DNA of 64,000 nucleotides from an uncultured beta proteobacterium (lineage in GTDB: Bacteria > Pseudomonadota > Gammaproteobacteria > Burkholderiales > SG8-41), in the NCBI GenBank assembly GCA_963699525.1, contig CAVOUI010000014.1, positions 26,938-90,937 of the forward strand, given 5' to 3'. The notes under the pieces were generated by a model that saw only the letters and a program-made list of their open reading frames with translations, did no database searches and was not told the origin of the DNA. The first letter of the stretch is position 1. The number at the start of each line of letters is the position of its first letter. Made by a program: the position numbers and the translations under genes. This document shows, one piece after another, positions 1-64,000 of this stretch.

Positions 1-623
1 CGATGTTGCCGGAGCTCTGGCTCGGCACTCTCGACCTGATCGTGGGCCGGTTGCCGGATGCGCGCGTCGCGCAGGGGCTGAACGAGAAGCCGCTCATGGA
101 GGAAGCGGTGACGCTCGTCGCGGGGCTCCACCATCCGCTCGCGCGGAGGCGGCGCTTGCGGTGGTCCGATCTGGGGGAATTCCCCTGGGTGCTGCCGCCG
201 GTCAACACGCTGCTGCGCGAGCCGCTCGAGCGCGCGTTCGAGCACCACGGCGTGCCGCTGCCGGCGAATCGCATCGAGACGCTTTCGGTGCACGTCATCC
301 GCGCGTACCTCCATTACACGGACGCCATCGCCGCGCTGGCGGAGCACGTGTCGCGATACTATGAGTCGCTCGGCTTGCTCGCGACGCTCCCTCTGGAGCT
401 GCCCCGACTCGCGCGCCCGGTCGGCGCCATCTGGAGCCGGCAGCGCCCGCTTGCGCCGGCCACGCAAGTGCTGATTCAATGTCTGGAAGAGGCGGCGCGG
501 GCGGGCGCGCGGCCCTCGGAACCGCTGCCGGTGCGCGATCGTGTTGCCGCCGTCGACGGGCCGCTCCATGAAGTTCCGGCTGCCAGAGCAGCAGCCGGTG
601 GAATGAAGAAAGATGAAGGATGA
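1..623 (+). CDS. LysR-family transcriptional regulator, C-terminal substrate-binding domain (5'-truncated by window)
   Basis: LDLIVGRL...HHPLARRRRLRWSDLGEFPWVLP...LPLELP..RPVGAIW..LAPA pattern typical of the LTTR effector domain. Confidence 0.85.
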   Translation, partial: MLPELWLGTLDLIVGRLPDARVAQGLNEKPLMEEAVTLVAGLHHPLARRRRLRWSDLGEFPWVLPPVNTLLREPLERAFEHHGVPLPANRIETLSVHVIRAYLHYTDAIAALAEHVSRYYESLGLLATLPLELPRLARPVGAIWSRQRPLAPATQVLIQCLEEAARAGARPSEPLPVRDRVAAVDGPLHEVPAARAAAGGMKKDEG

Positions 624-1537
624 AGGCGGAGAAGAATACCGTTAGCACCTACCCGGAAAACGCGCCGGATCTCGGCTACAAGCCCGTTCCCGACATCTTC
701 AAGCTGCCGCAGGGCATGAACTTCGGGCCGTGCTCGAGCGTCGCGGTGACGCGGAAGGGCAACATCCTCGTCTTCAACCGCAGCGAGCACGCGTTGATGG
801 AGTTCGATGGGCGCGGCCGCTACCTGCGCTCGCTCGCCAACGGCGTATTCACCCTGCCGCATGGGCTGCGCGTGGACGCGGAGGACAACATCTGGGCGAC
901 CGACACCGGCTCGCACATCGTCGTGAAGATGGACCCGAAGGGCCGCATCCTCATGGTGCTGGGCATCCGGGGCAACTCGGGCGAATGGCATCCGGCCGGC
1001 CACCTGCGCTGCTTCAACGAGCCCAACGACGTCGCATTCGGGCCGAGGGGCGAGATCTACGTCAGCCAGGGCCACGGCAAGGGCGAGTCGCGCCTGCACA
1101 AGTTCGACGCCGAGGGCAATTTCCTCAAGACCTGGGGCGGGGAGGGCGCCGGCCCCGGCGAGTTCAAGCAGCCGCACTCGATCGTCACCGATGCGAGTGG
1201 CAGCGTCTACGTCGCCGACCGCTCGAACCAGCGCATCCAGGTATTCGACGGCGACGGCGCGTTTATCCGCGAGCGCAAGCACCCCGGCACGCCGTGCGGG
1301 CTCGCGATGTGCCGCGACGGGAAGCACATGATGCTGGCGCACGGCCACGCCGGGAAGATCATCAAGCTCGACCTCGACGGCAACGTGCTGGGCGCGACCG
1401 GCGGGCAAGGCAAGGGGCCGAACCGCTACGGCGAGGCGCACTTCCTCGCGCTCGACCGCAGGGAAGACATCTACGTCGCCGATACGCTCAACTGGCGGGT
1501 GCAGAAGCTCGTCAGGCTTTCCCATCGTGGGACATGA
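620..1537 (+). CDS. NHL-repeat beta-propeller protein (peptidyl-alpha-hydroxyglycine lyase-like)
   Basis: Repeated F..PHG/PND/PHS..V..D..G.IYV.D..N.RIQ.F units; ATGA overlap with the LysR stop. Confidence 0.85.
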   Translation: MKAEKNTVSTYPENAPDLGYKPVPDIFKLPQGMNFGPCSSVAVTRKGNILVFNRSEHALMEFDGRGRYLRSLANGVFTLPHGLRVDAEDNIWATDTGSHIVVKMDPKGRILMVLGIRGNSGEWHPAGHLRCFNEPNDVAFGPRGEIYVSQGHGKGESRLHKFDAEGNFLKTWGGEGAGPGEFKQPHSIVTDASGSVYVADRSNQRIQVFDGDGAFIRERKHPGTPCGLAMCRDGKHMMLAHGHAGKIIKLDLDGNVLGATGGQGKGPNRYGEAHFLALDRREDIYVADTLNWRVQKLVRLSHRGT

Positions 1538-2675
1538 TGGCCACCACGGCGGGACGGGTCGAGCGGTTGCTCCAGGCGTGGTTGGTGCCGCGCTGGATCA
1601 CGAACTCACCCGCCTTGAGCTTCACTTCCTGGGTGTCCAGCACCAGCACGATCTCCCCTTCGAGCACGATGCAGAAATCGAGCGTGCGCGTCTTTTGCAT
1701 GTAGGGGTGCGGAGCGAGCGGGGAATAGGTGGACGCGCCGGGCGAGCCCATGGCACGGAAGAACGCCTGGACCTCGCGCGCGCCCACCTTGCCTTTCCAG
1801 CCGTCGTCGGGCGGGAATGTCTCGACGCGGCAGACTGAGCCGCGAGCCGGCGGCTCGAACGTGTGCGGCAGCTGCAGCGTTTCGTAGACGATCTTCGCTG
1901 GCGTGCTGTCGGTGACCCACAGGCGCGCGCAAGCATAGCCCGGCCGGGCGGGATCGGTGCGCACATCGGGCGCCGGGCCGTCGCCCACCAGGGTGGATCG
2001 TCCCGGCTCGCGGTCGATCGTGACGATTCTGCGCGTGGGCTTCACGCCCGCCGGAAGCTTCGGCGCGGCGCGCATCGGCATGTCCTTTCCCTGGGCGAGC
2101 CCCTGCGGCCCGTCGACGAAGCGCGCGGCGATCATGTCGAAGGCCATCATCGCCCCCTTCGGCATGACCCACTGGTGCCAGGCGCCGACCTGGATCACGA
2201 CGTCGCCCGGCTTCATCACGAGCTTGCGGTCGTCGAGGATGAGCTCGCGCTCGCCGGCGAGCACGATGCCGTAGTCCACGGTCTCGGTCTTGTGCATGGC
2301 CGAGGAGTAGGCGTTGTTGCCGCCGCGGTCCCACGTTCCGCGGGCTCCCGGCCGGGGCTTCGGCGGGTGGGCCGGCACGGCACTCTTGTCCCTGGCCGGG
2401 TCGTAGTTCGCCGGCCGCACGCGCGCCTCGACGACGCGCAGGTGCCCGCCCTCGGGCGGCCCCGCGAAGGCGTACTCGAGTTTCCCGTCGTCGTAGTCCC
2501 CGGAAAGGGGAGCGGGGGAATCCGTCCAGACCCAGAGATCGGTGTGCCCGCGGCCGGTGCCCATCGACGCTTCATGCGCGTTCGGCGCCGGCCCGTCCCA
2601 CACCACCTTCGAATGGCCGCGCGCGTCGTTTCCGGTCACCACGCGCCGGATCGGGGTCAGCTGGACTTCGGATCA
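1512..2675 (-). CDS. Tandem (double) cupin-domain protein
   Basis: Two units: RRVVTG...MHKTETVDYGIV..GDVVIQ.G..HQW and RRIVT...MQKTRTLDFCIV..GEFVIQRGTNHAWSN. The ORF track starts at 2642; the true start is probably the ATG overlapping the upstream stop near 2675, with a 1-nt indel. Confidence 0.8.
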
Positions 2676-3575
2676 TCCGTCATCATTGCGCTTAGGACAG
2701 GTGAATGCCACGGGCGTGCCCTCGCCGTCTGTCGGGCTGTGCCCGAGTCCGATGACCCCGCTCGCGCGCAGCATCAGCTCCTCGCGCCGCAGCACCACTT
2801 CCTCCGCCTCGCCGGCGAAGCGCACCCAGGTGCCGTTCGAGCTGTGATCGGCGAGCACGAACTTGTCGCGCCGCCGCTCGATCCGCGCGTGCTGGCGCGA
2901 GGCCTTGCGGTCGCCGACGACGATATCGCAGCCGCCGTCGCGCCCGATGGAAAACTCGCCGGGCCCCTCGAAGAGCCACTCGCGGCCCTCGCACTTCAGC
3001 ACGAGCCGGGCGAGGCGGCTGTGTTCGGTGCGCGTTCCGAGCGCCGTCAGGTCCTCGCTGTCCTGCCACAGGAACTCGAAGATCGCCACGGCCTGCTGCT
3101 TGCCCTTGACGGGCACGCGGCTCAACTGGCGCGCGCGCTCGGCGAGCGCCGGGGGAAGCTTCTCGACCGTGTCCGCGGTGGTGATGATCTGCCCGACCTT
3201 CGCGACCCCGGCGACGCGCGCGGCGAGGTTCACCGCGTCGCCGTACAGATCGCCCGCTCTTTCGAGCACCGGCCCGAAATGACAGCCGATATGGATGCCG
3301 AGGCCGGGCTGGCCGGGTTCCTGCTGTTCCTCGGTCTTCTCCTGCATCAGGCGCGAGGCGCGCAGGGCGGCATCGGCGGTCTCGAACATGCACATCGCGC
3401 CGTCGCCCGTGTTCTTGATGACCCTGCCGCCGCAGTCCTCGCAGACCCGGGCGAGCATGGACAGCGAGCGCTCCACGACCGCCAGCGCCCGCTCGTCGCC
3501 GATCGTCTCGTAGAGGCGGGTGCTGCCGCTCAGGTCCACGAACAGGACCGCGCGGGTGATGGGGGAGGAGATCAT
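2673..3575 (-). CDS. Class III adenylate cyclase fused to a C-terminal FHA domain
   Basis: LFVDLSGST, IKNTGDG, GDLYGDAVNLAARV cyclase motifs with the ATP-specifying K/D pair; FHA motifs IGR...SRQHA...D.SSNGT; start at MISSPIT (3575). Confidence 0.9.
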   Translation of the reverse strand: MISSPITRAVLFVDLSGSTRLYETIGDERALAVVERSLSMLARVCEDCGGRVIKNTGDGAMCMFETADAALRASRLMQEKTEEQQEPGQPGLGIHIGCHFGPVLERAGDLYGDAVNLAARVAGVAKVGQIITTADTVEKLPPALAERARQLSRVPVKGKQQAVAIFEFLWQDSEDLTALGTRTEHSRLARLVLKCEGREWLFEGPGEFSIGRDGGCDIVVGDRKASRQHARIERRRDKFVLADHSSNGTWVRFAGEAEEVVLRREELMLRASGVIGLGHSPTDGEGTPVAFTCPKRNDDG

Positions 3576-3842
3576 GGGGAAGTTGGCCGCCGCCCAGTAT
3601 AGGACAATCGAGGCCCGGGTCCGCCGCGAGTCAGCGGAGAAAGCGTATTGAGAGGTTTTCGCCGCCGCGCCTAGTTGATTACTACCAGCCCCTGCCTGCC
3701 GGCAAACGATGGGGTTAACGGATCCGGCCGGATTAGTGACAAACGGTGGGAACGGCACTAGTATCCCGCTGACCGAAGCCTCCCGTCGTTTAGAGAGGCT
3801 CGGAGTTGTAACGTCGTCGCTGGAGGGGCAGGGGAAAAGCGC

Positions 3843-4721
3843 TTGCGAATCGTGCTTCCGGTGCACTGGGGGTTCGTCCTGCTCGCCTGTCCTCTGATCG
3901 CGGCGGCGGCGGACCCGCTTCCGACTCTGACGCTGCTCGAGGGGCCGGCCGGGCTCGTGCGCGGCGTGACGCGCTACACGCTCGCGGAGGGCGTGCGGAT
4001 GCAGTCCGGCGACATCATCGAGGTCGGCGATAAGGCGCTCGCGGAAATCGAATTTCCGGACGGCGCCGCGATTTCGTTGGGCGCCGGAACGCGCGTGCTG
4101 ACGGTTTCCATGCCGCGCGGCACGGCCGCCGCCGCGGAATACTACTTGACGCAGGGAGCGCTCAAGGTCTCGGGAGTGAGCAAGGCCGCGCGTTTCCGCA
4201 TCGCGACCCCTGCGCTCATCCTGCAGCCAGTGGAAGGCGTGTCCGTGATGATCGTGCGCGGCGACGAGGGCTCGGTGTTCGTCGAGAGCGGAGCAGCGCG
4301 CCTCACCGCGGGGCCCGCGACGCTCAACCTCAAGAGCGGCGAGTTTTTCGACCGCAGGAGCGGGCAGAAGGGCACCGTCGCGCCGCGCCCGTCCCAGGCG
4401 TTCATTGCCGCGATGCCGAAAGCCTTTTTCGATCCGCTGCCTTCGCGCATGGCGCGCTACAAGGAGCGCGAGGTGCAGCCGAGGCGGGGGGACGACGTGA
4501 GCTACGCGGAAGTCGAGACGTGGCTGAAAGCGCCACCCGCGATTCGCCGCCCGCTGGTCACGCGCTTCGAGCCGCGCGCGTCCGATCCGAAGTTCCGGGC
4601 CGGGTTGGAAGCAAACCTCAGGTTCCACCCGGAGTGGGACCCGATCCTGTACCCGGAAAAGTATGAGTCCACGGAGACCGCGGCGGAGGCGAAGGGCGCC
4701 AAGCCCGCCGCAAAGAAGTGA
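3843..4721 (+). CDS. Exported FecR-like beta-sandwich domain protein
   Basis: Signal peptide (GFVLLACPLIAAAA), GDIIEVG..ALAEIEFPDGAAISLGAGT..LTQGALK..IATP FecR-like pattern; TTG start. Confidence 0.7.
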   Translation: MRIVLPVHWGFVLLACPLIAAAADPLPTLTLLEGPAGLVRGVTRYTLAEGVRMQSGDIIEVGDKALAEIEFPDGAAISLGAGTRVLTVSMPRGTAAAAEYYLTQGALKVSGVSKAARFRIATPALILQPVEGVSVMIVRGDEGSVFVESGAARLTAGPATLNLKSGEFFDRRSGQKGTVAPRPSQAFIAAMPKAFFDPLPSRMARYKEREVQPRRGDDVSYAEVETWLKAPPAIRRPLVTRFEPRASDPKFRAGLEANLRFHPEWDPILYPEKYESTETAAEAKGAKPAAKK

Positions 4722-4745
4722 CGACTGTTTGCTAGGAGGCCCATC

Positions 4746-5621
4746 ATGAAGCTGATCGTCAAGTTCAACCTGGTTTTCATCGTGGTGTTTCTGCTCGGGC
4801 TTGCCGCGGCGGCCACCGTCTCGGATCAGCTTCTGCAGAGGAACGCGCGCGAGGAGATCGTGCTGAACGCGCGCCTGGTGATGGAATCGGCGCTCGCCGC
4901 GCGCGCCTATACCTCGACCCAGGTGGGGCCGCTCCTGCAGACGCAGATGAAGTACAAGTTCCTGCCGCAGTCGGTGCCCGCGTACTCGGCCAACGAGATA
5001 TTCGACGTCGTGCGCAAGAAGTTCCCCGAGTACGCCTACAAGGAGGCGGTGCTCAATCCCACCAACCCGCGCAACCGCGCCAACGACTGGGAGGCGGACA
5101 TCGTCCACCAGTTCCGCAACGCTTCCGACCGGCCGGAGCTGGTCGGCGAGCGCGACACGCCGACCGGACGGTCCTTCTACATCGCGCGCCCGATGCAGAT
5201 CAAGGCGGAGGCCTGCCTCTACTGCCACTCGACGGTGGAAGCCGCGCCCAAGACGCTGGTGGAACAGTACGGCCCGGCCAACGGCTTCGGCTGGAAGATG
5301 AACGAGGTCATCGGCGCGCAGATCGTATCGGTGCCGACCGAGGTGCCGATCGAGCGCGCCAACCGGGCGTTCAAGACCTTCATGGTGTCGCTCACCGCGG
5401 TGTTCGTGTTCATCTTCATCGCGCTGAACCTCATGCTCTGGTACCTGGTGATCCGGCCGGTGACGAAGCTGTCGCGGCTTGCCGACCAGGTGAGCCAGGG
5501 CGAGAATATGGATGCGCCCGACTTCGAGGTGAAGAGCGGCGACGAGATCGGCGTGCTCACGCAATCCTTCAACCGCATGAAGAAGAGCCTGGTGCAGGCG
5601 ATGAAGATGCTCGAGCAGTAG
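4746..5621 (+). CDS. Membrane sensor: TM, DUF3365/Tll0287-like c-type heme domain, TM, HAMP; no output domain
   Basis: Two hydrophobic helices flanking LNPTNPRNRANDWE..CLYCH..GFGWKMNEVIGAQIVSVP; HAMP IRPV..L...ADQVS.G..DEIG.L..SFNRM immediately before the stop. Confidence 0.88.
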   Translation: MKLIVKFNLVFIVVFLLGLAAAATVSDQLLQRNAREEIVLNARLVMESALAARAYTSTQVGPLLQTQMKYKFLPQSVPAYSANEIFDVVRKKFPEYAYKEAVLNPTNPRNRANDWEADIVHQFRNASDRPELVGERDTPTGRSFYIARPMQIKAEACLYCHSTVEAAPKTLVEQYGPANGFGWKMNEVIGAQIVSVPTEVPIERANRAFKTFMVSLTAVFVFIFIALNLMLWYLVIRPVTKLSRLADQVSQGENMDAPDFEVKSGDEIGVLTQSFNRMKKSLVQAMKMLEQ

Positions 5622-5643
5622 CGCGCCTCGAGAACGGACCCTG

Positions 5644-7122
5644 ATGGCGACCCCTCCTCAATCGACGGACGGCCCCCGGCAGCTCGGCAAGTACGCGATT
5701 TCCGAGGTGCTGGGCAAGGGCGCGATGGGGGTGGTCTACAAGGCCTTCGATCCGCACATCCGCCGCACCGTCGCGCTGAAGACCATCCGCCGCGAGGTGG
5801 TGGACGACGATCAGGCCTCCATGCTGCTCGCGCGCTTTCAGAACGAGGCGCAGGCGGGCGGGCGGCTGTCGCATCCCGGCATCGTCGGCGTCTACGAGTG
5901 GGGGGAGACCGGCGACCTGGTCTTTCTCGCGATGGAGTACGTGCAGGGCAACAGCCTGCGCGAGTACTTCAACCGCGGCACGCGCTTCGAGGTCCGCGAC
6001 GCGGTCAGCATCATGGCGCAGCTGCTCGACGCCCTGCACTACGCGCACGAGCAGGGCGTGTGGCATCGCGACATCAAGCCGGCCAACCTCATCATCATGA
6101 ACAACGGCAAGCTGAAGGTCGCGGACTTCGGCATCGCCCGCATCGACACGTCGAACCTCACGCAGGCCGGCGCCGTCCTCGGCACGCCCGGCTACATGGC
6201 GCCGGAGCAGTACAGCGGCGACACCGTCGACTGGCGCGCCGACATCTTCTCCGCCGGGGTGGTGCTCTACCAGCTGCTGACGGGTGTCCGCCCCTTCATC
6301 GGCAATGCGGAGGCGCTCGCCTACAAGATCTGCCACGAGCAGCCGGCCCTTCCGTCGGAGGCCGATCCGGGGCGCTGCACGACGCAGTTCGACGCCGTCG
6401 CGACGAAGGCGCTCGCCAAGCCCCCGGAGGCGCGCTACCAGACCGCGCTGGCGTTCCGGGAGGCGCTGCTCGCAAGCTTCGCCCAGCCGGTCAGTCCCGC
6501 CGTATCGGAAGAGACGATCATCAACGAACCGATCCCGCCCAAGGGATCCCAGGAGGCGTCGCAGCCGTCGCAGCCATCTCACGCCTCGCCGTCGGCCCTG
6601 ACGCCGTCCGCCCCCTCCGCATCCTCCCCGAGCTCGTCGAACCCGGGCGGGAAGACGATCCCGCCCCCCGGATGGGACCCCGCCGTGTTGAAGCAGATCG
6701 AGCAGCAGCTTGCGCGCCTCGTCGGTCCGGTGGCCAAGGTGATGGTGCACCGTGGGGCGAGCGCCACCACCGACATCAGCCGGCTCTACCGCATGCTTGC
6801 GGAAAATCTCGCGAACCCGGACGAGCGCTCGTCGTTCCTTGCCGGACGGCAGAAGCTGCAGGGCGTTGCGCCGCGCGACGCCGAGACGACCGCCGCGCAG
6901 CAGCGGGCGCCCACGACCGGGCTGACGGTGCAGCTCACCGCCGCGGCGATCGAAGAAGCGACCCGGAAGCTGTCGGCGTACCTGGGACCGATTGCGAAGG
7001 TCGTCGCGAAGCGGGCGGCGGCGCAGGCGACGAGCCGCAACCACTTTCATCAGTTGCTCGCCGAGAATCTCACCGATCCCAAGGAGCGCGCCCGATTCCT
7101 GCACGACGTCGGTGCCGGGTGA
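5644..7122 (+). CDS. Hanks-type Ser/Thr protein kinase with S/P-rich linker and two C-terminal helical repeats
   Basis: LGKGAMGVVY, VALK, HRDIKPAN, DFG, GTPGYMAPE, DIFS.G motifs; no transmembrane helix. Confidence 0.95.
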   Translation: MATPPQSTDGPRQLGKYAISEVLGKGAMGVVYKAFDPHIRRTVALKTIRREVVDDDQASMLLARFQNEAQAGGRLSHPGIVGVYEWGETGDLVFLAMEYVQGNSLREYFNRGTRFEVRDAVSIMAQLLDALHYAHEQGVWHRDIKPANLIIMNNGKLKVADFGIARIDTSNLTQAGAVLGTPGYMAPEQYSGDTVDWRADIFSAGVVLYQLLTGVRPFIGNAEALAYKICHEQPALPSEADPGRCTTQFDAVATKALAKPPEARYQTALAFREALLASFAQPVSPAVSEETIINEPIPPKGSQEASQPSQPSHASPSALTPSAPSASSPSSSNPGGKTIPPPGWDPAVLKQIEQQLARLVGPVAKVMVHRGASATTDISRLYRMLAENLANPDERSSFLAGRQKLQGVAPRDAETTAAQQRAPTTGLTVQLTAAAIEEATRKLSAYLGPIAKVVAKRAAAQATSRNHFHQLLAENLTDPKERARFLHDVGAG

Positions 7123-7186
7123 GCGCGACGTGCGGCACCTGATGCGTCATTACCTGCTCTGAAGCACCTACCCAAAGGAGAAAGCC

Positions 7187-7474
7187 ATGGCGACATTCGT
7201 CAGTCTCGTCAATCTCACCGATCAAGGCATACGCAGCGTGAAGGACTCGCCCAAACGGGCGGAGGCCTTCAAGGCGACGGCGAAGAAGCTCGGCGTGACG
7301 GTCAAGGAGGTTTACTGGACCGTGGGCCGCTACGACGTGGTCGTTGTCATGGAGGGCGATGACGAGGCCGTCACGTCCACGCTGCTGAAGATCGGCTCTC
7401 TCGGAAACGTGCGCAGCGAGACCCTGCGCGCATTCTCGGCGGCGGAGATGGGCAGAATCCTCGCCAACGTTTGA
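7187..7474 (+). CDS. GYD-domain protein
   Basis: TDQGIRSVKDSPKRA...YWTVGRYDVV...GNVRSETLRAF; AAGGAG RBS. Confidence 0.85.
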   Translation: MATFVSLVNLTDQGIRSVKDSPKRAEAFKATAKKLGVTVKEVYWTVGRYDVVVVMEGDDEAVTSTLLKIGSLGNVRSETLRAFSAAEMGRILANV

Positions 7475-7513
7475 TCATCACCCGTACTCGTCACCGGATA
7501 TTTCGCCGCGAAA

Positions 7514-8245
7514 TTGAAATACGAGCTCTACTACTGGCCTTCCATCCAGGGCCGCGGCGAATTCATCCGGCTCGCGCTGGAGGAGGGTGCAGCCGACTAC
7601 GTGGACGTCGCGCGGCTGCCGAAATCCGAGGGCGGCGGGGCCGAGGCCGTCAGCCGGATCCTCGAGGACGCGGGCGAAGGGCGGATGCCGTTCGCGCCGC
7701 CGGTACTCAAGGCGGGGAAGCTTCTCGTTTCTCAGACGGCCAACATCCTGCTCTACCTCGGGCCGCGGCTCCGCCTCGTGCCGAAGGCCGAAGCGGCCCG
7801 GCTGTGGGCCCATCAACTGCAGCTCACGCTCGCCGACCTCGTGGTCGAGGCCCACGACACGCATCACCCGATCGCGGGCAGCCTCTATTACGAGGACCAG
7901 AAACCCGAGGCCCTGCGGCGGGCGCAGAATTTCCGGGCGCTGCGGCTGCCGAAGTTCCTCGGCTATTTCGAGCGCGTGCTCGCGGCCCATCCCGGCGGTG
8001 ACCGCTGGTTGATCGGCAAGGCGCTGACCTACGTCGACCTTTCGATGTTCCAGGTGATCGCCGGCCTCTGCTACGCGTTCCCGCGCGCGATGAGTGGAAT
8101 GCCGCGCAAGCATCCGCGGCTGGCGGTGTTGCACCAAAGGGTGCAGGAGCGCCCGCGCATCAAGACCTATCTGGCGTCGAGCCGCCGCATCCCGTTCAAC
8201 GAGCACGGGATCTTCCGCCACTATCCGGAACTGGACGAGGCGTAG
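7514..8245 (+). CDS. Glutathione S-transferase
   Basis: YELYYWPSIQGRGEFIRLALE, FAPP.L, SQTANIL, LTYVDL motifs. Confidence 0.9.
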   Translation: MKYELYYWPSIQGRGEFIRLALEEGAADYVDVARLPKSEGGGAEAVSRILEDAGEGRMPFAPPVLKAGKLLVSQTANILLYLGPRLRLVPKAEAARLWAHQLQLTLADLVVEAHDTHHPIAGSLYYEDQKPEALRRAQNFRALRLPKFLGYFERVLAAHPGGDRWLIGKALTYVDLSMFQVIAGLCYAFPRAMSGMPRKHPRLAVLHQRVQERPRIKTYLASSRRIPFNEHGIFRHYPELDEA

Positions 8246-8343
8246 TATGATGTAGCACTTGTACTGACACCCATTCGCCCGCCGTCCCGCCACTTCGCGA
8301 TTGCCGCCGGAACCCTCACCGGCGCCCCCCAGGAGACCCTGCG

Positions 8344-8541
8344 TTGAGATGCCATCATTGCGGTAAGCTGACCGACGTGCGCACCACCGGCCGGGGTGAG
8401 GAGTTCCTGTATCGCTGCCGGCATTGCCGCGGCTATCACAAGTTCACCAGCGTCGGGCATCACGGCTCTGGCGCCATCCATTACCGGGTCACCAAGGTTG
8501 CCGCGCCCGCGGACGAGGACAGCAAGTCTGCAGTCTCATAG
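8344..8541 (+). CDS. Small putative zinc-ribbon protein (65 aa)
   Basis: CHHC and CRHC pairs; AGGAG RBS 8 nt before the TTG start. Confidence 0.5.
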
Positions 8542-8627
8542 CATTGCGCCGCGCTATACTCGCGGCAGCCGGCCCAGAACCCGCCCCCAAATACGTTTCT
8601 TTCATTCCACCGCTACCGGAGGTTGCC

Positions 8628-8834
8628 ATGCCCGTTGGAACAGTGAAGTGGTTCAACAAGGTGAAGGGTTTCGGCTTCATCCGGCCGGATGACGGCTCGA
8701 AGGACGTCTTCGTGCACATCTCGGCCGTGGAGCGCGCCGGCCTCGGCACGCTCAACGAAGGACAGAAAGTCTCGTTCGATCTCGCCCGCGGCAAGGACGG
8801 CAAGACCTCGGCCGACAACCTCAAGTCGGCCTGA
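8628..8834 (+). CDS. Cold-shock protein (CspA family)
   Basis: [30 protein letters not shown]1/RNP2 motifs; GGAGG RBS. Confidence 0.97.
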
Positions 8835-11160
8835 CGTTCTCTCCCACCACCCCGTCACTTCGTGACACCCCTCCTCGGGCAGGAGGGGTGGAAGCGCGGC
8901 GGATCGCCGCCCAGAGCCGGGCGGGCGTGAGCGGCATGTCGACGTGGCGGATCCCCAGCGGCCGTAACGCATCCATTGCCGCGTTGACCAGCGCGGGCAG
9001 CGAGCCGGTGCAACCCGCCTCGCCCACGCCTTTCGCGCCAAGTGCGTTGTTGGGCGTGGGCACCGGGTAGTCGAATACCCCGACGTCGCGCATCCAGCCG
9101 GCGCGCGGCATGACGTAGTCCAGGAAGCTTGCGGTCAGCAGCTGCGCGGTGGCGGCATCATAGACCGCATGCTCGCCGAAGGCCTGGCCCGCTCCCTGCA
9201 CGACGCCGCCCTGCACCTGGCCTTCCACGAGCGTGTGATTCACGACGTTTCCGAGATCGTCCACCGCGGTGTAGCGCTCGATCGACACGGCGCCGGTCTC
9301 CGGATCGATCTCGACCTCGGCGATGTGGCAGCCGTTCGGGTAGGTCGCGCCAAAGGTGCCCTCGGCGATGGTGTCGAGCGGATGCGGGCGCGGGCCGGCG
9401 AGCGCGCGCGCAAGCTCGATGAAGCCCACCGAGCGGCGCCCGGAGCGGAATCTCCCCCCGGAATAGGCGAGCGCACTCTCCGGCACCTTGAGTTTCGCGG
9501 CGGCATGGGGACGCGCGAGCCCGATCAGCTTCTCGCCGAGCACGCGAAACGCACTGCCGGTGCCGAGCGCCCCGCGCGAGCCGCCGGTGGCGTTGCCGAT
9601 GAGGTCGGCGGTCGGCGGCGTAGGCTGAAAGCGGACGTGTTGGGTGTCGATGCCGAGCGCCCCTGCGACGATTTCCGGGAACACCGTTTCGTGGCCCTGC
9701 CCCGAGGATTGCGTGATGGCGAAGAGCGTCATGTTGCCGTTGCGGTCGAATTCCACCGCCACCTGGTCCTTCGGGACCGCGCCGGCCCCGCCCGCTTCGA
9801 GATAGGTGGCGATGCCGATGCCGCGGAGCTTGCCGGCCCGCTTCGCTACGGCGCGCCGCGCCGGAAAGCCCGACCAGCCAGCGCGCTTGAGCGCGTCGTC
9901 CATCACGCCTTCGAAGTCGCCGGAATCGTAGGTGCCCGCATTCGGCGTCTTGTACGGCATCGCCGCTTTCGGAATGAGGTTCTTCCGCCGCAGCTCAACC
10001 GGGTCGAAGCCGTGCTCGGTCGCCGCGTAGTCCACCAGCCGCTCGATGGCGTAGGCGATGTCGGGGCGTCCGGCACCGCGGTAGGCGGATACCGGCACGG
10101 TGTTGGTGTAGGCGAGCCGCGTGCGGGCGTAGAGGGCGGCAACGCGGTAGACCCCGCCCATGGTGATGGTCAGGTTGCGCGTGGCGATGAAGGTCCCGAA
10201 AGTCCCCCCGTAGGCCCCAAGATCGGCGCGGTCGTCGAAGCGGATGGCAAGGAACATTCCGTCCGCATCGAGCGCGATCTCACCGGTCAGCGAGATCGCG
10301 CGGCCGTGGAAATCGCTCATGAAGACTTCGCTCCGCGTGCCCACCCATTTCACGGGGCGCCCAAGCCGGCGCGCGGCGATCATCGCCGCGAAGTACTCCG
10401 GGTAGGCCGCGCCATGCACGCCGAAGCTTCCCCCGACGTCCTGGGCAACCAGGACGAGGCGGTCCTTGTCGAGCCCGGTGACCTGCATGATCTGGCCGCG
10501 CATGCTGCCGGCGCCCTGCATCGGCGCGTGGACCGTGTAGCGCCCAGTCGAAGGGTCGTACTCCACGAGGCACGCGCGCGGCTCGAGCATGTTGCCGACC
10601 AGGCGCTGGCTCTCCATGGTGATCCGGCTCGCGTACTTCGCGCGCGCGAACGCGGCCGCGACCGCTTGCTCGTCGCCTGACTCGTATTCGAAGGCGAGGT
10701 TGCCGGGGACGTCCTCGTGGAGCTGCGGCGCGCCGGCTGCGACCGCCGCGTCGAAGCTCGCCACGGCCGGCAGATCCCGGTACTCGATATCGATCAGCTC
10801 TCGGGCGTCATCCGCGATCGCCGAGCCGTCCGCGACGACCATCGCGACCGGCTCCCCGACGAAGCGCACGCGCCCCATCGCGAGCACCGGGTGGTGAGGT
10901 TTCCTGACCTGCTGGCCGCCCTTGCCCGGATACGTGACGATGTTGGGCAGCGACTTGAATCCCGCCGCGCGCGCGTCCTCGCCGGTGAGCACAGCGTGAA
11001 CTCCGGGCAGGGCCAGCGCGCGGGTCGCATCGAGACGAACGATCTGCGCATGCGCCCGGTCGGCTCTGAGGAACGCCGCGTGCAGCTGGCCCTCGAGGTT
11101 CCAGTCCGCGGTGTAGCAGCCAGCCCCGGTCACGAGCCGGGCATCCTCCCTGCGCATCAT
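8821..11160 (-). CDS. Xanthine dehydrogenase-family molybdopterin-binding large subunit (form II CoxL-like)
   Basis: [26 protein letters not shown] loop, [21 protein letters not shown]; alternative start 11199. Confidence 0.92.
8841..8888. repeat. REP-like double-hairpin element, family A copy 1
   Basis: CTCCCACCACCCC-GTCAC ttc GTGAC-ACCCCTCCT cgggc AGGAGGGG; second copy at 28131-28180. Confidence 0.8.
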
Positions 11161-11249
11161 GTCATTTTCCAGTTCGTGGACGGGCCCGCATTTTCCCATA
11201 CTCTAGTAAACTCGCCACTTTCCAATCGAGGACACCGTCAGGGGGTGCG

Positions 11250-12188
11250 ATGAAGATTCTGTTCTTCGACGAATTCAAGCTCGGCGTGCTGCGGGGCGAC
11301 ACCGTGGTGGACGTGTCGAAGCTGGTCGCCGACATTCCGCATGCTGGACCGCAGGGCCTCATCCGCGGATTGATCGAGCGCTTCCCGAAATACAAGGCCA
11401 AGCTCGCAAAGGCAGCCGCCACCGGCAAGGGCGTGCCGCTCTCCAAGGTCAGGATCCGGCCGCCGCTGCCCAAGCCGCACAACATCGACTGCATGGCGGT
11501 GAACTACATGGAGGACGGAACCCGCACCGAGCCCGCGCCGATCAACGCCTTTCACAAGTCCCCGAGCGGAGTGATCGGTGACGGCGACACCATGGTGCTG
11601 CCCGATGCGCCGGCCACTATTTTCGAGGGCGAGGCGGAGATGGCCCTCGTCATCGGCAAGCGGGCAACGCGCGTCAAGGCGGCGGACGCCATGAAGCACG
11701 TCTTCGGCTACCTCAACTTCATCGACGGGTCCGCCCGCGGGCTGCCGCCGGCCGGCAACACCTTCTACCAGATGAAATCGCGCGACACCTTCGCGCCGAT
11801 GGGGCCCTATATCGTCACCGCGGACGAGATCCGTGATGTCAACAATTTGCAGATCCGCCTGTGGGTGAACGGGGTGCTCAAGCAGAACTTCAATACCAGC
11901 GACATGGCGCACAAGATCCCGCGCTGCATCGAGTGGGTCACCTCCATTCACACGCTGGGGCCGGGCGATGTGCTCGCCACCGGGACCAACCACCGCGGGC
12001 TCTCCGCGTTCCAGGATGGCGACAAGATCGAGCTCGAGACGGAGGGGCTCGGGCGCCTTCACATCAAGGTGCGCGATGAACTGAAACGCACCTGGGGGCG
12101 CGAGACGCGCCTCGATCGCCAGGAGAAGAAGCTCGAAGGGCAGACGCCGCAGCTGACCGGCAAGTACGCGCAGGTCGGCAAGCCCTGA
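11250..12188 (+). CDS. Fumarylacetoacetate hydrolase family protein
   Basis: AVNY..FHKSPSGVIG..FEGEAEMALVIGK..KSRDTFAPMGP..GDVLATGT. Confidence 0.92.
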   Translation: MKILFFDEFKLGVLRGDTVVDVSKLVADIPHAGPQGLIRGLIERFPKYKAKLAKAAATGKGVPLSKVRIRPPLPKPHNIDCMAVNYMEDGTRTEPAPINAFHKSPSGVIGDGDTMVLPDAPATIFEGEAEMALVIGKRATRVKAADAMKHVFGYLNFIDGSARGLPPAGNTFYQMKSRDTFAPMGPYIVTADEIRDVNNLQIRLWVNGVLKQNFNTSDMAHKIPRCIEWVTSIHTLGPGDVLATGTNHRGLSAFQDGDKIELETEGLGRLHIKVRDELKRTWGRETRLDRQEKKLEGQTPQLTGKYAQVGKP

Positions 12189-12225
12189 GAACGGAGAGAA
12201 CGAGTAACGAGAAACAGGAGATACC

Positions 12226-12984
12226 GTGCTGGATCGAGGACTCTGGATATCCTGGTATGGCCTGCCTGATGACAGGCGCGACGCTTACCTCGCCTGGCTC
12301 CACCGCAAGTTCATACCGAAAATGCTGAGGAAACCGGGCGTATTGTGGGCCGCGCATTACGCCGCGCAAGCGCAGCCCTTGCACTCGGGCGGCAAGCCGC
12401 GCCTGCGCCATACCGACGATCCATCGGTTCCGACGGGAAACGGCTACATCCTCATCTTCGGCGGCACCTCGGCGCATGCGTTCGCGAACCTCACCCGGCG
12501 CAAGCTCGAGCCGGCGCTGACACCGGAAGACCGCGGGATGCTTGCGCTGCGCGTTGGCGAGCGCGTCAACATCGTGACCGAGGAAGCGCGCGCGGCGGGC
12601 CCGGCGGCGAAGCGGCGCGAAGGCAAATACACGCTTGCCCCTTGCATCCAGCTCGGGAGCTTCAACGCCGGCTCCGCGGACGAGGACGAGATCCTCGACT
12701 GGTACGCCAACTGGCGGCTGCCCTCGATGGCGAAGCTGCCGGGGTGCCTGGGCATCCGGAAGCTCAACTCCGTCTCGGGCTGGGCGAAGCACGCGGTGCT
12801 CTACGAGTTCGAATCGCTCGCGGCGCGCGACGAGCATTTTCCACTCCACGAGAACGCGCGTCCGGAGATGGCGGCGTGGACCGATACGCTGGTGCGCAAG
12901 CTCGTGCACGCCCCGGGCTCGCCCAACGTGGCGACGCGCCTGTGGCCGCCGGTGAAGACGGCCGCGCGCAAGCGGAAGCGCTGA
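12226..12984 (+). CDS. Hypothetical protein with two EthD/DUF4286-like dimeric alpha-beta barrel halves
   Basis: Internal duplication: YLAWLHRKFIP.ML..PGVLWA and ILDWYANWRLP.MA.LPGCLG. Confidence 0.6.
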   Translation: MLDRGLWISWYGLPDDRRDAYLAWLHRKFIPKMLRKPGVLWAAHYAAQAQPLHSGGKPRLRHTDDPSVPTGNGYILIFGGTSAHAFANLTRRKLEPALTPEDRGMLALRVGERVNIVTEEARAAGPAAKRREGKYTLAPCIQLGSFNAGSADEDEILDWYANWRLPSMAKLPGCLGIRKLNSVSGWAKHAVLYEFESLAARDEHFPLHENARPEMAAWTDTLVRKLVHAPGSPNVATRLWPPVKTAARKRKR

Positions 12985-12993
12985 CAACAAGAT

Positions 12994-13029
12994 CCCCTCC
13001 CCCCGAGGGGGAGGGCTAGGGTGGGGGTG
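12994..13029. repeat. REP-like palindromic element (CCCTCCCC..GGGGAGGG type)
   Basis: CCCCTCCCCC cga GGGGGAGGG ctagg GTGGGGG in an intergenic gap; architecture resembles family A. Confidence 0.55.
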
Positions 13030-13032
13030 ACA

Positions 13033-13428
13033 ATGGAGCACGCCAAGCGCATGAAGAAGGGCTTCGAGGTCCTGCGCAAGATGGGCCGACTCGGGACCAT
13101 GATGAACCAGAAGGAGCTCTATCCCGAGCTCTACGATCTCTCGGTCGGCTACCTGTTCGGCGAGATCTGGACGCGCCCGCATTTGAGCATACGCGACCGC
13201 GAGTTGATCACCCTCGCCTCCAACATCGCGCTCGCGCGCCCCGCCGGCACGCACTCCCACTACCGCAGCGCGAAGCACCTCGGCTTCACCAAGGAGGAGA
13301 TCATGGAGGTCATCATCCACGTGGGGCACTACGCCGGCTGGCCCGCGATCGCGCACGCGATCCTCCAGTACGAAGAGGTGCTGAACGAGGACGCCGCGAA
13401 GGCGAAGAAGAGCAAGAAGCGCAAGTAG
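13033..13428 (+). CDS. Carboxymuconolactone decarboxylase / AhpD family protein
   Basis: LFGEIWTRPHLSIRDRELITLA...EEIMEVIIHVGHYAGWP. Confidence 0.88.
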   Translation: MEHAKRMKKGFEVLRKMGRLGTMMNQKELYPELYDLSVGYLFGEIWTRPHLSIRDRELITLASNIALARPAGTHSHYRSAKHLGFTKEEIMEVIIHVGHYAGWPAIAHAILQYEEVLNEDAAKAKKSKKRK

Positions 13429-13481
13429 GAAAGGAAACCCCGACTCCAGCCGCATCCAACCCACCCACACCAGGAGCCGCC

Positions 13482-13784
13482 ATGATTCTCGAAGTCGCCA
13501 TCTTGCACATCAAGCCGGAGGAAATCGCGAAGTTCGAGGCCGTGTTCCCGAAGGTCGAGCCCATCTTCAGGAGCGTCAAGGGCTACATCTCGCACGAGCT
13601 GCAGCGCTGCATCGAGACCAAGGGGCGCTACCATTTCCTGATCCGCTGGGAGACCGTCGAGTCGCACACGGTCAACTTCCGCCAGTCGCCGAAGTTCCAG
13701 GAGTTCCGCGGCCTGGTCGGGGGTTTCTTCTCCCAGCCGCCGGTCGCCGAGCATTTCGAGCGCGTGACCAACAGCAAGCTCTAA
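13482..13784 (+). CDS. Antibiotic biosynthesis monooxygenase (ABM) family protein
   Basis: MILEVA.L.IKP...FE..F...GYISHELQRCIE...IRWETVESH...FR.S. Confidence 0.88.
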   Translation: MILEVAILHIKPEEIAKFEAVFPKVEPIFRSVKGYISHELQRCIETKGRYHFLIRWETVESHTVNFRQSPKFQEFRGLVGGFFSQPPVAEHFERVTNSKL

Positions 13785-13801
13785 CGGAGGTTGAAACACC
13801 C

Positions 13802-13828
13802 CGTCACTCCCGCGGAGGCGGGAGTCCA
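13802..13828. repeat. REP-like palindrome, family B (single)
   Basis: CGTCACTCCCGCGGAGGCGGGAGTCCA, matching the doublet at 24822-24892. Confidence 0.75.
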
Positions 13829-13855
13829 GTGAATCACCCGTTGCGTAGGGGGCAT

Positions 13856-14821
13856 ATGGATAGACATGCGTGGGCGTCGGGTCGCTGCCGGCCTCTGTGC
13901 TTCTCCGCCTTTGCGGCAGCGCAGACCTACCCGACGCGGGCGGTCCGGCTGATCGCGCATTCCGCGCCGGGCGGCACGAGCGACATCCTCGGACGCATCG
14001 TCGCCCAGAAGCTGACCGAGGCGCTCGGCCAGCAAGTGGTCGTCGAAAACCGGGCGGGCGCGAGCGGCATCATCGGCGTCGACGTCGCGGCGAAATCGGC
14101 GCCGGACGGCTACACGCTGCTGATCACGCAGACCTCGATCGCGATCAACCCGAGCATGTTCGCGAAGCTCCCGTACAACGCCCTGCGCGATTTCGCGCCG
14201 ATCACGCAGCTCGTCGCGGCCCCGAACCTTCTGGTCGTCCATCCGTCGGTGCCGGTGACGAGCGTGAAGGAATTCATCGCGCTCGCGAAGGCGAAGCCGG
14301 GCCTCCTCCTCAACGGCTCGCCGGGGCAGGGCACGAGCCCCCACCTGTCGGCCGAGCTGTTCAAGATCATGACCGGAATCCAGCTCGACCACGCGCAGTT
14401 CAAGGGCGCCGGCATGGCGATCGTGAGCCTGCTCTCGGGCGAGGTCTCGGTCATGTTCACCACGCCCCCCACCGCGATGGCGTACCTCAAGGCAGGCCGG
14501 CTGCGTCCGCTCGGGCTGACCACCCTGACCCGCATCGAGGCGCTGCCGGACGTTCCCACCATTGCCGAGGCGGGCGTTCCCGGCTATGAGTCCGTGCAAT
14601 GGTTCGGCATGCTGGTACCAGCGGGCACGCCGCGTCCAATCATCGACCGGCTGCACCAGGAGATCGCCCGCTCCCTGCGCGCGCCGGACATGAGGGGGCG
14701 CCTGACATCCCTCGGCCTCACCGCGGTCGGCAGCACGCCGGAAGAATTTGGCGCCTACATGAGGTCGGAGACGGAGAAGTGGGCGAAGGTGATCAAGACC
14801 ATGGGCATCAAACCTGGGTGA
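13856..14821 (+). CDS. Bug/TctC tripartite tricarboxylate transporter substrate-binding protein
   Basis: YPTRAVRLI..SAPGGTSD..R, ENRAGASG, PDGYTLL, PDVPTIAEAG; signal-peptide region probably has an indel, start approximate. Confidence 0.92.
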   Translation: MDRHAWASGRCRPLCFSAFAAAQTYPTRAVRLIAHSAPGGTSDILGRIVAQKLTEALGQQVVVENRAGASGIIGVDVAAKSAPDGYTLLITQTSIAINPSMFAKLPYNALRDFAPITQLVAAPNLLVVHPSVPVTSVKEFIALAKAKPGLLLNGSPGQGTSPHLSAELFKIMTGIQLDHAQFKGAGMAIVSLLSGEVSVMFTTPPTAMAYLKAGRLRPLGLTTLTRIEALPDVPTIAEAGVPGYESVQWFGMLVPAGTPRPIIDRLHQEIARSLRAPDMRGRLTSLGLTAVGSTPEEFGAYMRSETEKWAKVIKTMGIKPG

Positions 14822-15321
14822 TGGACCCCTTTGCGCGTGATTTGATGCCGCACGCCGAACGCGCGGCGGCGCTGCTGAAGCGGCGGAAGGAGACGGTCGC
14901 GGTCGCGGAATCGTCCTCCGCTGGACTCATTTCGGCGGCACTGCTCGCGGTGCCGGGCGCATCGGCCTATTTCATCGGGGGCGGCGTGCATTACACGCGC
15001 CAATCCATTCTGTCGCTGGGCGGCACGGGGGAGGCGATGTTCGCCGGAATGCGCGGAGCGACCGAGGGGTGGGCGCTGCTCATCGCGCGCACCCAGCGCA
15101 GCCGCTGCTCGGCGACGTGGGGCGTGGGCGAGAGCGGTGCGGCGGGACCCACCGGCAACCGCTACGGCGATCCCCCCGGGCACACCTGCCTCGCCGTTAC
15201 CGGGCCCGTGGAACGCTCTTTCACCATGAAAACCGGCAGGAGCGACCGGTACGCCAACATGTACGCATTTGCGGCAGCCGGACTGAAGCTGCTGGTCGAG
15301 GTCCTTCAAGATCAGGGATGA
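14821..15321 (+). CDS. CinA/PncC C-terminal domain protein (NMN deamidase-like)
   Basis: TVAVAESSSAGLISAALLAVPGASAYFIGG..Y and GVGESGAAGPTG. Confidence 0.88.
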   Translation: MDPFARDLMPHAERAAALLKRRKETVAVAESSSAGLISAALLAVPGASAYFIGGGVHYTRQSILSLGGTGEAMFAGMRGATEGWALLIARTQRSRCSATWGVGESGAAGPTGNRYGDPPGHTCLAVTGPVERSFTMKTGRSDRYANMYAFAAAGLKLLVEVLQDQG

Positions 15322-15364
15322 GGGCACAACCTGTTCATCCCGGCTACAAACGTTAGGAGATGCG

Positions 15365-15937
15365 ATGGCAACGACGGTAAGACGCGTGGTCACGGGCCAC
15401 GACAAGCAGGGCAAGGCGATCGTCATTTCGGACGGCCCAGTGCCGGTGCATGGCAATCCGTTGCGCCCCGGGCAGCGCTCGCACGAGGTGTGGAAGACGA
15501 GCGCCATGCCGATCCCGATCGCGCGCGAGGAACCCGATCCCGTCACCGGGAAGCGGCAGCTGCACCCGGCACCGCACGGAACGATGTTCCGCATTTCCGA
15601 GGTCCCGCCGGAGTCCGACGCCATCCGCAAGATGACTCCGGAGCAGGCGCGCGAGGCGTTCCGCGCGAGCGGGGCGGAAGAGGCTTCGACCTGGGGGCGC
15701 GGCGGCCGCCATCCGCTGATGCACCGCACCGAGACCGTGGACTACGCGGTGGTGCTCGACGGCGAGATCACGCTGATACTCGATGAAGGCGAGGTGAACC
15801 TCAGGACGGGTGACGTCGTGATCCAGCGCGGCACCAGCCATGCCTGGAGCAACCGTTCCGGAAAGGTCACGAAGATGCTGTACGTGCTGATCGACGGGCA
15901 CTTCGATCCGGCGCTCGCGGCGCAATTTCCGAAGTAA
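15365..15937 (+). CDS. Cupin-domain protein
   Basis: RRVVTGHD..GKA...HPLMHRTETVDYAVVLDGEITL..GDVVIQRGTSHAWSNRS. Confidence 0.88.
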   Translation: MATTVRRVVTGHDKQGKAIVISDGPVPVHGNPLRPGQRSHEVWKTSAMPIPIAREEPDPVTGKRQLHPAPHGTMFRISEVPPESDAIRKMTPEQAREAFRASGAEEASTWGRGGRHPLMHRTETVDYAVVLDGEITLILDEGEVNLRTGDVVIQRGTSHAWSNRSGKVTKMLYVLIDGHFDPALAAQFPK

Positions 15938-15949
15938 CCTGCACGGGAG

Positions 15950-16946
15950 ATGAGCATGAAGAGGACCGGTCCTGCCTGGATTGTCGGAGCCGCGCTCATG
16001 CTGGCCGCGCAAGTCGGGCTGGCGCAAACCCCTTCGACGGGCTCAGGGCAGGCCTATCCCGCGCGGCCGATCCGCATCGTCGTGCCGTTCCCGCCGGGCG
16101 GCGCATCGGACGTGACGGCGCGCATGCTCGCCGACAAGTTCGCTTCGTCCTGGGGCGCGAACGTCGTGGTGGACAACCGCACCGGGGCATCCGGCATCAT
16201 CGGCACCGACATCGTGGCGAAGGCCGCGCCCGACGGCTACACGCTCGGCTTCGTGGCGCTCTCCTTTGCGATCAACCCCAGCATCCACAAGCTGCCGTAC
16301 GACTCCAGCAAGGACTTCACGTTCATCACGGTCGTCGCTTCCAACCCCCTCGCGCTCGTCGTCAATCCGAACGTCCCCGCCCAGTCGGTGAAGGAGCTGG
16401 TCGATCTCGCCAAAGCGAAGCCGGACGCGCTGTCCTTCGCCTCCAGCGGCACGGGCACATCGCCCCACATGTCGGCGGAGCTCTTCAAGCTCCTTGCGGG
16501 CGTGAAGATCCTGCACGTTCCCTACAAGGGCAGCACGGCAGCGCACCCCGACCTCATCGGCGGACGGGTGAGCATGATGTTCGACCCCGTCGCCGCGATC
16601 CTGCCGCACATCAAGTCGGGGCGCGTGCGCGCCCTCGGCGTCACCTCGAAGCATCGTTCCGCCGAGCTGCCGGACGTGCCGCCGATCGCCGACACCGTGC
16701 CGGGCTATGAATCCACTTCGTGGGTGCTGATCATGGGGCCGGCGAAGATTCCCGCCTCGATCTCGAACCGCCTGCATCAGGAAACGGTGCGCGCGCTGGC
16801 GTTTCCCGGACGTCAAGGAGCGGCTGGCGCGCATGGGCTCCGATATCGTCGGCAGCAGCCCGGAGGAAGCGCGCAAGTTCGTCCGCGCCGAGCTGGAGAA
16901 GTGGGCGAAGACCGTCAAGGCCGCGGGAATCACGAGCGGCCAGTAG
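15950..16946 (+). CDS. Bug/TctC substrate-binding protein (apparent frameshift near 16805)
   Basis: Bug motifs throughout; after RAL the Bug C-terminus (PDVKERL..SSPEE...EKWAKTVKAAGI) continues in another frame to TAG at 16946. Confidence 0.9.
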
Positions 16947-16948
16947 GT

Positions 16949-17695
16949 TTATAAACGCGTGCCGCCCGGCAGCGCGCGGAAGATCACTTCCATGATCGAG
17001 GTTTCCGTGACGCTCCCGTCGGCTTCCTTGCGGAACAGGATCAGCTGCTGGGGGCTCGTGGCGGGGCCGACCGGGGCGATCAGGCGACCGCCGGGCTTCA
17101 ACTGCTCGAGCAGGGCGGATGACACGTCCGGTATCGCCATCCGCACCAGGATCGCGTCGTAGGGCGCCCCCGGGCGCCAGCCGTAGTAGCCGTCGGCGAC
17201 GTTGACCTTGACCCTGCCGTAGCCCAGCCGCTCAAGGGTCTTCTTCGCCGCATCGGCGACCTTCGCGTGGAACTCGACGCTCGAGACCTCGGGCGTCATC
17301 TCCGCCAGGATCGCCGTGTGATAGCCGCCGCCGACCCCGACCTCCAGCACCTTCTGGCCGCGCTCGATTTTCAGGAGATCGGTCATGATCGCGACCAGCG
17401 ACGGCTGCGAGATCGTGGCGTCGGGGCCGACCGGGAGCGGCCGGTCGAGATAGGCGTAGGGACGGAGCGGGGGCGGCGCGAACTCGTGGCGCGGCACCTT
17501 GGCCATGGCCGCGATCACGCGCGGATCGATCGGCCCCGCACCGTTCTTCTGGCGCATGTGGTTCACGCCCTGCTCGATCGCATCGGCGAGCACGCGCCGC
17601 ATCTCGGCATAGTCGGCGGCCTCGTCCGCGAGGGCGCCGGCCGCCGCGGCGAGCGCGAGGCACGCGACGAGCGAACGCAATGGGCGGCTGCGCAT
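16949..17695 (-). CDS. pcm: Protein-L-isoaspartate O-methyltransferase with N-terminal signal-like peptide
   Basis: AMAKVPRHEF, AY.DRPLP, TISQP, VLEVG.G.GY, DGYYGW...APYDAI, LLEQLKPGGRLIAPVG. Confidence 0.9.
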   Translation of the reverse strand: MRSRPLRSLVACLALAAAAGALADEAADYAEMRRVLADAIEQGVNHMRQKNGAGPIDPRVIAAMAKVPRHEFAPPPLRPYAYLDRPLPVGPDATISQPSLVAIMTDLLKIERGQKVLEVGVGGGYHTAILAEMTPEVSSVEFHAKVADAAKKTLERLGYGRVKVNVADGYYGWRPGAPYDAILVRMAIPDVSSALLEQLKPGGRLIAPVGPATSPQQLILFRKEADGSVTETSIMEVIFRALPGGTRL

Positions 17696-17909
17696 GTTGG
17701 CGCCTATTGTTGAGATAGGCTCCTCATGATGACAGTGTCGGGATACGGCGACAAGCGCGGCCGGCGCGCGGTCGCGATTATTCGGGACAAATGCGTCGCG
17801 CTGTTTCCGGATTCGAGACATATGTCCTCAAGTGCTCGATTTTGTCCGGCAATTTTTTCAGGCGTGATCTATCGTACCCGGCGCAGTTGGCGAGTCCCAG
17901 GAGGTTCCC

Positions 17910-19368
17910 ATGTTGGACATGCAGAACTGGATGATCTGGCCGGACAACACCGCGCTGTCGGTGTTGATCCTTGTGCTCATCGCGATGATCGGCCTTTATG
18001 CCGCGCGCATGCCCGCGCACGGCATCATCCGCGCCGCGGGCCATGCGGCTGCCGGCGCCCTGCGTCTCGGGGCGCGCTGGCTCGCCGCCGCGGCGGCGGA
18101 GATGAAGGAGCGCAACAAGGCCGTCCTGCTCTCGCAGGGCCGCCGCGAGGTGGGCCAGCGCATCGAGCGCGAGTTCGAGCGCGTCGGCGTCCTGGTGACG
18201 CGCGACTTGCAGGGCTACCCGGTCCTGCAGCGCAAGCTCCTCGAGGCGATCACGCGGATCGAGGAAGACTACAAGAAATGCGGCGAGGTGCCGCCGCCCC
18301 CGCCCGACTGGGTCGAAGCCGTCGCCGCGGTCGCGCAGATCAAGAGCGGCGGCGGGGAAGTGGTGCAGAAGATCCTCGACGAGATCCGCCAGTCGGTCGA
18401 GCGCATCCACGACAAGTCCATCAGCGAATACCGCCGCGCCTTCGAGGAGCGGCACGACATTCTCGAGGGGTGCCTCCCGTTCTGGCGCTCGATCGAGAAG
18501 ACGCTGAAACTGGTCGACAAGAAGATGTCGGACCTCGCGGACAACGCGGCGACCGTGGACGCGCAGATGAAGAAATACCGGCAAATCGCCTCCAAGACCG
18601 ACGAGGCGCAGTCGATCCTGTCGAACTCCGCCTTCACGCAGTTCAACATCGCCGTGATCGTCCTCACGGTGGCGCTGGGCGGCGCGTTCATCAACTTCAA
18701 GCTGATCGCGCTGCCGATGTCGGAAATGGTCGGCGCCGGCGACTACCTCACCGCGTCGCTGCGCACCTCGGAAGTGGCCGCGCTCGTCATCATCCTCGTC
18801 GAGGCGTCGATGGGACTGTTCCTGATGGAGGCGCTGCGCATCACGCACCTCTTCCCGCGCATCGCCAACCTGAGCGACCGCGCGCGGCGCCGCATGGTCT
18901 GGATCTCGCTCGTGCTGCTGGTGACGCTCGCCGGCATCGAGGCGGCCCTGGCGCTGATGCGCGACATGCTGATCGCCGACAAGCAGGCGCTGCTGCAGTC
19001 GCTCGCCACGGCGCCGGCGGCGGCGGCGACCGACGGCTGGGTGGGGCGCATCCCGACGGCCGGCCAGATGCTGCTCGGCTTCATCCTGCCGTTCGCGCTC
19101 GCCTTCGTGGCGGTCCCGCTCGAATCGTTCATCCACTCGGCGCGGAGCATCGGAGGGTCGCTGTTTGCCGACCTGGTCCAGATTCTGGGATTCGTGCTGC
19201 GCGTCCTCGCGAATCTCGCGCGGCACACGACCCGCCTGCTGCTGCACTTCTACGATCTCCTGGTGGTGCTGCCGCTGATGGTCGAGCACCTGGTGAAGTC
19301 ATTTCGCGGCGGCGGCAACGGCGGTGAATCCGCGCGCGCTCGATTCCACCGGCGAATTCAAGTCCTGA
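17910..19368 (+). CDS. Uncharacterised multi-pass membrane protein with a large helical soluble region (indel near the 3' end)
   Basis: N-terminal TM, ~200-aa charged helical segment, 4-5 further TMs; likely true stop is TGA at 19366-19368, just before the GAGGAG RBS of the next gene. Confidence 0.75.
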
Positions 19369-19380
19369 GAGGAGACGGCC

Positions 19381-20046
19381 ATGGTCAAGCGGACAATCTG
19401 GGCGTCGCTGATGGCCGGCGGGCTGCTTGCCGCCGCCGCGGGCTGCGTGGACCCGCGCAGCCAGTCCCACGCGGTGTACGTGCTCGTCGACACCTCCGGA
19501 ACCTACGCGCGCGAGGCCGGGAAGGCGCAGGTCATCATCAATTACCTCCTGGGCACGCTCCAGCCGGGCGACTCGCTGGCGGTGGCGCGCGTGCAGAGCC
19601 GCAGCTTCAGCGAGAAGGACATCATCGCGAAGGCGATGTTCGACCAGCGCCCGACCCAGGCCAACGCCCAGAAGCGCGCGTTCCGCGAGAAGACGGACGC
19701 CTTCCTGAAGTCGGTTCCGGGGAGCGCCTACACCGACATCACGGGTGGTCTGATCCAGGGCGCGGAATTCCTGAACGAGACGGGCGCGGGGAAGAAGACG
19801 ATCCTCATTTTCTCCGACATGCAGGAGGAGCTCGACAAGGTGACGGTCCGCAATTTCCCCATCAGCCTGAAGAACATCCGGGTGATTGCGGTCAACGTGG
19901 CGAAACTCAGCTCGGACAACATCGATCCGCGGCGCTACCTCGGCCGACTCGACGCCTGGGAGAAGCGCGTCGAAGGCGCCGGCGCATCCGAGTGGAAAGT
20001 CATCAACGACCTCGAGCGGCTCGACGCGATCTTCGCCAAGAGCTAG
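19381..20046 (+). CDS. vWA-domain lipoprotein
   Basis: Lipobox-like AAGC; MIDAS-like LVDTSGT, YTDI and ILIFSDM. Confidence 0.85.
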   Translation: MVKRTIWASLMAGGLLAAAAGCVDPRSQSHAVYVLVDTSGTYAREAGKAQVIINYLLGTLQPGDSLAVARVQSRSFSEKDIIAKAMFDQRPTQANAQKRAFREKTDAFLKSVPGSAYTDITGGLIQGAEFLNETGAGKKTILIFSDMQEELDKVTVRNFPISLKNIRVIAVNVAKLSSDNIDPRRYLGRLDAWEKRVEGAGASEWKVINDLERLDAIFAKS

Positions 20047-20106
20047 CAGCGCAAGTCGTCAGGCGGCACGAATACCAGCCGCCAGTCACGCATCTACAAT
20101 GAGCGG

Positions 20107-21093
20107 GTGCAGCCCGCTCCCTACTCCGAACTCACGCCGGACCGCGCGCTCAACGCGCTCGCCAGCATCGGGCTGCGGCCCGACGGCCGGCTGCTGTCGT
20201 TGAACAGCTACGAGAACCGGGTCTACCAGACGTGGATGGAGGAGGGCTCGCCGCTGGTGGCGAAGTTCTACCGCCCGGCGCGCTGGAGCGACGCGCAGAT
20301 CCTGGAGGAGCACTCGTTTTCACGGGAGCTGGCGGACCGCGAGATCCCGGTCGTCGCGCCACTCGTCGTTGCCGGCGCCACGCTGCACGCGTTCGAGGGC
20401 TTCCGCTTCACGGTGTTTCCGCGCCGCGGGGGACGGGCGCCCGAGCTGGACGATGTGCAGACGCTCGAGTGGATCGGGCGCTTCCTCGGCCGCATCCACG
20501 CGGTCGGCGCGACCCGGGACTTCCGCGAGCGTCCCGCGCTCGATCTCGACAGCTACGGCGTCGAGCCGCGCGAGTGGCTGCTCGCGAGCGGCCTCGTCCC
20601 GGCGGAATTGGTCGAAGCGTGGACCCGCGCGACGGCGCTCGCGCTGGAGGGCGCGCGCCGCTGCTACGAGCGTGCTGGGAATGTGACGCGAATCCGCCTG
20701 CACGGGGACTGTCACGGCGGCAACGTGCTGTGGACCGAGGCGGGCCCGCATTTCGTGGACTTCGACGACTGCCGCACGGGGCCGGCGGTGCAGGACCTGT
20801 GGATGCTGCTCTCGGGCGACCGGGAGTCGATGGCGCGGCAGCTTGCAAACGTGCTTGCAGGTTACGAGGATTTCAGCGAATTCGATCCACGCGAACTACA
20901 CCTGGTCGAAGCGCTGCGCACCCTGCGCCTGATCCACTATTCCGCGTGGATCGCGCGGCGCTGGGACGATCCCGCGTTTCCCGCCGCGTTTCCCTGGTTC
21001 GGGACCCAGCGCTACTGGCAGGACCGCATTCTCGAGCTGCGCGAGCAGATCGCGGCGATGGAGGAAGAGCCCCTGCGCATCACTCGGGCTTGA
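20107..21093 (+). CDS. srkA: Stress-response Ser/Thr kinase SrkA/RdoA (YihE)
   Basis: LNSYENRVYQ, KFYRPARWS..QILEEH, RLHGDCH.GN, FVDFDD..GPAVQDLWMLL, RRW.DPAFP.AFPWF. Confidence 0.93.
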   Translation: MQPAPYSELTPDRALNALASIGLRPDGRLLSLNSYENRVYQTWMEEGSPLVAKFYRPARWSDAQILEEHSFSRELADREIPVVAPLVVAGATLHAFEGFRFTVFPRRGGRAPELDDVQTLEWIGRFLGRIHAVGATRDFRERPALDLDSYGVEPREWLLASGLVPAELVEAWTRATALALEGARRCYERAGNVTRIRLHGDCHGGNVLWTEAGPHFVDFDDCRTGPAVQDLWMLLSGDRESMARQLANVLAGYEDFSEFDPRELHLVEALRTLRLIHYSAWIARRWDDPAFPAAFPWFGTQRYWQDRILELREQIAAMEEEPLRITRA

Positions 21094-22078
21094 GGCCGGC
21101 CCCTCGCGCGAGGTCGAGCGCGACCTTCAGCTGCTCGACGACGAACCGGTCGAGCTCCGCCGGCGTACCGGGCGCCGGCTCCATGCCGACCGCGTGCAGG
21201 CGCTGCTCGTTCTCGGGAAGCTTCAGCGCGGCCGCAACTTCGCGGTTGAGCCTGTTGATGACGGCGCGCGGCGTCTTCGCGGGCGCAAACAGCGCCCCCC
21301 ACGAGTCGTAGCGGAAGCCCGGCAGCCCGGACTCGGCGATGGTCGGAATCTCCGGGTTCATCCGCGTGCGCTGCGCGGAGGTGACCGCAAGCGCGCGCAG
21401 CCTGCCGTCCCGGATCAGTCCGGCCGAGGAGCCGAACGGCGCCATGAAGTAGTGAACGCGGCCCGTCATGACCTCGGTCAACGCTTCCGGGATGCCCTTG
21501 AGCGGAACGTGCACGATGTCGATGCCGGCGCTCGCCTTGAACATCTCGCCGCCGAAGTGCGTGGCGCTGCCCGTCCCCGCCGAGGTGAAGTTGAGCTGAC
21601 CGGGCTTCGCCTTGGCGAGCGCGATGAGGTCCTTGACGGTGCGCACCTCCAGCGTCACCGGAACCACGAGATAGTAGGCGGCGTTGTAGGTCAGCGTGAC
21701 CCCGGCGAAGTCCTTGACCGTGTCGTAGCCCAGGTTGGCGCGCACGGCGGGCGTGACCACGTGGGCTGCGGATATGGAGAGCAGCGTGTGGCCGTCGGGG
21801 TTGGCGGACGCGACGATCCGGGAACCGATCATGCTCCCGGCGCCGGGACGATTGTCCACGATGACCTGCTGGCCGAGCGCATCGGTGAGCCGCGGAGTGA
21901 TCAGGCGCGAGACGATATCGGGCTGCCCGCCGGGTGTGAACGGCACGACGATGCGCACGGGCCGGATCGGGTAGCTTTTGGCCGCATCGGTCTTCTGGGC
22001 GATCGCGCTCGCGGGTGCGCCGAGCACGATGCAGACTGCGGCGCAACTCGCCGCGCCGCGCGAAAATCGATTCAACAT
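21080..22078 (-). CDS. Bug/TctC substrate-binding protein
   Basis: YPIRPVRIVVPFTPGG, DNRPGAG, PDGHTLL, PTIAESGLPGF. Confidence 0.93.
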   Translation of the reverse strand: MLNRFSRGAASCAAVCIVLGAPASAIAQKTDAAKSYPIRPVRIVVPFTPGGQPDIVSRLITPRLTDALGQQVIVDNRPGAGSMIGSRIVASANPDGHTLLSISAAHVVTPAVRANLGYDTVKDFAGVTLTYNAAYYLVVPVTLEVRTVKDLIALAKAKPGQLNFTSAGTGSATHFGGEMFKASAGIDIVHVPLKGIPEALTEVMTGRVHYFMAPFGSSAGLIRDGRLRALAVTSAQRTRMNPEIPTIAESGLPGFRYDSWGALFAPAKTPRAVINRLNREVAAALKLPENEQRLHAVGMEPAPGTPAELDRFVVEQLKVALDLARGAGLKPE

Positions 22079-22177
22079 GACGTTCCTCCTATTCCCTTCT
22101 CGTGTGGGGTGACGTGATTATAATCCCCGGTATTTCCCCGCTTTGGTTGCCAGCGATTCCGCAGGAGGCGAGACGAC

Positions 22178-23051
22178 GTGCCGTTCGCGACGATCAACCG
22201 CATCAAGATCAACTACCGGCTCCAGGGGTCGGGCCCGGCGCTGCTGATGTTCGCGCCTGGCGGCTTCGGCTCGGTCCTGTCGCGCTGGACCCGGGAGGGC
22301 GGCAAGCGCGAGTGGCAGGAGATGGACGCACTGACCACGCTGTCGCGCCATTTCACGACGATCGCCTACGACCGCCGCGAGGCCGGGGAGTCCGGCGGCC
22401 GCATCGAGCCGCTCACCTGGGACCTCTACGTCGAGGAGGCGAAGGGGCTGCTCGATCTCGCCGGAGAGGGGCGGGCGATCGTGCTCGGCAGCTGCATGGG
22501 CGCCGCGCTCGCTCTGGCCTTCGCGGTGCGCCACCCCGCGGCGTGCCGGGGGCTCTACCTGCACTGGCCGGTCGGCGGCTACCGCTGGATGATGAAGGGC
22601 CACAACTTCTTCCGGCGCCACATCGAGTTCGTGCGTGCCAACGGGTTCGAGGCCGTGGTGAAGCGCGCCCCGGCAGGGCAGAAGCTTCTGGGACGATCCC
22701 GAGATCGGGCCGTGGGGACCGCCGACGATCGTGGATCCGGAGTTTGCCGCCCGGTTCGTGGAGCAGGAGCTCGGGCCTTACATCGGCATCTGCGAGCGGT
22801 CGCGGGAAGCCCTGTTCAATGACACCATGCCTTCGGGGGCAAGCGGCGAGGAGCTGATGGAGATGCGGATCCCGGCTTTCATCCAGTCGGGGAACGATGC
22901 CTCGCACGCGCACTCGGCGGCGTGGGCGCTGAAGGAGTTGATGCCGCAGGCCGAGTTGTGGAACGTGCTGCCCCCGCACCAGAACGGGCGCAACACGCTC
23001 GAGCAGATCCTTGCCTTCGCGAAGCGGCTCGAGAAGGACGCGCCCTCGTGA
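22178..23051 (+). CDS. Alpha/beta-hydrolase fold protein (apparent frameshift near 22680)
   Basis: INY..QGSGPALL, AYDRR.AGES, elbow GSCMG; C-terminal half (IPAFIQSGNDASH) lies in ORF 22731..23051. Confidence 0.8.
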
Positions 23052-23770
23052 CCGCCGGGAGAAGCGTCATCGCTCGCATGGACCGGGTGGTGAACGACTT
23101 CGTCGCGCGCTGCCGGTATTTCCACGAGCCGATCACACGGGGCCGGGCGCGGATGTTCGCGCTGCAGCACCGCCTCAACACGCGCCAGCGCAACTCGGTG
23201 CTGAAGCTCAAGGTCGCGACCAACTGCCCGGATTGGGACATCCGCATCCGCATCATCCAGGCGTGCAGCGAGGAGGTCATCGCCGACCACAAGCACGGCG
23301 GCGGGCAGCCGCACTGGAAGATCCTGGAGGATCTCGGCGTGCGCATCGGGCTCCAGCGCTCCGTCATCCAGCGGGCGCAGCCCTTGCCCTCGACGCAGCT
23401 CGCGTGGGCCGCGTGGGATGGGCTGATGGCGAGCCGGCACTGGCTCGAGGGCGTCGTTGCCAATACCTGCGCCGAGCGCGTCAACATTCCCGGCTACGGC
23501 ACGGGGCTGTTCAGGAAGGTGGGCTGGTTCGGGCTCGAACGCCGCCGCTGGGGAAAGCTCTACGGGCTCGCCGGCGCGGACCTTGAATTCTTCGAACTGC
23601 ACGAGCAGGCCGACATTGAGCACAGCGACGCAGGCTGGCACGCGGTGGAGCGCTTCGCGCGGAAGCTCCGGATGGAAGACGCGGTGGTCGCCGCGTGCGA
23701 GCGCAACCTGCGCGTCTGGGAGCACTACCTCGACGGCATTGCCGCGGCGGGGGACAAGCTTAGGGGTTGA
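23048..23770 (+). CDS. Heme-oxygenase-like diiron enzyme (TenA/PqqC/CADD-like fold)
   Basis: EEV..DH...PHW, CAERVN and FFELHEQADIEH diiron-ligand pattern; GTGA overlap with the upstream hydrolase. Confidence 0.78.
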   Translation: MTAGRSVIARMDRVVNDFVARCRYFHEPITRGRARMFALQHRLNTRQRNSVLKLKVATNCPDWDIRIRIIQACSEEVIADHKHGGGQPHWKILEDLGVRIGLQRSVIQRAQPLPSTQLAWAAWDGLMASRHWLEGVVANTCAERVNIPGYGTGLFRKVGWFGLERRRWGKLYGLAGADLEFFELHEQADIEHSDAGWHAVERFARKLRMEDAVVAACERNLRVWEHYLDGIAAAGDKLRG

Positions 23771-23779
23771 GGGATGAGG

Positions 23780-24736
23780 CTACTTGTCGCGCGGGCGGTC
23801 GGGAACCGGGTGCGACATCGAGTGGGTGATGCGCCGCAGCCGCTCGAATTCTCCCCTCTCGATCGTTTCATGCAGGAACCGCATGTTGCGCGCGATCTCC
23901 TCCTCATACAGGTTGCGGCCGTCGAGATGCGCCTCGGCGTAGCGCTCCACGCCCTGAAGCCTCTTGTCGAGCCGCGGCCGCGCGAGGTACTGGTAGAAGC
24001 CCGGCGTCTTGATGACCAGATCGGTGGCTGAGGCGTAACGCACGATCTCGAGTCCATCGGGCTGGGTCTCGCGCGCAATTCCGGCCCAGACGAACTCCCA
24101 GTAGAGGAAATCGCGGCACTTCTCGATGTACTGGCGGTCGGCCATCTGCGCGAGCAGGTCGGAAGTGCCGGCGATGCAGCCGAGCAAACGATCCTTCGCG
24201 TTGTCCAGCTCGAATTTCTCGAAGTCGAGCTCGTAGCCGGTGAAATGCGTCAGTTGAGCGGCGGTATTCGCCTCCGCCGCGAAGCCGATAGCGGGCAGGT
24301 ACCTCAACAGGAATTCGGCGCTGCGGCTGACATGCACCTTGGTAAACACGGCGCCGTTCTCGATATGGGCTTCCGAGTTGCGCCGGATATAGCCCGAGTC
24401 GTGAAACAGCGCGACCATCACGCCGAGCATTGCGTGGCGCGCTCCGAGCCGGTCCGGGACCGCGCAGACGCGGTCATGACCGTCGATCAGGCGCGCCGTG
24501 GCGAGGGACATGTCGAGACTGTGGCGCAGATCGTGGTAGAGCGTGTCGCAGGCGAGGTAGCCCGGGTAGCGGCCCTCGAACAGCGCCTTCATGTCGTCGA
24601 ACGCGCGCCGCAGAGGCGTCAGGTCCTCGCCCGGGTAGCGCGCGGCGAATATCTCGAGCACCGCGTCGCGCACCCGCTCGACCGACTCGACGTTCACGCG
24701 GTTGGTCACGTCGTATTCATTGCGCCGCATGTTCAT
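23780..24736 (-). CDS. HD-domain metal-dependent phosphohydrolase
   Basis: YHDLRH...ALFHDSGY...VHVSRS...SDLLAQMAD. Confidence 0.8.
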   Translation of the reverse strand: MNMRRNEYDVTNRVNVESVERVRDAVLEIFAARYPGEDLTPLRRAFDDMKALFEGRYPGYLACDTLYHDLRHSLDMSLATARLIDGHDRVCAVPDRLGARHAMLGVMVALFHDSGYIRRNSEAHIENGAVFTKVHVSRSAEFLLRYLPAIGFAAEANTAAQLTHFTGYELDFEKFELDNAKDRLLGCIAGTSDLLAQMADRQYIEKCRDFLYWEFVWAGIARETQPDGLEIVRYASATDLVIKTPGFYQYLARPRLDKRLQGVERYAEAHLDGRNLYEEEIARNMRFLHETIERGEFERLRRITHSMSHPVPDRPRDK

Positions 24737-24821
24737 GGTGCGAATTATCCCTGCCGCCGTAGAGTGAAGCAAATAAGATTCCACTTCGTCGTGACGAAAT
24801 ACACGCCGCGCTCTTGACCTG

Positions 24822-24892
24822 CGTCATTCCCGCGCAGGCGGGTATCCGGAACGCTGCGATCGAGACGGGGTCCCCGCCTTCGCGAGGACGAC
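24822..24892. repeat. Inverted REP doublet (REPIN-like), family B
   Basis: CGTCATTCCCGCGCAGGCGGGTATCC, ~20-nt spacer, then inverted copy GGGTCCCCGCCTTCGCGAGGACGAC. Confidence 0.8.
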
Positions 24893-24907
24893 TTGAGACA
24901 AACTTCC

Positions 24908-25570
24908 TCAGCGAATTTCGATGAACTCGTCGACGAAAATGCGGTAGGTCTGCAGCTTGGGCTTTTCGGCGTCCTCGGGCTTCACGTAGCGGATCGAGCT
25001 CCTGCCCCGCAGCTCCCGCGGCAGGATCATGACCCGCGCGAACGCGGTCGGCGCGGATTGCGACGCGATGGCGAGGACCGGGTCCGGGCCCGCCTCGAAC
25101 CAGGCGCCGCCTGGCTCGATGTCGCGGGATTCTCCGTTCACCTCCACCCGGATGGCACCCGTCAGCAGGCAACGGATTCCCGGCCCGCGGTGCACGTGCG
25201 TGTACGCGATGCCGCCCGGCGGGAAGTCCACGCGGTCGCAGCGCATCAGGTAGCCGCCGGGGTCCGGCAGGTTAACGGAATGGGCGAGCGTCAACGTCGA
25301 GGCGACGCCCGCGCCCGCCGGGGCGGTCTGCGAATCTTCGCCGGCGCCGAGTTCCCAGCGCAGCAGCGTCGCGCCTGCGGCGCCCGCGGTCACCGTGACG
25401 GCTTCCGATCCGTGCCATGCGCTGTTCGCAGCGAGCCCGGCGGCCTGGGCGCCCGCGCGAAGGACGGCATCTCCGTCGCGCACGTAGATGACGCGATTGC
25501 GGCCGGGCAGCCGCTCCTCCGCCTTCGGCCCGAGACGATCGGTGAACAGGCGGAGGTTGAGTTGCGTCAC
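24908..25570 (-). CDS. Cupin-domain protein
   Basis: RCDRVDFPPGGIAYTHVHRGPGIRCLL.G...WFEAGPDPV; GTG start overlaps the Bug stop. Confidence 0.8.
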   Translation of the reverse strand: MTQLNLRLFTDRLGPKAEERLPGRNRVIYVRDGDAVLRAGAQAAGLAANSAWHGSEAVTVTAGAAGATLLRWELGAGEDSQTAPAGAGVASTLTLAHSVNLPDPGGYLMRCDRVDFPPGGIAYTHVHRGPGIRCLLTGAIRVEVNGESRDIEPGGAWFEAGPDPVLAIASQSAPTAFARVMILPRELRGRSSIRYVKPEDAEKPKLQTYRIFVDEFIEIR

Positions 25571-26559
25571 TGTTTCGGGATCTTGGCCGTCTCGATGACC
25601 TTGCCCCACTTGGCGATCTCGGAGGCCACGAGCTTGCGGAAGCCCTCGGGCGTGTCGGGGCGCGGGTCCACGGCGAGCTCGTGGAAGCGCTGTTTCACGT
25701 CAGGCAGCGCCAGTGCTTCGACAATCGCCTGGTTGAGACGGTTGATGACCGCCTTCGGCGTGCCGGCCGGTGCTCCGAACCCGTTCCAGGACATCACCTC
25801 GTAGCCCGGCACGCCCGCCTCCTGCACGGTGGGAACGTCGGGCAGTCCCGAGAAGCGGGTGCGCGTGCTGACCGCGAGCGCCCGGAACTGCCCGGCTTTC
25901 ACCATGCCGACGACCGGCGCGATGAACTCGAACGCCACCTGCACGCCGTTGCCGCGCAGGGCGGTCAGCAGGAGGCCGGTATTCGTATAGGGAACGTGCA
26001 CCCAGTCGACGCCGGCCATGGACTTGAACAGCTCCGAGGAGAGGTGCTGCGTCGCGCCGATCTGGATGGTGCCGACGTTGAGCCTGCCGGGATTGGCCTT
26101 GGCGGTCGCGATGAGGTCCTTCACCGATTTGATCTGCGAGTCCGGATTCACCAGCAACACGATGCTGAAGGTCGCGATGGACGAGATCGGCGCGAAATCC
26201 CTCAACGTGTCGTAGGGCAGGGACTTGAACAGCGCCATGCTGATCGCGTGCGCGTTGTTGAGGAGCAGCAGCGTGTAGCCGTCGGGGGCGGCCTTCGCCA
26301 CGATCTCGCTCGCGACGATGCCGCCGGCGCCGGGCCGGTTGTCGACGACGATCTGCTGCCCGAGCGCAGTGCCGATCTTCTGCGCGACCACCCGCGCCGT
26401 GATGTCGCCCACGCCGCCGGGGCCGAACGGAACCAGCAGGCGGATGGGCCGCACCGGGTAGGCCTGAGCCGGGCCTTTCGAAGCGGTCTGAGCGTGGAGC
26501 GGCGCCGCGACGGCCGCGAAGGCGACGAGCGCAGCGAGTCGGGTCCGGGTTCGAAGCAT
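25567..26559 (-). CDS. Bug/TctC substrate-binding protein
   Basis: YPVRPIRLLVPFGPGG.GD..AR, DNRPGAGG, APDGYTLL, PDVPTVQEAG. Confidence 0.93.
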   Translation of the reverse strand: MLRTRTRLAALVAFAAVAAPLHAQTASKGPAQAYPVRPIRLLVPFGPGGVGDITARVVAQKIGTALGQQIVVDNRPGAGGIVASEIVAKAAPDGYTLLLLNNAHAISMALFKSLPYDTLRDFAPISSIATFSIVLLVNPDSQIKSVKDLIATAKANPGRLNVGTIQIGATQHLSSELFKSMAGVDWVHVPYTNTGLLLTALRGNGVQVAFEFIAPVVGMVKAGQFRALAVSTRTRFSGLPDVPTVQEAGVPGYEVMSWNGFGAPAGTPKAVINRLNQAIVEALALPDVKQRFHELAVDPRPDTPEGFRKLVASEIAKWGKVIETAKIPKQ

Positions 26560-26704
26560 GAGGTCTCCTCGTATTTTTTGATGTCGCCACGACAGCGGGT
26601 CTCGCGCGAGTTAGCGTAATCCATGTGGGACGGTAATCGCTCCGGCCGCCACGCGCGGGCCCGGTACGGATATGATTGCTCTCGCAAACGGGGAGGGGAT
26701 ATCC

Positions 26705-27565
26705 ATGGCGCTCCGGCTTCGCAAGCTCTCGTACGCGCTCGGCGCCGAGGTGTGCGGCGTGGATGTCGCGCAGCGCATGAGCGAGTCGACCTTCGGCGAG
26801 ATCTACGAGGCGTTCCTCGCTCACGGCATCCTCTTGTTCCGGGATCAGGACGTGACGCGCGAGCAGCACATCGAGTTCAGCCGCCGCTTTGGCGCGCTCG
26901 ACCGGCACGAGGCGCTGCCGCGGGACCGCCATCCCGACTACCCCGAGCTGCTGATGGTCACCAACGAGCCGAAGTCCGACGGCAGCCCCTCCGACACCAA
27001 GTACACCGGCCGGCAGTGGCATTCCGACATGTCGTTCACCACGGCACCCTCGCTCGGCTCGCTCCTGAAGAGCTACGCCGTGCCCGAGGTCGGGGGCGAC
27101 ACCTTGTTCGCCAACCTGTATCTGGCTTATGACACGCTGTCCGCGGGGATGAAGAAGCTGATCGCCGGATTGCACGGCATCCACCTCTCCGGCACGCGCA
27201 AGCTTGCGAACGACACGACCGGCGTCACCCGAGCCGAGGAGCAGAAGCGCATCAATCCGCCGGTCGCACAGCCCGTGGTGCGGGTGCACCCCGAGACCGG
27301 GAGAAAGGCGCTCTACATCGGGGAGAAGGTAAAGCGCTTCGACGGCATGACGGAGGAGGAGAGCGAGCCGCTCATCGACTACCTCGTGCGGCACGCCACG
27401 CGCCCGGAATTCCTCTACCGCCACCAGTGGCGCAAGAACGACATCCTCGCCTGGGACAATCGCTGCGTCATGCACCAGGCACTCGGCGATTTCGACGAGA
27501 CGCAGCTGCGGCACATGGAGCGCACCACCGTGCTCGGCACGCCCTCCGGCTACGTGGTCGCGTAG
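26705..27565 (+). CDS. TauD/TfdA family Fe(II)/2-oxoglutarate dioxygenase
   Basis: WHSDMSF, GGDTLF, VVRVHPETGRKALY, WDNRCVMH. Confidence 0.93.
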   Translation: MALRLRKLSYALGAEVCGVDVAQRMSESTFGEIYEAFLAHGILLFRDQDVTREQHIEFSRRFGALDRHEALPRDRHPDYPELLMVTNEPKSDGSPSDTKYTGRQWHSDMSFTTAPSLGSLLKSYAVPEVGGDTLFANLYLAYDTLSAGMKKLIAGLHGIHLSGTRKLANDTTGVTRAEEQKRINPPVAQPVVRVHPETGRKALYIGEKVKRFDGMTEEESEPLIDYLVRHATRPEFLYRHQWRKNDILAWDNRCVMHQALGDFDETQLRHMERTTVLGTPSGYVVA

Positions 27566-27590
27566 TAGCCGGCGTCACCCATCACGCCTT

Positions 27591-28034
27591 CTAGGTAACT
27601 TTGTAAACGACGTCGTGCTCGCGCGCGTGCTCGCGCACCTTGAGCCCGAAATCATCGCCCGGCCCCACTTCCTGGACGGACGCGTGGTTCACCTGTATTG
27701 AATCGACCCGCTGCTCGAAGTCGGTGGTGTGGCCGCGGATGTGGATGGTATCGCCGACCCGCAGCCGCGCCGATTCCAGCTTCACGACCGCGACAGTGAG
27801 ATGGCTGTAGTAGTGGGTCACGACTCCGATGCGCTGGCCGGGGGGAGGCAGGGTCGCCGGGCTGACCGTCGCCGGCTTGCGTGCCGCCGGCCGTGCGGCA
27901 GGCCTCCTTGCCTTGGGGGCGGCGCGCCGGGCCGGCGCTCGTTTCGCCGGCTTCTTCGCCGCCTTCTTGCGGGCTGCCGGCCGCCTTGCCGGCGCCTTCT
28001 TGCGCTTGGGCTTCGCTTTCTTCCTGGTTGGCAT
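27591..28034 (-). CDS. K/A/R/P-rich N-terminal tail fused to a translation-factor-like beta-barrel
   Basis: ~55-aa basic low-complexity tail, then IGVVTHYYSHL.VAVV.L...LRVGD.IHIRGHTTDFEQ.VDSIQ..H...GDDFGLKV. Confidence 0.75.
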   Translation of the reverse strand: MPTRKKAKPKRKKAPARRPAARKKAAKKPAKRAPARRAAPKARRPAARPAARKPATVSPATLPPPGQRIGVVTHYYSHLTVAVVKLESARLRVGDTIHIRGHTTDFEQRVDSIQVNHASVQEVGPGDDFGLKVREHAREHDVVYKVT

Positions 28035-28130
28035 CTGCGACCTCCCGGCGGGGAGTCCCGCCCGACTCGTAGAGAATAGCTGACGTTACATGCTAATCCA
28101 CTCCGGGCCGGGCGGCAAAATTGGCTCATG

Positions 28131-28180
28131 CTCCCACCACCCCCGCCGCTGTGCGGCGACCCCTCCTCGGGCAGGAGGGG
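28131..28180. repeat. REP-like double-hairpin element, family A copy 2
   Basis: CTCCCACCACCCCC-GCCGC tgt GCGGC-GACCCCTCCT cgggc AGGAGGGG. Confidence 0.8.
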
Positions 28181-28191
28181 AGGTCGCGCGG

Positions 28192-28719
28192 CTACGCGCG
28201 GGGACGTGCGCCACCGTGGCGCGACCCCGCGTGCCGGCGCGGGGTGAGCAGCTCGTCGGCAATCTTCTGCTGCTCGGGCGAGAGCGCCGCGTAGAGCGGC
28301 TTTGCGGCCGCCAGCGTCTCGGACATCCTCGTGTAAGCCGCCGCCAGCCGCACCTGCCCGCGCTCCATCCGATCGATTGCCGTGGGCGGCGCGCCCTTGT
28401 CGCGTCCGGAGGCCTCAGTGCGCGCGGCTTGCACCCGCTGGTCGGCCTCGCGCGCGTGCTTGCGCAGCGTGTCGGCGAAGCCGTTCCACTGCGCTTGCTG
28501 GGCATCGGTGATCTTCAGGGCGGTCTTCAGGTAGGCGAGACGCGCCTCGACGCGCTCGCTGGGCAGCCGGAACGCGCGCTGCCCCTCGTGCTGCGGTTGC
28601 GCGAAATGCCGCGCCTGCGGTCCTTCGCCGCCGGGACCGGCCGACTGCGCAAGCGCCGGGCCGGCGGCCGCCGCGACCAGGGCGGCGGAAACGAACGTGC
28701 TCAAGAGGGTCTTCTTCAT
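28192..28719 (-). CDS. Spy/CpxP (LTXXQ) family periplasmic protein
   Basis: Signal peptide; LKTALKITDAQQAQW and LYAALSPEQQKIAD LTXXQ-like motifs; AAGGAG RBS. Confidence 0.85.
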   Translation of the reverse strand: MKKTLLSTFVSAALVAAAAGPALAQSAGPGGEGPQARHFAQPQHEGQRAFRLPSERVEARLAYLKTALKITDAQQAQWNGFADTLRKHAREADQRVQAARTEASGRDKGAPPTAIDRMERGQVRLAAAYTRMSETLAAAKPLYAALSPEQQKIADELLTPRRHAGSRHGGARPRA

Positions 28720-28818
28720 GGCATCTCCTTCAATTTCGTTGAATTGGAAATCCGCCTCCGGATGATCGGGGGCTCAATGGCTGGGACAGCGGCGAAAATT
28801 CGCCCGTTCCGCCTCGCC

Positions 28819-28835
28819 GTGTAACACTTTGTAAG
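28819..28835. promoter_or_regulatory. Putative OmpR/CpxR-type direct-repeat box
   Basis: GTGTAACACTTTGTAAG, half-sites 10 bp apart, upstream of the spy-like gene; similar site at 36242. Confidence 0.45.
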
Positions 28836-28885
28836 CGGCAGGGATTGAGTGACAATGTGCGCAGGCAGCTAATAGGGGAGGCGCC

Positions 28886-29875
28886 ATGACCCGGGAGACC
28901 AAAGCAATACGCAAACATTTCATTGCGGCGCTCGGCGCCGCGGCCCTTGCATGCGCCGCTGCTGCGCCGGCGCAAACCTACCCGTCGCGCCCCGTCGAGT
29001 TTATCGTGCACGTCAACCCCGGCGGCGGCACCGACGTGTTCGCGCGCCTGGTGACCGAGATCATGACCCGGGAAAAGATGGTTACGCAGCCGCTCGTCGT
29101 GCAGAGCCGCACCGGCGGCGCCGGCGTGGTCGCGTTCACCTACGCGAAAAGCAAGCGCGGCGACCCGCACACCGTGCTGACGATCGCGACCGGCTCGTTC
29201 CTGACGGCGGCGTCGCGCCCCGACCTCGACCTCGGGCTCGAGCATTTCACGCCGCTCGCCTTCTTCGCGCGCGACCCGCAGGGAATCATCGTCAATGCCG
29301 ACTCGAAGTACCGGAACTTCAAGGACCTGATCGACGACGCAAAGGGCCAACCCGACGCGATCGTATGCGCCGTGACCTCGGCGACCGGCACCGGGCGCCA
29401 GACGCTGTGGCGCCTGGAGCGGGAAACCGGCACGCGCTTCAAGTTCGTCACGTTCAAGGCGGGCTCGGAAGCCGTGCTCTCGGTGCTGGGCGGCCACGTG
29501 CCGTTCACCACCGAGAACGTGAGCGAGGCGTGGGCGCACATCGAGGCGAAGAAAATGCGCGTCCTGGCGGTGACGACCGAGCAGCGCATGCCCGCGCTGC
29601 CCGACGTGCCGACGCTGACCGAGCTCGGCTACAAGGTCCAGATCGGCACCGGGCGCGGCTTCGTCATGCCCGCCGGCGTGCCGAAGGAGGCGGCCGCGGC
29701 AATGGAGGCGCTGCTCGAGAAAGTGCACAAGAGCGAACGCTGGCGGGAATACGCGGTGAACAACCTCTACGAGAACCGCTGGATGGGCAGCGCGGAATTC
29801 ACGCGCTACCTCGCCGAGCAGCGCGAGGCGCAACGGGAATTCGTCGAATCCCTCGGCCTCGGCAAGAAACCCTGA
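28886..29875 (+). CDS. TctC/Bug substrate-binding protein (divergent, TctC-like subtype)
   Basis: YPSRPVEFIV..NPGGGTDVFAR, TGGAG, VLGGHV, PDVPTLTELG. Confidence 0.9.
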   Translation: MTRETKAIRKHFIAALGAAALACAAAAPAQTYPSRPVEFIVHVNPGGGTDVFARLVTEIMTREKMVTQPLVVQSRTGGAGVVAFTYAKSKRGDPHTVLTIATGSFLTAASRPDLDLGLEHFTPLAFFARDPQGIIVNADSKYRNFKDLIDDAKGQPDAIVCAVTSATGTGRQTLWRLERETGTRFKFVTFKAGSEAVLSVLGGHVPFTTENVSEAWAHIEAKKMRVLAVTTEQRMPALPDVPTLTELGYKVQIGTGRGFVMPAGVPKEAAAAMEALLEKVHKSERWREYAVNNLYENRWMGSAEFTRYLAEQREAQREFVESLGLGKKP

Positions 29876-29885
29876 GCGTTGCTCC

Positions 29886-30866
29886 TCAATCCGCCTGGAT
29901 GCCGGCGTCGCGGGCGACTTTCGCCCACTTGACGAGCTCGCTCTGGATGTAGCGGGTGAATTCGTCCGGCGAGCTTGCCACCGTATCGGCGCCGTCGGTT
30001 GCGAACCGCGTCTTGATCTCGGGCTGCTTGAGGATGGCGCTCGTCTCCGTATAGAGCCGGTTGACGATCTCCCTCGGCGTCTTCGCGGGGGCCAGCATGC
30101 CGTACCACTGCACGGACTCGTAGCCCGGCAGCCCCGCCTCGGCCACGGTGGGAATTTCAGGGGCGACGCTGGAGCGCGCGAGGCTGGTGATGCCCAATGG
30201 CCGCAGGCGCCCGCTGCGGATGTGCGGCATGCCGGTCAGCACGGTCGCGGCCATCGTCGAAACCTGCCCGGCGAGCATGTCGATCATCGCGGGAGCCGTG
30301 CCCTTGTACGGGATGTGCACCATCTTCAGCTTGGCCATCGAGAGGAAGAGCTCCATCGTCATGTGCGGGTAGGTGCCGGTGCCCGCCGACGCGTAGTTCA
30401 ACTGGCCGGGACGCGCGCGCGAGAACGCGATCAGCTCCTTCAGCGTCTTCACCGGCACCGAGGGGTGCACGACGATGATGCTCGCCGAGGACACCGCCTG
30501 CGTGATCGGCGCGAAGTCGTGCTGCGGATCGTAGGGGACCTTCTTGTAGAGCGCCGAGTTGATCGCCAGCGTCGAGAGACCCATCAGGACCGTGTAGCCG
30601 TCGGCCGGAGATTTCGCCGCGACCTCGATGCCGATCATGGTGCCCGCGCCGGGACGGTTGTCGATGACGACCTGCTGGCCGAGGCGCTTCGAGAGCTCCG
30701 GCGCGAGGATGCGGGCGACGATGTCGGTTCCGCCGCCGGCCGAAGACGGCACGATCATCCGCACCGGCTTGGTGGGATAGGCCTGTCCTGAACTCGTCGC
30801 GGGAACGGCGCCGCGGTCGCGGCGAGCGACCGCGCAGGCGATGCGTGCGAGGGCAACGGGGTTCAT
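29886..30866 (-). CDS. Bug/TctC substrate-binding protein
   Basis: YPTKPVRMIVPSSAGGGTD..AR, DNRPGAG, HIPYKG, PTVAEAGLPGY; GAGGAGG RBS. Confidence 0.92.
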   Translation of the reverse strand: MNPVALARIACAVARRDRGAVPATSSGQAYPTKPVRMIVPSSAGGGTDIVARILAPELSKRLGQQVVIDNRPGAGTMIGIEVAAKSPADGYTVLMGLSTLAINSALYKKVPYDPQHDFAPITQAVSSASIIVVHPSVPVKTLKELIAFSRARPGQLNYASAGTGTYPHMTMELFLSMAKLKMVHIPYKGTAPAMIDMLAGQVSTMAATVLTGMPHIRSGRLRPLGITSLARSSVAPEIPTVAEAGLPGYESVQWYGMLAPAKTPREIVNRLYTETSAILKQPEIKTRFATDGADTVASSPDEFTRYIQSELVKWAKVARDAGIQAD

Positions 30867-30943
30867 GAAGGCCTCCTCCTCGTGTTTTGCGTAATGTATA
30901 TCATAGAGCCCGCACGATTCCATCAAGAGGACGAGCCACGGAT

Positions 30944-31693
30944 ATGAGCGGACAACTGGAAGGGAAAGTCGCACTCGTCACCGGCGCGGTGCGCCGCAAC
31001 GGACGCGCCATCGCGCATGCGCTCGCGCGCGAGGGCGCCGACGTCGTGATCAACACGCGCCGGTCGCGCGACGAGGCGGAAAAGGTGCGCGCCGAGATCG
31101 AGCGCATCGGCCGCAAGTCGCTGGTGTGCGTCGCCGACATCACCGACGAGAACGCGGTCAGAAGGATGTTCGACGAGATTGCCGCGAAATTCGGGCGCCT
31201 GGACATCCTGGTCAACAACGCCGCCGACCGCGGCATCACGCCCTTCACCGAGATGACGACCGCGCAGTGGCGACAAATCCTCGACATCGTCCTCGACGGC
31301 TCGTTCTTCTGCTCGCGCGCCGCGATCCCGCACATGCTGAAAAACGGCTGGGGCCGCATCGTCAACATCAGCGGTCTGAGCCACCACGCGCCGAACTACC
31401 TCGGGCGGGTGCACGTCAGCACCGCGAAGGCGGGGCTGGAGGGATTCACGCGCGGGCTCGCGGCCGAGTTCGCGAAGCGCAACATCACGGTCAACTGCGT
31501 GTGCCCGGGCCGCATCGGCGGCGAGCGCTCCACGACCTCACATGAGATGCCCGACCCCGGCATGGTGCCGCCGGTGGGCCACCTGGGCGTTTCGGAGGAC
31601 ATCGCCGGTGCGGTGCACTACCTGTGCCTGCCGGGCTCCGGTTTCGTCACCGGCCACACGCTGCACGTCAACGGCGGGCAGATCCTGCTGTGA
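30944..31693 (+). CDS. SDR-family oxidoreductase, atypical (no catalytic Tyr)
   Basis: VALVTGAVRRNG, LDILVNNA, HVSTAK in place of YxxxK, VNCVCPG, VTG.TLHVNGG. Confidence 0.88.
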   Translation: MSGQLEGKVALVTGAVRRNGRAIAHALAREGADVVINTRRSRDEAEKVRAEIERIGRKSLVCVADITDENAVRRMFDEIAAKFGRLDILVNNAADRGITPFTEMTTAQWRQILDIVLDGSFFCSRAAIPHMLKNGWGRIVNISGLSHHAPNYLGRVHVSTAKAGLEGFTRGLAAEFAKRNITVNCVCPGRIGGERSTTSHEMPDPGMVPPVGHLGVSEDIAGAVHYLCLPGSGFVTGHTLHVNGGQILL

Positions 31694-31882
31694 AGCCTAT
31701 TGCGCCTGGATGCCGAGCGCGATTTCACGATCTCCGCGAGTGCCTGGTTGAGCTGATTGACTGCGGCACGCGGCGTCCCATCGGTCCCGTCGGCCAGCTC
31801 TGCGCGACGGCGACGGCAGGCAGAAGGCAGAGAGCTAAGTCAGAAGGCGGACCAGGTCATCCTTCCGCCTTCATGCTTGCGG

Positions 31883-32638
31883 TTAGAACATCTGCTGGCC
31901 GCCGTCCACGTAGATCAGCTGTCCGCTGATCATCTTCGATCCGGGGCCGCACAGGAAGCGCACCGTGTCGGCGATTTCCTCCGGCTCGACGCGGCGCCCG
32001 AGCGGCACGTTGGACACGTCGGGCCGCGCCGAGCGGTCCGTCGCGCGCGCGGTGTTCATCTGCCCCGGGGCGACGCAGTTGACCCGGACCTGGTGCTCGC
32101 CGAGCTCCTTGGCGAGCGCCCGCGTGAAGCCGTAGAGCCCGAACTTGCCGACCGATCCGTGCACCCTCCGCTTCGCGCCGGAGAGCGCCGTCATGCCGCC
32201 GAGGGTGACGATCGCGCCGCCGCCCGCCTTGACCATGTGCGGCAGGCAGGCTTTGACGCAATGGAAGGATCCGTCCAGCGTGACCGAGGTGAGGGCCTTC
32301 CACTCATCGAAGCTCATGTCGATGAAGGGGGTCTCTTTGCGCACCGAAGCGTTCAGCACGAGGATGTCCAGGCGGCCGAAGCGCTTGACGATGCCTTCGA
32401 CCATCGCGTTCACCGCTTTCGCATCCACGATGTCGGCCATGAATACCTCGGCCTTCCCGCCCGCGCCGCGGATCTCCTGGGCGACCTTTTCGGCGTCCTC
32501 GCGCGAGGTGCGCGCGTTGACCGCGACGGCGGCGCCGCCCGCCGCGAGCGCAAGCGCGATGGCGCGCCCGATGTTGCGCGAGGCGCCGGTGACGAGCGCC
32601 GTCTTGCCCGCCAGTTCGGCGGAGGGTGCTGTTGCCAT
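31883..32638 (-). CDS. SDR-family oxidoreductase, atypical (no catalytic Tyr)
   Basis: TALVTGASRNIG, LDILVLNA, HGSVGK in place of YxxxK, VNCVAPG, ISGQ.IYVDGG. Confidence 0.88.
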   Translation of the reverse strand: MATAPSAELAGKTALVTGASRNIGRAIALALAAGGAAVAVNARTSREDAEKVAQEIRGAGGKAEVFMADIVDAKAVNAMVEGIVKRFGRLDILVLNASVRKETPFIDMSFDEWKALTSVTLDGSFHCVKACLPHMVKAGGGAIVTLGGMTALSGAKRRVHGSVGKFGLYGFTRALAKELGEHQVRVNCVAPGQMNTARATDRSARPDVSNVPLGRRVEPEEIADTVRFLCGPGSKMISGQLIYVDGGQQMF

Positions 32639-32762
32639 GAGGGTTTCTTTCCTTCCGATGGATGGGAGGGGAAGGATAACTGATTCCGGATGCGGCGGTC
32701 GCTTCTCGCTTCGGGGGTTTCCCATTACCATTGCCCGTACTGCAACCGTGGGGAGGGCGTCC

Positions 32763-33728
32763 GTGAAAGCGCTGCATCGGATCATCGGCGGGCTCGCCGT
32801 CGCGCTACTGGCCTCCGTCGGGGCCGCGCAGGACTACCCCGTGAAGCCGATCCGGGTAATCCTGTCGGTGCCGGCCGGGGCGACGCCGGACGTGACGGCG
32901 CGCCTGGTGACCCCCGGCCTCGCGAGCGCTCTCGGCCAGCCGATGGTCGTGGACAACCGGGGCGGGGCAGGCGGGCTGATCGGCGCCGAGATCGTGGCGA
33001 AGGCCGCCCCCGACGGCTACACGGTGTTCATCAGCAGCCCCGGCGCGCTGACGATCCTGCCGCACCTGCGCAAGGTGCCCTACGACACGCTGAAGGATTT
33101 CACGCCGGTCGGCCTGATCTCGGTGGGGCCGTTCGCGCTGATCGTCCATCCGTCGCTGCCTGTGGATTCAGTCAAGGCGCTGATCGCGCTCGCGAAGGCG
33201 CAGCCGGGCAAGCTCAACTGCGCCTCGGCCGGAAACGGCGTCGCCAATCACCTCGCCCTGGAGCTCTTCAAGCAGATGGCGGGGGTCGACATCACGCACG
33301 TGCCCTACAAGGGGGCGCCGCAGGCGGTGACCGACGTCCTGGCGGGACACATGGACATGACGTTCAACTCGATCGCGCCGGTCCTCGCGCACATCCGGGC
33401 AGGACGGATGAGGGCGCTCGGCGTCGCGAGCGCGCAGCGCTCGTCGCAGCTTCCCGAGGTGCCGACGATCAGCGAGGCGGGGGTGCCGGGATTCGAAGCG
33501 GAGAACTGGTTCGGGATGTTCGTGCCGGCGCATACCCCGCCGCGCATCGTCGCGCGCCTGAGCGATGCGCTGGTCAAGGTCGTGCGCTCTCCGGAAATCC
33601 GGAAGCAGTTCGCGGCGCTGGGCGCCGACGCCGTGGGCAGCAGCCCCGGGGAATTCGCCGCGTTCGTCCGCCGCGACATGGAAAAATACGCGCGAGTCGT
33701 CAGGCTCTCCGGCGCCAAGCTCGACTGA
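32763..33728 (+). CDS. Bug/TctC substrate-binding protein
   Basis: YPVKPIRVI..PAGATPD..AR, DNRGGAGG, APDGYT, HVPYKG; GTG start. Confidence 0.92.
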   Translation: MKALHRIIGGLAVALLASVGAAQDYPVKPIRVILSVPAGATPDVTARLVTPGLASALGQPMVVDNRGGAGGLIGAEIVAKAAPDGYTVFISSPGALTILPHLRKVPYDTLKDFTPVGLISVGPFALIVHPSLPVDSVKALIALAKAQPGKLNCASAGNGVANHLALELFKQMAGVDITHVPYKGAPQAVTDVLAGHMDMTFNSIAPVLAHIRAGRMRALGVASAQRSSQLPEVPTISEAGVPGFEAENWFGMFVPAHTPPRIVARLSDALVKVVRSPEIRKQFAALGADAVGSSPGEFAAFVRRDMEKYARVVRLSGAKLD

Positions 33729-33791
33729 GCCCGCCGCCGCATTGCCGTGACTGCGGGCCGCAACGGCCCGTTCAGCCAGAGGGAGGAGAGC

Positions 33792-34764
33792 ATGGGAAAG
33801 AACGCCCGCGTCGTGATCGCGCTCGCCGCGGTCTGCCTGGCCTGCCCGGTTCCCGCCGTCGCCCAGCAGTGGCCCGACCGGACCGTGCGCATCGTGGTGC
33901 CGTTCCCGCCCGGCGGCGGGATCGACATCCAGGGCCGCGTGTTCTCGGCCGTGTTCCAGAAGAGCATGGGACAGAACTTCATCGTCGACAACCGCACCGG
34001 CGCGAGCGGCCTGATCGGGACCCAGCACGTCGTGGAGTCGGCCCCGGACGGCTACACGCTCCTCTTCACGTCGGGCATCCTCTCCGTGGTCGTCACGCTC
34101 CTCGCCCGGCACGTGAAATTCGACGTGCACAACGACCTCGCGCCGGTGAGCTGGGTCTCCTCCACGCCGCTGGTGCTTTCCGTACACCCGAGCGTCCCGG
34201 CAATGTCCGTGAAGGAGCTGGTGGCGCTGGCGAAGCGCGTGCCCAAGCCGATGAACGCGGCCGGCAACGCAGCGGGCACCACCTCGCATCTCACCGCCGA
34301 GATGTTCAACCAGGCCGTCGGGATCAAGTCGACCGTCGTCAACTACCGCGGCGGCGGCCCGGCGGTCATCGCGCTGATCTCCGGAGAAGTGGATTACCTC
34401 TTCGCGACGGCGCCCTCGATCATGCCGCATCTCAGGACCGGCAAGGCGCGGGCGCTCGCGGTGACGACTCCCAAGCGCGTCCTCGGCGCTGCCGGAGCTG
34501 CCGACGATGAACTCGATCTATCCCGGCTTCGAGTCGGACAACTGGTACGCGATGCTCTACCCGAAGGGCACGCCGAAACCGATCATCGACAAGATGAACG
34601 CGGAGATCCGCAAGGCGCTCGACACGCCCGAAGTGAAGGCGTTCTTTCCGAAGGAGGCCCTCGATCCCGTGGCGAGCAGCCCGGAGGAGCTGTCGGCGCT
34701 GCTCAGGCGCGAAGTCGAGAAATACGCGAAGGTGATCCGCGCGGCGAATATCCGGGTGGATTGA
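33792..34764 (+). CDS. Bug/TctC substrate-binding protein (apparent frameshift near 34480)
   Basis: WPDRTVRIVVPFPPGG, PDGYTLL; C-terminus in ORF 34507..34764 (NWYAML.PKGTP..II). Confidence 0.9.
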
Positions 34765-34766
34765 TC

Positions 34767-35195
34767 ATGATCGACTGGACCCATTTCACGCCCTGGAGCT
34801 CGCTCGCCGGCGGCATCCTGATCGGTGTCGCCGCCGCCATGCTCGTGCTCCTGAACGGGCGCATCGCGGGGGTGAGCGGGATCATCGGCGGGGTGCTGCG
34901 GCCGGCGCGCGGGGACATGGCGTGGCGCCTGGCCTTCATCATTGGCCTGCTCGCGGCGCCGGTAGTCTATCGCCTCATGACCGTTCCGTCCCCGCCGACG
35001 ATCGAGGCGGGCTACCCCGTGCTCGTGCTGGCGGGGCTCCTGGTCGGCGCCGGCACCCGCTACGGCTCCGGCTGCACGGCCGGGCACGTTTTCTGCGGGC
35101 TGTCGCGCCTGTCGCCGCGCTCGCTCGCGGCAACCCTTGCGTTCATGCTCGCCGGATTCGCGACGGTGTACGCCGTCCGCCACCTGGTGGCCTGA
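34767..35195 (+). CDS. YeeE/YedE-family sulfur-compound transport protein (half-size, PmpA/B-like)
   Basis: FTPWSSLAGGILIG..NGRIAGVSG...GTRYGSGCT.GH..CGLSRLSPRS. Confidence 0.88.
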   Translation: MIDWTHFTPWSSLAGGILIGVAAAMLVLLNGRIAGVSGIIGGVLRPARGDMAWRLAFIIGLLAAPVVYRLMTVPSPPTIEAGYPVLVLAGLLVGAGTRYGSGCTAGHVFCGLSRLSPRSLAATLAFMLAGFATVYAVRHLVA

Positions 35196-35205
35196 GGGAA
35201 CCGCG

Positions 35206-35676
35206 ATGAACGCAGTGAGCGCGCTCGTGGCCGGACTGCTCTTCGGCATCGGACTGATCGTTTCCGGCATGACCGATCCGTCCAAGATCATCGGGTTCCT
35301 CGATCTCGCCGGCGCGTGGGACCCGTCGCTCGCGTTCGTGATGGGGGGAGCGGTACTGGTCGGCCTCATCGCTTTTCGTTTCGCGCGCGGGCGCAGGGCG
35401 TCGTTCCTCGGCGGTGCGATGGTGCTTCCGGCCGCCCGGCAGATTGACTCGCCGCTGATCCTCGGCAGCCTCGCGTTCGGGGTGGGCTGGGGCCTTGCTG
35501 GCTATTGTCCCGGCCCGGCGATCGTGGCGTATGGCTCGGGCCAGGACAAGGCCGTGGTGTTCGTGGTCGCGATGATCGCCGGGATGGCGCTCTACGAAGC
35601 CGCGGACCGGCGGTTCCACGCCCGGCGCCGGAGACGGGTGCCGCGCGAGCTCTCGGACGTCGCCGGCGACGGCTGA
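35206..35676 (+). CDS. YeeE/YedE-family partner protein
   Basis: GLLFGIGLIVSGMTDPSKIIGFLD..GAWDPSL...FGVGWGLAGYCPGP. Confidence 0.88.
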   Translation: MNAVSALVAGLLFGIGLIVSGMTDPSKIIGFLDLAGAWDPSLAFVMGGAVLVGLIAFRFARGRRASFLGGAMVLPAARQIDSPLILGSLAFGVGWGLAGYCPGPAIVAYGSGQDKAVVFVVAMIAGMALYEAADRRFHARRRRRVPRELSDVAGDG

Positions 35677-35691
35677 GCGGCGGCGTACAGA

Positions 35692-35717
35692 CAAAGGGCA
35701 GCCGAGGCTGCCCTTTG
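35692..35717. terminator. Probable bidirectional intrinsic terminator
   Basis: Perfect stem CAAAGGGCAGC-cgag-GCTGCCCTTTG between convergent genes. Confidence 0.75.
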
Positions 35718-35737
35718 CTTATTGCCTGTAGCGCCGG

Positions 35738-36175
35738 CTACAGGCCGCTGCCGATCACGCCGCCGACGACTGCGCCAATTGCCGTTGCCGCGGTGCGCCC
35801 GTTGCCGCCGCCGAACTGGCTGCCGATCGCGGCGCCGATGATGGCCCCGCCCAGCGTGCCCAGCGCGCGATCGGATACGGGCCCGGCGTAGACCGGTGCG
35901 GGAGGGACGGGCGGCGCGGCGTAGTAGACGGGACGCTCGACGTACACCGGGCGCTCAACGTACACCGGGCGCTCCACGATCACCGTCCGCCGGACGACGA
36001 CCGGCTCCCTGACCACGACCTCGCGCACTACCGGCCGGTGCTTCACCACGACCACGCGTTCCGCGTTGTGGCGGTTGCCGTGCGCCGGAGCCCAGCGCGG
36101 AGGATCCGCGAATGCGGGCGCCGCCGCGGCGAGCGTGCCTGCTGCCAACGTGAGAATCATCTTCCGTGCGTTCAT
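35738..36175 (-). CDS. Exported glycine-zipper 2TM domain protein with Pro/Val-rich repeats
   Basis: Signal peptide, PPRWAPAHG, (ERPVY)x3, GAIIGAAIGSQFGGGNGRTAATAIGAVVGG; AAGGAGG RBS. Confidence 0.85.
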   Translation of the reverse strand: MNARKMILTLAAGTLAAAAPAFADPPRWAPAHGNRHNAERVVVVKHRPVVREVVVREPVVVRRTVIVERPVYVERPVYVERPVYYAAPPVPPAPVYAGPVSDRALGTLGGAIIGAAIGSQFGGGNGRTAATAIGAVVGGVIGSGL

Positions 36176-36241
36176 GGCGTCCTCCTTTCAAGGTTGCCTG
36201 AGGCTTAGAACGCCGATACCCCGTCCTGAGTGCACGCCACT

Positions 36242-36280
36242 GTGCAACAGGGTGTAAGGCGTGTAACGGCGTTGTTACAA
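36242..36280. promoter_or_regulatory. Putative OmpR/CpxR-type direct-repeat box cluster
   Basis: GTGCAACAGGGTGTAAG plus extra TGTAAC and GTTACA half-sites in a divergent promoter. Confidence 0.45.
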
Positions 36281-36289
36281 TTCCGGGGC

Positions 36290-37525
36290 GTGAAAATCAC
36301 ACAAAACGGCTCGAAGCCTTCGTTCGCCGCGCTCCGTCACGGCGATTTCCGTATCTACCTGGTGGCGACCTCCGCCGCGATGATGGCGGACAACATCGAG
36401 CACGTCATCAGCTACTGGGTGATGTTCGAGCAGTTCCGCTCGCCGGCCCTTGCCGGATTCGCGGTGCTCTCGCATTGGTTGCCGTTCCTGTTTCTCTCGG
36501 TCTATTTCGGGGCGCTGGCGGACCGCTTCGACTCGCGGCGCATCATCCAGATCGCGATGCTCCTCTACATGGGGGTGTCGCTCGCCTGGGCCGTGCTGTT
36601 CTACACGGAGACGATCGAGGTGTGGCATGCCGCCGTGCTGCTCGTCATCCACGGGATCGCCGGCGTGCTGTGGGCGCCTGCAAGCCAGCTGCTGATTCAC
36701 GACATCGTGGGCCGCGACAACCTGGTGAGCGCGGTACGGCTGAACGCGACCGGGCGCCAGTTCGGCGTGTTTCTCGGCCCGGCAGTCGGCGGCGGGCTCA
36801 TGCTCGCGCTCGGCCCGGCGGCCGGCCTCATCGCGAACGTCCTCATCTACCTGCCGCTCACCTGGTGGCTGTGGAAGGTGCCGTACGGCGCAAGGCACCA
36901 CCGGGCCGGCGCGCCGGTGACGGGCGGCGGTTTCGGGGACGCGCTCCAGGTCATGCGCGAGGTCTCGGGCAACCGCACCATCCTGTCGATGATTCTGCTG
37001 GCGGGCATTTCCTCGCTGCTGGTCGGCAACGCGTTCCTTGCGCAAATGCCCGAGTACGCGCACGACCTCGGCACGGAGAAGGCGGATTTTTCCTACGCCG
37101 TGCTGCTCGCCGCCAACGCGGCGGGCGCATTCGTGGGCGGCATGTTCCTCGAGGCAAGGGGGTTTCTGCGCGCGACGCCCCTGACCGCGATCGTCCTGAG
37201 CATCATCTGGTGCTTCATCGTCGCCGGCTTTGCCGCCGCCCAGAACTATCACCTGGCCATCGTCCTCATGTTCGTGGCCGGGTTCCTCTACCTTGCCTAC
37301 AGCTCGATGGCGCAGGCGATGGTCCAGCTTGAGGCGCCTGCCCACCTGCGCGGCCGGCTGATCGGGCTCTACCAGATGTCCAACAACGGGCTGCGCGCGT
37401 TCAGCGGCATCACCGTCGGCCTGCTCGGGAGTCTCATCGGAATACACTGGTCCCTCGCGCTGAGCTCCGTTCTGCTGCTCGGCGTCACCGTCGTCCTGCT
37501 CGCGTTCTCGATGCGGACGGCGTGA
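36290..37525 (+). CDS. MFS transporter
   Basis: FAALRHGDFR.Y, GALADRFDSRR motif A, ~12 hydrophobic segments, LRGR.IGLY. Confidence 0.9.
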   Translation: MKITQNGSKPSFAALRHGDFRIYLVATSAAMMADNIEHVISYWVMFEQFRSPALAGFAVLSHWLPFLFLSVYFGALADRFDSRRIIQIAMLLYMGVSLAWAVLFYTETIEVWHAAVLLVIHGIAGVLWAPASQLLIHDIVGRDNLVSAVRLNATGRQFGVFLGPAVGGGLMLALGPAAGLIANVLIYLPLTWWLWKVPYGARHHRAGAPVTGGGFGDALQVMREVSGNRTILSMILLAGISSLLVGNAFLAQMPEYAHDLGTEKADFSYAVLLAANAAGAFVGGMFLEARGFLRATPLTAIVLSIIWCFIVAGFAAAQNYHLAIVLMFVAGFLYLAYSSMAQAMVQLEAPAHLRGRLIGLYQMSNNGLRAFSGITVGLLGSLIGIHWSLALSSVLLLGVTVVLLAFSMRTA

Positions 37526-38730
37526 TGAGAAATCCACAGGTGATCGTCGCAGGCGCGGGCCCGGTGGGGCTCCTGACGGCGCTCGCGCTCGCGAAACAGG
37601 ACGTCTCCGTCCTGGTGCTCGAGGCTGAGCCCGGCCTGACCGTGGATTTGCGCGCGGGCACCTACCATCCGCCGTCGCTCGAGATGATGGCGCCCTACGG
37701 CATCACCGCCGACATGATGAAGACCGCGATCCAGGTGCCGCGCTGGCAGATCCGCGACCGGAAAGAGGGCGTCATCGTCGATTGGGACATGTCGCTCATC
37801 CAGGACCTGACTCCGTACCCCTACCGGCTGCACCTCGAGCAGCATCGATTGACGCCGATCATCCACGCGAAGCTCCGGGAATGCCCCAACGCCGAGGTGC
37901 GGTTTTCGCACGAGGTGACCGATTTCACGCAGACGGCCGACCAGGTCACGGTGACGGCGAGGACACCGGGAGGCACCGAGCGCTTCGAGGCCGCGTGGCT
38001 GGTCGGAGCGGATGGCGGCCGCAGCACGGTGCGCAGGGTCATGGGGGTGGGATTCGAGGGCTATACCTGGCCCGAGCGCTTCCTGGTCGCGAGCACTCAT
38101 TACGATTACGAGCCGCACGGCTTCCGGTTGAACACCTACGTCGCGGACCCGGTGGACTGGAGCGCCATGTTCAAGATGCCCGGTGACGGACCACCGGGAT
38201 TGTGGCGCGTGCTGTTTCCGGTCCGGCCGGAAGAGGACGAGGAGGCGGCGCTCTCGGAGGAGAACGTCGAGCGGCTGATGCAGGGCTTCCAGCCCAAGCC
38301 GGGGCGCTACGCCATCGAGTACAAGAGCATCTACAAGGTTCACCAGCGCGTTGCCAGCGATTTTCGCGTGGGCCGCGCGCTGCTTGCGGGCGACGCGGCG
38401 CACCTCAACAACCCGATCGGCGCCTTCGGGCTGAACGGCGGCATCCACGACGCGATCAACCTCGCCGGCAAGCTCGGAAGGGTGTGCCGCGGCGAGGGCG
38501 ACGACCGGCTGCTCGACCTCTACGTGCGCCAGCGCCGCACGGTGAACCTGGAATACGTGCAGGAGTTCTCGATCAAGAACCTGAAGCGCCTCACGGCCAG
38601 GACCGAGGAGGAGCGCCGCAGGAACTTCGACGAGCTGCGGCAGGCGGCCTCGACGCGGGAAGGCGCGCGCAATTTTCTGCTGGTCTCCAGCATGATCGCG
38701 AGCGTGCGGCGGGCCGACTCCATTGCCTGA
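37525..38730 (+). CDS. FAD-dependent monooxygenase (aromatic hydroxylase family)
   Basis: GAGPVGL, LVGADGGRSTVR, LLAGDAAHLNNP.G..GLNGGIHDA fingerprints. Confidence 0.92.
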   Translation: MRNPQVIVAGAGPVGLLTALALAKQDVSVLVLEAEPGLTVDLRAGTYHPPSLEMMAPYGITADMMKTAIQVPRWQIRDRKEGVIVDWDMSLIQDLTPYPYRLHLEQHRLTPIIHAKLRECPNAEVRFSHEVTDFTQTADQVTVTARTPGGTERFEAAWLVGADGGRSTVRRVMGVGFEGYTWPERFLVASTHYDYEPHGFRLNTYVADPVDWSAMFKMPGDGPPGLWRVLFPVRPEEDEEAALSEENVERLMQGFQPKPGRYAIEYKSIYKVHQRVASDFRVGRALLAGDAAHLNNPIGAFGLNGGIHDAINLAGKLGRVCRGEGDDRLLDLYVRQRRTVNLEYVQEFSIKNLKRLTARTEEERRRNFDELRQAASTREGARNFLLVSSMIASVRRADSIA

Positions 38731-38762
38731 ATTGCCATAGAATATCGACGCCAGGAGGAGAC

Positions 38763-39878
38763 ATGATGGCGAATGCCACCCCGCGCCCGCCGTTCCGCGC
38801 CGACCACGTCGGCAGCCTCCTGCGCCCGCCCGAGCTGAGGGAAGCACGCCTGCGCGCCCGGCGGGGGGAGATGACTCCCGATGAGCTGCGCAAGGTCGAG
38901 GACAAGTGCATCCGGGAGGTCGTCGCATTCCAGGAATCGGTGGGGCTGCAAAGCATCACCGACGGGGAATTCCGGCGCGACTGGTGGCACATCGACTTCC
39001 TGCGCGGCTTCGACGGTGTGCAGACGATCGAGGGCCGCACTTTTGGCGTGCATTTCAAGGACTCCGACGAGCAGCCGCCGCTGATGAAGGTGCAGGGCAG
39101 GGTCCGGCGCACCCGCCCGAGCATGGTGGATCATTTCAAGTTCCTGAAGTCCGTGACGCGCCGCACCCCGAAGTTCTGCATGCCCTCGCCGGCGATGCTC
39201 CACGCGCGCGGCGACCGCGAGTCGCTGCGCATGACCTATCCCGACGTCAACCAGTTCTGGGCGGACCTGACGCAGGCCTACCGCGAGGAAATCCGCGACC
39301 TCTATCAGGCCGGCTGCCGCTACCTCCAGATCGACGACACGACCATTGCCATGATGGGCGACCCGAAGGTCCAGGAGACGTTCCGCAAGCTCGGGGACGA
39401 CCCGAGAAAGGACACGGCGATGTATGCCGAGGCGGTGAACGCGGCGGTCCGGGACGTGCCCGACGACATGACGGTCTGCGTCCATACCTGCCGCGGCAAT
39501 TTCATGAGCACCTGGCTCGCGAGCGGCAGCTACGATTTCGTCGCCGAGACCGCGTTCACGCGGCTCGACGTGGACGGGTTCTTCCTCGAGTACGACACCG
39601 ACCGCGCCGGCGGCTTCGAGCCGCTGCGCTACGTGCCCAAGGGGAAAAAGGTCGTGCTCGGGCTCATCAGCTCGAAGTTTCCCGAGCTGGAGAAGAAGGA
39701 CGATCTCAAGCGCCGCATCGAGGCCGCCGCGAAGTTCGTCCCGCTCGAGAATCTGTGCCTTTCCCCGCAGTGCGGGTTCTCCAGCACGCACCACGGCAAC
39801 AAGATCACCGTGGAGGATGAGCGGCGCAAGCTCGCGCTCGCTCTCGAGGTGGCGCGGGAGGTCTGGGGGAGCGCGTAG
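38763..39878 (+). CDS. MetE-like Zn enzyme, catalytic domain only (YxjH/MesD-like)
   Basis: PFRADHVGSLLRP, TDGEFRR, HTCRGN, FLEYD, LSPQCGF. Confidence 0.92.
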   Translation: MMANATPRPPFRADHVGSLLRPPELREARLRARRGEMTPDELRKVEDKCIREVVAFQESVGLQSITDGEFRRDWWHIDFLRGFDGVQTIEGRTFGVHFKDSDEQPPLMKVQGRVRRTRPSMVDHFKFLKSVTRRTPKFCMPSPAMLHARGDRESLRMTYPDVNQFWADLTQAYREEIRDLYQAGCRYLQIDDTTIAMMGDPKVQETFRKLGDDPRKDTAMYAEAVNAAVRDVPDDMTVCVHTCRGNFMSTWLASGSYDFVAETAFTRLDVDGFFLEYDTDRAGGFEPLRYVPKGKKVVLGLISSKFPELEKKDDLKRRIEAAAKFVPLENLCLSPQCGFSSTHHGNKITVEDERRKLALALEVAREVWGSA

Positions 39879-39896
39879 GGCGAAACCGGGGGACGC

Positions 39897-41633
39897 ATGG
39901 ACAAGGCACCGCAGGTCACACTGCACACGACCGCGCACTTCTTTCTCGAGGGCCTGAACGAGATCGGCATCGAGTACCTGTTCTGCAACTTCGGCACCGA
40001 CTACGCGCCGCTGATCGAGGAGATGGCGCGCTGGCGCGCCGAGGGCCGCAAGTTCCCGAAGACGCTGCTGTGCCCGCACGAGAACACCGCCGTGCAGATG
40101 GCCATCGGCTACGCGATGGCGACCGGCCGCGGGCAGGCGGTGATGGTGCACGTGGATGCCGGCACGGCGAACGCGGCGATGGGGCTGCACGATGCCTGCC
40201 GCTCGCGCGTGCCCCTGATCCTCTTCGCGGGCAAGGCGCCCTATACCGTGCGCGGGGAGCTCCCCGGCTCGCGCGACACCTACGTGCATTTCATCCAGGA
40301 GCCGTTCGACCAGGGCGGGATCGTCCGCAACTACGTGAAGTGGGAATGGACCCTGCCTTCGGGCGTCATCACCAAGGAGGTGCTGCGGCGCGCGCACAGC
40401 GTCGCGCACAGCGACCCCCGGGGACCGGTCTACCTGATGCTGCCGCGCGAGACGCTCGCCCAGACCTGGGACGCCGCCGCGGTGCGCTCGTTTCCGGAGG
40501 CGCGCTATGGAACGGCCGGTGCCGGCGCGGCGCCGGCGGAAGCAGTCGCCGCGATCGCGGAACGCCTGCTCACCGCCCGGCACCCGATCCTCATTACCTC
40601 GTACGCGGGCCGCAACCCCCGGGCGCCGGGACTCATCGAGGAGCTGGCGCGGGCGGCCGGCATCCGCGTCTTCGAGTTCAATCCCCTGCATCTGAACATC
40701 GCGCGCACCTCGCCGTGCTACTGCGGCCAGGCGCCGGGCCGGCACGTGGCGGAGGCCGACGCCGGGCTGCTGGTGGATGTCGACGTGCCGTGGATCCCGA
40801 GCGATACCCGCGAGAACCCGCAGTCCTGGTGGGCGCACATCGACGTCGATCCGGTCAAGGAGCGCTCCCCGATCTGGGGCTTTCCGTCGAATCTGCGCCT
40901 TCCCGGCGACAGCACGATCGTCCTCGCGCAGGTGATCCAGGCGCTCAACGCGAAAGCGACGCCGGCATTTCGCGAGGCCGCCGCCCGTCGCCTCGAGGCA
41001 ATCACCCGCGAGCATAACGAGCGCCGCGCGGAGACCGCGAAGCTCGCGGCGAACAAGGGCGAGCGCGGCGCGGTCAACGCACATTATCTCTGCGCGGAGA
41101 TTGCGAAGGCGATCGGCGAGGACGATATCCTCGTGAACGAATCGATCCGCAACGCGGCGCTGGTCTACCGGCAGATCCCGCGCACCCGGCCGGGCACGGC
41201 GCTCGGCTGCTCCGGCGGCGCGCTCGGCTATTCGAACGGCATGGCGCTCGGCGCCAGGCTCGCCCGGCCCGAGGCGACCGTGGTGCAGGTGGTAGGCGAC
41301 GGCAGCTTCTACTTCGGGAACCCGTCCTCGGCCTACGCCGTTTCCCGGCAGTATGGCCTGCCGATTTTCACCGTCGTGCTCGATAACTCGGGCTGGTCGG
41401 CGGTGAAGGAGTCGACGCTGCGGATGTATCCGGAAGGCGCGGCCAAGACGGTCGACGAATTCGGCGCGCGGCTTGCGCCCAACCCCGACTTCGGGAAGAT
41501 CTGCGAGGCGGCGGGCGGCTACGGCGAGATGCTGGTCGATCCCTCGGCCGTTCCGGAGGCGATCCAGCGCTGTCTGGCACAGGTGCGCGCCGGGCGGCCC
41601 GCGCTGCTGCATGCGAAGATCCCGGTGCTCTGA
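39897..41633 (+). CDS. Thiamine-diphosphate-dependent enzyme (acetolactate synthase-like family)
   Basis: CPHE conserved Glu, GPVYLMLPRE, ThDP motif GDGS...DNSGW. Confidence 0.9.
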   Translation: MDKAPQVTLHTTAHFFLEGLNEIGIEYLFCNFGTDYAPLIEEMARWRAEGRKFPKTLLCPHENTAVQMAIGYAMATGRGQAVMVHVDAGTANAAMGLHDACRSRVPLILFAGKAPYTVRGELPGSRDTYVHFIQEPFDQGGIVRNYVKWEWTLPSGVITKEVLRRAHSVAHSDPRGPVYLMLPRETLAQTWDAAAVRSFPEARYGTAGAGAAPAEAVAAIAERLLTARHPILITSYAGRNPRAPGLIEELARAAGIRVFEFNPLHLNIARTSPCYCGQAPGRHVAEADAGLLVDVDVPWIPSDTRENPQSWWAHIDVDPVKERSPIWGFPSNLRLPGDSTIVLAQVIQALNAKATPAFREAAARRLEAITREHNERRAETAKLAANKGERGAVNAHYLCAEIAKAIGEDDILVNESIRNAALVYRQIPRTRPGTALGCSGGALGYSNGMALGARLARPEATVVQVVGDGSFYFGNPSSAYAVSRQYGLPIFTVVLDNSGWSAVKESTLRMYPEGAAKTVDEFGARLAPNPDFGKICEAAGGYGEMLVDPSAVPEAIQRCLAQVRAGRPALLHAKIPVL

Positions 41634-41845
41634 GCGGGTGGGGATGAGAGCATAATTTCACGCCGGGGAGCCGACTGGACTTTTTTCGCAGGAGGATCCG
41701 ACTACGGGACGCAAAAGCCGGGCCGCAATGACGCTTGACGCCATCCGCCGTGCGATGCCGTGACGCAGTGCCGTAGGGATTCTTACAGAGGAATGTTAGC
41801 GTTGCACGTCGTAGGAAAACTCAAATGATGGGAGACAGGGGAATC

Positions 41846-41998
41846 GTGATCGAGTACGTTCGTTCCTGCACGGCCGGCGCGCTGGGGGTGTCCGATTGCG
41901 GGCCGGTCTGGCAGCTGGGCATCATCGCCGCATTTCTCGTCGCCGCGATCGTCACGCTCGTCGTTCTCAGGCTGCGCGCCGCCGCACGGGCGCGCTAG
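41846..41998 (+). CDS. Small single-pass membrane protein (50 aa; not in the ORF track)
   Basis: MIEYVRSCTAGALGVSDCGPVWQLGIIAAFLVAAIVTLVVLRLRAAARAR; purine-rich RBS, hydrophobic helix then basic tail. Confidence 0.6.
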   Translation: MIEYVRSCTAGALGVSDCGPVWQLGIIAAFLVAAIVTLVVLRLRAAARAR

Positions 41999-42067
41999 CG
42001 CCGTTTCCGCTCACCCGCTGCGCAATGCTATATTCGCATTGCGACGCGCCCGCGCGCCGCAACGCCG

Positions 42068-42844
42068 ATGACGACATTTAAGATCCTGCAGCTCAACATG
42101 CAGTACGGCCAGACGTGGGATGACGCCGATCCCGATCACGCCCCCGTCAATCTCGACCTCACGCTGGACGAGATCCGCAGCCACGGCGCCGACATCGTCC
42201 TGCTGCAGGAAGTCGAGCTGGCACAGCCCGGGGGCGTGCAGGCGAATCCGCCGCCGAACTACACGCGGCTGCGAGCCGGGCTGAACGGCTATGACGGGTA
42301 TTTTGCCTACCCGCGCGCGGACCCGCGGGAGCTGCCGTTCGGGATCGGGCTCGCGATTTTCTCGAAGACGCCGCTGCGCGACGTGCTGCGCCGCGATCTT
42401 CCTTCGCCGCCGGTGGAATTCGAGTATGCGGGCAAGAAGCACACTCCGACCGACCGCCTGCTGCTCGGCGCGACCACCACGGTAGCGGGGCGCGAGCTGC
42501 GTGTGTTCAATACGCATCTGCTCGCGCTGTTCATGCTCAATACCGACTCGACGGAATTCTCGCGGCAGCCGCGGCTCGTCGTCGAAGCGGCGCGCGCGTC
42601 GGCCGGGCCCACCGTGGTGGCGGGCGATTTCAACGTCGTCATTCACGAGGCGCTCGTCCGGCAGTTCGCCGCGGCCGGCTACCAGACGGTGCAGGCGAGC
42701 CAGCCGACCTGGCGCCGCCAGCCGTACGTGCTCGACCACATCTTCTACAGCCACCACCTGCGGCTCGTCGGCCACACGGTCAAGCCGACACGCGCTTCCG
42801 ACCACCACGTGCTCGCCGCCGAGTTCGAGTTCACCGATTCGTGA
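42068..42844 (+). CDS. Endonuclease/exonuclease/phosphatase family protein
   Basis: LQLN, DIVLLQEV, NTHL, AGDFN, LDHIF, SDHH motifs. Confidence 0.92.
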   Translation: MTTFKILQLNMQYGQTWDDADPDHAPVNLDLTLDEIRSHGADIVLLQEVELAQPGGVQANPPPNYTRLRAGLNGYDGYFAYPRADPRELPFGIGLAIFSKTPLRDVLRRDLPSPPVEFEYAGKKHTPTDRLLLGATTTVAGRELRVFNTHLLALFMLNTDSTEFSRQPRLVVEAARASAGPTVVAGDFNVVIHEALVRQFAAAGYQTVQASQPTWRRQPYVLDHIFYSHHLRLVGHTVKPTRASDHHVLAAEFEFTDS

Positions 42845-42895
42845 CGCCTGGGGCATACTATTGCCCCGGAAGCAGGAACCCCGAAGAGACCTCGC

Positions 42896-43738
42896 GTGGC
42901 GACCATCATCGGCGGCATCGGCACTTCCCACGTGCCCACGATCGCGATGGCGTACGACCGCGGCAAGCGCAGCGACCCCGACTGGGCGCCGCTGTTCAAG
43001 GGCTACGAGCCGGTCGCGCGCTGGTTGACGGAGCGCCGCCCCGACGTCCTGGTATTCTTCTACAACGACCACGCGACGACGTTCTTCTTCGACCACTATC
43101 CGACGTTCGCGCTGGGCGTGAGCGCGGAATACCCGATCGCGGACGAAGGCCTCGGCCCGCGCCCGGTGCCACCCTTGAAGGGCCACCCGGCGCTCGCCCG
43201 GCACATGGTGGAAGTGCTGGTGAACGAGGAGTTCGACATCTCCGTGTTCCAGGATCTGCCGATCGACCACGGCTGCCATTCGCCGCTCACGATGTTCTGG
43301 CCACCGGCGCCCGACTGGCCCGGGCGCATCGTCCCGGTCGAGATCAACGTGCTGCAGCATCCCCTGCCGACGCCGCTGCGGTGCTACAAGCTCGGCCAGG
43401 CGGTGCGGCGCGCCGTGCTCTCGTACCCGGAGGACCTGAAAGTGGTCGTGGTCGGCACCGGCGGGCTTTCTCACCAGCTGAACGGGGAGCGGGCCGGCTT
43501 CAACAACGAGCAGTGGGACCGGGAGTTCCTCGACCTCATCGATCGCGACCCCGGCCGGCTGACGAAGATGACCCACGCGGACTACATCCGGCTCGGCGGC
43601 ACGGAAGGGGCGGAGGAGGTGATGTGGCTCGCGATGCGCGGGGCGCTCTCTGACCGCGCGAAGAAGATCCACCAGAACTACTACTTGCCGATGACGGCGA
43701 CGATGGCGGTGGCGCTGTTCGAAGAGCCGGCAAACTGA
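42896..43738 (+). CDS. ligB: Class III extradiol dioxygenase catalytic (LigB-type) subunit, gallate-dioxygenase-like
   Basis: IIGG.GTSHVP, YNDH...FFFDHYP.F, DHG, GTGGLSHQL.GERAG, GGTEGAE. Confidence 0.88.
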   Translation: MATIIGGIGTSHVPTIAMAYDRGKRSDPDWAPLFKGYEPVARWLTERRPDVLVFFYNDHATTFFFDHYPTFALGVSAEYPIADEGLGPRPVPPLKGHPALARHMVEVLVNEEFDISVFQDLPIDHGCHSPLTMFWPPAPDWPGRIVPVEINVLQHPLPTPLRCYKLGQAVRRAVLSYPEDLKVVVVGTGGLSHQLNGERAGFNNEQWDREFLDLIDRDPGRLTKMTHADYIRLGGTEGAEEVMWLAMRGALSDRAKKIHQNYYLPMTATMAVALFEEPAN

Positions 43739-43755
43739 GGGATGAGGGCGGAGGG

Positions 43756-44718
43756 ATGAGGAAGACGAGTTACGAATTTGTCGCGGCAGTGGCCATCGCC
43801 CTGATCTTTGGCGCGGCCGATGCGCAGACCTATCCTGCGCGCCCGATCCGGCTGCTCGTGCCGAACCCGCCGGGCGGCGCGACCGACAACCTTGCGCGCG
43901 TGGTCGCACCGAAGCTCGGCGAGCTGTTCGGCCAGACCGTCGTGGTGGACAACCGGCCCGGTTCGAACGGCAACCTCGCGACCGAAGCCACCGTCCGGGC
44001 GACACCCGACGGCCACACGCTGCTGCTGGGCCAGGACAGCCAGATCGTCATCAGCCCGCACCTCTATCGCAATCTGCCGTTCGACACCTTGAAGGACCTG
44101 ACACCGGTCGCGAGCCTCGTGTCCACGCAGATGCTGCTGGCGGTGCAGCCCTCGCTGCCGGTGAAGAACCCGCGGGAATTCGTGGAATACGCGCGCCGCG
44201 CCAACCCGCCGCTCGCCTACGGCTCCATCGGCAACGGCAGCCAGCACCATCTCGCCATGGAAATGCTGAAAGCGCACACCGGGATCAATCTGCTGCACGT
44301 TCCCTACAAGGGCGGCGGCCCCGCCATGGTCGCCTTCCTCGGCGGCGAGGTGGCCGCCATGTTCGGCGGCAGCTCCGCAGCGCCGCATGTCCGCTCCGGG
44401 AAGCTGCGCGCGCTCGCCCTCGCGGGCAAGCGCAACCCGGCGTATCCGGACCTGCCGGCGCTCTCCGAGTTCTACCCCGGTGTCGAGCTCACCCCCTGGC
44501 TCGGGCTGTTCGCGCCGTCCGGCCTGCCGGCCCCCGTGCTGAAACGGGTGCGCGAGGAAACGGCACGGATGCTGGCGGACCCCGCGACGCGCGAGCGCAT
44601 TCAAGGCATATCGCTCGACCCCTTCGTCACCACGCCGCAGGAATTCGCCGCCTTCGTCCGCGCCGAGTACAAGAAATACGGAGAGTTGGTGAAGGTCGCC
44701 CGCGTGACGATCGACTGA
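43756..44718 (+). CDS. Bug/TctC substrate-binding protein
   Basis: YPARPIRLLVPNPPGGATD, DNRPG.NG, PDGHTLL, HVPYKGGG. Confidence 0.93.
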   Translation: MRKTSYEFVAAVAIALIFGAADAQTYPARPIRLLVPNPPGGATDNLARVVAPKLGELFGQTVVVDNRPGSNGNLATEATVRATPDGHTLLLGQDSQIVISPHLYRNLPFDTLKDLTPVASLVSTQMLLAVQPSLPVKNPREFVEYARRANPPLAYGSIGNGSQHHLAMEMLKAHTGINLLHVPYKGGGPAMVAFLGGEVAAMFGGSSAAPHVRSGKLRALALAGKRNPAYPDLPALSEFYPGVELTPWLGLFAPSGLPAPVLKRVREETARMLADPATRERIQGISLDPFVTTPQEFAAFVRAEYKKYGELVKVARVTID

Positions 44719-44745
44719 CTCCGGAGGGATGAGGGAAGTGCTGAC

Positions 44746-45105
44746 GTGAACCCACAGCTCAAGGGCATCGAGTCGCTGCCCGGCACCTACGTCTTCGACC
44801 TGAAGCGCAGCGCGCGGGGCCTGCGGCTCAACCGCTTTCTGCACGGGTTGACGCAACCGGAGAAGCGCACGCTGTTCAAGGAGAACCCGGAAGCGGCGTT
44901 CGGGAAGGCCGGTCTCGACGCCGAGGAGCGCCGCATGGTGCGCGAGCTCGACTGGGCGGCGATGATCCGCTACGGCGCGAGCTTTTTCTGCCTCGAGAAG
45001 CTCGCGCGCGTGAGGGGCGTCTCCAATCCCGAGATGGTGGCCGCGTTCCGGGGCGAAACCCTCGAAGAGTTCCTTAAGACCCGCAATGTTCCCGGGGCCA
45101 GGTGA
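44746..45105 (+). CDS. ligA: LigA-type subunit resembling the C-terminal domain of gallate dioxygenase
   Basis: PGTYVFD..RS..GLRLNRFL..L...DW..MIRYGA.FF.LEKL...RGE.LEEFLKTRN. Confidence 0.82.
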   Translation: MNPQLKGIESLPGTYVFDLKRSARGLRLNRFLHGLTQPEKRTLFKENPEAAFGKAGLDAEERRMVRELDWAAMIRYGASFFCLEKLARVRGVSNPEMVAAFRGETLEEFLKTRNVPGAR

Positions 45106-45477
45106 CCCAAGGCCCCGCTAGCAGCGCTTGAAGGAGCGCGCGCAGCCGCTCTGGCACCACGAAAGTGCCTTGATCGTGCAGCAGCTCCGCGATGCGTTTC
45201 AGGCCGGTTTCCGGCGTTGCCTAACTTGTGGCACGGAAGAAACGCCTTGGAGTTGCCAGGGTGCGGAAAAGACCTTGCCGCACTCAGACAGTTGGAATAG
45301 ATTGAAGCGGGTATCGACTCAGGCCTGTCCTGCGCAGTCCGAAACGCTTCGCATGCGCGCTCCCGGCGCCTCGGCTCGGCAAACAGGGATCGAGGCTCGA
45401 TTGAATTTCCTAGCTCTTCATGCCGCTGCGTATGGCTTCACTTGCGCATCACGCCGGGCCATGGCGACGTGAAGGAA

Positions 45478-46961
45478 ATGATGGCCGGGCGCGGCGCAGC
45501 AATTGGCGCCGTGCGCTGCCCGCGTTCGGCCTGGCGCTGTGCCTGTCCGGCTGCGCCACCTTTCGCAGCTACGACACCGAGCTGCACAGGGCCCTGGACC
45601 AGGCGTCCGGCGGCAACGTCGACAGCGCCATTGAAATCCTCAATTCCAACAACCGCTTTGCGAACAAGGATCTCCTCTACTACCTCGAGCTCGGCATGTT
45701 GCAGCGGCTTGCGGATCGCTACTCTGAAAGCCAGAAATCGTGGGGATCGGCGAACGAGCGCGTGCAGATGTGGGAGCGCGTTGCGCAAACGGATCCCGCG
45801 AGGCTGCTTCCGGGCGCTGCCAGCTACCTGATCAACGACAAGCTGCGCCCCTATGAGGGCCGTGACTACGAGAAAGTCATGCTCCTCACGTACATCGCGC
45901 TCAATTACCTGGCCATGGGCGATTACGAAAACGCCCGCGTGGCTGTCCGGCAGATGCACGAGCTCGAGGCCGTGATCGCGGAGCTGCGCAGCACGGAGAT
46001 ACTCAAGGTGGAACAAGACGCGCAGAAGCGGGGCGCGAGCACCAGCTTCAAGGAACTGAACGGGTATCCGGTCCAGACCATCGACAATCCCGAGGTGAAC
46101 GCCCTGAGGAACAGCTACCAGAGCGCGCTCTCGCACTATCTCGCCGGCTTCGTCTACGAGGCGCTCGGCGAGCCGAGCCTGGCAGCGCCGGGCTACCGTC
46201 TGGCAAACGAATTGCAGCCGAACCAGCCGCTGCTGGAGGAAGCGCTGCGCGCCCTGGACCAGCGCGTGAGCGCCGACTACGACGGTTTGACCGACGTGCT
46301 GTTCGTGATCGGATCGGGCACGGCTCCCGCCCTGCGGTCGCACGCGTTCCGTCTGCCGGTCGTGGCGAACGACAAGTTCATCCAAATTGCGATGTCGTTC
46401 CCGGTGATGGCAGCGACATCAACGCCGTACCTGCCCGTTCGGCTCACGCTGAATGACGGGCGGTCGCTGGACGTGGCGCGGATAACCAGCATCGACCTGA
46501 TGGCGCGCCGCGGGCTCCGGGACGACATGCCCGGCATCATGCTGCGCGCCACGGTCCGCGCCACCGTCAGGGTCCTGGCGCAGTACGCGACGCAGCAGCA
46601 GGCGCAGAATCAGAACAGCGCCGTCATGGGGATGGTTGCGCTCGCCGTTTTGCTCGGCTCGATGGCGACCGAGTCGGCCGATGAGCGCACCTGGCGCACG
46701 CTCCCATCGGAAATCGCCATCGCCCGCGGGCGCCTCCCGCCCGGCGTGCATACCATCACGCTCCAGACCCCCGACGGCGTCCGCAGCGTGCGACTGAATG
46801 TAACCGGACGCTACGCAGTGGTAGACTTACGCCTATTGGGCAATCAGGTCTTTGTGCAGTCCCCGGAAGCGGCGGTCGGGGGCGGCGGCCGGCAACCGGC
46901 CGATGCCGGCGCCGCGCCGGGGCCGTCAACCGGCGGCCAGCCGGGAACGTTGAAGCAGTAG
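45478..46961 (+). CDS. COG3014-like TPR lipoprotein
   Basis: Lipobox LSGC, DLLYYLELG, ND...PYEG.DYEKVML, ADERTWRTLP; start approximate (possible indel near the 5' end). Confidence 0.8.
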
Positions 46962-46984
46962 CCTCACACCATGGAGACGCCAAG

Positions 46985-47419
46985 ATGAACCGGACATGGA
47001 CGATCGTTGCACTGCTGGCGGCCGCGCTCGCGGCCGGGTGCGCCACCAAGAAGGGCTTTGAAAAGCCCGGCTTCGCCTTCGGTTGTCCGATTGGCGACGC
47101 CAGGGTGAGTTCGATGGAGGACTTGGTCAAGCTCAAGGTCGTGAGCGAAGGAAAGCGCACCACGATCGCGCCGACTGAAATGCGCTGCACGATGACCGGC
47201 GATCTGCTGAAGATCGACACCAATCTCAACAACGACAGCTCCAGGGTCAAGCGCATCGCCTACAAGTTCCGATGGATCGACCGCGAAGGCATGCGCGCGT
47301 GGGAGGAGGAAGCGTGGAAGCCGCTGCTCATGTACGAGAACTCCAATATCACGATCAGCGCCGTGTCGCCCACGAACAAAGCCGTGGACTACCGCCTGAT
47401 CCTCATGAGCCAGGAGTAG
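46985..47419 (+). CDS. ycfL: YcfL/DUF1425-family lipoprotein
   Basis: Lipobox LAAGC; IAYKFRWIDREGM...W..L..N..ISAVSP..KAVDYRL. Confidence 0.75.
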   Translation: MNRTWTIVALLAAALAAGCATKKGFEKPGFAFGCPIGDARVSSMEDLVKLKVVSEGKRTTIAPTEMRCTMTGDLLKIDTNLNNDSSRVKRIAYKFRWIDREGMRAWEEEAWKPLLMYENSNITISAVSPTNKAVDYRLILMSQE

Positions 47420-47495
47420 TTCCCGCCGCAGGCGCCTTCCAGGGAACGATGTCGCTGATGCGCTGCGGGCCCATTTTGTAAAAGGAGAGCATTCC

Positions 47496-48093
47496 ATGAT
47501 CGAATCAAGCCGCGCCCGCCTCCTTGCGCTGTTGCCGCTGCTCGCCGCCGTCGCGCTCGCCGCAGGGTGCGCGACCCCGGATAAGACTCGCTACGGCGAC
47601 GCGAAAGGCATAGAAACCGTCACCAACCAGTTCGGCTCGACCGACCTGCAGATGATCGCCGAGTCCATGACGCGTTCAATGCTGCAGGCCCCGGTGATCA
47701 TCAGCGGCAACCTGCCCATCGTGACGGTGCAGGAAGTCAAGAACAAGACGAGCGAGTACATCGACACGCGCGCCATCACGGACAGCATCCGCGCCGAGTT
47801 GCAGAAGGGCGGCAAGGTCCGCTTTGCGGTGGACGCGGCCGCCATGAAGCAACAGGTCGAGGAGCTGGAGCGCCAGCAGAGCGTGTACTACGACAAGGAG
47901 GAGAGCGGCGGAAAAGGGCAAGTTGGTGGGCGCCCAGTACCGCATGGAGGGCAGCATCACTTCCATCGTCAAGCAGGTGAAGGACGTCAAGGACGTCTAC
48001 TACAAGTTCAACCTGCAGCTGTGGAACATCCGCAATGGGCTGCTCGAGTGGTCCGACGAAAAAGAGATCCGCAAGACCACGACCAAGGGTTGA
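47496..48093 (+). CDS. lpoB: Penicillin-binding protein activator LpoB-like lipoprotein (apparent frameshift near 47910)
   Basis: Lipobox LAAGC, FGSTDLQ, VKNKTSEYIDT; shifted frame gives GAQYRMEGSITSI..VYYKFNLQL...GLLEWSDEKEIRK to TGA 48093. Confidence 0.82.
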
Positions 48094-48121
48094 GCACGCC
48101 AGCGCTTTACGCGTTCATCCT

Positions 48122-49087
48122 TTAGTCGGCGCGCGCGCCCGAGGCGCGCACCACCGGCGCCCAGCGTTTGACCTCGGCGATCATGAAGTCGGTGAACGCC
48201 TTCGGGTCGAGGGCGTTCGGCTCGATGCCATCGGGCCGCAGCCGCTGGCGCACGTCCGGCAGCTGAAGGATCTTCCGCACCTCGGCATTGAGCCGATCGA
48301 CCACGTCCGCGGGCATGCCGGTCGGACCGGACAGCGAGAACCAGACGGTTCCCACGACGTCGCGGTAGCCGAGCTCCCGGTAAGTCGGGATGCCGGGGTA
48401 GTCGGCGAGCCGCTTCTCCGAGCTTAACGCGAGCGCCCGCACCCGGCCGGCTCGGATCTGCGTGCTGGCGGTGGTGAGGGTGGTCGAGATCGCATGGATG
48501 TTGCCGGCGACGATGTCGACCATCGCGACGGCGGCGCCCTTGTAGGGCACGTGCACGATGTCGATCTTCGCCCGCTGCGCGAAAACTTCTGCCATCAGGT
48601 GGCCCTGCGTCCCGATCCCGGGTGAGCCGTAGGTGAGCTCGTGGGGGCGCGACCGCGCGAGCGCGACGAATGCCTTCAGATCCTTCACGGGCAGCGACGG
48701 ATGGACCCCGAAGACCGCCGGCGGGCCGCCGAACAGCGCGATGTGCGTGAAGTCCCGGACCGGATCGAACGGGACTTTCGCCGCCAGCGCCGGCGCGATG
48801 ACGTGCGAGGCGACGCCGGAGACGACAAGCGTGTAGCCGTCCGGCGGGCTCTTCGCGACGAGCTCCGAGCCGAGCATGCCGCCCGCGCCGGGGCGGTTCT
48901 CCACGATGAACGACTGGCCCAGGCTTTCGGTGAGCTTCGCTGCGACAATGCGCCCGAGCGTATCGGCGGTGCCGCCCGGCGCGAAGGGCGCGATGATGCG
49001 CACCGACTTTGCCGGATATTGCTGCGGCCAGGCCGGCGCCGCCGCCAACAGGCCTAGCGCACCGAGCGCCACCCATACTGACTTCAT
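48122..49087 (-). CDS. Bug/TctC substrate-binding protein
   Basis: YPAKSVRIIAPFAPGGTAD, ENRPGAGG, PPDGYTL, HVPYKG; GAGGAGG RBS. Confidence 0.93.
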   Translation of the reverse strand: MKSVWVALGALGLLAAAPAWPQQYPAKSVRIIAPFAPGGTADTLGRIVAAKLTESLGQSFIVENRPGAGGMLGSELVAKSPPDGYTLVVSGVASHVIAPALAAKVPFDPVRDFTHIALFGGPPAVFGVHPSLPVKDLKAFVALARSRPHELTYGSPGIGTQGHLMAEVFAQRAKIDIVHVPYKGAAVAMVDIVAGNIHAISTTLTTASTQIRAGRVRALALSSEKRLADYPGIPTYRELGYRDVVGTVWFSLSGPTGMPADVVDRLNAEVRKILQLPDVRQRLRPDGIEPNALDPKAFTDFMIAEVKRWAPVVRASGARAD

Positions 49088-49110
49088 TGCTGATCCCTCC
49101 TCGTTATTAT

Positions 49111-50079
49111 TTATTCGACCTTGACGCCCGCCGCCTTCACCGCCTTGGCGTATTTCGCGATGTCGACGCGGGTCTGCGCCAGGTATTGCGCCGGCGTGTT
49201 GCCCACCGGCTCGATTCCGAGAGTGACGTAGCGGCCAGCCACATCCGGGTGCTGCACCGACTTGGCGATCGCCGCCGCCAGCTTGTTGATGACCGCTTTC
49301 GGCGTCTTCGCCGGCGCGAGCACGCCGATCGCGGGCGGGTAGTCGTAGTCCTTGATTCCCGTCACTTCGCTCACCGTCGGCACGTTGGGCGCCTGCGGGC
49401 TGCGCTTCAGGGTATTGACCGCGAGCAGCTTCACCCGTCCCGTCTTGATGTGCGCCTCGATCGCCGGCAGCGCCGAGAACACGAGCGCCACCTCGCCACT
49501 GATCATCGCCGGGATGGCGACACCGTTGCCCTTGTACGGCACGTGCACGATGTCCAGCCCGAGCGGAGTCTTCAGCGCCTCCATGCTGAGATGATGCACG
49601 CTGCCGATGCCGCCCGAGCCGTAGCTCATCTGGCCGGGCTTGGCCTTCACGAGCGCGATCAGCTCCTTCAGCGAATTGGCCGGCACCGAGGCGTTGGCGG
49701 TGAGGAACTGCGCCGAGGTACCCATGAGGGTGACCGGCGCGAAATCCCGCAGCGTGTCGTAGGAGAGCTTGGCGTAGAGCGCCGGGTTGATCGCGGTCTG
49801 CGCGACGTCGGCGATCAGCAGCGTGTAGCCGTCGGGCGTCGCGTTGGCGACGAGCTCGCACGCGCCGATGCCGCCCGCGCCGGGCCGGTTGTCGACGACG
49901 ACCTGCTGCTTGAGGATTTCGGTGAGCTTCACCGCGGCGAGGCGGGTCATGGTGTCGGGGAGGCCGCCGGCCGCGTACGGCACCACCATGCGGATCGGCC
50001 GCGTCGGGAAATCCTGCGCGCCGGCGGCGCCGACGCACATCAGGCCCGCGAGCACGCTCAACAGCCATTTGCGAATCAT
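49111..50079 (-). CDS. Bug/TctC substrate-binding protein
   Basis: FPTRPIRMVVPYAAGG, DNRPGAGG, PDGYTLL, HVPYKG. Confidence 0.93.
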   Translation of the reverse strand: MIRKWLLSVLAGLMCVGAAGAQDFPTRPIRMVVPYAAGGLPDTMTRLAAVKLTEILKQQVVVDNRPGAGGIGACELVANATPDGYTLLIADVAQTAINPALYAKLSYDTLRDFAPVTLMGTSAQFLTANASVPANSLKELIALVKAKPGQMSYGSGGIGSVHHLSMEALKTPLGLDIVHVPYKGNGVAIPAMISGEVALVFSALPAIEAHIKTGRVKLLAVNTLKRSPQAPNVPTVSEVTGIKDYDYPPAIGVLAPAKTPKAVINKLAAAIAKSVQHPDVAGRYVTLGIEPVGNTPAQYLAQTRVDIAKYAKAVKAAGVKVE

Positions 50080-50176
50080 GGGAAGTTCCTCCTCGTTGTG
50101 GGTTGCGCCGCCAGGGCGCCTTTGTGTACTGCGAGTTTAAACCATGCGCGCTGCGAGCTGGAACGCCGTCCGGATC

Positions 50177-51364
50177 TCAACGACGCCGGCGCCCGCGGCG
50201 CGGCCAGAGGCGCTTCGTCGCGAGGCGCGCCCCCGCCGCCAGCGCCTCGAGCTTGGCCCACGCGATCTTCGCGTGGCCGACGCGCGGTCCGAGCCCGCAG
50301 TCGGTACCGCCCATCACATTCTCCCGCCCGACGAGCTTTGCATAGCGCACCAGGCGCTCGGCCACCAGCTCGGGGTGCTCGATGAAATCCGAGTAGTGGC
50401 CGACGACGCCGGGGATCAGCACCGCGCCCTCCGGAAGCTTCACGTCCTCGAACACCCGCCACTCGTGCTGGTGGCAGGGGTTGGAGGCCTCGATGGAATA
50501 GGCGGAGGCGCGCACCCGGAAGATGATGTCGATGATGCGCTCGAGCGGGATGTCGTGCTGGTGCGGGCCGTGGAAGCTGCCCCAGCACACGTGCAGCCGG
50601 ATGCTCTCCCGCGGGATGCCGCGCAGCGCGTGGTTCAACGCGTCCACCCGCATCGTCGCGTACCTGCGGTAGCCGGCGACGCTCATACCCGGGTACATCT
50701 GCCAGCCGTCGGGGAGGTCGGGGTCGTCGATCTGCAGGAGAAAGCCCGCGTCCACGATCGCCTTGTATTCCTCGCGCATCGCCTCGGCGATCGCGTAGAC
50801 GAAGGCCTCCTCGTCGGCGTAGTGCTCGTTGCGCAGCCAGTGCTCGATCGTGCCGGGCGTGTTGGCGGACAGGAACGCTTCCGGCACCTTCGCGCCGCGC
50901 AGCGCCGCCCGGAAGTTCTCGAGATCGTCCTTGAGCGCGGCGTGGCCGACGTACTTCAGCGGCGCGACGCAGAACACCTGCGGCCGGCTCGGACCTGCCC
51001 CGGCGAAGGCGCCGAAGCCGCGGCCGCCGGCCTCGAAGTACTCGGGGAACTTGAGGAGATCCCGCCCGGCGATGGACAGCGGCTTCGGGCTCTTGCCCGG
51101 CACGTAGGGGCGCGTCTCGAAGCCGGCCAGGCGCTCGCGCACGTAATTGTTGAAGTTGGTCTTGCCGAGCTCGCCGTCGTTGACGCTGTCCACGCCGCAG
51201 GCGACCTGCCGGCGCACGACCTCGGCGACTTCGCTTTTCAGTCGGGTGGAGAGCGCCTGCCCGTCATAGGGCCGGCCCTCGGCCCGCGCGAAGACGAGCT
51301 CCTTCAACTCCTCGGAGCGCGGGAGCGATCCAGCGTGCGTGGTCAGAATGCGATTGCGCTTCAT
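50177..51364 (-). CDS. Cobalamin-independent methionine synthase II-like Zn protein (catalytic domain only)
   Basis: RILTTHAGSLPR, NDGE, LQIDDP, LHVCWGS, IEA.NP.H.HEW, GTDCG. Confidence 0.9.
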   Translation of the reverse strand: MKRNRILTTHAGSLPRSEELKELVFARAEGRPYDGQALSTRLKSEVAEVVRRQVACGVDSVNDGELGKTNFNNYVRERLAGFETRPYVPGKSPKPLSIAGRDLLKFPEYFEAGGRGFGAFAGAGPSRPQVFCVAPLKYVGHAALKDDLENFRAALRGAKVPEAFLSANTPGTIEHWLRNEHYADEEAFVYAIAEAMREEYKAIVDAGFLLQIDDPDLPDGWQMYPGMSVAGYRRYATMRVDALNHALRGIPRESIRLHVCWGSFHGPHQHDIPLERIIDIIFRVRASAYSIEASNPCHQHEWRVFEDVKLPEGAVLIPGVVGHYSDFIEHPELVAERLVRYAKLVGRENVMGGTDCGLGPRVGHAKIAWAKLEALAAGARLATKRLWPRRGRRRR

Positions 51365-51449
51365 GCCCTGCTCGTCCTCCCGCCGCGCGAGTTTCGACGA
51401 ACCGGCGCTTGCCTGTCAACGCCCGCGACACTGGTGCTAGGATAACGGC

Positions 51450-53237
51450 GTGCCGCAATCTCCCGGCTTCGTTCCGCCGCCCAAGGGCGATCTCTCCCAC
51501 CTGGCGCGTCTCGGCCGCTTCGTCCTGCCGTACCGCGGACGCATCGCCGCCGCGCTCCTTGCGCTGGTGACCGCCGCGGGCTGCGTGCTGGCGCTGGGGC
51601 AGGGGCTGCGCCATGTCGTGGACGCGGGCTTCGGCAGCGGCGATCCGCGCCTGCTCAATGCGGCGCTTGCGGCGGTCGTCACCGTTGCCGTCGTGCTGGC
51701 GTGCGCGACGTGGGTGCGCTTCTACCTCATGATGAGCGTCGGCGAGCGCATCATCGCCGACCTGCGGAGGACGGTGTTCGCGCACGTCCTCACGCTCTCG
51801 CCCACGTTCTTCGATTCGGCCCGCACCGGCGAGATCGCCTCGCGCCTCACCAACGATTCGGAGCAGCTGCGGCAGGTGATCGGCTTTGGCCTCTCGATGC
51901 TGCTCCGGAACGGCCTCATGATGGTGGGCGCGCTGGTGCTGCTCTTCGCCACCAGCGCGAAGCTCGCCGCGCTGATCGTGCTCGGCGTGCCGGCGACGCT
52001 CATCCCGATCCTGCTGATGGGCCGGCGCGTGCGGCGGCTGTCGCGCGTCAACCAGGACCGGGTGGCGGACGTCTCCGCCCACGTCGACGAATCCCTGCAC
52101 GAGATCCGCACGGTGCAGGCCTATCGCCACGAGGAGCGGACGCGCGAGCAGTTCAATGGCGCGACTTCGGCGGCCCTGGAAGCCGGCCTTCATCGCGTGC
52201 GGGTGAAGGCGTGGCTGATCTCGCTCGTGATGCTGATCGGCTTCTGCGCCGTGGGTGTCATCCTGTGGATCGGCGGCCACGACGTGTTCGCCGGCCGCAT
52301 GAGCGCGGGAGAGCTTTCGGCGTTCGTGTTCTACGCCGCGATCGTCGCCAGCGGCGCGGGCACGGTGTCGGAGGTGTGGGGCGAGATCCAGCGCGGCGCG
52401 GGGGCGACCGAGCGGCTGATGGAATTGATCGATACCCCGCCCGCGCTCGTCACCGCCGCGCCCGTCATCAAGCTGCCGCCGCGCGTCGCCGGCGCGATCC
52501 GCTTCGACGAGGTGACGTTCGCGTATCCCTCCCGGCCGGAGGTCATCGCGCTCGGCCCGGTATCCTTCGCGATCGGCCCCGGCGAGCGCGTGGCGCTGGT
52601 CGGCCCGTCCGGCGCGGGCAAGTCCACCGTGTTCGCGCTGCTGCTGCGCTTCTACGATCCGGCCTCGGGACGCGTTCTCGTGGACGGCGCCGACATCCGG
52701 CACTGCGAGCCGGAGGATCTGCGCCGCGCGGTCGCGCTGGTGCCGCAGGACCCGGTGATCTTCGCCGCGAGCGTGACCGAGAACGTGCGCTTCGGCCGGC
52801 CGGACGCGCACTTCGAGGCGGTGCGGGAAGCGTGCGCCGCGGCGCACGCACTGGAATTCATCGAGCGCCTGCCGCAGGGCTTCGACACCGACCTTGGCGA
52901 GCGCGGCGTCAAGCTCTCGGGCGGGCAGCGCCAGCGCATCTCGATCGCGCGCGCGATCCTCGCCGACCGGCCGGTGCTGCTGCTCGACGAGGCGACGAGC
53001 TCGCTCGACGCCGAGAGCGAGCGCCAGGTTGCGCAGGCGCTCGAGCGCCTCGCGCGCGGGCGCACGACGCTCGTCATTGCGCATCGCCTCGCGACCGTGC
53101 GCCACGCCGACCGCATCATCGTGCTCGACCGGGGGCGCATCCACTCGGCGGGCACTCACGAGGATCTCCTGCGCGCCGACGGCCTCTACGCGCATCTGGC
53201 GCGGCTGCAGTTCATCGCCGAGGGCGAAGCGGCCTGA
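51450..53237 (+). CDS. ABC exporter, fused permease + ATPase (MsbA-like)
   Basis: Six-TM N-terminal half; GPSGAGKS, LSGGQRQR, LLLDEATSSLD, IAHRL. Confidence 0.95.
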   Translation: MPQSPGFVPPPKGDLSHLARLGRFVLPYRGRIAAALLALVTAAGCVLALGQGLRHVVDAGFGSGDPRLLNAALAAVVTVAVVLACATWVRFYLMMSVGERIIADLRRTVFAHVLTLSPTFFDSARTGEIASRLTNDSEQLRQVIGFGLSMLLRNGLMMVGALVLLFATSAKLAALIVLGVPATLIPILLMGRRVRRLSRVNQDRVADVSAHVDESLHEIRTVQAYRHEERTREQFNGATSAALEAGLHRVRVKAWLISLVMLIGFCAVGVILWIGGHDVFAGRMSAGELSAFVFYAAIVASGAGTVSEVWGEIQRGAGATERLMELIDTPPALVTAAPVIKLPPRVAGAIRFDEVTFAYPSRPEVIALGPVSFAIGPGERVALVGPSGAGKSTVFALLLRFYDPASGRVLVDGADIRHCEPEDLRRAVALVPQDPVIFAASVTENVRFGRPDAHFEAVREACAAAHALEFIERLPQGFDTDLGERGVKLSGGQRQRISIARAILADRPVLLLDEATSSLDAESERQVAQALERLARGRTTLVIAHRLATVRHADRIIVLDRGRIHSAGTHEDLLRADGLYAHLARLQFIAEGEAA

Positions 53238-53240
53238 GGG

Positions 53241-54206
53241 ATGAGGGCTGACCTGACATTGGCTGCGATGCTGACCATCGCGCTGCTGTGCGGCGTAGCC
53301 AGTGCGCAGCAATACCCCTCGCGGCCGGTGCGTTTCCTTGTTCCCAATCCGCCGGGCGGAGGCACGGACCTCGTGGCGCGGATCGTGTCGCAGAAAGTCT
53401 CCGAGCGGTGGGGCCTCAACCTCGTCGTGGACAATCGCCCGGGAGCCGGCGGAATCATCGCCGTCGAGGTCGCGGCGAAGGCGGCGCCCGACGGCTACAC
53501 GCTGCTGATGGCCCACTTTCCGCTCGCCATCACCGTCAACATCGCCAAGGTCTCGTTCGATCCCGTGCGCGATTTCGCGCCCGTGATCCTGCTGGCGACG
53601 ACGCAGAACGCGCTCGCGGTGAATCCCGCCGTGCCCGCGAAGTCGGTGAAGGAGCTGATCGCGCTGGCCAAGTCGAAGCCGGGCGAGCTGCGCTACGCCT
53701 CGGGCGGCAACGGCACCTCGATGCACGTGTCGGCCGAGCTGTTCGCTCTGATGGCGGGCGTCAGCCTGACCCACGTACCCTACAAGGGCGCGGGACCGGC
53801 GCTGGTGGACCTCATCAGCGGGCAGGTGCAGGCGAGCTTCGTTTCGGTGCCCGCCGTGGCGCCGCACATCAAGTCGGGCAAGGTGAGGGGGCTGGCCGTC
53901 ACGGGGTCCCGGCGTTCGCCGCTCGTTCCCGACCTGCCCACATTGTCGGAGGCGGGGCTCAAGGGCTACGGCTCGGAGCAGTGGTACGGCGTGCTGGTTC
54001 CGCGGGCGACGCCGCGCGCGATCGTCGAGCGCCTGAACCGGGATTTCGCGTGGGCGCTCGGCCAGCCCGACACGCGCTCGCGGCTGCAGGACAGCGGATT
54101 TGAAATTGCGTCGAGCACGACCGAAGCGTCATTCGGCGCCTTCCTCGCGAGCGAGATCGCCAAGTGGGCGCAGGTCGTCAAGAAAGCCGGAATAAAGGCT
54201 GAGTAA
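53241..54206 (+). CDS. Bug/TctC substrate-binding protein
   Basis: YPSRPVRFLVPNPPGGGTD, DNRPGAGG, APDGYTLL, HVPYKGAG. Confidence 0.93.
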   Translation: MRADLTLAAMLTIALLCGVASAQQYPSRPVRFLVPNPPGGGTDLVARIVSQKVSERWGLNLVVDNRPGAGGIIAVEVAAKAAPDGYTLLMAHFPLAITVNIAKVSFDPVRDFAPVILLATTQNALAVNPAVPAKSVKELIALAKSKPGELRYASGGNGTSMHVSAELFALMAGVSLTHVPYKGAGPALVDLISGQVQASFVSVPAVAPHIKSGKVRGLAVTGSRRSPLVPDLPTLSEAGLKGYGSEQWYGVLVPRATPRAIVERLNRDFAWALGQPDTRSRLQDSGFEIASSTTEASFGAFLASEIAKWAQVVKKAGIKAE

Positions 54207-54277
54207 TCGGGTATCATCCCGTTGTAGCCGTCCTATTCCTGACCCCACTTTCGTTCCATTCCTTTCGGAGAACCCGC

Positions 54278-55115
54278 ATGATCGCATCGTCTTTTTCGCG
54301 TCGTTCGTTACTTGACGCTGATCCTGACCCTTGCCACCGCCGTTGCGTTCGCGCAGGACAAGCCGGCAAGCAGCGACTACCAGCCGGAGGTCGGCCAGTC
54401 CGGCAAGGACGTGGTCTGGGTGCCCACGCCCCAGTCGCTGGTGAACAAGATGCTCGACCTCGCCAAGGTCACGCCCGCGGACTTCGTGATCGACCTCGGC
54501 TCCGGCGACGGGCGCACCGTCATCACCGCCGCCAAGCGCGGCGCGCGCGCCCTCGGCATCGAGTACAACCCGGAAATGGTCGCGCTGTCGCAGCGCAACG
54601 CGGCGAAGGAGGGGGTCACCGACAAGGCGGCGTTCATGAAGGCCGACCTCTTCGAGAGCGATTTTTCGAAGGCCACCGTAATCACGATGTTCCTCCTCCC
54701 GGATATCAATCTGAAGCTCCGCCCGAAGATTCTCGATCTCAAGCCCGGGACGCGCATCGTGTCCAATTCCTTCACCATGGGGGAGTGGCAGCATGACCGC
54801 AGCGTCCAGGCGACCGAGAGCGAGGGCTGCCAGTCCTATTGCACCGCCTATCTCTGGATCGTCCCGGCCAAGGTCGACGGCAAGTGGAAGCTGCCGGAAG
54901 GCGAGCTCACCCTCAAGCAGAGCTTCCAGATGATCACGGGCACGCTCACGGCGGGCGGCAAATCGACCCCCATCAAGGGTCGCCTGAGCGGGGACCAGAT
55001 CACGTTCAAGGCCGGCAACACCGAGTATCGCGGGCGCGTCGCCGCCGACGACATCCGGGGCACCGTCAAGGCCGGCAGCGGCGCTGGCGAATGGTCCGCC
55101 CACAGGAGCGGGTAA
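54278..55115 (+). CDS. Class I SAM-dependent methyltransferase with export signal (apparent indel near 54310)
   Basis: KDVVWVPTP, IDLGSGDGRTVI, GIEYNP, DLFE.DFS.ATVITMFLL, LKPGTRIVSNSF; GGAG RBS before ATG 54278. Confidence 0.85.
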
Positions 55116-55143
55116 AGAAGCGGCGCGGTTGCGGGGAAAGCCG

Positions 55144-56370
55144 ATGCGCAAGCTGAGGACGCAGCGCGACAACCAGCAGTGGATGCTCGACCTCGCGCTC
55201 AACATGCGCGGGCGCGTGCAGAACTTCGAGCGCGACGACCTCGAGGTGCCGCCGGGCAAGCGCGCGCGCAACTACCGCATGCTGCCCAAGGTGTGGCGCG
55301 AGGCGGCGGAGCGGCACGAAAAGCTCGCCCGGCGCGCCGACGCGATGGGCGCGCGCGAGACGGCGACCTACCACTACGACCACGCGATCGAGTCCTATCG
55401 CATGGCGCAGCACCCGATCTATTTCGACGACCACCCCGTCAAGATCGCGTTGAGCCGCAAGCTCGCCGAGATGGTGGACCGCCGCTCGAAAGTCGCGGCC
55501 TACCCGATCGAGCGCGTGGAAGTGCCGTTCGGCGGCGGGAAGACCATCTCCTGCCTGCTGCATCTCCTGCCGGACCGCAGGCGGGCCCCGGTCGTGATCT
55601 ACGTCCCGGGCATGGACCAGACCAAAGAGGTGTTCCCGAAGGCGTACCACAACATCGCGCTTTCGCGCGGCTTCCACGTGCTCGCCATGGACGGGCCGGG
55701 GCAGGGGTCCTCCAACCTGCAGAAGATCCGCGCGGTGAAGGACAACTACGAGCGCGCGGGCGCGGCGGTGATCAGCACTCTCATGAAGCGGCCCGAGATC
55801 GACGCGAAAAAAATCGCGATCTACGGCATCAGCATGGGCAGCTACTGGTCGCTGCGGCTGTCGAGCTACGACCACCGCGCGGCGGCGGTGGTGAGCGCGG
55901 TCGCGTGCTTCAATCCGAACAATACGATCTTCACGCAGTCCTCGCCCCGCTTCAAGCAGATGTTCATGTACATGGCGGGCTACGACGACGAGGCGAAGTT
56001 CGACCGGGACGTGGCGAGCGGCATGACCGTGCGCGGCTACCTCGGAAAGGTGAAGTGCCCGACGCTCCTCGTCACCGGCGAGTTCGATCCGCTCTGTCCG
56101 CTGGAGGACGCGGTCGAGGCCTACCACGATCTCAAGGTCCCGAAGGAGATGTGGGTCTTCGAGAACCAGTATCACCCGCTGTGGAGCATCTCCAACCTCG
56201 GCGGCCTGGACACCCACGACTACGTGATGGATTGGCTGAAGGGCCTGTTCTCGGGCAAGCGCGTGCCCACGAAGCGCGGCCGCATCGCCTACATCCGCGA
56301 GAGCGGCGACGGGCCGTGGGGGAAGTGCGATTGGGTGCCGACCATCAAACCCGGCCAGGCCTACTTCTAG
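55144..56370 (+). CDS. Alpha/beta hydrolase, 2,6-dihydroxypseudooxynicotine hydrolase/FrsA-like
   Basis: IERVEVPF, PGMDQTKE, DGPGQG, GISMG nucleophile elbow, GEFDPL. Confidence 0.85.
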   Translation: MRKLRTQRDNQQWMLDLALNMRGRVQNFERDDLEVPPGKRARNYRMLPKVWREAAERHEKLARRADAMGARETATYHYDHAIESYRMAQHPIYFDDHPVKIALSRKLAEMVDRRSKVAAYPIERVEVPFGGGKTISCLLHLLPDRRRAPVVIYVPGMDQTKEVFPKAYHNIALSRGFHVLAMDGPGQGSSNLQKIRAVKDNYERAGAAVISTLMKRPEIDAKKIAIYGISMGSYWSLRLSSYDHRAAAVVSAVACFNPNNTIFTQSSPRFKQMFMYMAGYDDEAKFDRDVASGMTVRGYLGKVKCPTLLVTGEFDPLCPLEDAVEAYHDLKVPKEMWVFENQYHPLWSISNLGGLDTHDYVMDWLKGLFSGKRVPTKRGRIAYIRESGDGPWGKCDWVPTIKPGQAYF

Positions 56371-56397
56371 CCGTAACCCGCTCACGAGGAGCGCCGC

Positions 56398-57199
56398 ATG
56401 GACGTGCCCGTGGCAACGAACAAGATCATCGCGCGCAAGGACGGCGCGATCGGCTGGGTTGTCTTCAACAACCCGGAGAAGCGCAACGCCATGTCGCTCG
56501 AGATGTACGAGGCGACCACGGCGGCGATGGACGAGCTACGCGAAGGATCCGGCGATTCGCGTCGTGATCCTCAGGGGCGAGGGCGAGAAGGCATTCATTT
56601 CCGGCGCCGACATCTCGCAGTTCAAGGACCGGCGCTCGAACGCGGAGCAGGTGAAAGCGGCCGAGGCGATCTCCGAAGGGTGCAACAAGGCCATCCGCGA
56701 CTGCCCGAAGCCCGTGATGGCCATGATCCGCGGCTACTGCATGGGCGGCGGCCTCGGAATCGCCGTCGCCTGCGACCTGCGCATCGCCGCGGACGATTCG
56801 CGCTTCGGCATCCCGGCGGCGAAGCTCGGCGTCGGCTACCGGTTCGCGGGCGTGAGACGGCTCACGGAGCTGGTCGGGCCGTCGTTCACCGCGGAGATTT
56901 TTTACACGGGCCGCCAGTTCAACGCGCAGGAGGCGCTGCAGATGGGGCTGGTGAATCGCATCCTGCCCGCCGCCGAGCTGGAAAAGTTCGTGATGGACTA
57001 CGCGGCGACGCTCTCGAACAACGCGCCCCTCACGATCGCCGCGGTGAAGCGCTCGTTGATCGAGCTGCGCAAGGACCCCGGCGAGCGCGACCTCGCGCTG
57101 TGCCAGAAGATGGTGGACGACTGCTTCGCGAGCGAGGACTACAAGGAGGGGCAGACGGCGTTCATGGAGAAGCGCAAGCCGGTCTTCAAGGGTCGCTGA
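56398..57199 (+). CDS. Enoyl-CoA hydratase/crotonase family protein (apparent frameshift near 56535)
   Basis: FNNPEKRNAMS in the first frame; AFISGADI, GYCMGGG, FGIPAAKLG, AFMEKRKP in the second. Confidence 0.88.
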
Positions 57200-57200
57200 C

Positions 57201-58227
57201 ATGGCGAAGCGATGGAAGAAGCGCCCGCCCGGGTCGAACTGGGGCGAGTTCGGGGATGACGACACGCGCGGCAGGATGAACCTGCTCACGGAGGAGCGGC
57301 GGCTGCGGGCGCTCAAGGAAGTGAAGACCGGCCGCGCGTTCTGCCTGAGCCATCCCCTCGACCGGCCGGGCGGCAACGTCCTCAACCCGCACCGCTTCGC
57401 GCCCGTGTTCCACCCGGTCATGCGCGACGGGCAGGCCTATTTCAATCTCGCCTTCGACAAGTTCGATCCGCGCTTCACCGACGTGGGCTCGGACGAGGCG
57501 GTCATGCTCTACACCCAGTACTCGACGCACTGGGACGGGTTCCCCCACAAGGGATCGCTGTTCGACGCGGACGGCGACGATGCCGCGGAGAAGGTTTTCT
57601 ACAACGGCTACCGGATCGTGGACGCCGCCGGCCGCGGGCGGCAAGGCGACCTCGGCGCGGTCGCGCTCGGCATCGAGGGCATGGCGGAGACGGGCGTGCA
57701 GGGACGCGGGGTCCTGATCGACCTGCGCCATCACCTCGGCGATGAGCGCGTCGAAGTCCGCTTCGACCGCCTGGAAATGATCATGAAGGTGGACAGCGTC
57801 CGGGTGGAGAAGGGCGACATCGTGTGCATCCACACCGGCCTCGGGCAGTTGATCCGCGAGGCCGACGGCAAGCTCGATCCCTCGATCCGGCGCGCGTGCG
57901 CGGTGCTCGACGGCTACGACAAGCGGCTGCTCGAATGGATCGCCGACAGCGGGATCGCCGCGATCGCAGCCGACAACCTGGCCGTGGAGCGCTCGTCCAC
58001 CCTCGGCGCGGACCCGCGCCTGCCCCATCGCGGGCCGGCCCTGCCGCTGCACGAGCACTGCCTGTTCAAGCTGGGGATACACCTCGGCGAGCTGTGGTAC
58101 CTGACGGAGCTCGCCGCCTGGCTGCGGGAGCGCCACCGCAGCAGCTTTCTCCTGACCGCGCCGCCGCTGCGGCTGCCCGGGCTGCGTCGCCGGCTCACCG
58201 GTGCACACCGGTGTGCCGACGGTGTGA
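57201..58227 (+). CDS. Cyclase family protein (kynurenine formamidase-like); 3' end disturbed by indels
   Basis: SNWGEFG.DD..G.MNLLT, TQYSTHWDG, GRGVLID, ADNLAVE, LGELW, APPLRLPG; probable stop TGA ~58227. Confidence 0.85.
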
Positions 58228-58250
58228 CCTCGTCGAGGGGGAAGGAGACC

Positions 58251-59213
58251 TTATTCAGGTTTGATTCCGGCCTGAATGACGACCTTCCGCCACTGCTCGT
58301 AGTCCCTGCGGATCAGCTCGCGCACTTCCTCGGGCGAGCCGCCGCCGGCCGGAAAGACGCCGCTCGCGTGCAGCGTGTCTTCCATGTCCTTCCGGCCCAC
58401 GATCTTCCTGACCTCGCCGGCGACGCGCTCCACGACGGCGGGGGGAATTCCCTTCGGGCCGATCATCGCGTGCCAGTTGGTGGCTTCGTATCCGGGCACG
58501 GCTTCGGCGAGCGCGGGGATGTCCGGCTCGGTCGGGATGCGCCGCGCGCTCGTCATGCCGATCGCCCGCACCCGCCCGGCCTTGACGTGCGGGAATCCGG
58601 TCTGAGGGGGCGAGAATACGAGCTGGACGTGGCCCGCCATGACGTCGATCAGCGCCGGGCCGCCGCCCTTGTAATGCACCGCCGTCATCCTGACGCCCGC
58701 CATGTGGAGAAAGAGCTCCGTGGACAGATGCACGATGGTGCCCTGTCCGCTGGTGCCGTAGAGGATGTCGCCCGGGCGGGAGCGCGCCAGCGCGATGAGC
58801 TGTTTTGCGTCGCGCGCGGGGAGCGACGGATGGGCCACCGCGACGAACGGCCCTTTGCCGATGAGGACGATGGGCGTGTAGTCGTTGAGCGGATCGAACT
58901 TCGGCGCGCGCAGGCTGGGATTGATCACGTAGCTCGGCGAGATCTCCAGCAGCGTGTAGCCGTCCGGCGCCGAGCGGAGCGCCATTTCCGTGCCGATCGC
59001 GCTGCCCGCCCCGGGGCGGTTCTCGACGACGATCTGCTGTCCCAGCGCCTCTCCGAGCCTCTGGCCGACGAGGCGCGCGATGAAGTCGACGCCGCCCCCT
59101 GGCGCGAACGGCACGATCAACCGGATGGGTTTCGCCGGATAGGCCTGCGTCCATCCCGCCGCCGGGAACGCGAGCAGAGCGGCGAGCGTCAGGACCGCAC
59201 GGCTTCTTATCAT
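58251..59213 (-). CDS. Bug/TctC substrate-binding protein
   Basis: YPAKPIRLIVPFAPGGGVD, ENRPGAG, APDGYTLL, HYKGGG. Confidence 0.93.
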   Translation of the reverse strand: MIRSRAVLTLAALLAFPAAGWTQAYPAKPIRLIVPFAPGGGVDFIARLVGQRLGEALGQQIVVENRPGAGSAIGTEMALRSAPDGYTLLEISPSYVINPSLRAPKFDPLNDYTPIVLIGKGPFVAVAHPSLPARDAKQLIALARSRPGDILYGTSGQGTIVHLSTELFLHMAGVRMTAVHYKGGGPALIDVMAGHVQLVFSPPQTGFPHVKAGRVRAIGMTSARRIPTEPDIPALAEAVPGYEATNWHAMIGPKGIPPAVVERVAGEVRKIVGRKDMEDTLHASGVFPAGGGSPEEVRELIRRDYEQWRKVVIQAGIKPE

Positions 59214-59299
59214 GATTGCCTCCTCGCATTCATTCTACGCGCGCGCTCGCCGCGGCGCCGGTTGCTATTATCGCTTCGACCATGAAAAATACACGGACG

Positions 59300-59722
59300 A
59301 TGGATTACGACGTGGAAGTTGTGCGAGCGAGTGCCGTCGGCCTCCCCTTCCGAGGGCATGGTGACGCTGGCGCATGTGCTCTACGGCATGCACGGATTCA
59401 GCGCGCTGATGGGCGTGCTCAGCACGGCGTTCATCGTCACCGCGTTTCTGACCGGCTGGCCATCCATCATCGCGGTGATCGTCAACTACGTGAAGCGAAG
59501 CGACGCGCGGGGCACCTGGCTCGATTCGCACTTCGGCTGGCAGCTCCGCACGTTCTGGTACGCGGTCATGTGGGTGGTCCTTGCTGCGTTGCTGATCCTG
59601 ACCGTCGTCGGCATCCCCTTTGCGTGGCTGCTCCTGGTCGCGGTGGGCCTGTGGGTGCTCTACCGCATCATCCGCGGCTGGATCGCGCTTGCGGAGCGGC
59701 GGCCCATGCCCCTGCCGAATAG
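59300..59722 (+). CDS. DUF4870-like small membrane protein (both ends affected by apparent indels)
   Basis: HVLYG...SIIAVIVNYVKRSDARGTWLDSHF.WQLRTFW...LWVLYRIIRGW. Confidence 0.75.
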   Translation: MDYDVEVVRASAVGLPFRGHGDAGACALRHARIQRADGRAQHGVHRHRVSDRLAIHHRGDRQLREAKRRAGHLARFALRLAAPHVLVRGHVGGPCCVADPDRRRHPLCVAAPGRGGPVGALPHHPRLDRACGAAAHAPAE

Positions 59723-59747
59723 AGTGATGCGTAATAGGGGAGTCGCA

Positions 59748-60732
59748 ATGATCCGGCCCTGGCTGAAATCATGTAGCCCTGCTGTTGGCGGCGCTGTGGA
59801 CTGCGACACCGGCGCTGGCCCAGGAAAAGTATCCCTCGCGGCCGATCCGGCTGATCGTGCCGTACCCGCCGGGCGGCTCGACGGATCCGACCGGACGCGC
59901 GTTCGCGGCGTGGCTGACCGACGCGCTGGGACAGCAGGTCGTGGTGGACAATCGCCCGGGCGCGGGCTCGACGATCGGGCACGGGCTCGCCGCCAAGGCA
60001 ACGCCCGACGGCTACACGCTCCTGCTGGGCACGTCCGGCGGGCTGGCGGTCGCCCCCGCGCTCGGCACGAAGGTGCCGTACGATCCGGTGAAGGATTTCA
60101 CCCCGATCGGGCTCGGGGTGTACACGCCGTTCCTGCTGGTCGTGTACCCCGGCCTGCCGGCAACGAACCTCAAGGAGCTCATCGCGCTCTCCAAGTCGCA
60201 GCCCAACGGCGTCGTTTTCGCGTCGGTGGGAGTCGGGACGCCCAACCATCTCGGCGGCGAGCTGCTCAAGGTGATGGCCGGCTTCCAGTTCGTGCACGTG
60301 CCGTACAAGGGCGGCGGGCCGGCCGTCGTGGACGTGATCGCCGGCCGCGCGCAGGCGCTCTTCGGCGGCATTCCGTACACCGGGCCGCAAGTGAAGGCGG
60401 GAAAGTTGAGGGCCGTCGCTATCGGGCATCCGAAGCGCATGAGCGGGTGGCCGGACGTGCCGGCGATCGCGGAAACGCTGCCCGGATTCAGCAACACGAC
60501 GTGGTTCGGATTGGTCGGGCCGGCCGGGACGCCGAAGGCGGTGGTGGACCGCATCAACGCGGAAATGAAGCGGGCGGTCGCCAACCCGGGGTTCGCCAGG
60601 CAGCTCGAGGCGCTCGGGCTCGAGCCGGCGAGCAGCACGCCCGCCGAGTTCCGCGACATGATCGCCTCCGAGCTCAAGCGCTGGACCCGAGTCATCAAGG
60701 AAGCCGGCATCACCGTGGAGAGCGCGCAATGA
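59748..60732 (+). CDS. Bug/TctC substrate-binding protein (indel in signal peptide)
   Basis: YPSRPIRLIVPYPPGGSTD, DNRPGAG, PDGYTLL, HVPYKGGG; GGGAG RBS before ATG 59748. Confidence 0.9.
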
Positions 60733-61559
60733 TGATCGTTGATTCGCAGGTGCACATCTGGGGCGCGGATACGCCCGAGCGGCCGTGGCCCAGGAACCGG
60801 ACGGTCAAGGCGCAGCGCGACGTGCCGCTCGGGAAGGACGAGCTGCTGCGCGAGATGGACGCGGCCGGCGTCGCCCGCGTCGTGATCGTGCCGCCCTCGT
60901 GGGAAGGCGATCGCAACGATCTCGCGCTCGCGGCCGCGCAGGCCCACCCGGACCGATTCGCGGTCATGGGACGCATCGATCCGGCCGCACCCGAATCGCG
61001 CCGGAAGATCGCGGCGTGGAAGCAGCAGCGCGGCATGCTCGGGCTGCGCTTCGTGTTCCATCGCTCGCCGCTGCTGGAGCTGCTGACCGAGGGGAAGGCG
61101 GACTGGCTGTGGCCCGAGGCGGAGAAGCACGGGGTGCCGGTCTACATGCTGGTCCCGCACCGGAATCTGCAATTCGTCGAGAAAGTTGCGGCCCGCCATC
61201 CCGGATTGAAGCTGGTGATGGATCATTCGGGCCTCGTGGATGGCAGGGACGACGAGGCCTTCAAGGAATTCGACAAGCTGCTCGCGCTCGCGAAATTCCC
61301 GAACGTCGCGACCAAGGTGAGCTGCTTCCCGTTCTTCACGACGCAGAAATACCCGTTCCGCAACCTGCATCCGTATATCCGCAAGGCGTTCGACGCGTTC
61401 GGCCCGAAGCGCACGTTCTGGGGCACCGACCTCTCGCGCCTTCCCTGCCCGTACCAGCAGGGCGTCACGCTCTTCACCGAGGAATTGCCGTGGCTGAAGG
61501 GCCAGGACCTCGAGTACGTGATGGGCCGGGGGGTGTGCGAATGGCTGGGGTGGAAATGA
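60729..61559 (+). CDS. Amidohydrolase-2 family protein
   Basis: IVDSQVHIW, MDAAGV, GLR, DH.G, AFGP.R.FWGTD. Confidence 0.88.
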   Translation: MMIVDSQVHIWGADTPERPWPRNRTVKAQRDVPLGKDELLREMDAAGVARVVIVPPSWEGDRNDLALAAAQAHPDRFAVMGRIDPAAPESRRKIAAWKQQRGMLGLRFVFHRSPLLELLTEGKADWLWPEAEKHGVPVYMLVPHRNLQFVEKVAARHPGLKLVMDHSGLVDGRDDEAFKEFDKLLALAKFPNVATKVSCFPFFTTQKYPFRNLHPYIRKAFDAFGPKRTFWGTDLSRLPCPYQQGVTLFTEELPWLKGQDLEYVMGRGVCEWLGWK

Positions 61560-62380
61560 TCGTTGACTCCCAAGTCCATATCTGGGCGGCGAACACGCCG
61601 GAGCGGCCGTGGCCGGCGCGGCACCAGCCGCACAAGCCGGAGCCGATCACGGCGCAGGACCTGCTGCGCGAGATGGATGCCGCGGGAGTGGACGCCTGCG
61701 TGCTGGTGCCCCCGTCGTGGGAGGGCGAGCGCAACGATGTCTGCCTCGCCGCCGCGCAGAAATACCCGAAGCGCTTCGCGGTCATGGGCCGTCTCGATGT
61801 GGACGCGCCCGAATCGCGTGCAAAGATCGCGACGTGGCGCAAGCAGCCCGGCATGCTGGGGTTGCGGTTCACCCTGCACCGCCCGTTCCTGCGGCCGCTG
61901 CTGACGGAAGGGCGCATCGACTGGCTGTGGCCGGAGGCGGAGAAGGCGGGCGTGCCGGTCATGACGCTCGCCCTGCATTCGGACATGCACCTCATCGACC
62001 GGGTGGCGGAGCGCCATCCGCGCCTGAAGCTGACGATCGACCACCTCGGGCTCACGACGGGGAAGGGTGCGGAAGCGTTCCAGCACATCGACAACGTGCT
62101 CGCGCTCGCGAAGCGTCCCAACGTCGCGGTCAAGGTGAGCTGCCTGCCGCACTACGCGACCGACGCCTACCCGTTCCGCTCGCTCCACCCGTACATCCGC
62201 CGCGTCTACGATGCGTTCGGCCCGAAGCGCATGTTCTGGGGAAGCGATCTCTCGCGGCTGCCGTGCAGCTACCTGCAGTCCCTCACCTACATGAGCGAGG
62301 AGATCCCCTGGCTCTCCGCCGGCGACAAGGAGTGGATCCTGGGACGGGGGCTGTGCGAGTGGCTGGGGTGGAAACGCTAG
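61556..62380 (+). CDS. Amidohydrolase-2 family protein (tandem paralog)
   Basis: IVDSQVHIW, MDAAGV, DHLG, AFGPKRMFWGSD; ATGA overlap with the previous gene. Confidence 0.88.
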   Translation: MIVDSQVHIWAANTPERPWPARHQPHKPEPITAQDLLREMDAAGVDACVLVPPSWEGERNDVCLAAAQKYPKRFAVMGRLDVDAPESRAKIATWRKQPGMLGLRFTLHRPFLRPLLTEGRIDWLWPEAEKAGVPVMTLALHSDMHLIDRVAERHPRLKLTIDHLGLTTGKGAEAFQHIDNVLALAKRPNVAVKVSCLPHYATDAYPFRSLHPYIRRVYDAFGPKRMFWGSDLSRLPCSYLQSLTYMSEEIPWLSAGDKEWILGRGLCEWLGWKR

Positions 62381-62420
62381 GCGCGCCAGGCGCTCACTAG
62401 GGCAAGGCCGGGACAGGCAC

Positions 62421-62876
62421 GTGTACAAGAAGACGCTTTATGCGGGTTGGGGCGACATGGATTTCAACTCGCACATGAAGAACACGGCGTACCTCGACAA
62501 GGTTGCCGACGTGCGGCAGATGTATCTGATCGAAAATGGCTTTCCGATGGAGGAGTTCCTGCGCCTCAGAATCGGCCCGGTGATCATGAAGGACGAGGTC
62601 GAGTACTTCAAGGAGATCGGGCTGCAGCAGGCGATCACGGTGACCTACGCGCTCGCGGGCCACGCGCCGGACGGCAGCCGCTTTCTCCTGCGGCACGAGA
62701 TCTTCCGGCCGGACGGAAAGCTCAGCGCGCGCGTCACGAGCGCCGGAGGCTGGATGAACCTGGATCGACGCAAGCTCGTCGCGCCGCCGCCGGCACTCCT
62801 GGCCGCCATGAATTCCCTCACGAAGACGAGCGATTTCGTCGTCCTGCCCTCGAGCATCAAGGGGCGTGCTGAGTAG
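62421..62876 (+). CDS. Acyl-CoA thioesterase (hotdog fold, 4HBT-like)
   Basis: WGDMDFNSHMKNTAYL motif; GPVI...EVEY.KE. Confidence 0.88.
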   Translation: MYKKTLYAGWGDMDFNSHMKNTAYLDKVADVRQMYLIENGFPMEEFLRLRIGPVIMKDEVEYFKEIGLQQAITVTYALAGHAPDGSRFLLRHEIFRPDGKLSARVTSAGGWMNLDRRKLVAPPPALLAAMNSLTKTSDFVVLPSSIKGRAE

Positions 62877-62887
62877 GGGAGAGGCCC

Positions 62888-63280
62888 ATGAGAATCATGT
62901 TCTCGATCGCGCTCGCGCTGGCACTGATGATTGCGTCCGGAATGAGTGCCGGTCAGAAAATGTGGGTGGAGACGGCTGACGACTGCGGAGAGTGGGCCAA
63001 GGCGAGAAAGCTGAAGCGCTCCAGCCCGCATGAGGCGCGCCTGGTCGGGATGATCGACGGCATGGCGATTGGCCGGGTGATCGAGATCTGGAAGGCGGGG
63101 AGCCCGATGAGCAGGGAGCAGCTCTACGCCTGGATGGACCAGTACTGTCAGGCGAATCCCCAATCCAGGGTGGTGATCGGAGCGGAAGAGCTCGCCAACG
63201 AGAAGACCAACGGGGAATACAGGCGCCTGCAGAAAAACCTCTCGGCCACTCCGCTCAGCGACCCGCCCGCCAGAAAATGA
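62888..63280 (+). CDS. Small exported two-cysteine hypothetical protein
   Basis: Signal peptide; DCGEW...WMDQYCQANP; GGAGAGG RBS. Confidence 0.65.
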   Translation: MRIMFSIALALALMIASGMSAGQKMWVETADDCGEWAKARKLKRSSPHEARLVGMIDGMAIGRVIEIWKAGSPMSREQLYAWMDQYCQANPQSRVVIGAEELANEKTNGEYRRLQKNLSATPLSDPPARK

Positions 63281-64000
63281 GCCGGTTTCCAGGGCTGGTA
63301 TTCCTGCTCTGCTCCGTTCCGGCCATTGCCGCCAGGGACTGCGCGCATTGCCCCGAGATGGTGGCCGTTCCCGCAGGGCAGTTCGTGATGGGGGTGGCGC
63401 CGGGAGAGGAGGAGCGCGCGAATCTGCCCGCCGAATTTCGCAACCGCAGCGAGCCGCAGCGCCGTGTGAGCGTCAAGCGCTTTTCCGCGGGCCGGTTCGA
63501 GGTCACGCGGGGGGAGTACCGGGTGTTCGCCGAGGCGACCGGTCGGACCGGGCGAGGGGTGCTTCGCCTGGAGCGGTGACGCGTTCGAAATGAAGCCGGC
63601 GAACAGCTGGCGCAATCCCGGCTTTGCCCAGGACGACGCGCACCCCGTCGCGTGCGTGAGCTGGGAGGATGCCAACGCGTATGTGGCGTGGCTCAGCCAG
63701 CAATCCGGAAGAAAATATCGCTTGCTGACCGAAGCCGAATGGGAATACGCGGCAAGAGCCGGCACCACGACGACGCGATTCTGGGGCGATGATGCCGACA
63801 GAACCTGCGACTATGCCAACGGGGCCGATCGCTCGACGGCGGCAGGGGTGCCCGGCGCGAGCGGCTGGTATGTCGCCCATTGCGATGACCGGCATCCCTA
63901 TACCGCCCCGGTGGGAAGCTATCGCCCCAACGCGTTCGGCCTCCACGACATGCTGGGCAACGTGGAAGAATGGACGCAGGACTGCTGGGTCGGCAACTAC
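63277..64000 (+). CDS. Formylglycine-generating enzyme (SUMF1) family protein, 3'-truncated, apparent frameshift near 63550
   Basis: RDC.HCPEMV.VP.G.F.MG, EVTRGEY; shifted frame gives [15 protein letters not shown]...[31 protein letters not shown]. Confidence 0.88.

Follow-up and report, generated by a model that had tools for sequence, protein, structure and literature searches.

The four genes that the original prediction placed around a divergent intergenic region were recovered there by ORF calling and Pfam within the window, the whole 64,000-nucleotide stretch of DNA analyzed here (Table 1). A cyclase-FHA gene on the reverse strand diverges from a forward-strand trio encoding a FecR-like protein, a heme sensor and a Ser/Thr kinase, and the members of the trio are separated by gaps of 24 bases (FecR-like/sensor) and 22 bases (sensor/kinase). 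No FNR-like or CRP-like box was conserved in the 21 orthologous intergenic regions compared. The source organism of the window is a soil bacterium.

Table 1. Features of the locus, with positions numbered within the window
Feature	Position	Strand	Basis
Predicted class III adenylate cyclase with C-terminal FHA, 300 aa	2673..3575	-	Pfam, PDB sequence matches, relatives
FHA domain, about residues 206-290	2706..2960	-	Pfam, family alignment
Codon of linker Thr177, [DE]-L-T motif between cyclase and FHA domains	3045..3047	-	family alignment
Cyclase catalytic domain, residues 9-162	3090..3551	-	Pfam
Divergent intergenic region, 267 bases	3576..3842	.	sequence
Predicted exported FecR-fold protein with helical C-terminal domain, 292 aa	3843..4721	+	Pfam, AF2, Foldseek
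Predicted CHH receptor, TM1/Cache_heme (DUF3365/Tll0287)/TM2/HAMP, 291 aa	4746..5621	+	Pfam, hydropathy, relatives
CXXCH heme c motif CLYCH, residues 157-161	5214..5228	+	sequence, aligned sensors
HAMP domain, residues 234-283	5445..5594	+	Pfam
Predicted soluble Hanks-type Ser/Thr kinase with putative C-terminal dyad docking module, 492 aa	5644..7122	+	Pfam, hydropathy
Two helical repeats of the kinase, about residues 341-400 and 428-487	6664..7104	+	motif positions

Proteins encoded at the locus

The sensor matches the Tll0287-like/DUF3365 family in Pfam (PF11845, E = 2.2e-41) and has TM-like stretches at residues 1-30 and 207-240 in its hydropathy profile. Cys157, Cys160 and His161 of its heme motif were invariant in both alignments of the family (14 of 14 and 47 of 47 sequences). 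The protein stops eight residues past the HAMP domain with no output domain, and more than 100 full-length relatives have the same length and architecture. With a periplasmic Cache domain that carries CXXCH between two TM segments and HAMP as its last domain, with no enzymatic output, the sensor is by its predicted architecture a CHH receptor.

The kinase matches Pkinase over residues 17-265 (E = 7e-53), has the catalytic motifs TVALK, HRDIK and ADFG in its translation and shows no TM-like stretch by hydropathy. This predicted PknB-like catalytic domain, free of TM or PASTA domains, is of the type carried by CHH-docking kinases. Pfam and hydropathy thus agree with the original description of a TM-heme(CLYCH)-TM-HAMP sensor without output and a TM-less kinase. 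The C-terminal repeats contain the motifs VGPVAKVMV (at 360) and LGPIAKVVA (at 447), which resemble the HAMP-contacting helices IGPLARFLVRKSLN and IGPIARIVVSRALR given in the accessible part of the preprint on the Pseudomonas azotoformans system discussed below. They match the C-terminus of a cyclase-dyad protein (BLASTP, E = 1e-27) and are kept in 71 of 74 sensor-adjacent kinases; from motif conservation and adjacency, we infer that they dock on the sensor HAMP.

The FecR-like protein exceeds the Pfam cut-off (29.3 bits against 24), and its hydrophobic N-terminus reads as a signal peptide. An AF2 model (pLDDT 91.8) consists of a beta domain (residues 28-180) followed by helices (185-283). Foldseek matched the model to the BDI_1681 anti-sigma factor (E = 5e-7) and the PupR C-terminal signaling domain (E = 3e-6), with matches including 4m0h, 4m0n and 6ovk_R and alignments spanning about 136-140 columns; the helical C-terminal domain had no PDB match. 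The beta domain shares its fold and Pfam family with FecR/PupR anti-sigma regulators, but the window protein differs from them in the extra helical domain and in having neither a cytoplasmic anti-sigma domain nor an anchor beyond the signal peptide. A full FecR-type anti-sigma regulator was rejected on the grounds that the signal-peptide-like start leads directly into the beta domain. Pfam identified no ECF sigma factor gene among the eight genes around the locus.

The cyclase-FHA protein matches Guanylate_cyc over residues 9-162 (E = 1.2e-12), with 3mr7 (E = 7e-17) and then the Ma1120 cyclase (E = 3e-13) as its closest PDB sequence matches. Alignment with 20 relatives and these two PDB cyclases showed that both metal Asp residues (FVDLSG, GDG), the Lys/Asp pair (Lys in IKNTGDG, Asp in GDLYGDAVN) and the Asp, Asn and Arg of GDLYGDAVNLAAR are retained; four of 21 aligned cyclase sequences have Gln in place of the ATP-specifying Lys. 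These residues presumably have the roles assigned to them in class III cyclases, namely two metal-binding Asp, a substrate-specifying Lys/Asp pair and a transition-state Asn/Arg. The catalytic residues are those of a class III adenylate cyclase and activity is predicted. The FHA domain (Pfam, residues 209-252, E = 4.5e-13) has the pThr-pocket motifs IGRD, ASRQH and SNGT; all 42 aligned cyclase-FHA family members share Ser226, Arg227, His229 and Gly248, and 40 of the 42 also have Thr249. The predicted pocket, with its Gly-Arg, Ser-Arg, His and Asn-Gly residues, is that of an FHA domain, a domain specific for pThr. The fusion of FHA to a cyclase with intact metal Asp, Lys/Asp and Asn/Arg residues, as originally read, was confirmed by the alignments and Pfam. 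Between the two domains, position 177 is Thr in 40 of 42 aligned family members, which makes linker Thr177 a candidate phospho-acceptor. There are three FHA loci in the 3.8 Mb of the window's genome, which encodes nine Hanks kinases and an orphan cyclase-FHA paralogue of 40% identity.

Relation to the CHH receptor/docked kinase system

By sequence, the sensor and kinase belong to the CHH receptor/docked kinase system described for P. azotoformans in a May 2026 preprint by Deshpande, Xu, Dunleavy, Zhulin and Crane (bioRxiv 10.64898/2026.05.25.727664), with a companion paper on the CHH family (10.64898/2026.02.01.703092). As far as the accessible part of the preprint describes them, the two receptors share the order TM, DUF3365 with CXXCH, TM and HAMP without output, and both kinases are soluble, PknB-like, encoded beside the receptor gene and equipped with two C-terminal helical repeats containing an [ILV]GP[ILVM]A[KR] helix. 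A HAMP-only heme sensor acting in trans with a soluble kinase, as was proposed for the window, has been demonstrated experimentally in the P. azotoformans homologue, and the window kinase has the same dyad motifs. The accompanying claim that no such pathway had been characterized is outdated for the sensor-kinase half. Further, HAMP was originally cast as a simple relay; the published kinase instead stays docked constitutively and phosphorylates the HAMP domain. Thr256, at the start of the AS1-AS2 loop, is the only mapped phosphosite in the part of the preprint available, and its phosphorylation is greater with NO bound; covalent heme c and NO binding are shown there for the P. azotoformans CHH protein only. 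The window subfamily differs from this system by having, in addition, a periplasmic protein of the FecR fold and, at some of its loci, FHA-domain effectors. The main text of the preprint, as accessible, names only a PP2C as an occasional neighbor, calls the downstream output unknown and contains no occurrence of 'FecR', 'FHA' or 'cAMP' (10.64898/2026.05.25.727664).

The HAMP loop of the window sensor opens Ser250-Gln251-Gly252. Ser250 and Gly252 are invariant among aligned sensors and position 251 is variable, with Leu, Gln or Met in the majority of FecR-linked sensors and Thr in about a third of the other CHH sensors. The published phospho-Thr is probably not conserved in the window sensor, as judged from an alignment to which the P. 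azotoformans sequence is external. This loop bears on the wiring of the original prediction, in which the FHA domain would dock on the phosphorylated receptor HAMP and not on the kinase, so recruiting the cyclase to the membrane receptor and producing local cAMP. This wiring stands as a rival to a kinase-docked FHA, albeit a rather improbable one. The NO-enhanced phosphorylation of a HAMP Thr by the published kinase favors it, and cyclases fused to the docking module indicate that cyclases can work at HAMP. However, the loop has Gln251 in the window and Leu, Gln or Met in most FecR-linked sensors, with only Ser250 invariant; FHA domains are specific for pThr; and in the published structure, so far as it is accessible, the dyad repeats already take up the HAMP surface.

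Gene neighborhoods across genomes

Among related Burkholderiales loci, the kinase adjoins the sensor in 71 of 74 and a FecR-fold gene lies immediately before the sensor in 71 of 77. When the order was sampled evenly, FecR was adjacent in 16 of 42 loci, and the sensor/kinase pair was adjacent in 14/14 evaluable FecR-type loci versus 17/26 non-FecR loci; no FecR partner was present at any of 34 loci drawn from the class's other orders. What is conserved is the FecR-sensor-kinase triad, for which the cyclase-FHA is one FHA partner among several alternatives. The four-gene arrangement is far more common than expected by chance. It should be noted that the neighboring loci are related by descent, such that the counts overstate independence.

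In 14 of the 68 triad loci with at least 2.7 kb upstream, and in four additional loci with short flanks, a cyclase-FHA gene and the FecR gene are divergent. The cyclase-FHA is absent from 54 of the 68 loci with enough flank and from three of ten same-genus orthologous loci that retain the triad (L031, L032 and L035). Of 80 loci, 34 have an FHA-domain ORF of some kind next to the triad (18 cyclase-FHA, 15 TagH and 1 FHA-only) and 46 have no FHA neighbor. Sixteen of these 80 triads lie inside a T6SS cluster, with TagH beside 15 and PP2C present in 4. Two samples of other genomes, outside the 80 loci, contributed an FHA-GGDEF (L151) and an FHA-SpoIIE/PP2C, which neighbors the triad at L214, where Pfam confirmed it, and at L217, where it was identified by an FHA-profile match and sequence likeness only. 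Since the majority of triads have no cyclase-FHA, the linkage is not universal. The four genes do recur together elsewhere, as the original prediction required, but not as a fixed unit. Membership of the window locus itself in a T6SS was rejected, as tblastn searches of the window's genome with TagH, TssM and TssL detected none of these proteins, the sole match being an OmpA-like tail.

Loci with a linked cyclase-FHA fall in at least four separate clades of the sensor tree, with the starred branches forcing at least five changes, and the divergent arrangement persists where sensors are as little as 63% identical and cyclases 43-51% identical. At L150, a 45% GC locus from another order, a cyclase-FHA lies beside a 44%-identical sensor without FecR. 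Of 401 Burkholderiales genomes, 93 have a cyclase-FHA gene and 50 have the sensor, and the cyclase-FHA copies mostly lie away from it. Thirty genomes of the order sample carry both; the two genes are at most 3.2 kb apart in five of these, from three families, and 5-10.6 kb apart in four more. Where no sensor occurs within 9 kb of a cyclase-FHA, a Ser/Thr kinase is found within about 2.5 kb in 8 of 20 loci, and in six of these eight the catalytic domain is 50-55% identical to that of the window's kinase.

These distributions can be read in another way, with triad and cyclase-FHA as neighbors and not partners, the cyclase controlled by another kinase of the genome and the adjacency a product of inherited clustering of signaling genes. 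The many copies away from the sensor, the other kinases at sensor-less loci and the same-genus loci that lost the cyclase and kept the triad are all consistent with this, and the nine Hanks kinases and orphan paralogue of the window's genome make cross-talk or control by a different kinase possible. It is nonetheless unlikely, as it sits poorly with an arrangement maintained across at least four clades at such low identities, with the recurrence at the unrelated, low-GC L150, with other FHA proteins filling the same position and with the rarity of FHA genes in the window's genome.

Cyclases are also attached to the sensor by a second arrangement, in which the gene immediately after the sensor encodes a class III cyclase fused to dyad repeats of the kinase type. 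It was seen at 10 of 34 loci in the class sample, at 8 of 42 in the order sample and at two of the ten in a set of ~55% identity (L036-L045), one of these two being same-genus. The placement of the cyclase-FHA downstream of the kinase is supported by its spread over several clades, its recurrence in another order, the alternative FHA effectors and these docking-module cyclases, and is weakened by the lack of a fixed unit. The 46 triads without an FHA neighbor must have an output encoded elsewhere, which agrees with a further reading of the cyclase-FHA as a modulator or decoy that binds and limits the phosphorylated kinase, with the true output elsewhere and cAMP incidental. The FHA-PP2C beside the triad in L214 and L217, which would reverse phosphorylation, fits the same reading, but the cyclase catalytic residues are conserved and enzymes are repeatedly the partners (cyclase, GGDEF and cyclase-dyad fusions), and a decoy appears very improbable.

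Proposed relay and its outputs

The reading preferred here, and considered fairly probable, is that the locus is a Burkholderiales variant of the CHH receptor/docked Ser/Thr kinase system with the cyclase-FHA as its output. Gene neighborhoods across genomes suggest a relay from heme sensor to kinase to phosphothreonine/FHA to cAMP. By homology, the sensor would bind heme c in the periplasm via CXXCH, the soluble kinase would hold the cytoplasmic HAMP of the sensor dimer with its two C-terminal helical repeats, and a heme ligand (NO in the one characterized homologue) would alter the phosphorylation targets of the kinase. The FecR-fold protein, apparently co-transcribed just upstream, may be a third, periplasmic component that acts as a co-sensor or modulator of Cache_heme. 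The divergently transcribed adenylate cyclase-FHA fusion would be the output, its FHA domain reading a phosphothreonine that the kinase has produced. The most likely docking site is a phosphothreonine of the autophosphorylated kinase itself, whose activation loop reads LTQAG, and the kinase may next phosphorylate linker Thr177. Class III cyclase catalysis needs a dimer, and pThr-FHA contacts within or between subunits could alter the catalytic dimer and thereby shift cAMP output, up or down.

Elements of this scheme have precedents. In OdhI/GarA and Chk2/Rad53, a conserved Thr lies near the FHA domain on the same polypeptide, and its phosphorylation by a Hanks-type kinase permits intramolecular or trans pThr-FHA binding. 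The cyclase-FHA similarly has a conserved Thr near its FHA, as a candidate phosphosite only, and differs in that the controlled module would be a class III cyclase dimer. The threonine phosphorylation pathway of the Pseudomonas aeruginosa H1-T6SS, with the kinase PpkA/TagE, the phosphatase PppA/TagG and Fha1/TagH, provides a parallel order of events in the accessible part of its description, in which an envelope signal acts through a Hanks kinase to recruit and phosphorylate an FHA protein and switch an effector (PMC13584744). There, PpkA is a membrane receptor kinase driven by TagQRST, whereas the window kinase is predicted to be soluble and docked on a heme receptor, and the window FHA domain is fused to a cyclase.

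Elsewhere, this triad seems to signal to different FHA effectors, namely type VI secretion TagH, FHA-GGDEF and FHA-PP2C. Tentatively, and with less confidence than in the relay itself, the CHH receptors may form a hub from which two modular routes lead to exchangeable outputs, and in the Burkholderiales the exported FecR-fold protein would be an obligatory co-receptor in the periplasm. In the first route, the HAMP-docking dyad would be fused to an enzyme such as a Ser/Thr kinase or a class III cyclase. In the second, the docked kinase would signal to whichever FHA protein is encoded alongside, with the cyclase-FHA leading to cAMP, FHA-GGDEF to c-di-GMP, TagH to type VI firing and FHA-PP2C to feedback. 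Should this hold, a periplasmic heme ligand such as NO would set cAMP levels in the organism from which the window derives, and the locus offers a testable answer to what acts downstream of the CHH-kinase pair.

The locus and the published CHH receptor-kinase system

The original prediction described a cascade from a heme/HAMP sensor through a kinase to a cyclase-FHA fusion, accompanied by a FecR-like protein, and its four genes and their arrangement are borne out by ORF, Pfam and sequence analyses. The plus-strand genes are separated by 24 bases (FecR-like to sensor) and 22 bases (sensor to kinase). None of the NCBIfam models reached its cut-off against the four proteins. A conserved FNR/Dnr-like or CRP-like box was not found in a comparison of 21 divergent intergenic regions, where matches with two mismatches occurred once in the window and once in the related locus L033, at different places. 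The flanking genes (cupin, NHL, GYD and GST) are unrelated and are kept within the genus only, and the GYD and GST genes 3' of the kinase were rejected as members of the system because of this limited conservation. The assembly spans 3.8 Mb in 26 contigs, and the closest named relatives of the genome are uncultured soil Burkholderiales.

Features of the locus, of the window's own genome (G000, with contigs as C-numbers) and of related fetched loci (L-numbers); unprefixed positions count along the window
Feature	Position	Strand	Remark
Class III cyclase with C-terminal FHA domain	2673-3575	minus	300 aa
Divergent gap, cyclase-FHA to FecR-like	267 bases
FecR-like protein	3843-4721	plus	putatively exported
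Sensor, Tll0287/DUF3365 and terminal HAMP	4746-5621	plus	291 aa; CLYCH motif, two TM-like stretches
Hanks kinase	5644-7122	plus	492 aa; no TM-like stretch (hydropathy)
Orphan cyclase-FHA paralogue	G000 C18:61377-62219 (L161:5360-6274)		40% identical
Operon of PP2C, FHA-only protein and CHASE2 class III cyclase	G000 C12:277500-281500 (L160:2025-5978)
Cyclase-like N-terminus, TM segment, C-terminal PEGA	G000 C4:239885-241093 (L004:724-1932)	minus	no dyad repeats
L126-type cyclase-like gene	G000 C5:351116-351646
FHA-SpoIIE/PP2C fusion	L214:1246-2448	plus	directly 5' of FecR gene; Pfam
FHA-GGDEF	L151:11306-12232	minus	just after docked kinase, convergent; genome of another order, class sample
Cyclase-dyad example	L126:7842-8981	minus
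Cyclase-dyad example	L128:9421-10593	plus
Cyclase-dyad example	L036:7899-8960	plus

The novelty proposed for the sensor-kinase half did not hold, as the family was already characterised in 2026 preprints. The Crane and Zhulin groups have recast DUF3365/Tll0287 as a heme c Cache domain and show that NO binds to a P. azotoformans protein whose HAMP-only architecture is precisely that of the window sensor (2026 preprint, 10.64898/2026.02.01.703092). According to the main text of a further preprint (10.64898/2026.05.25.727664), the Cache_heme/DUF3365-HAMP (CHH) receptor and the kinase of its operon associate at nanomolar affinity, a contact made by the kinase's two C-terminal helical repeats (docking or dyad repeats). 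Cryo-EM at 3.47 A resolves IGPLARFLVRKSLN and IGPIARIVVSRALR as the HAMP-contacting helices of these repeats. The same preprint reports phosphorylation of HAMP Thr256 by the kinase, which increases when NO is bound, and its authors state that the downstream consequences are unknown. The terms 'FecR', 'FHA' and 'cAMP' are absent from that main text, in which the sole neighbour type named is an occasional PP2C; the supplementary neighbourhood figure may show more.

The window sensor-kinase half is assigned to the CHH/docked-kinase family because its kinase carries the motifs VGPVAKVMV at residue 360 and LGPIAKVVA at residue 447. Exact copies of the published helices, sought to map Thr256, did not turn up in any fetched locus, and the window HAMP reads Ser250-Gln251-Gly252 around the loop position compared with Thr256, in an alignment that does not contain the P. 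azotoformans sequence itself. By this comparison, the window sensor probably lacks a counterpart of the phosphorylated Thr in the published HAMP domain. Of 76 sensor-adjacent kinases, a strict regular expression recovered two dyad motifs in only 33, a single motif in 38 and no motif in 5, and the presence of the repeats is better gauged by tblastn coverage across the whole C-terminal region of the kinase.

The conserved triad and its FecR-fold protein

Scanning one genome per species returned at least 578 sensor relatives, the best 80 of which (60-93% identical, nearly all Burkholderiales and one Rudaea) were used to survey the triad of FecR-like, sensor and kinase genes. Where the upstream flank is 1 kb or longer, the FecR-like gene is immediately 5' of the sensor in 71 of 77 loci; where the downstream flank is 1.6 kb or longer, a kinase with C-terminal repeats is immediately 3' in 71 of 74. 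Among 401 evenly drawn Burkholderiales genomes (the order sample) the sensor was found in 50, a tally that includes the genome G638, and 42 loci were examined, a set outside which fall G638, four weaker full-length matches and the partial matches. Sixteen of the 42 loci are of the FecR type and 26 are not. A class-wide draw of 400 genomes (the class sample) gave 34 sensor loci, and in none of these did the sensor have a FecR gene next to it.

The FecR-like protein is modelled with high confidence (pLDDT 91.8) in two parts: a beta domain that resembles a Parabacteroides anti-sigma factor and PupR, in both cases the periplasmic domain (E 5e-7 to 3e-6), and a helical C-terminal domain for which a PDB match was not found. 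Unlike FecR-type regulators, the window protein has neither a cytoplasmic anti-sigma part nor a sigma partner, and therefore it is functionally not a regulator of that type. Complex prediction of the FecR-like protein (residues 24-292) with the periplasmic domain of the sensor (26-208) and heme, using paired 47-row alignments, gave a median score of 0.31 (mark 0.32; controls 0.00-0.01), a value that weighs on neither side of the question of binding. In one clade (L072:7001-9008, plus strand, and also L065 and L073), genes for a NapC/NirT-type tetraheme cytochrome and a CoxE-like VWA protein are situated 5' of the FecR gene, an arrangement hinting that the sensor may work in a respiratory or redox setting.

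FHA proteins and cyclases beside the sensor

Searched with an FHA-domain profile, 34 of the 80 loci showed an FHA-domain ORF adjoining the triad (18 cyclase-FHA, 15 T6SS FHA and a lone FHA-only gene in L076); the majority of triads, in the other 46 loci, lack such a neighbour. Of the 68 loci whose upstream flank reaches 2.7 kb, 14 have the cyclase-FHA gene divergent from the FecR gene, as do 4 more with shorter flanks; same-genus orthologous loci carry it in 7 of 10 cases (absent from L031, L032 and L035). These loci occupy at least four separate clades of the sensor tree, Casimicrobiaceae included, and the presence of cyclase-FHA needs ten changes on that tree, with at least five forced by well-supported branches. 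Nine of the 16 FecR-type loci in the order sample have an FHA gene within 6.5 kb, of which four are cyclase-FHA, three TagH and two FHA-PP2C. The FHA-SpoIIE/PP2C gene of L214 recurs in L217, from the same genus, as judged by FHA-profile match and sequence likeness, and in L150 (class sample, 45% GC) a cyclase-FHA gene is directly divergent from a 44%-identical sensor without FecR.

In Piscinibacter, Rhizobacter, Azohydromonas, Variovorax and relatives, type VI secretion (T6SS) clusters enclose the triad, as seen in 16 of the 80 loci (including L063, L067, L069, L079, L085, L093, L105, L111, L122 and L123) and also in L207, L208 and L216. For the T6SS FHA neighbours (TagH-like) in 15 loci, one representative was assigned FHA and T6SS_FHA_C by Pfam and the others match it by tblastn; TssL and TssM occur near the T6SS-type triads, and PP2C in 4 of the 15 T6SS-FHA loci. 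Two gene orders are observed, one in Piscinibacter, Rhizobacter and Azohydromonas and the other in Variovorax. T6SS clusters elsewhere have the PpkA receptor kinase at the site that is taken here by the FecR-sensor-kinase triad, a placement that implies heme- or NO-gated T6SS firing. A passage search of a 2026 review on accessory factors of the T6SS found no mention of DUF3365, HAMP, heme or FecR.

Lineages that lack FecR often have, in place of the kinase gene immediately 3' of the sensor, a gene for a protein of 350-390 aa (cyclase-dyad). Its N-terminal domain is Guanylate_cyc (Pfam), and its C-terminus carries repeats of the kinase type with the motifs IGPLAKLLVKR and LGPVAKILVKR. The C-terminus of this protein aligns with that of the window kinase by BLASTP (E 1e-27, 35% identity, 154 residues). 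The class sample has a cyclase-dyad gene directly 3' of the sensor in 10 of its 34 loci, the order sample in 8 of its 42, and a set of ~55% identity (L036-L045) in 2 of its 10, one of these two from the window's genus; the cyclase-dyad loci comprise L126, L128 and L036 with 17 further. The sensor is situated between a kinase-dyad gene and a cyclase-dyad gene in L128, L130 and L137, and the position of the ATP-specifying Lys of the cyclase is not Lys in L126 and L128. Two separate routes, cyclase-FHA neighbours and cyclase-dyad fusions, thus recurrently connect class III cyclases with CHH receptors, and this recurrence is the strongest indirect support for the original idea that the cyclase belongs to the pathway. 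In the window's genome, both L126-type cyclase-like genes (C4 and C5) adjoin Hanks kinases.

The cyclase-FHA family and a candidate relay

Cyclase-FHA proteins of the window protein's length are present in 93 of the 401 Burkholderiales genomes, frequently in multiple copies. Tandem pairs are frequent (L202, on contig C55 of genome G795, L179, L162 and others), and some genomes have five copies. Among the 30 order-sample genomes with both cyclase-FHA and sensor, five, from three families, have the two within 3.2 kb, and four, all of one genus, have them at a distance of 5-10.6 kb; most cyclase-FHA copies are therefore situated elsewhere. A Hanks kinase is found within ~2.5 kb in 8 of 20 cyclase-FHA loci that have no sensor within 9 kb, and thus kinase and cyclase-FHA look like a recurrent pair with varying sensory front ends. 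Six of these eight kinases have a catalytic domain 50-55% identical to that of the window kinase, with a TM segment and large C-terminal domain, or coiled-coil/Sel1 regions, in place of the docking repeats. In a catalytic-domain tree they adjoin the FecR-type docked kinases (SH-aLRT 82, quick search, polytomy), a hint of modest support that the receptor-type kinases beside cyclase-FHA may be related to that docked type.

The window's genome encodes nine kinases and an orphan cyclase-FHA paralogue, whose neighbours on C18 are housekeeping genes (PCMT, endonuclease V, a dehydrogenase and MFS) with no kinase nearby. FHA genes are rare, with three in this genome; the C12 operon pairs an FHA-only protein with a cyclase, and therefore all three FHA loci are cyclase-fused or cyclase-adjacent. 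The PP2C of that operon is the sole PP2C found in the genome. A literature search found no paper that characterises a bacterial FHA-cyclase fusion.

In alignments, the window cyclase retains the metal Asp residues, the Lys/Asp pair and Asn/Arg; the Lys of the pair is replaced by Gln in 4 of 21 aligned cyclase sequences. All 42 family members compared share the same FHA pocket residues, and in 40 of the 42 a Thr stands at the position of Thr177, in the [DE]-L-T motif of the linker that joins the cyclase domain to the FHA domain. By these residues the cyclase, FHA domain and linker look competent. OdhI/GarA and Chk2 are models for a phospho-Thr bound by an FHA pocket in cis or trans, and the conservation of the pocket and of Thr177 suggests a mechanism of this type. 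Thr177 would be phosphorylated and then captured in cis or trans by the FHA pocket, and this binding would alter the dimer required for cyclase catalysis. The translated activation loop of the window kinase contains a PknB-like LTQAG Thr, a candidate for the residue on which the FHA domain would first dock.

The sensor-kinase core is already known, and what is added to it as new variation is the FecR-fold partner, a proposed relay to FHA effectors and the fusions of cyclase and dyad; the claims that extend past sensor-kinase homology all rest on gene neighbourhoods among related genomes. An FHA-effector relay that includes an adenylate cyclase is a testable candidate for the output of the CHH system. 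These neighbourhoods provide concrete output candidates for the CHH receptor-kinase pair, among them an FHA-gated adenylate cyclase and, second, the T6SS FHA protein, which occurs in the cultured relatives Variovorax, Azohydromonas and Rhizobacter. If this interpretation is correct, phosphothreonine recognition would connect a periplasmic heme/NO signal with interbacterial killing as well as with cAMP and c-di-GMP, the CHH system would gain a third conserved component in the FecR-fold protein, and the HAMP-docking repeat would be a portable adaptor with cyclases among its users.
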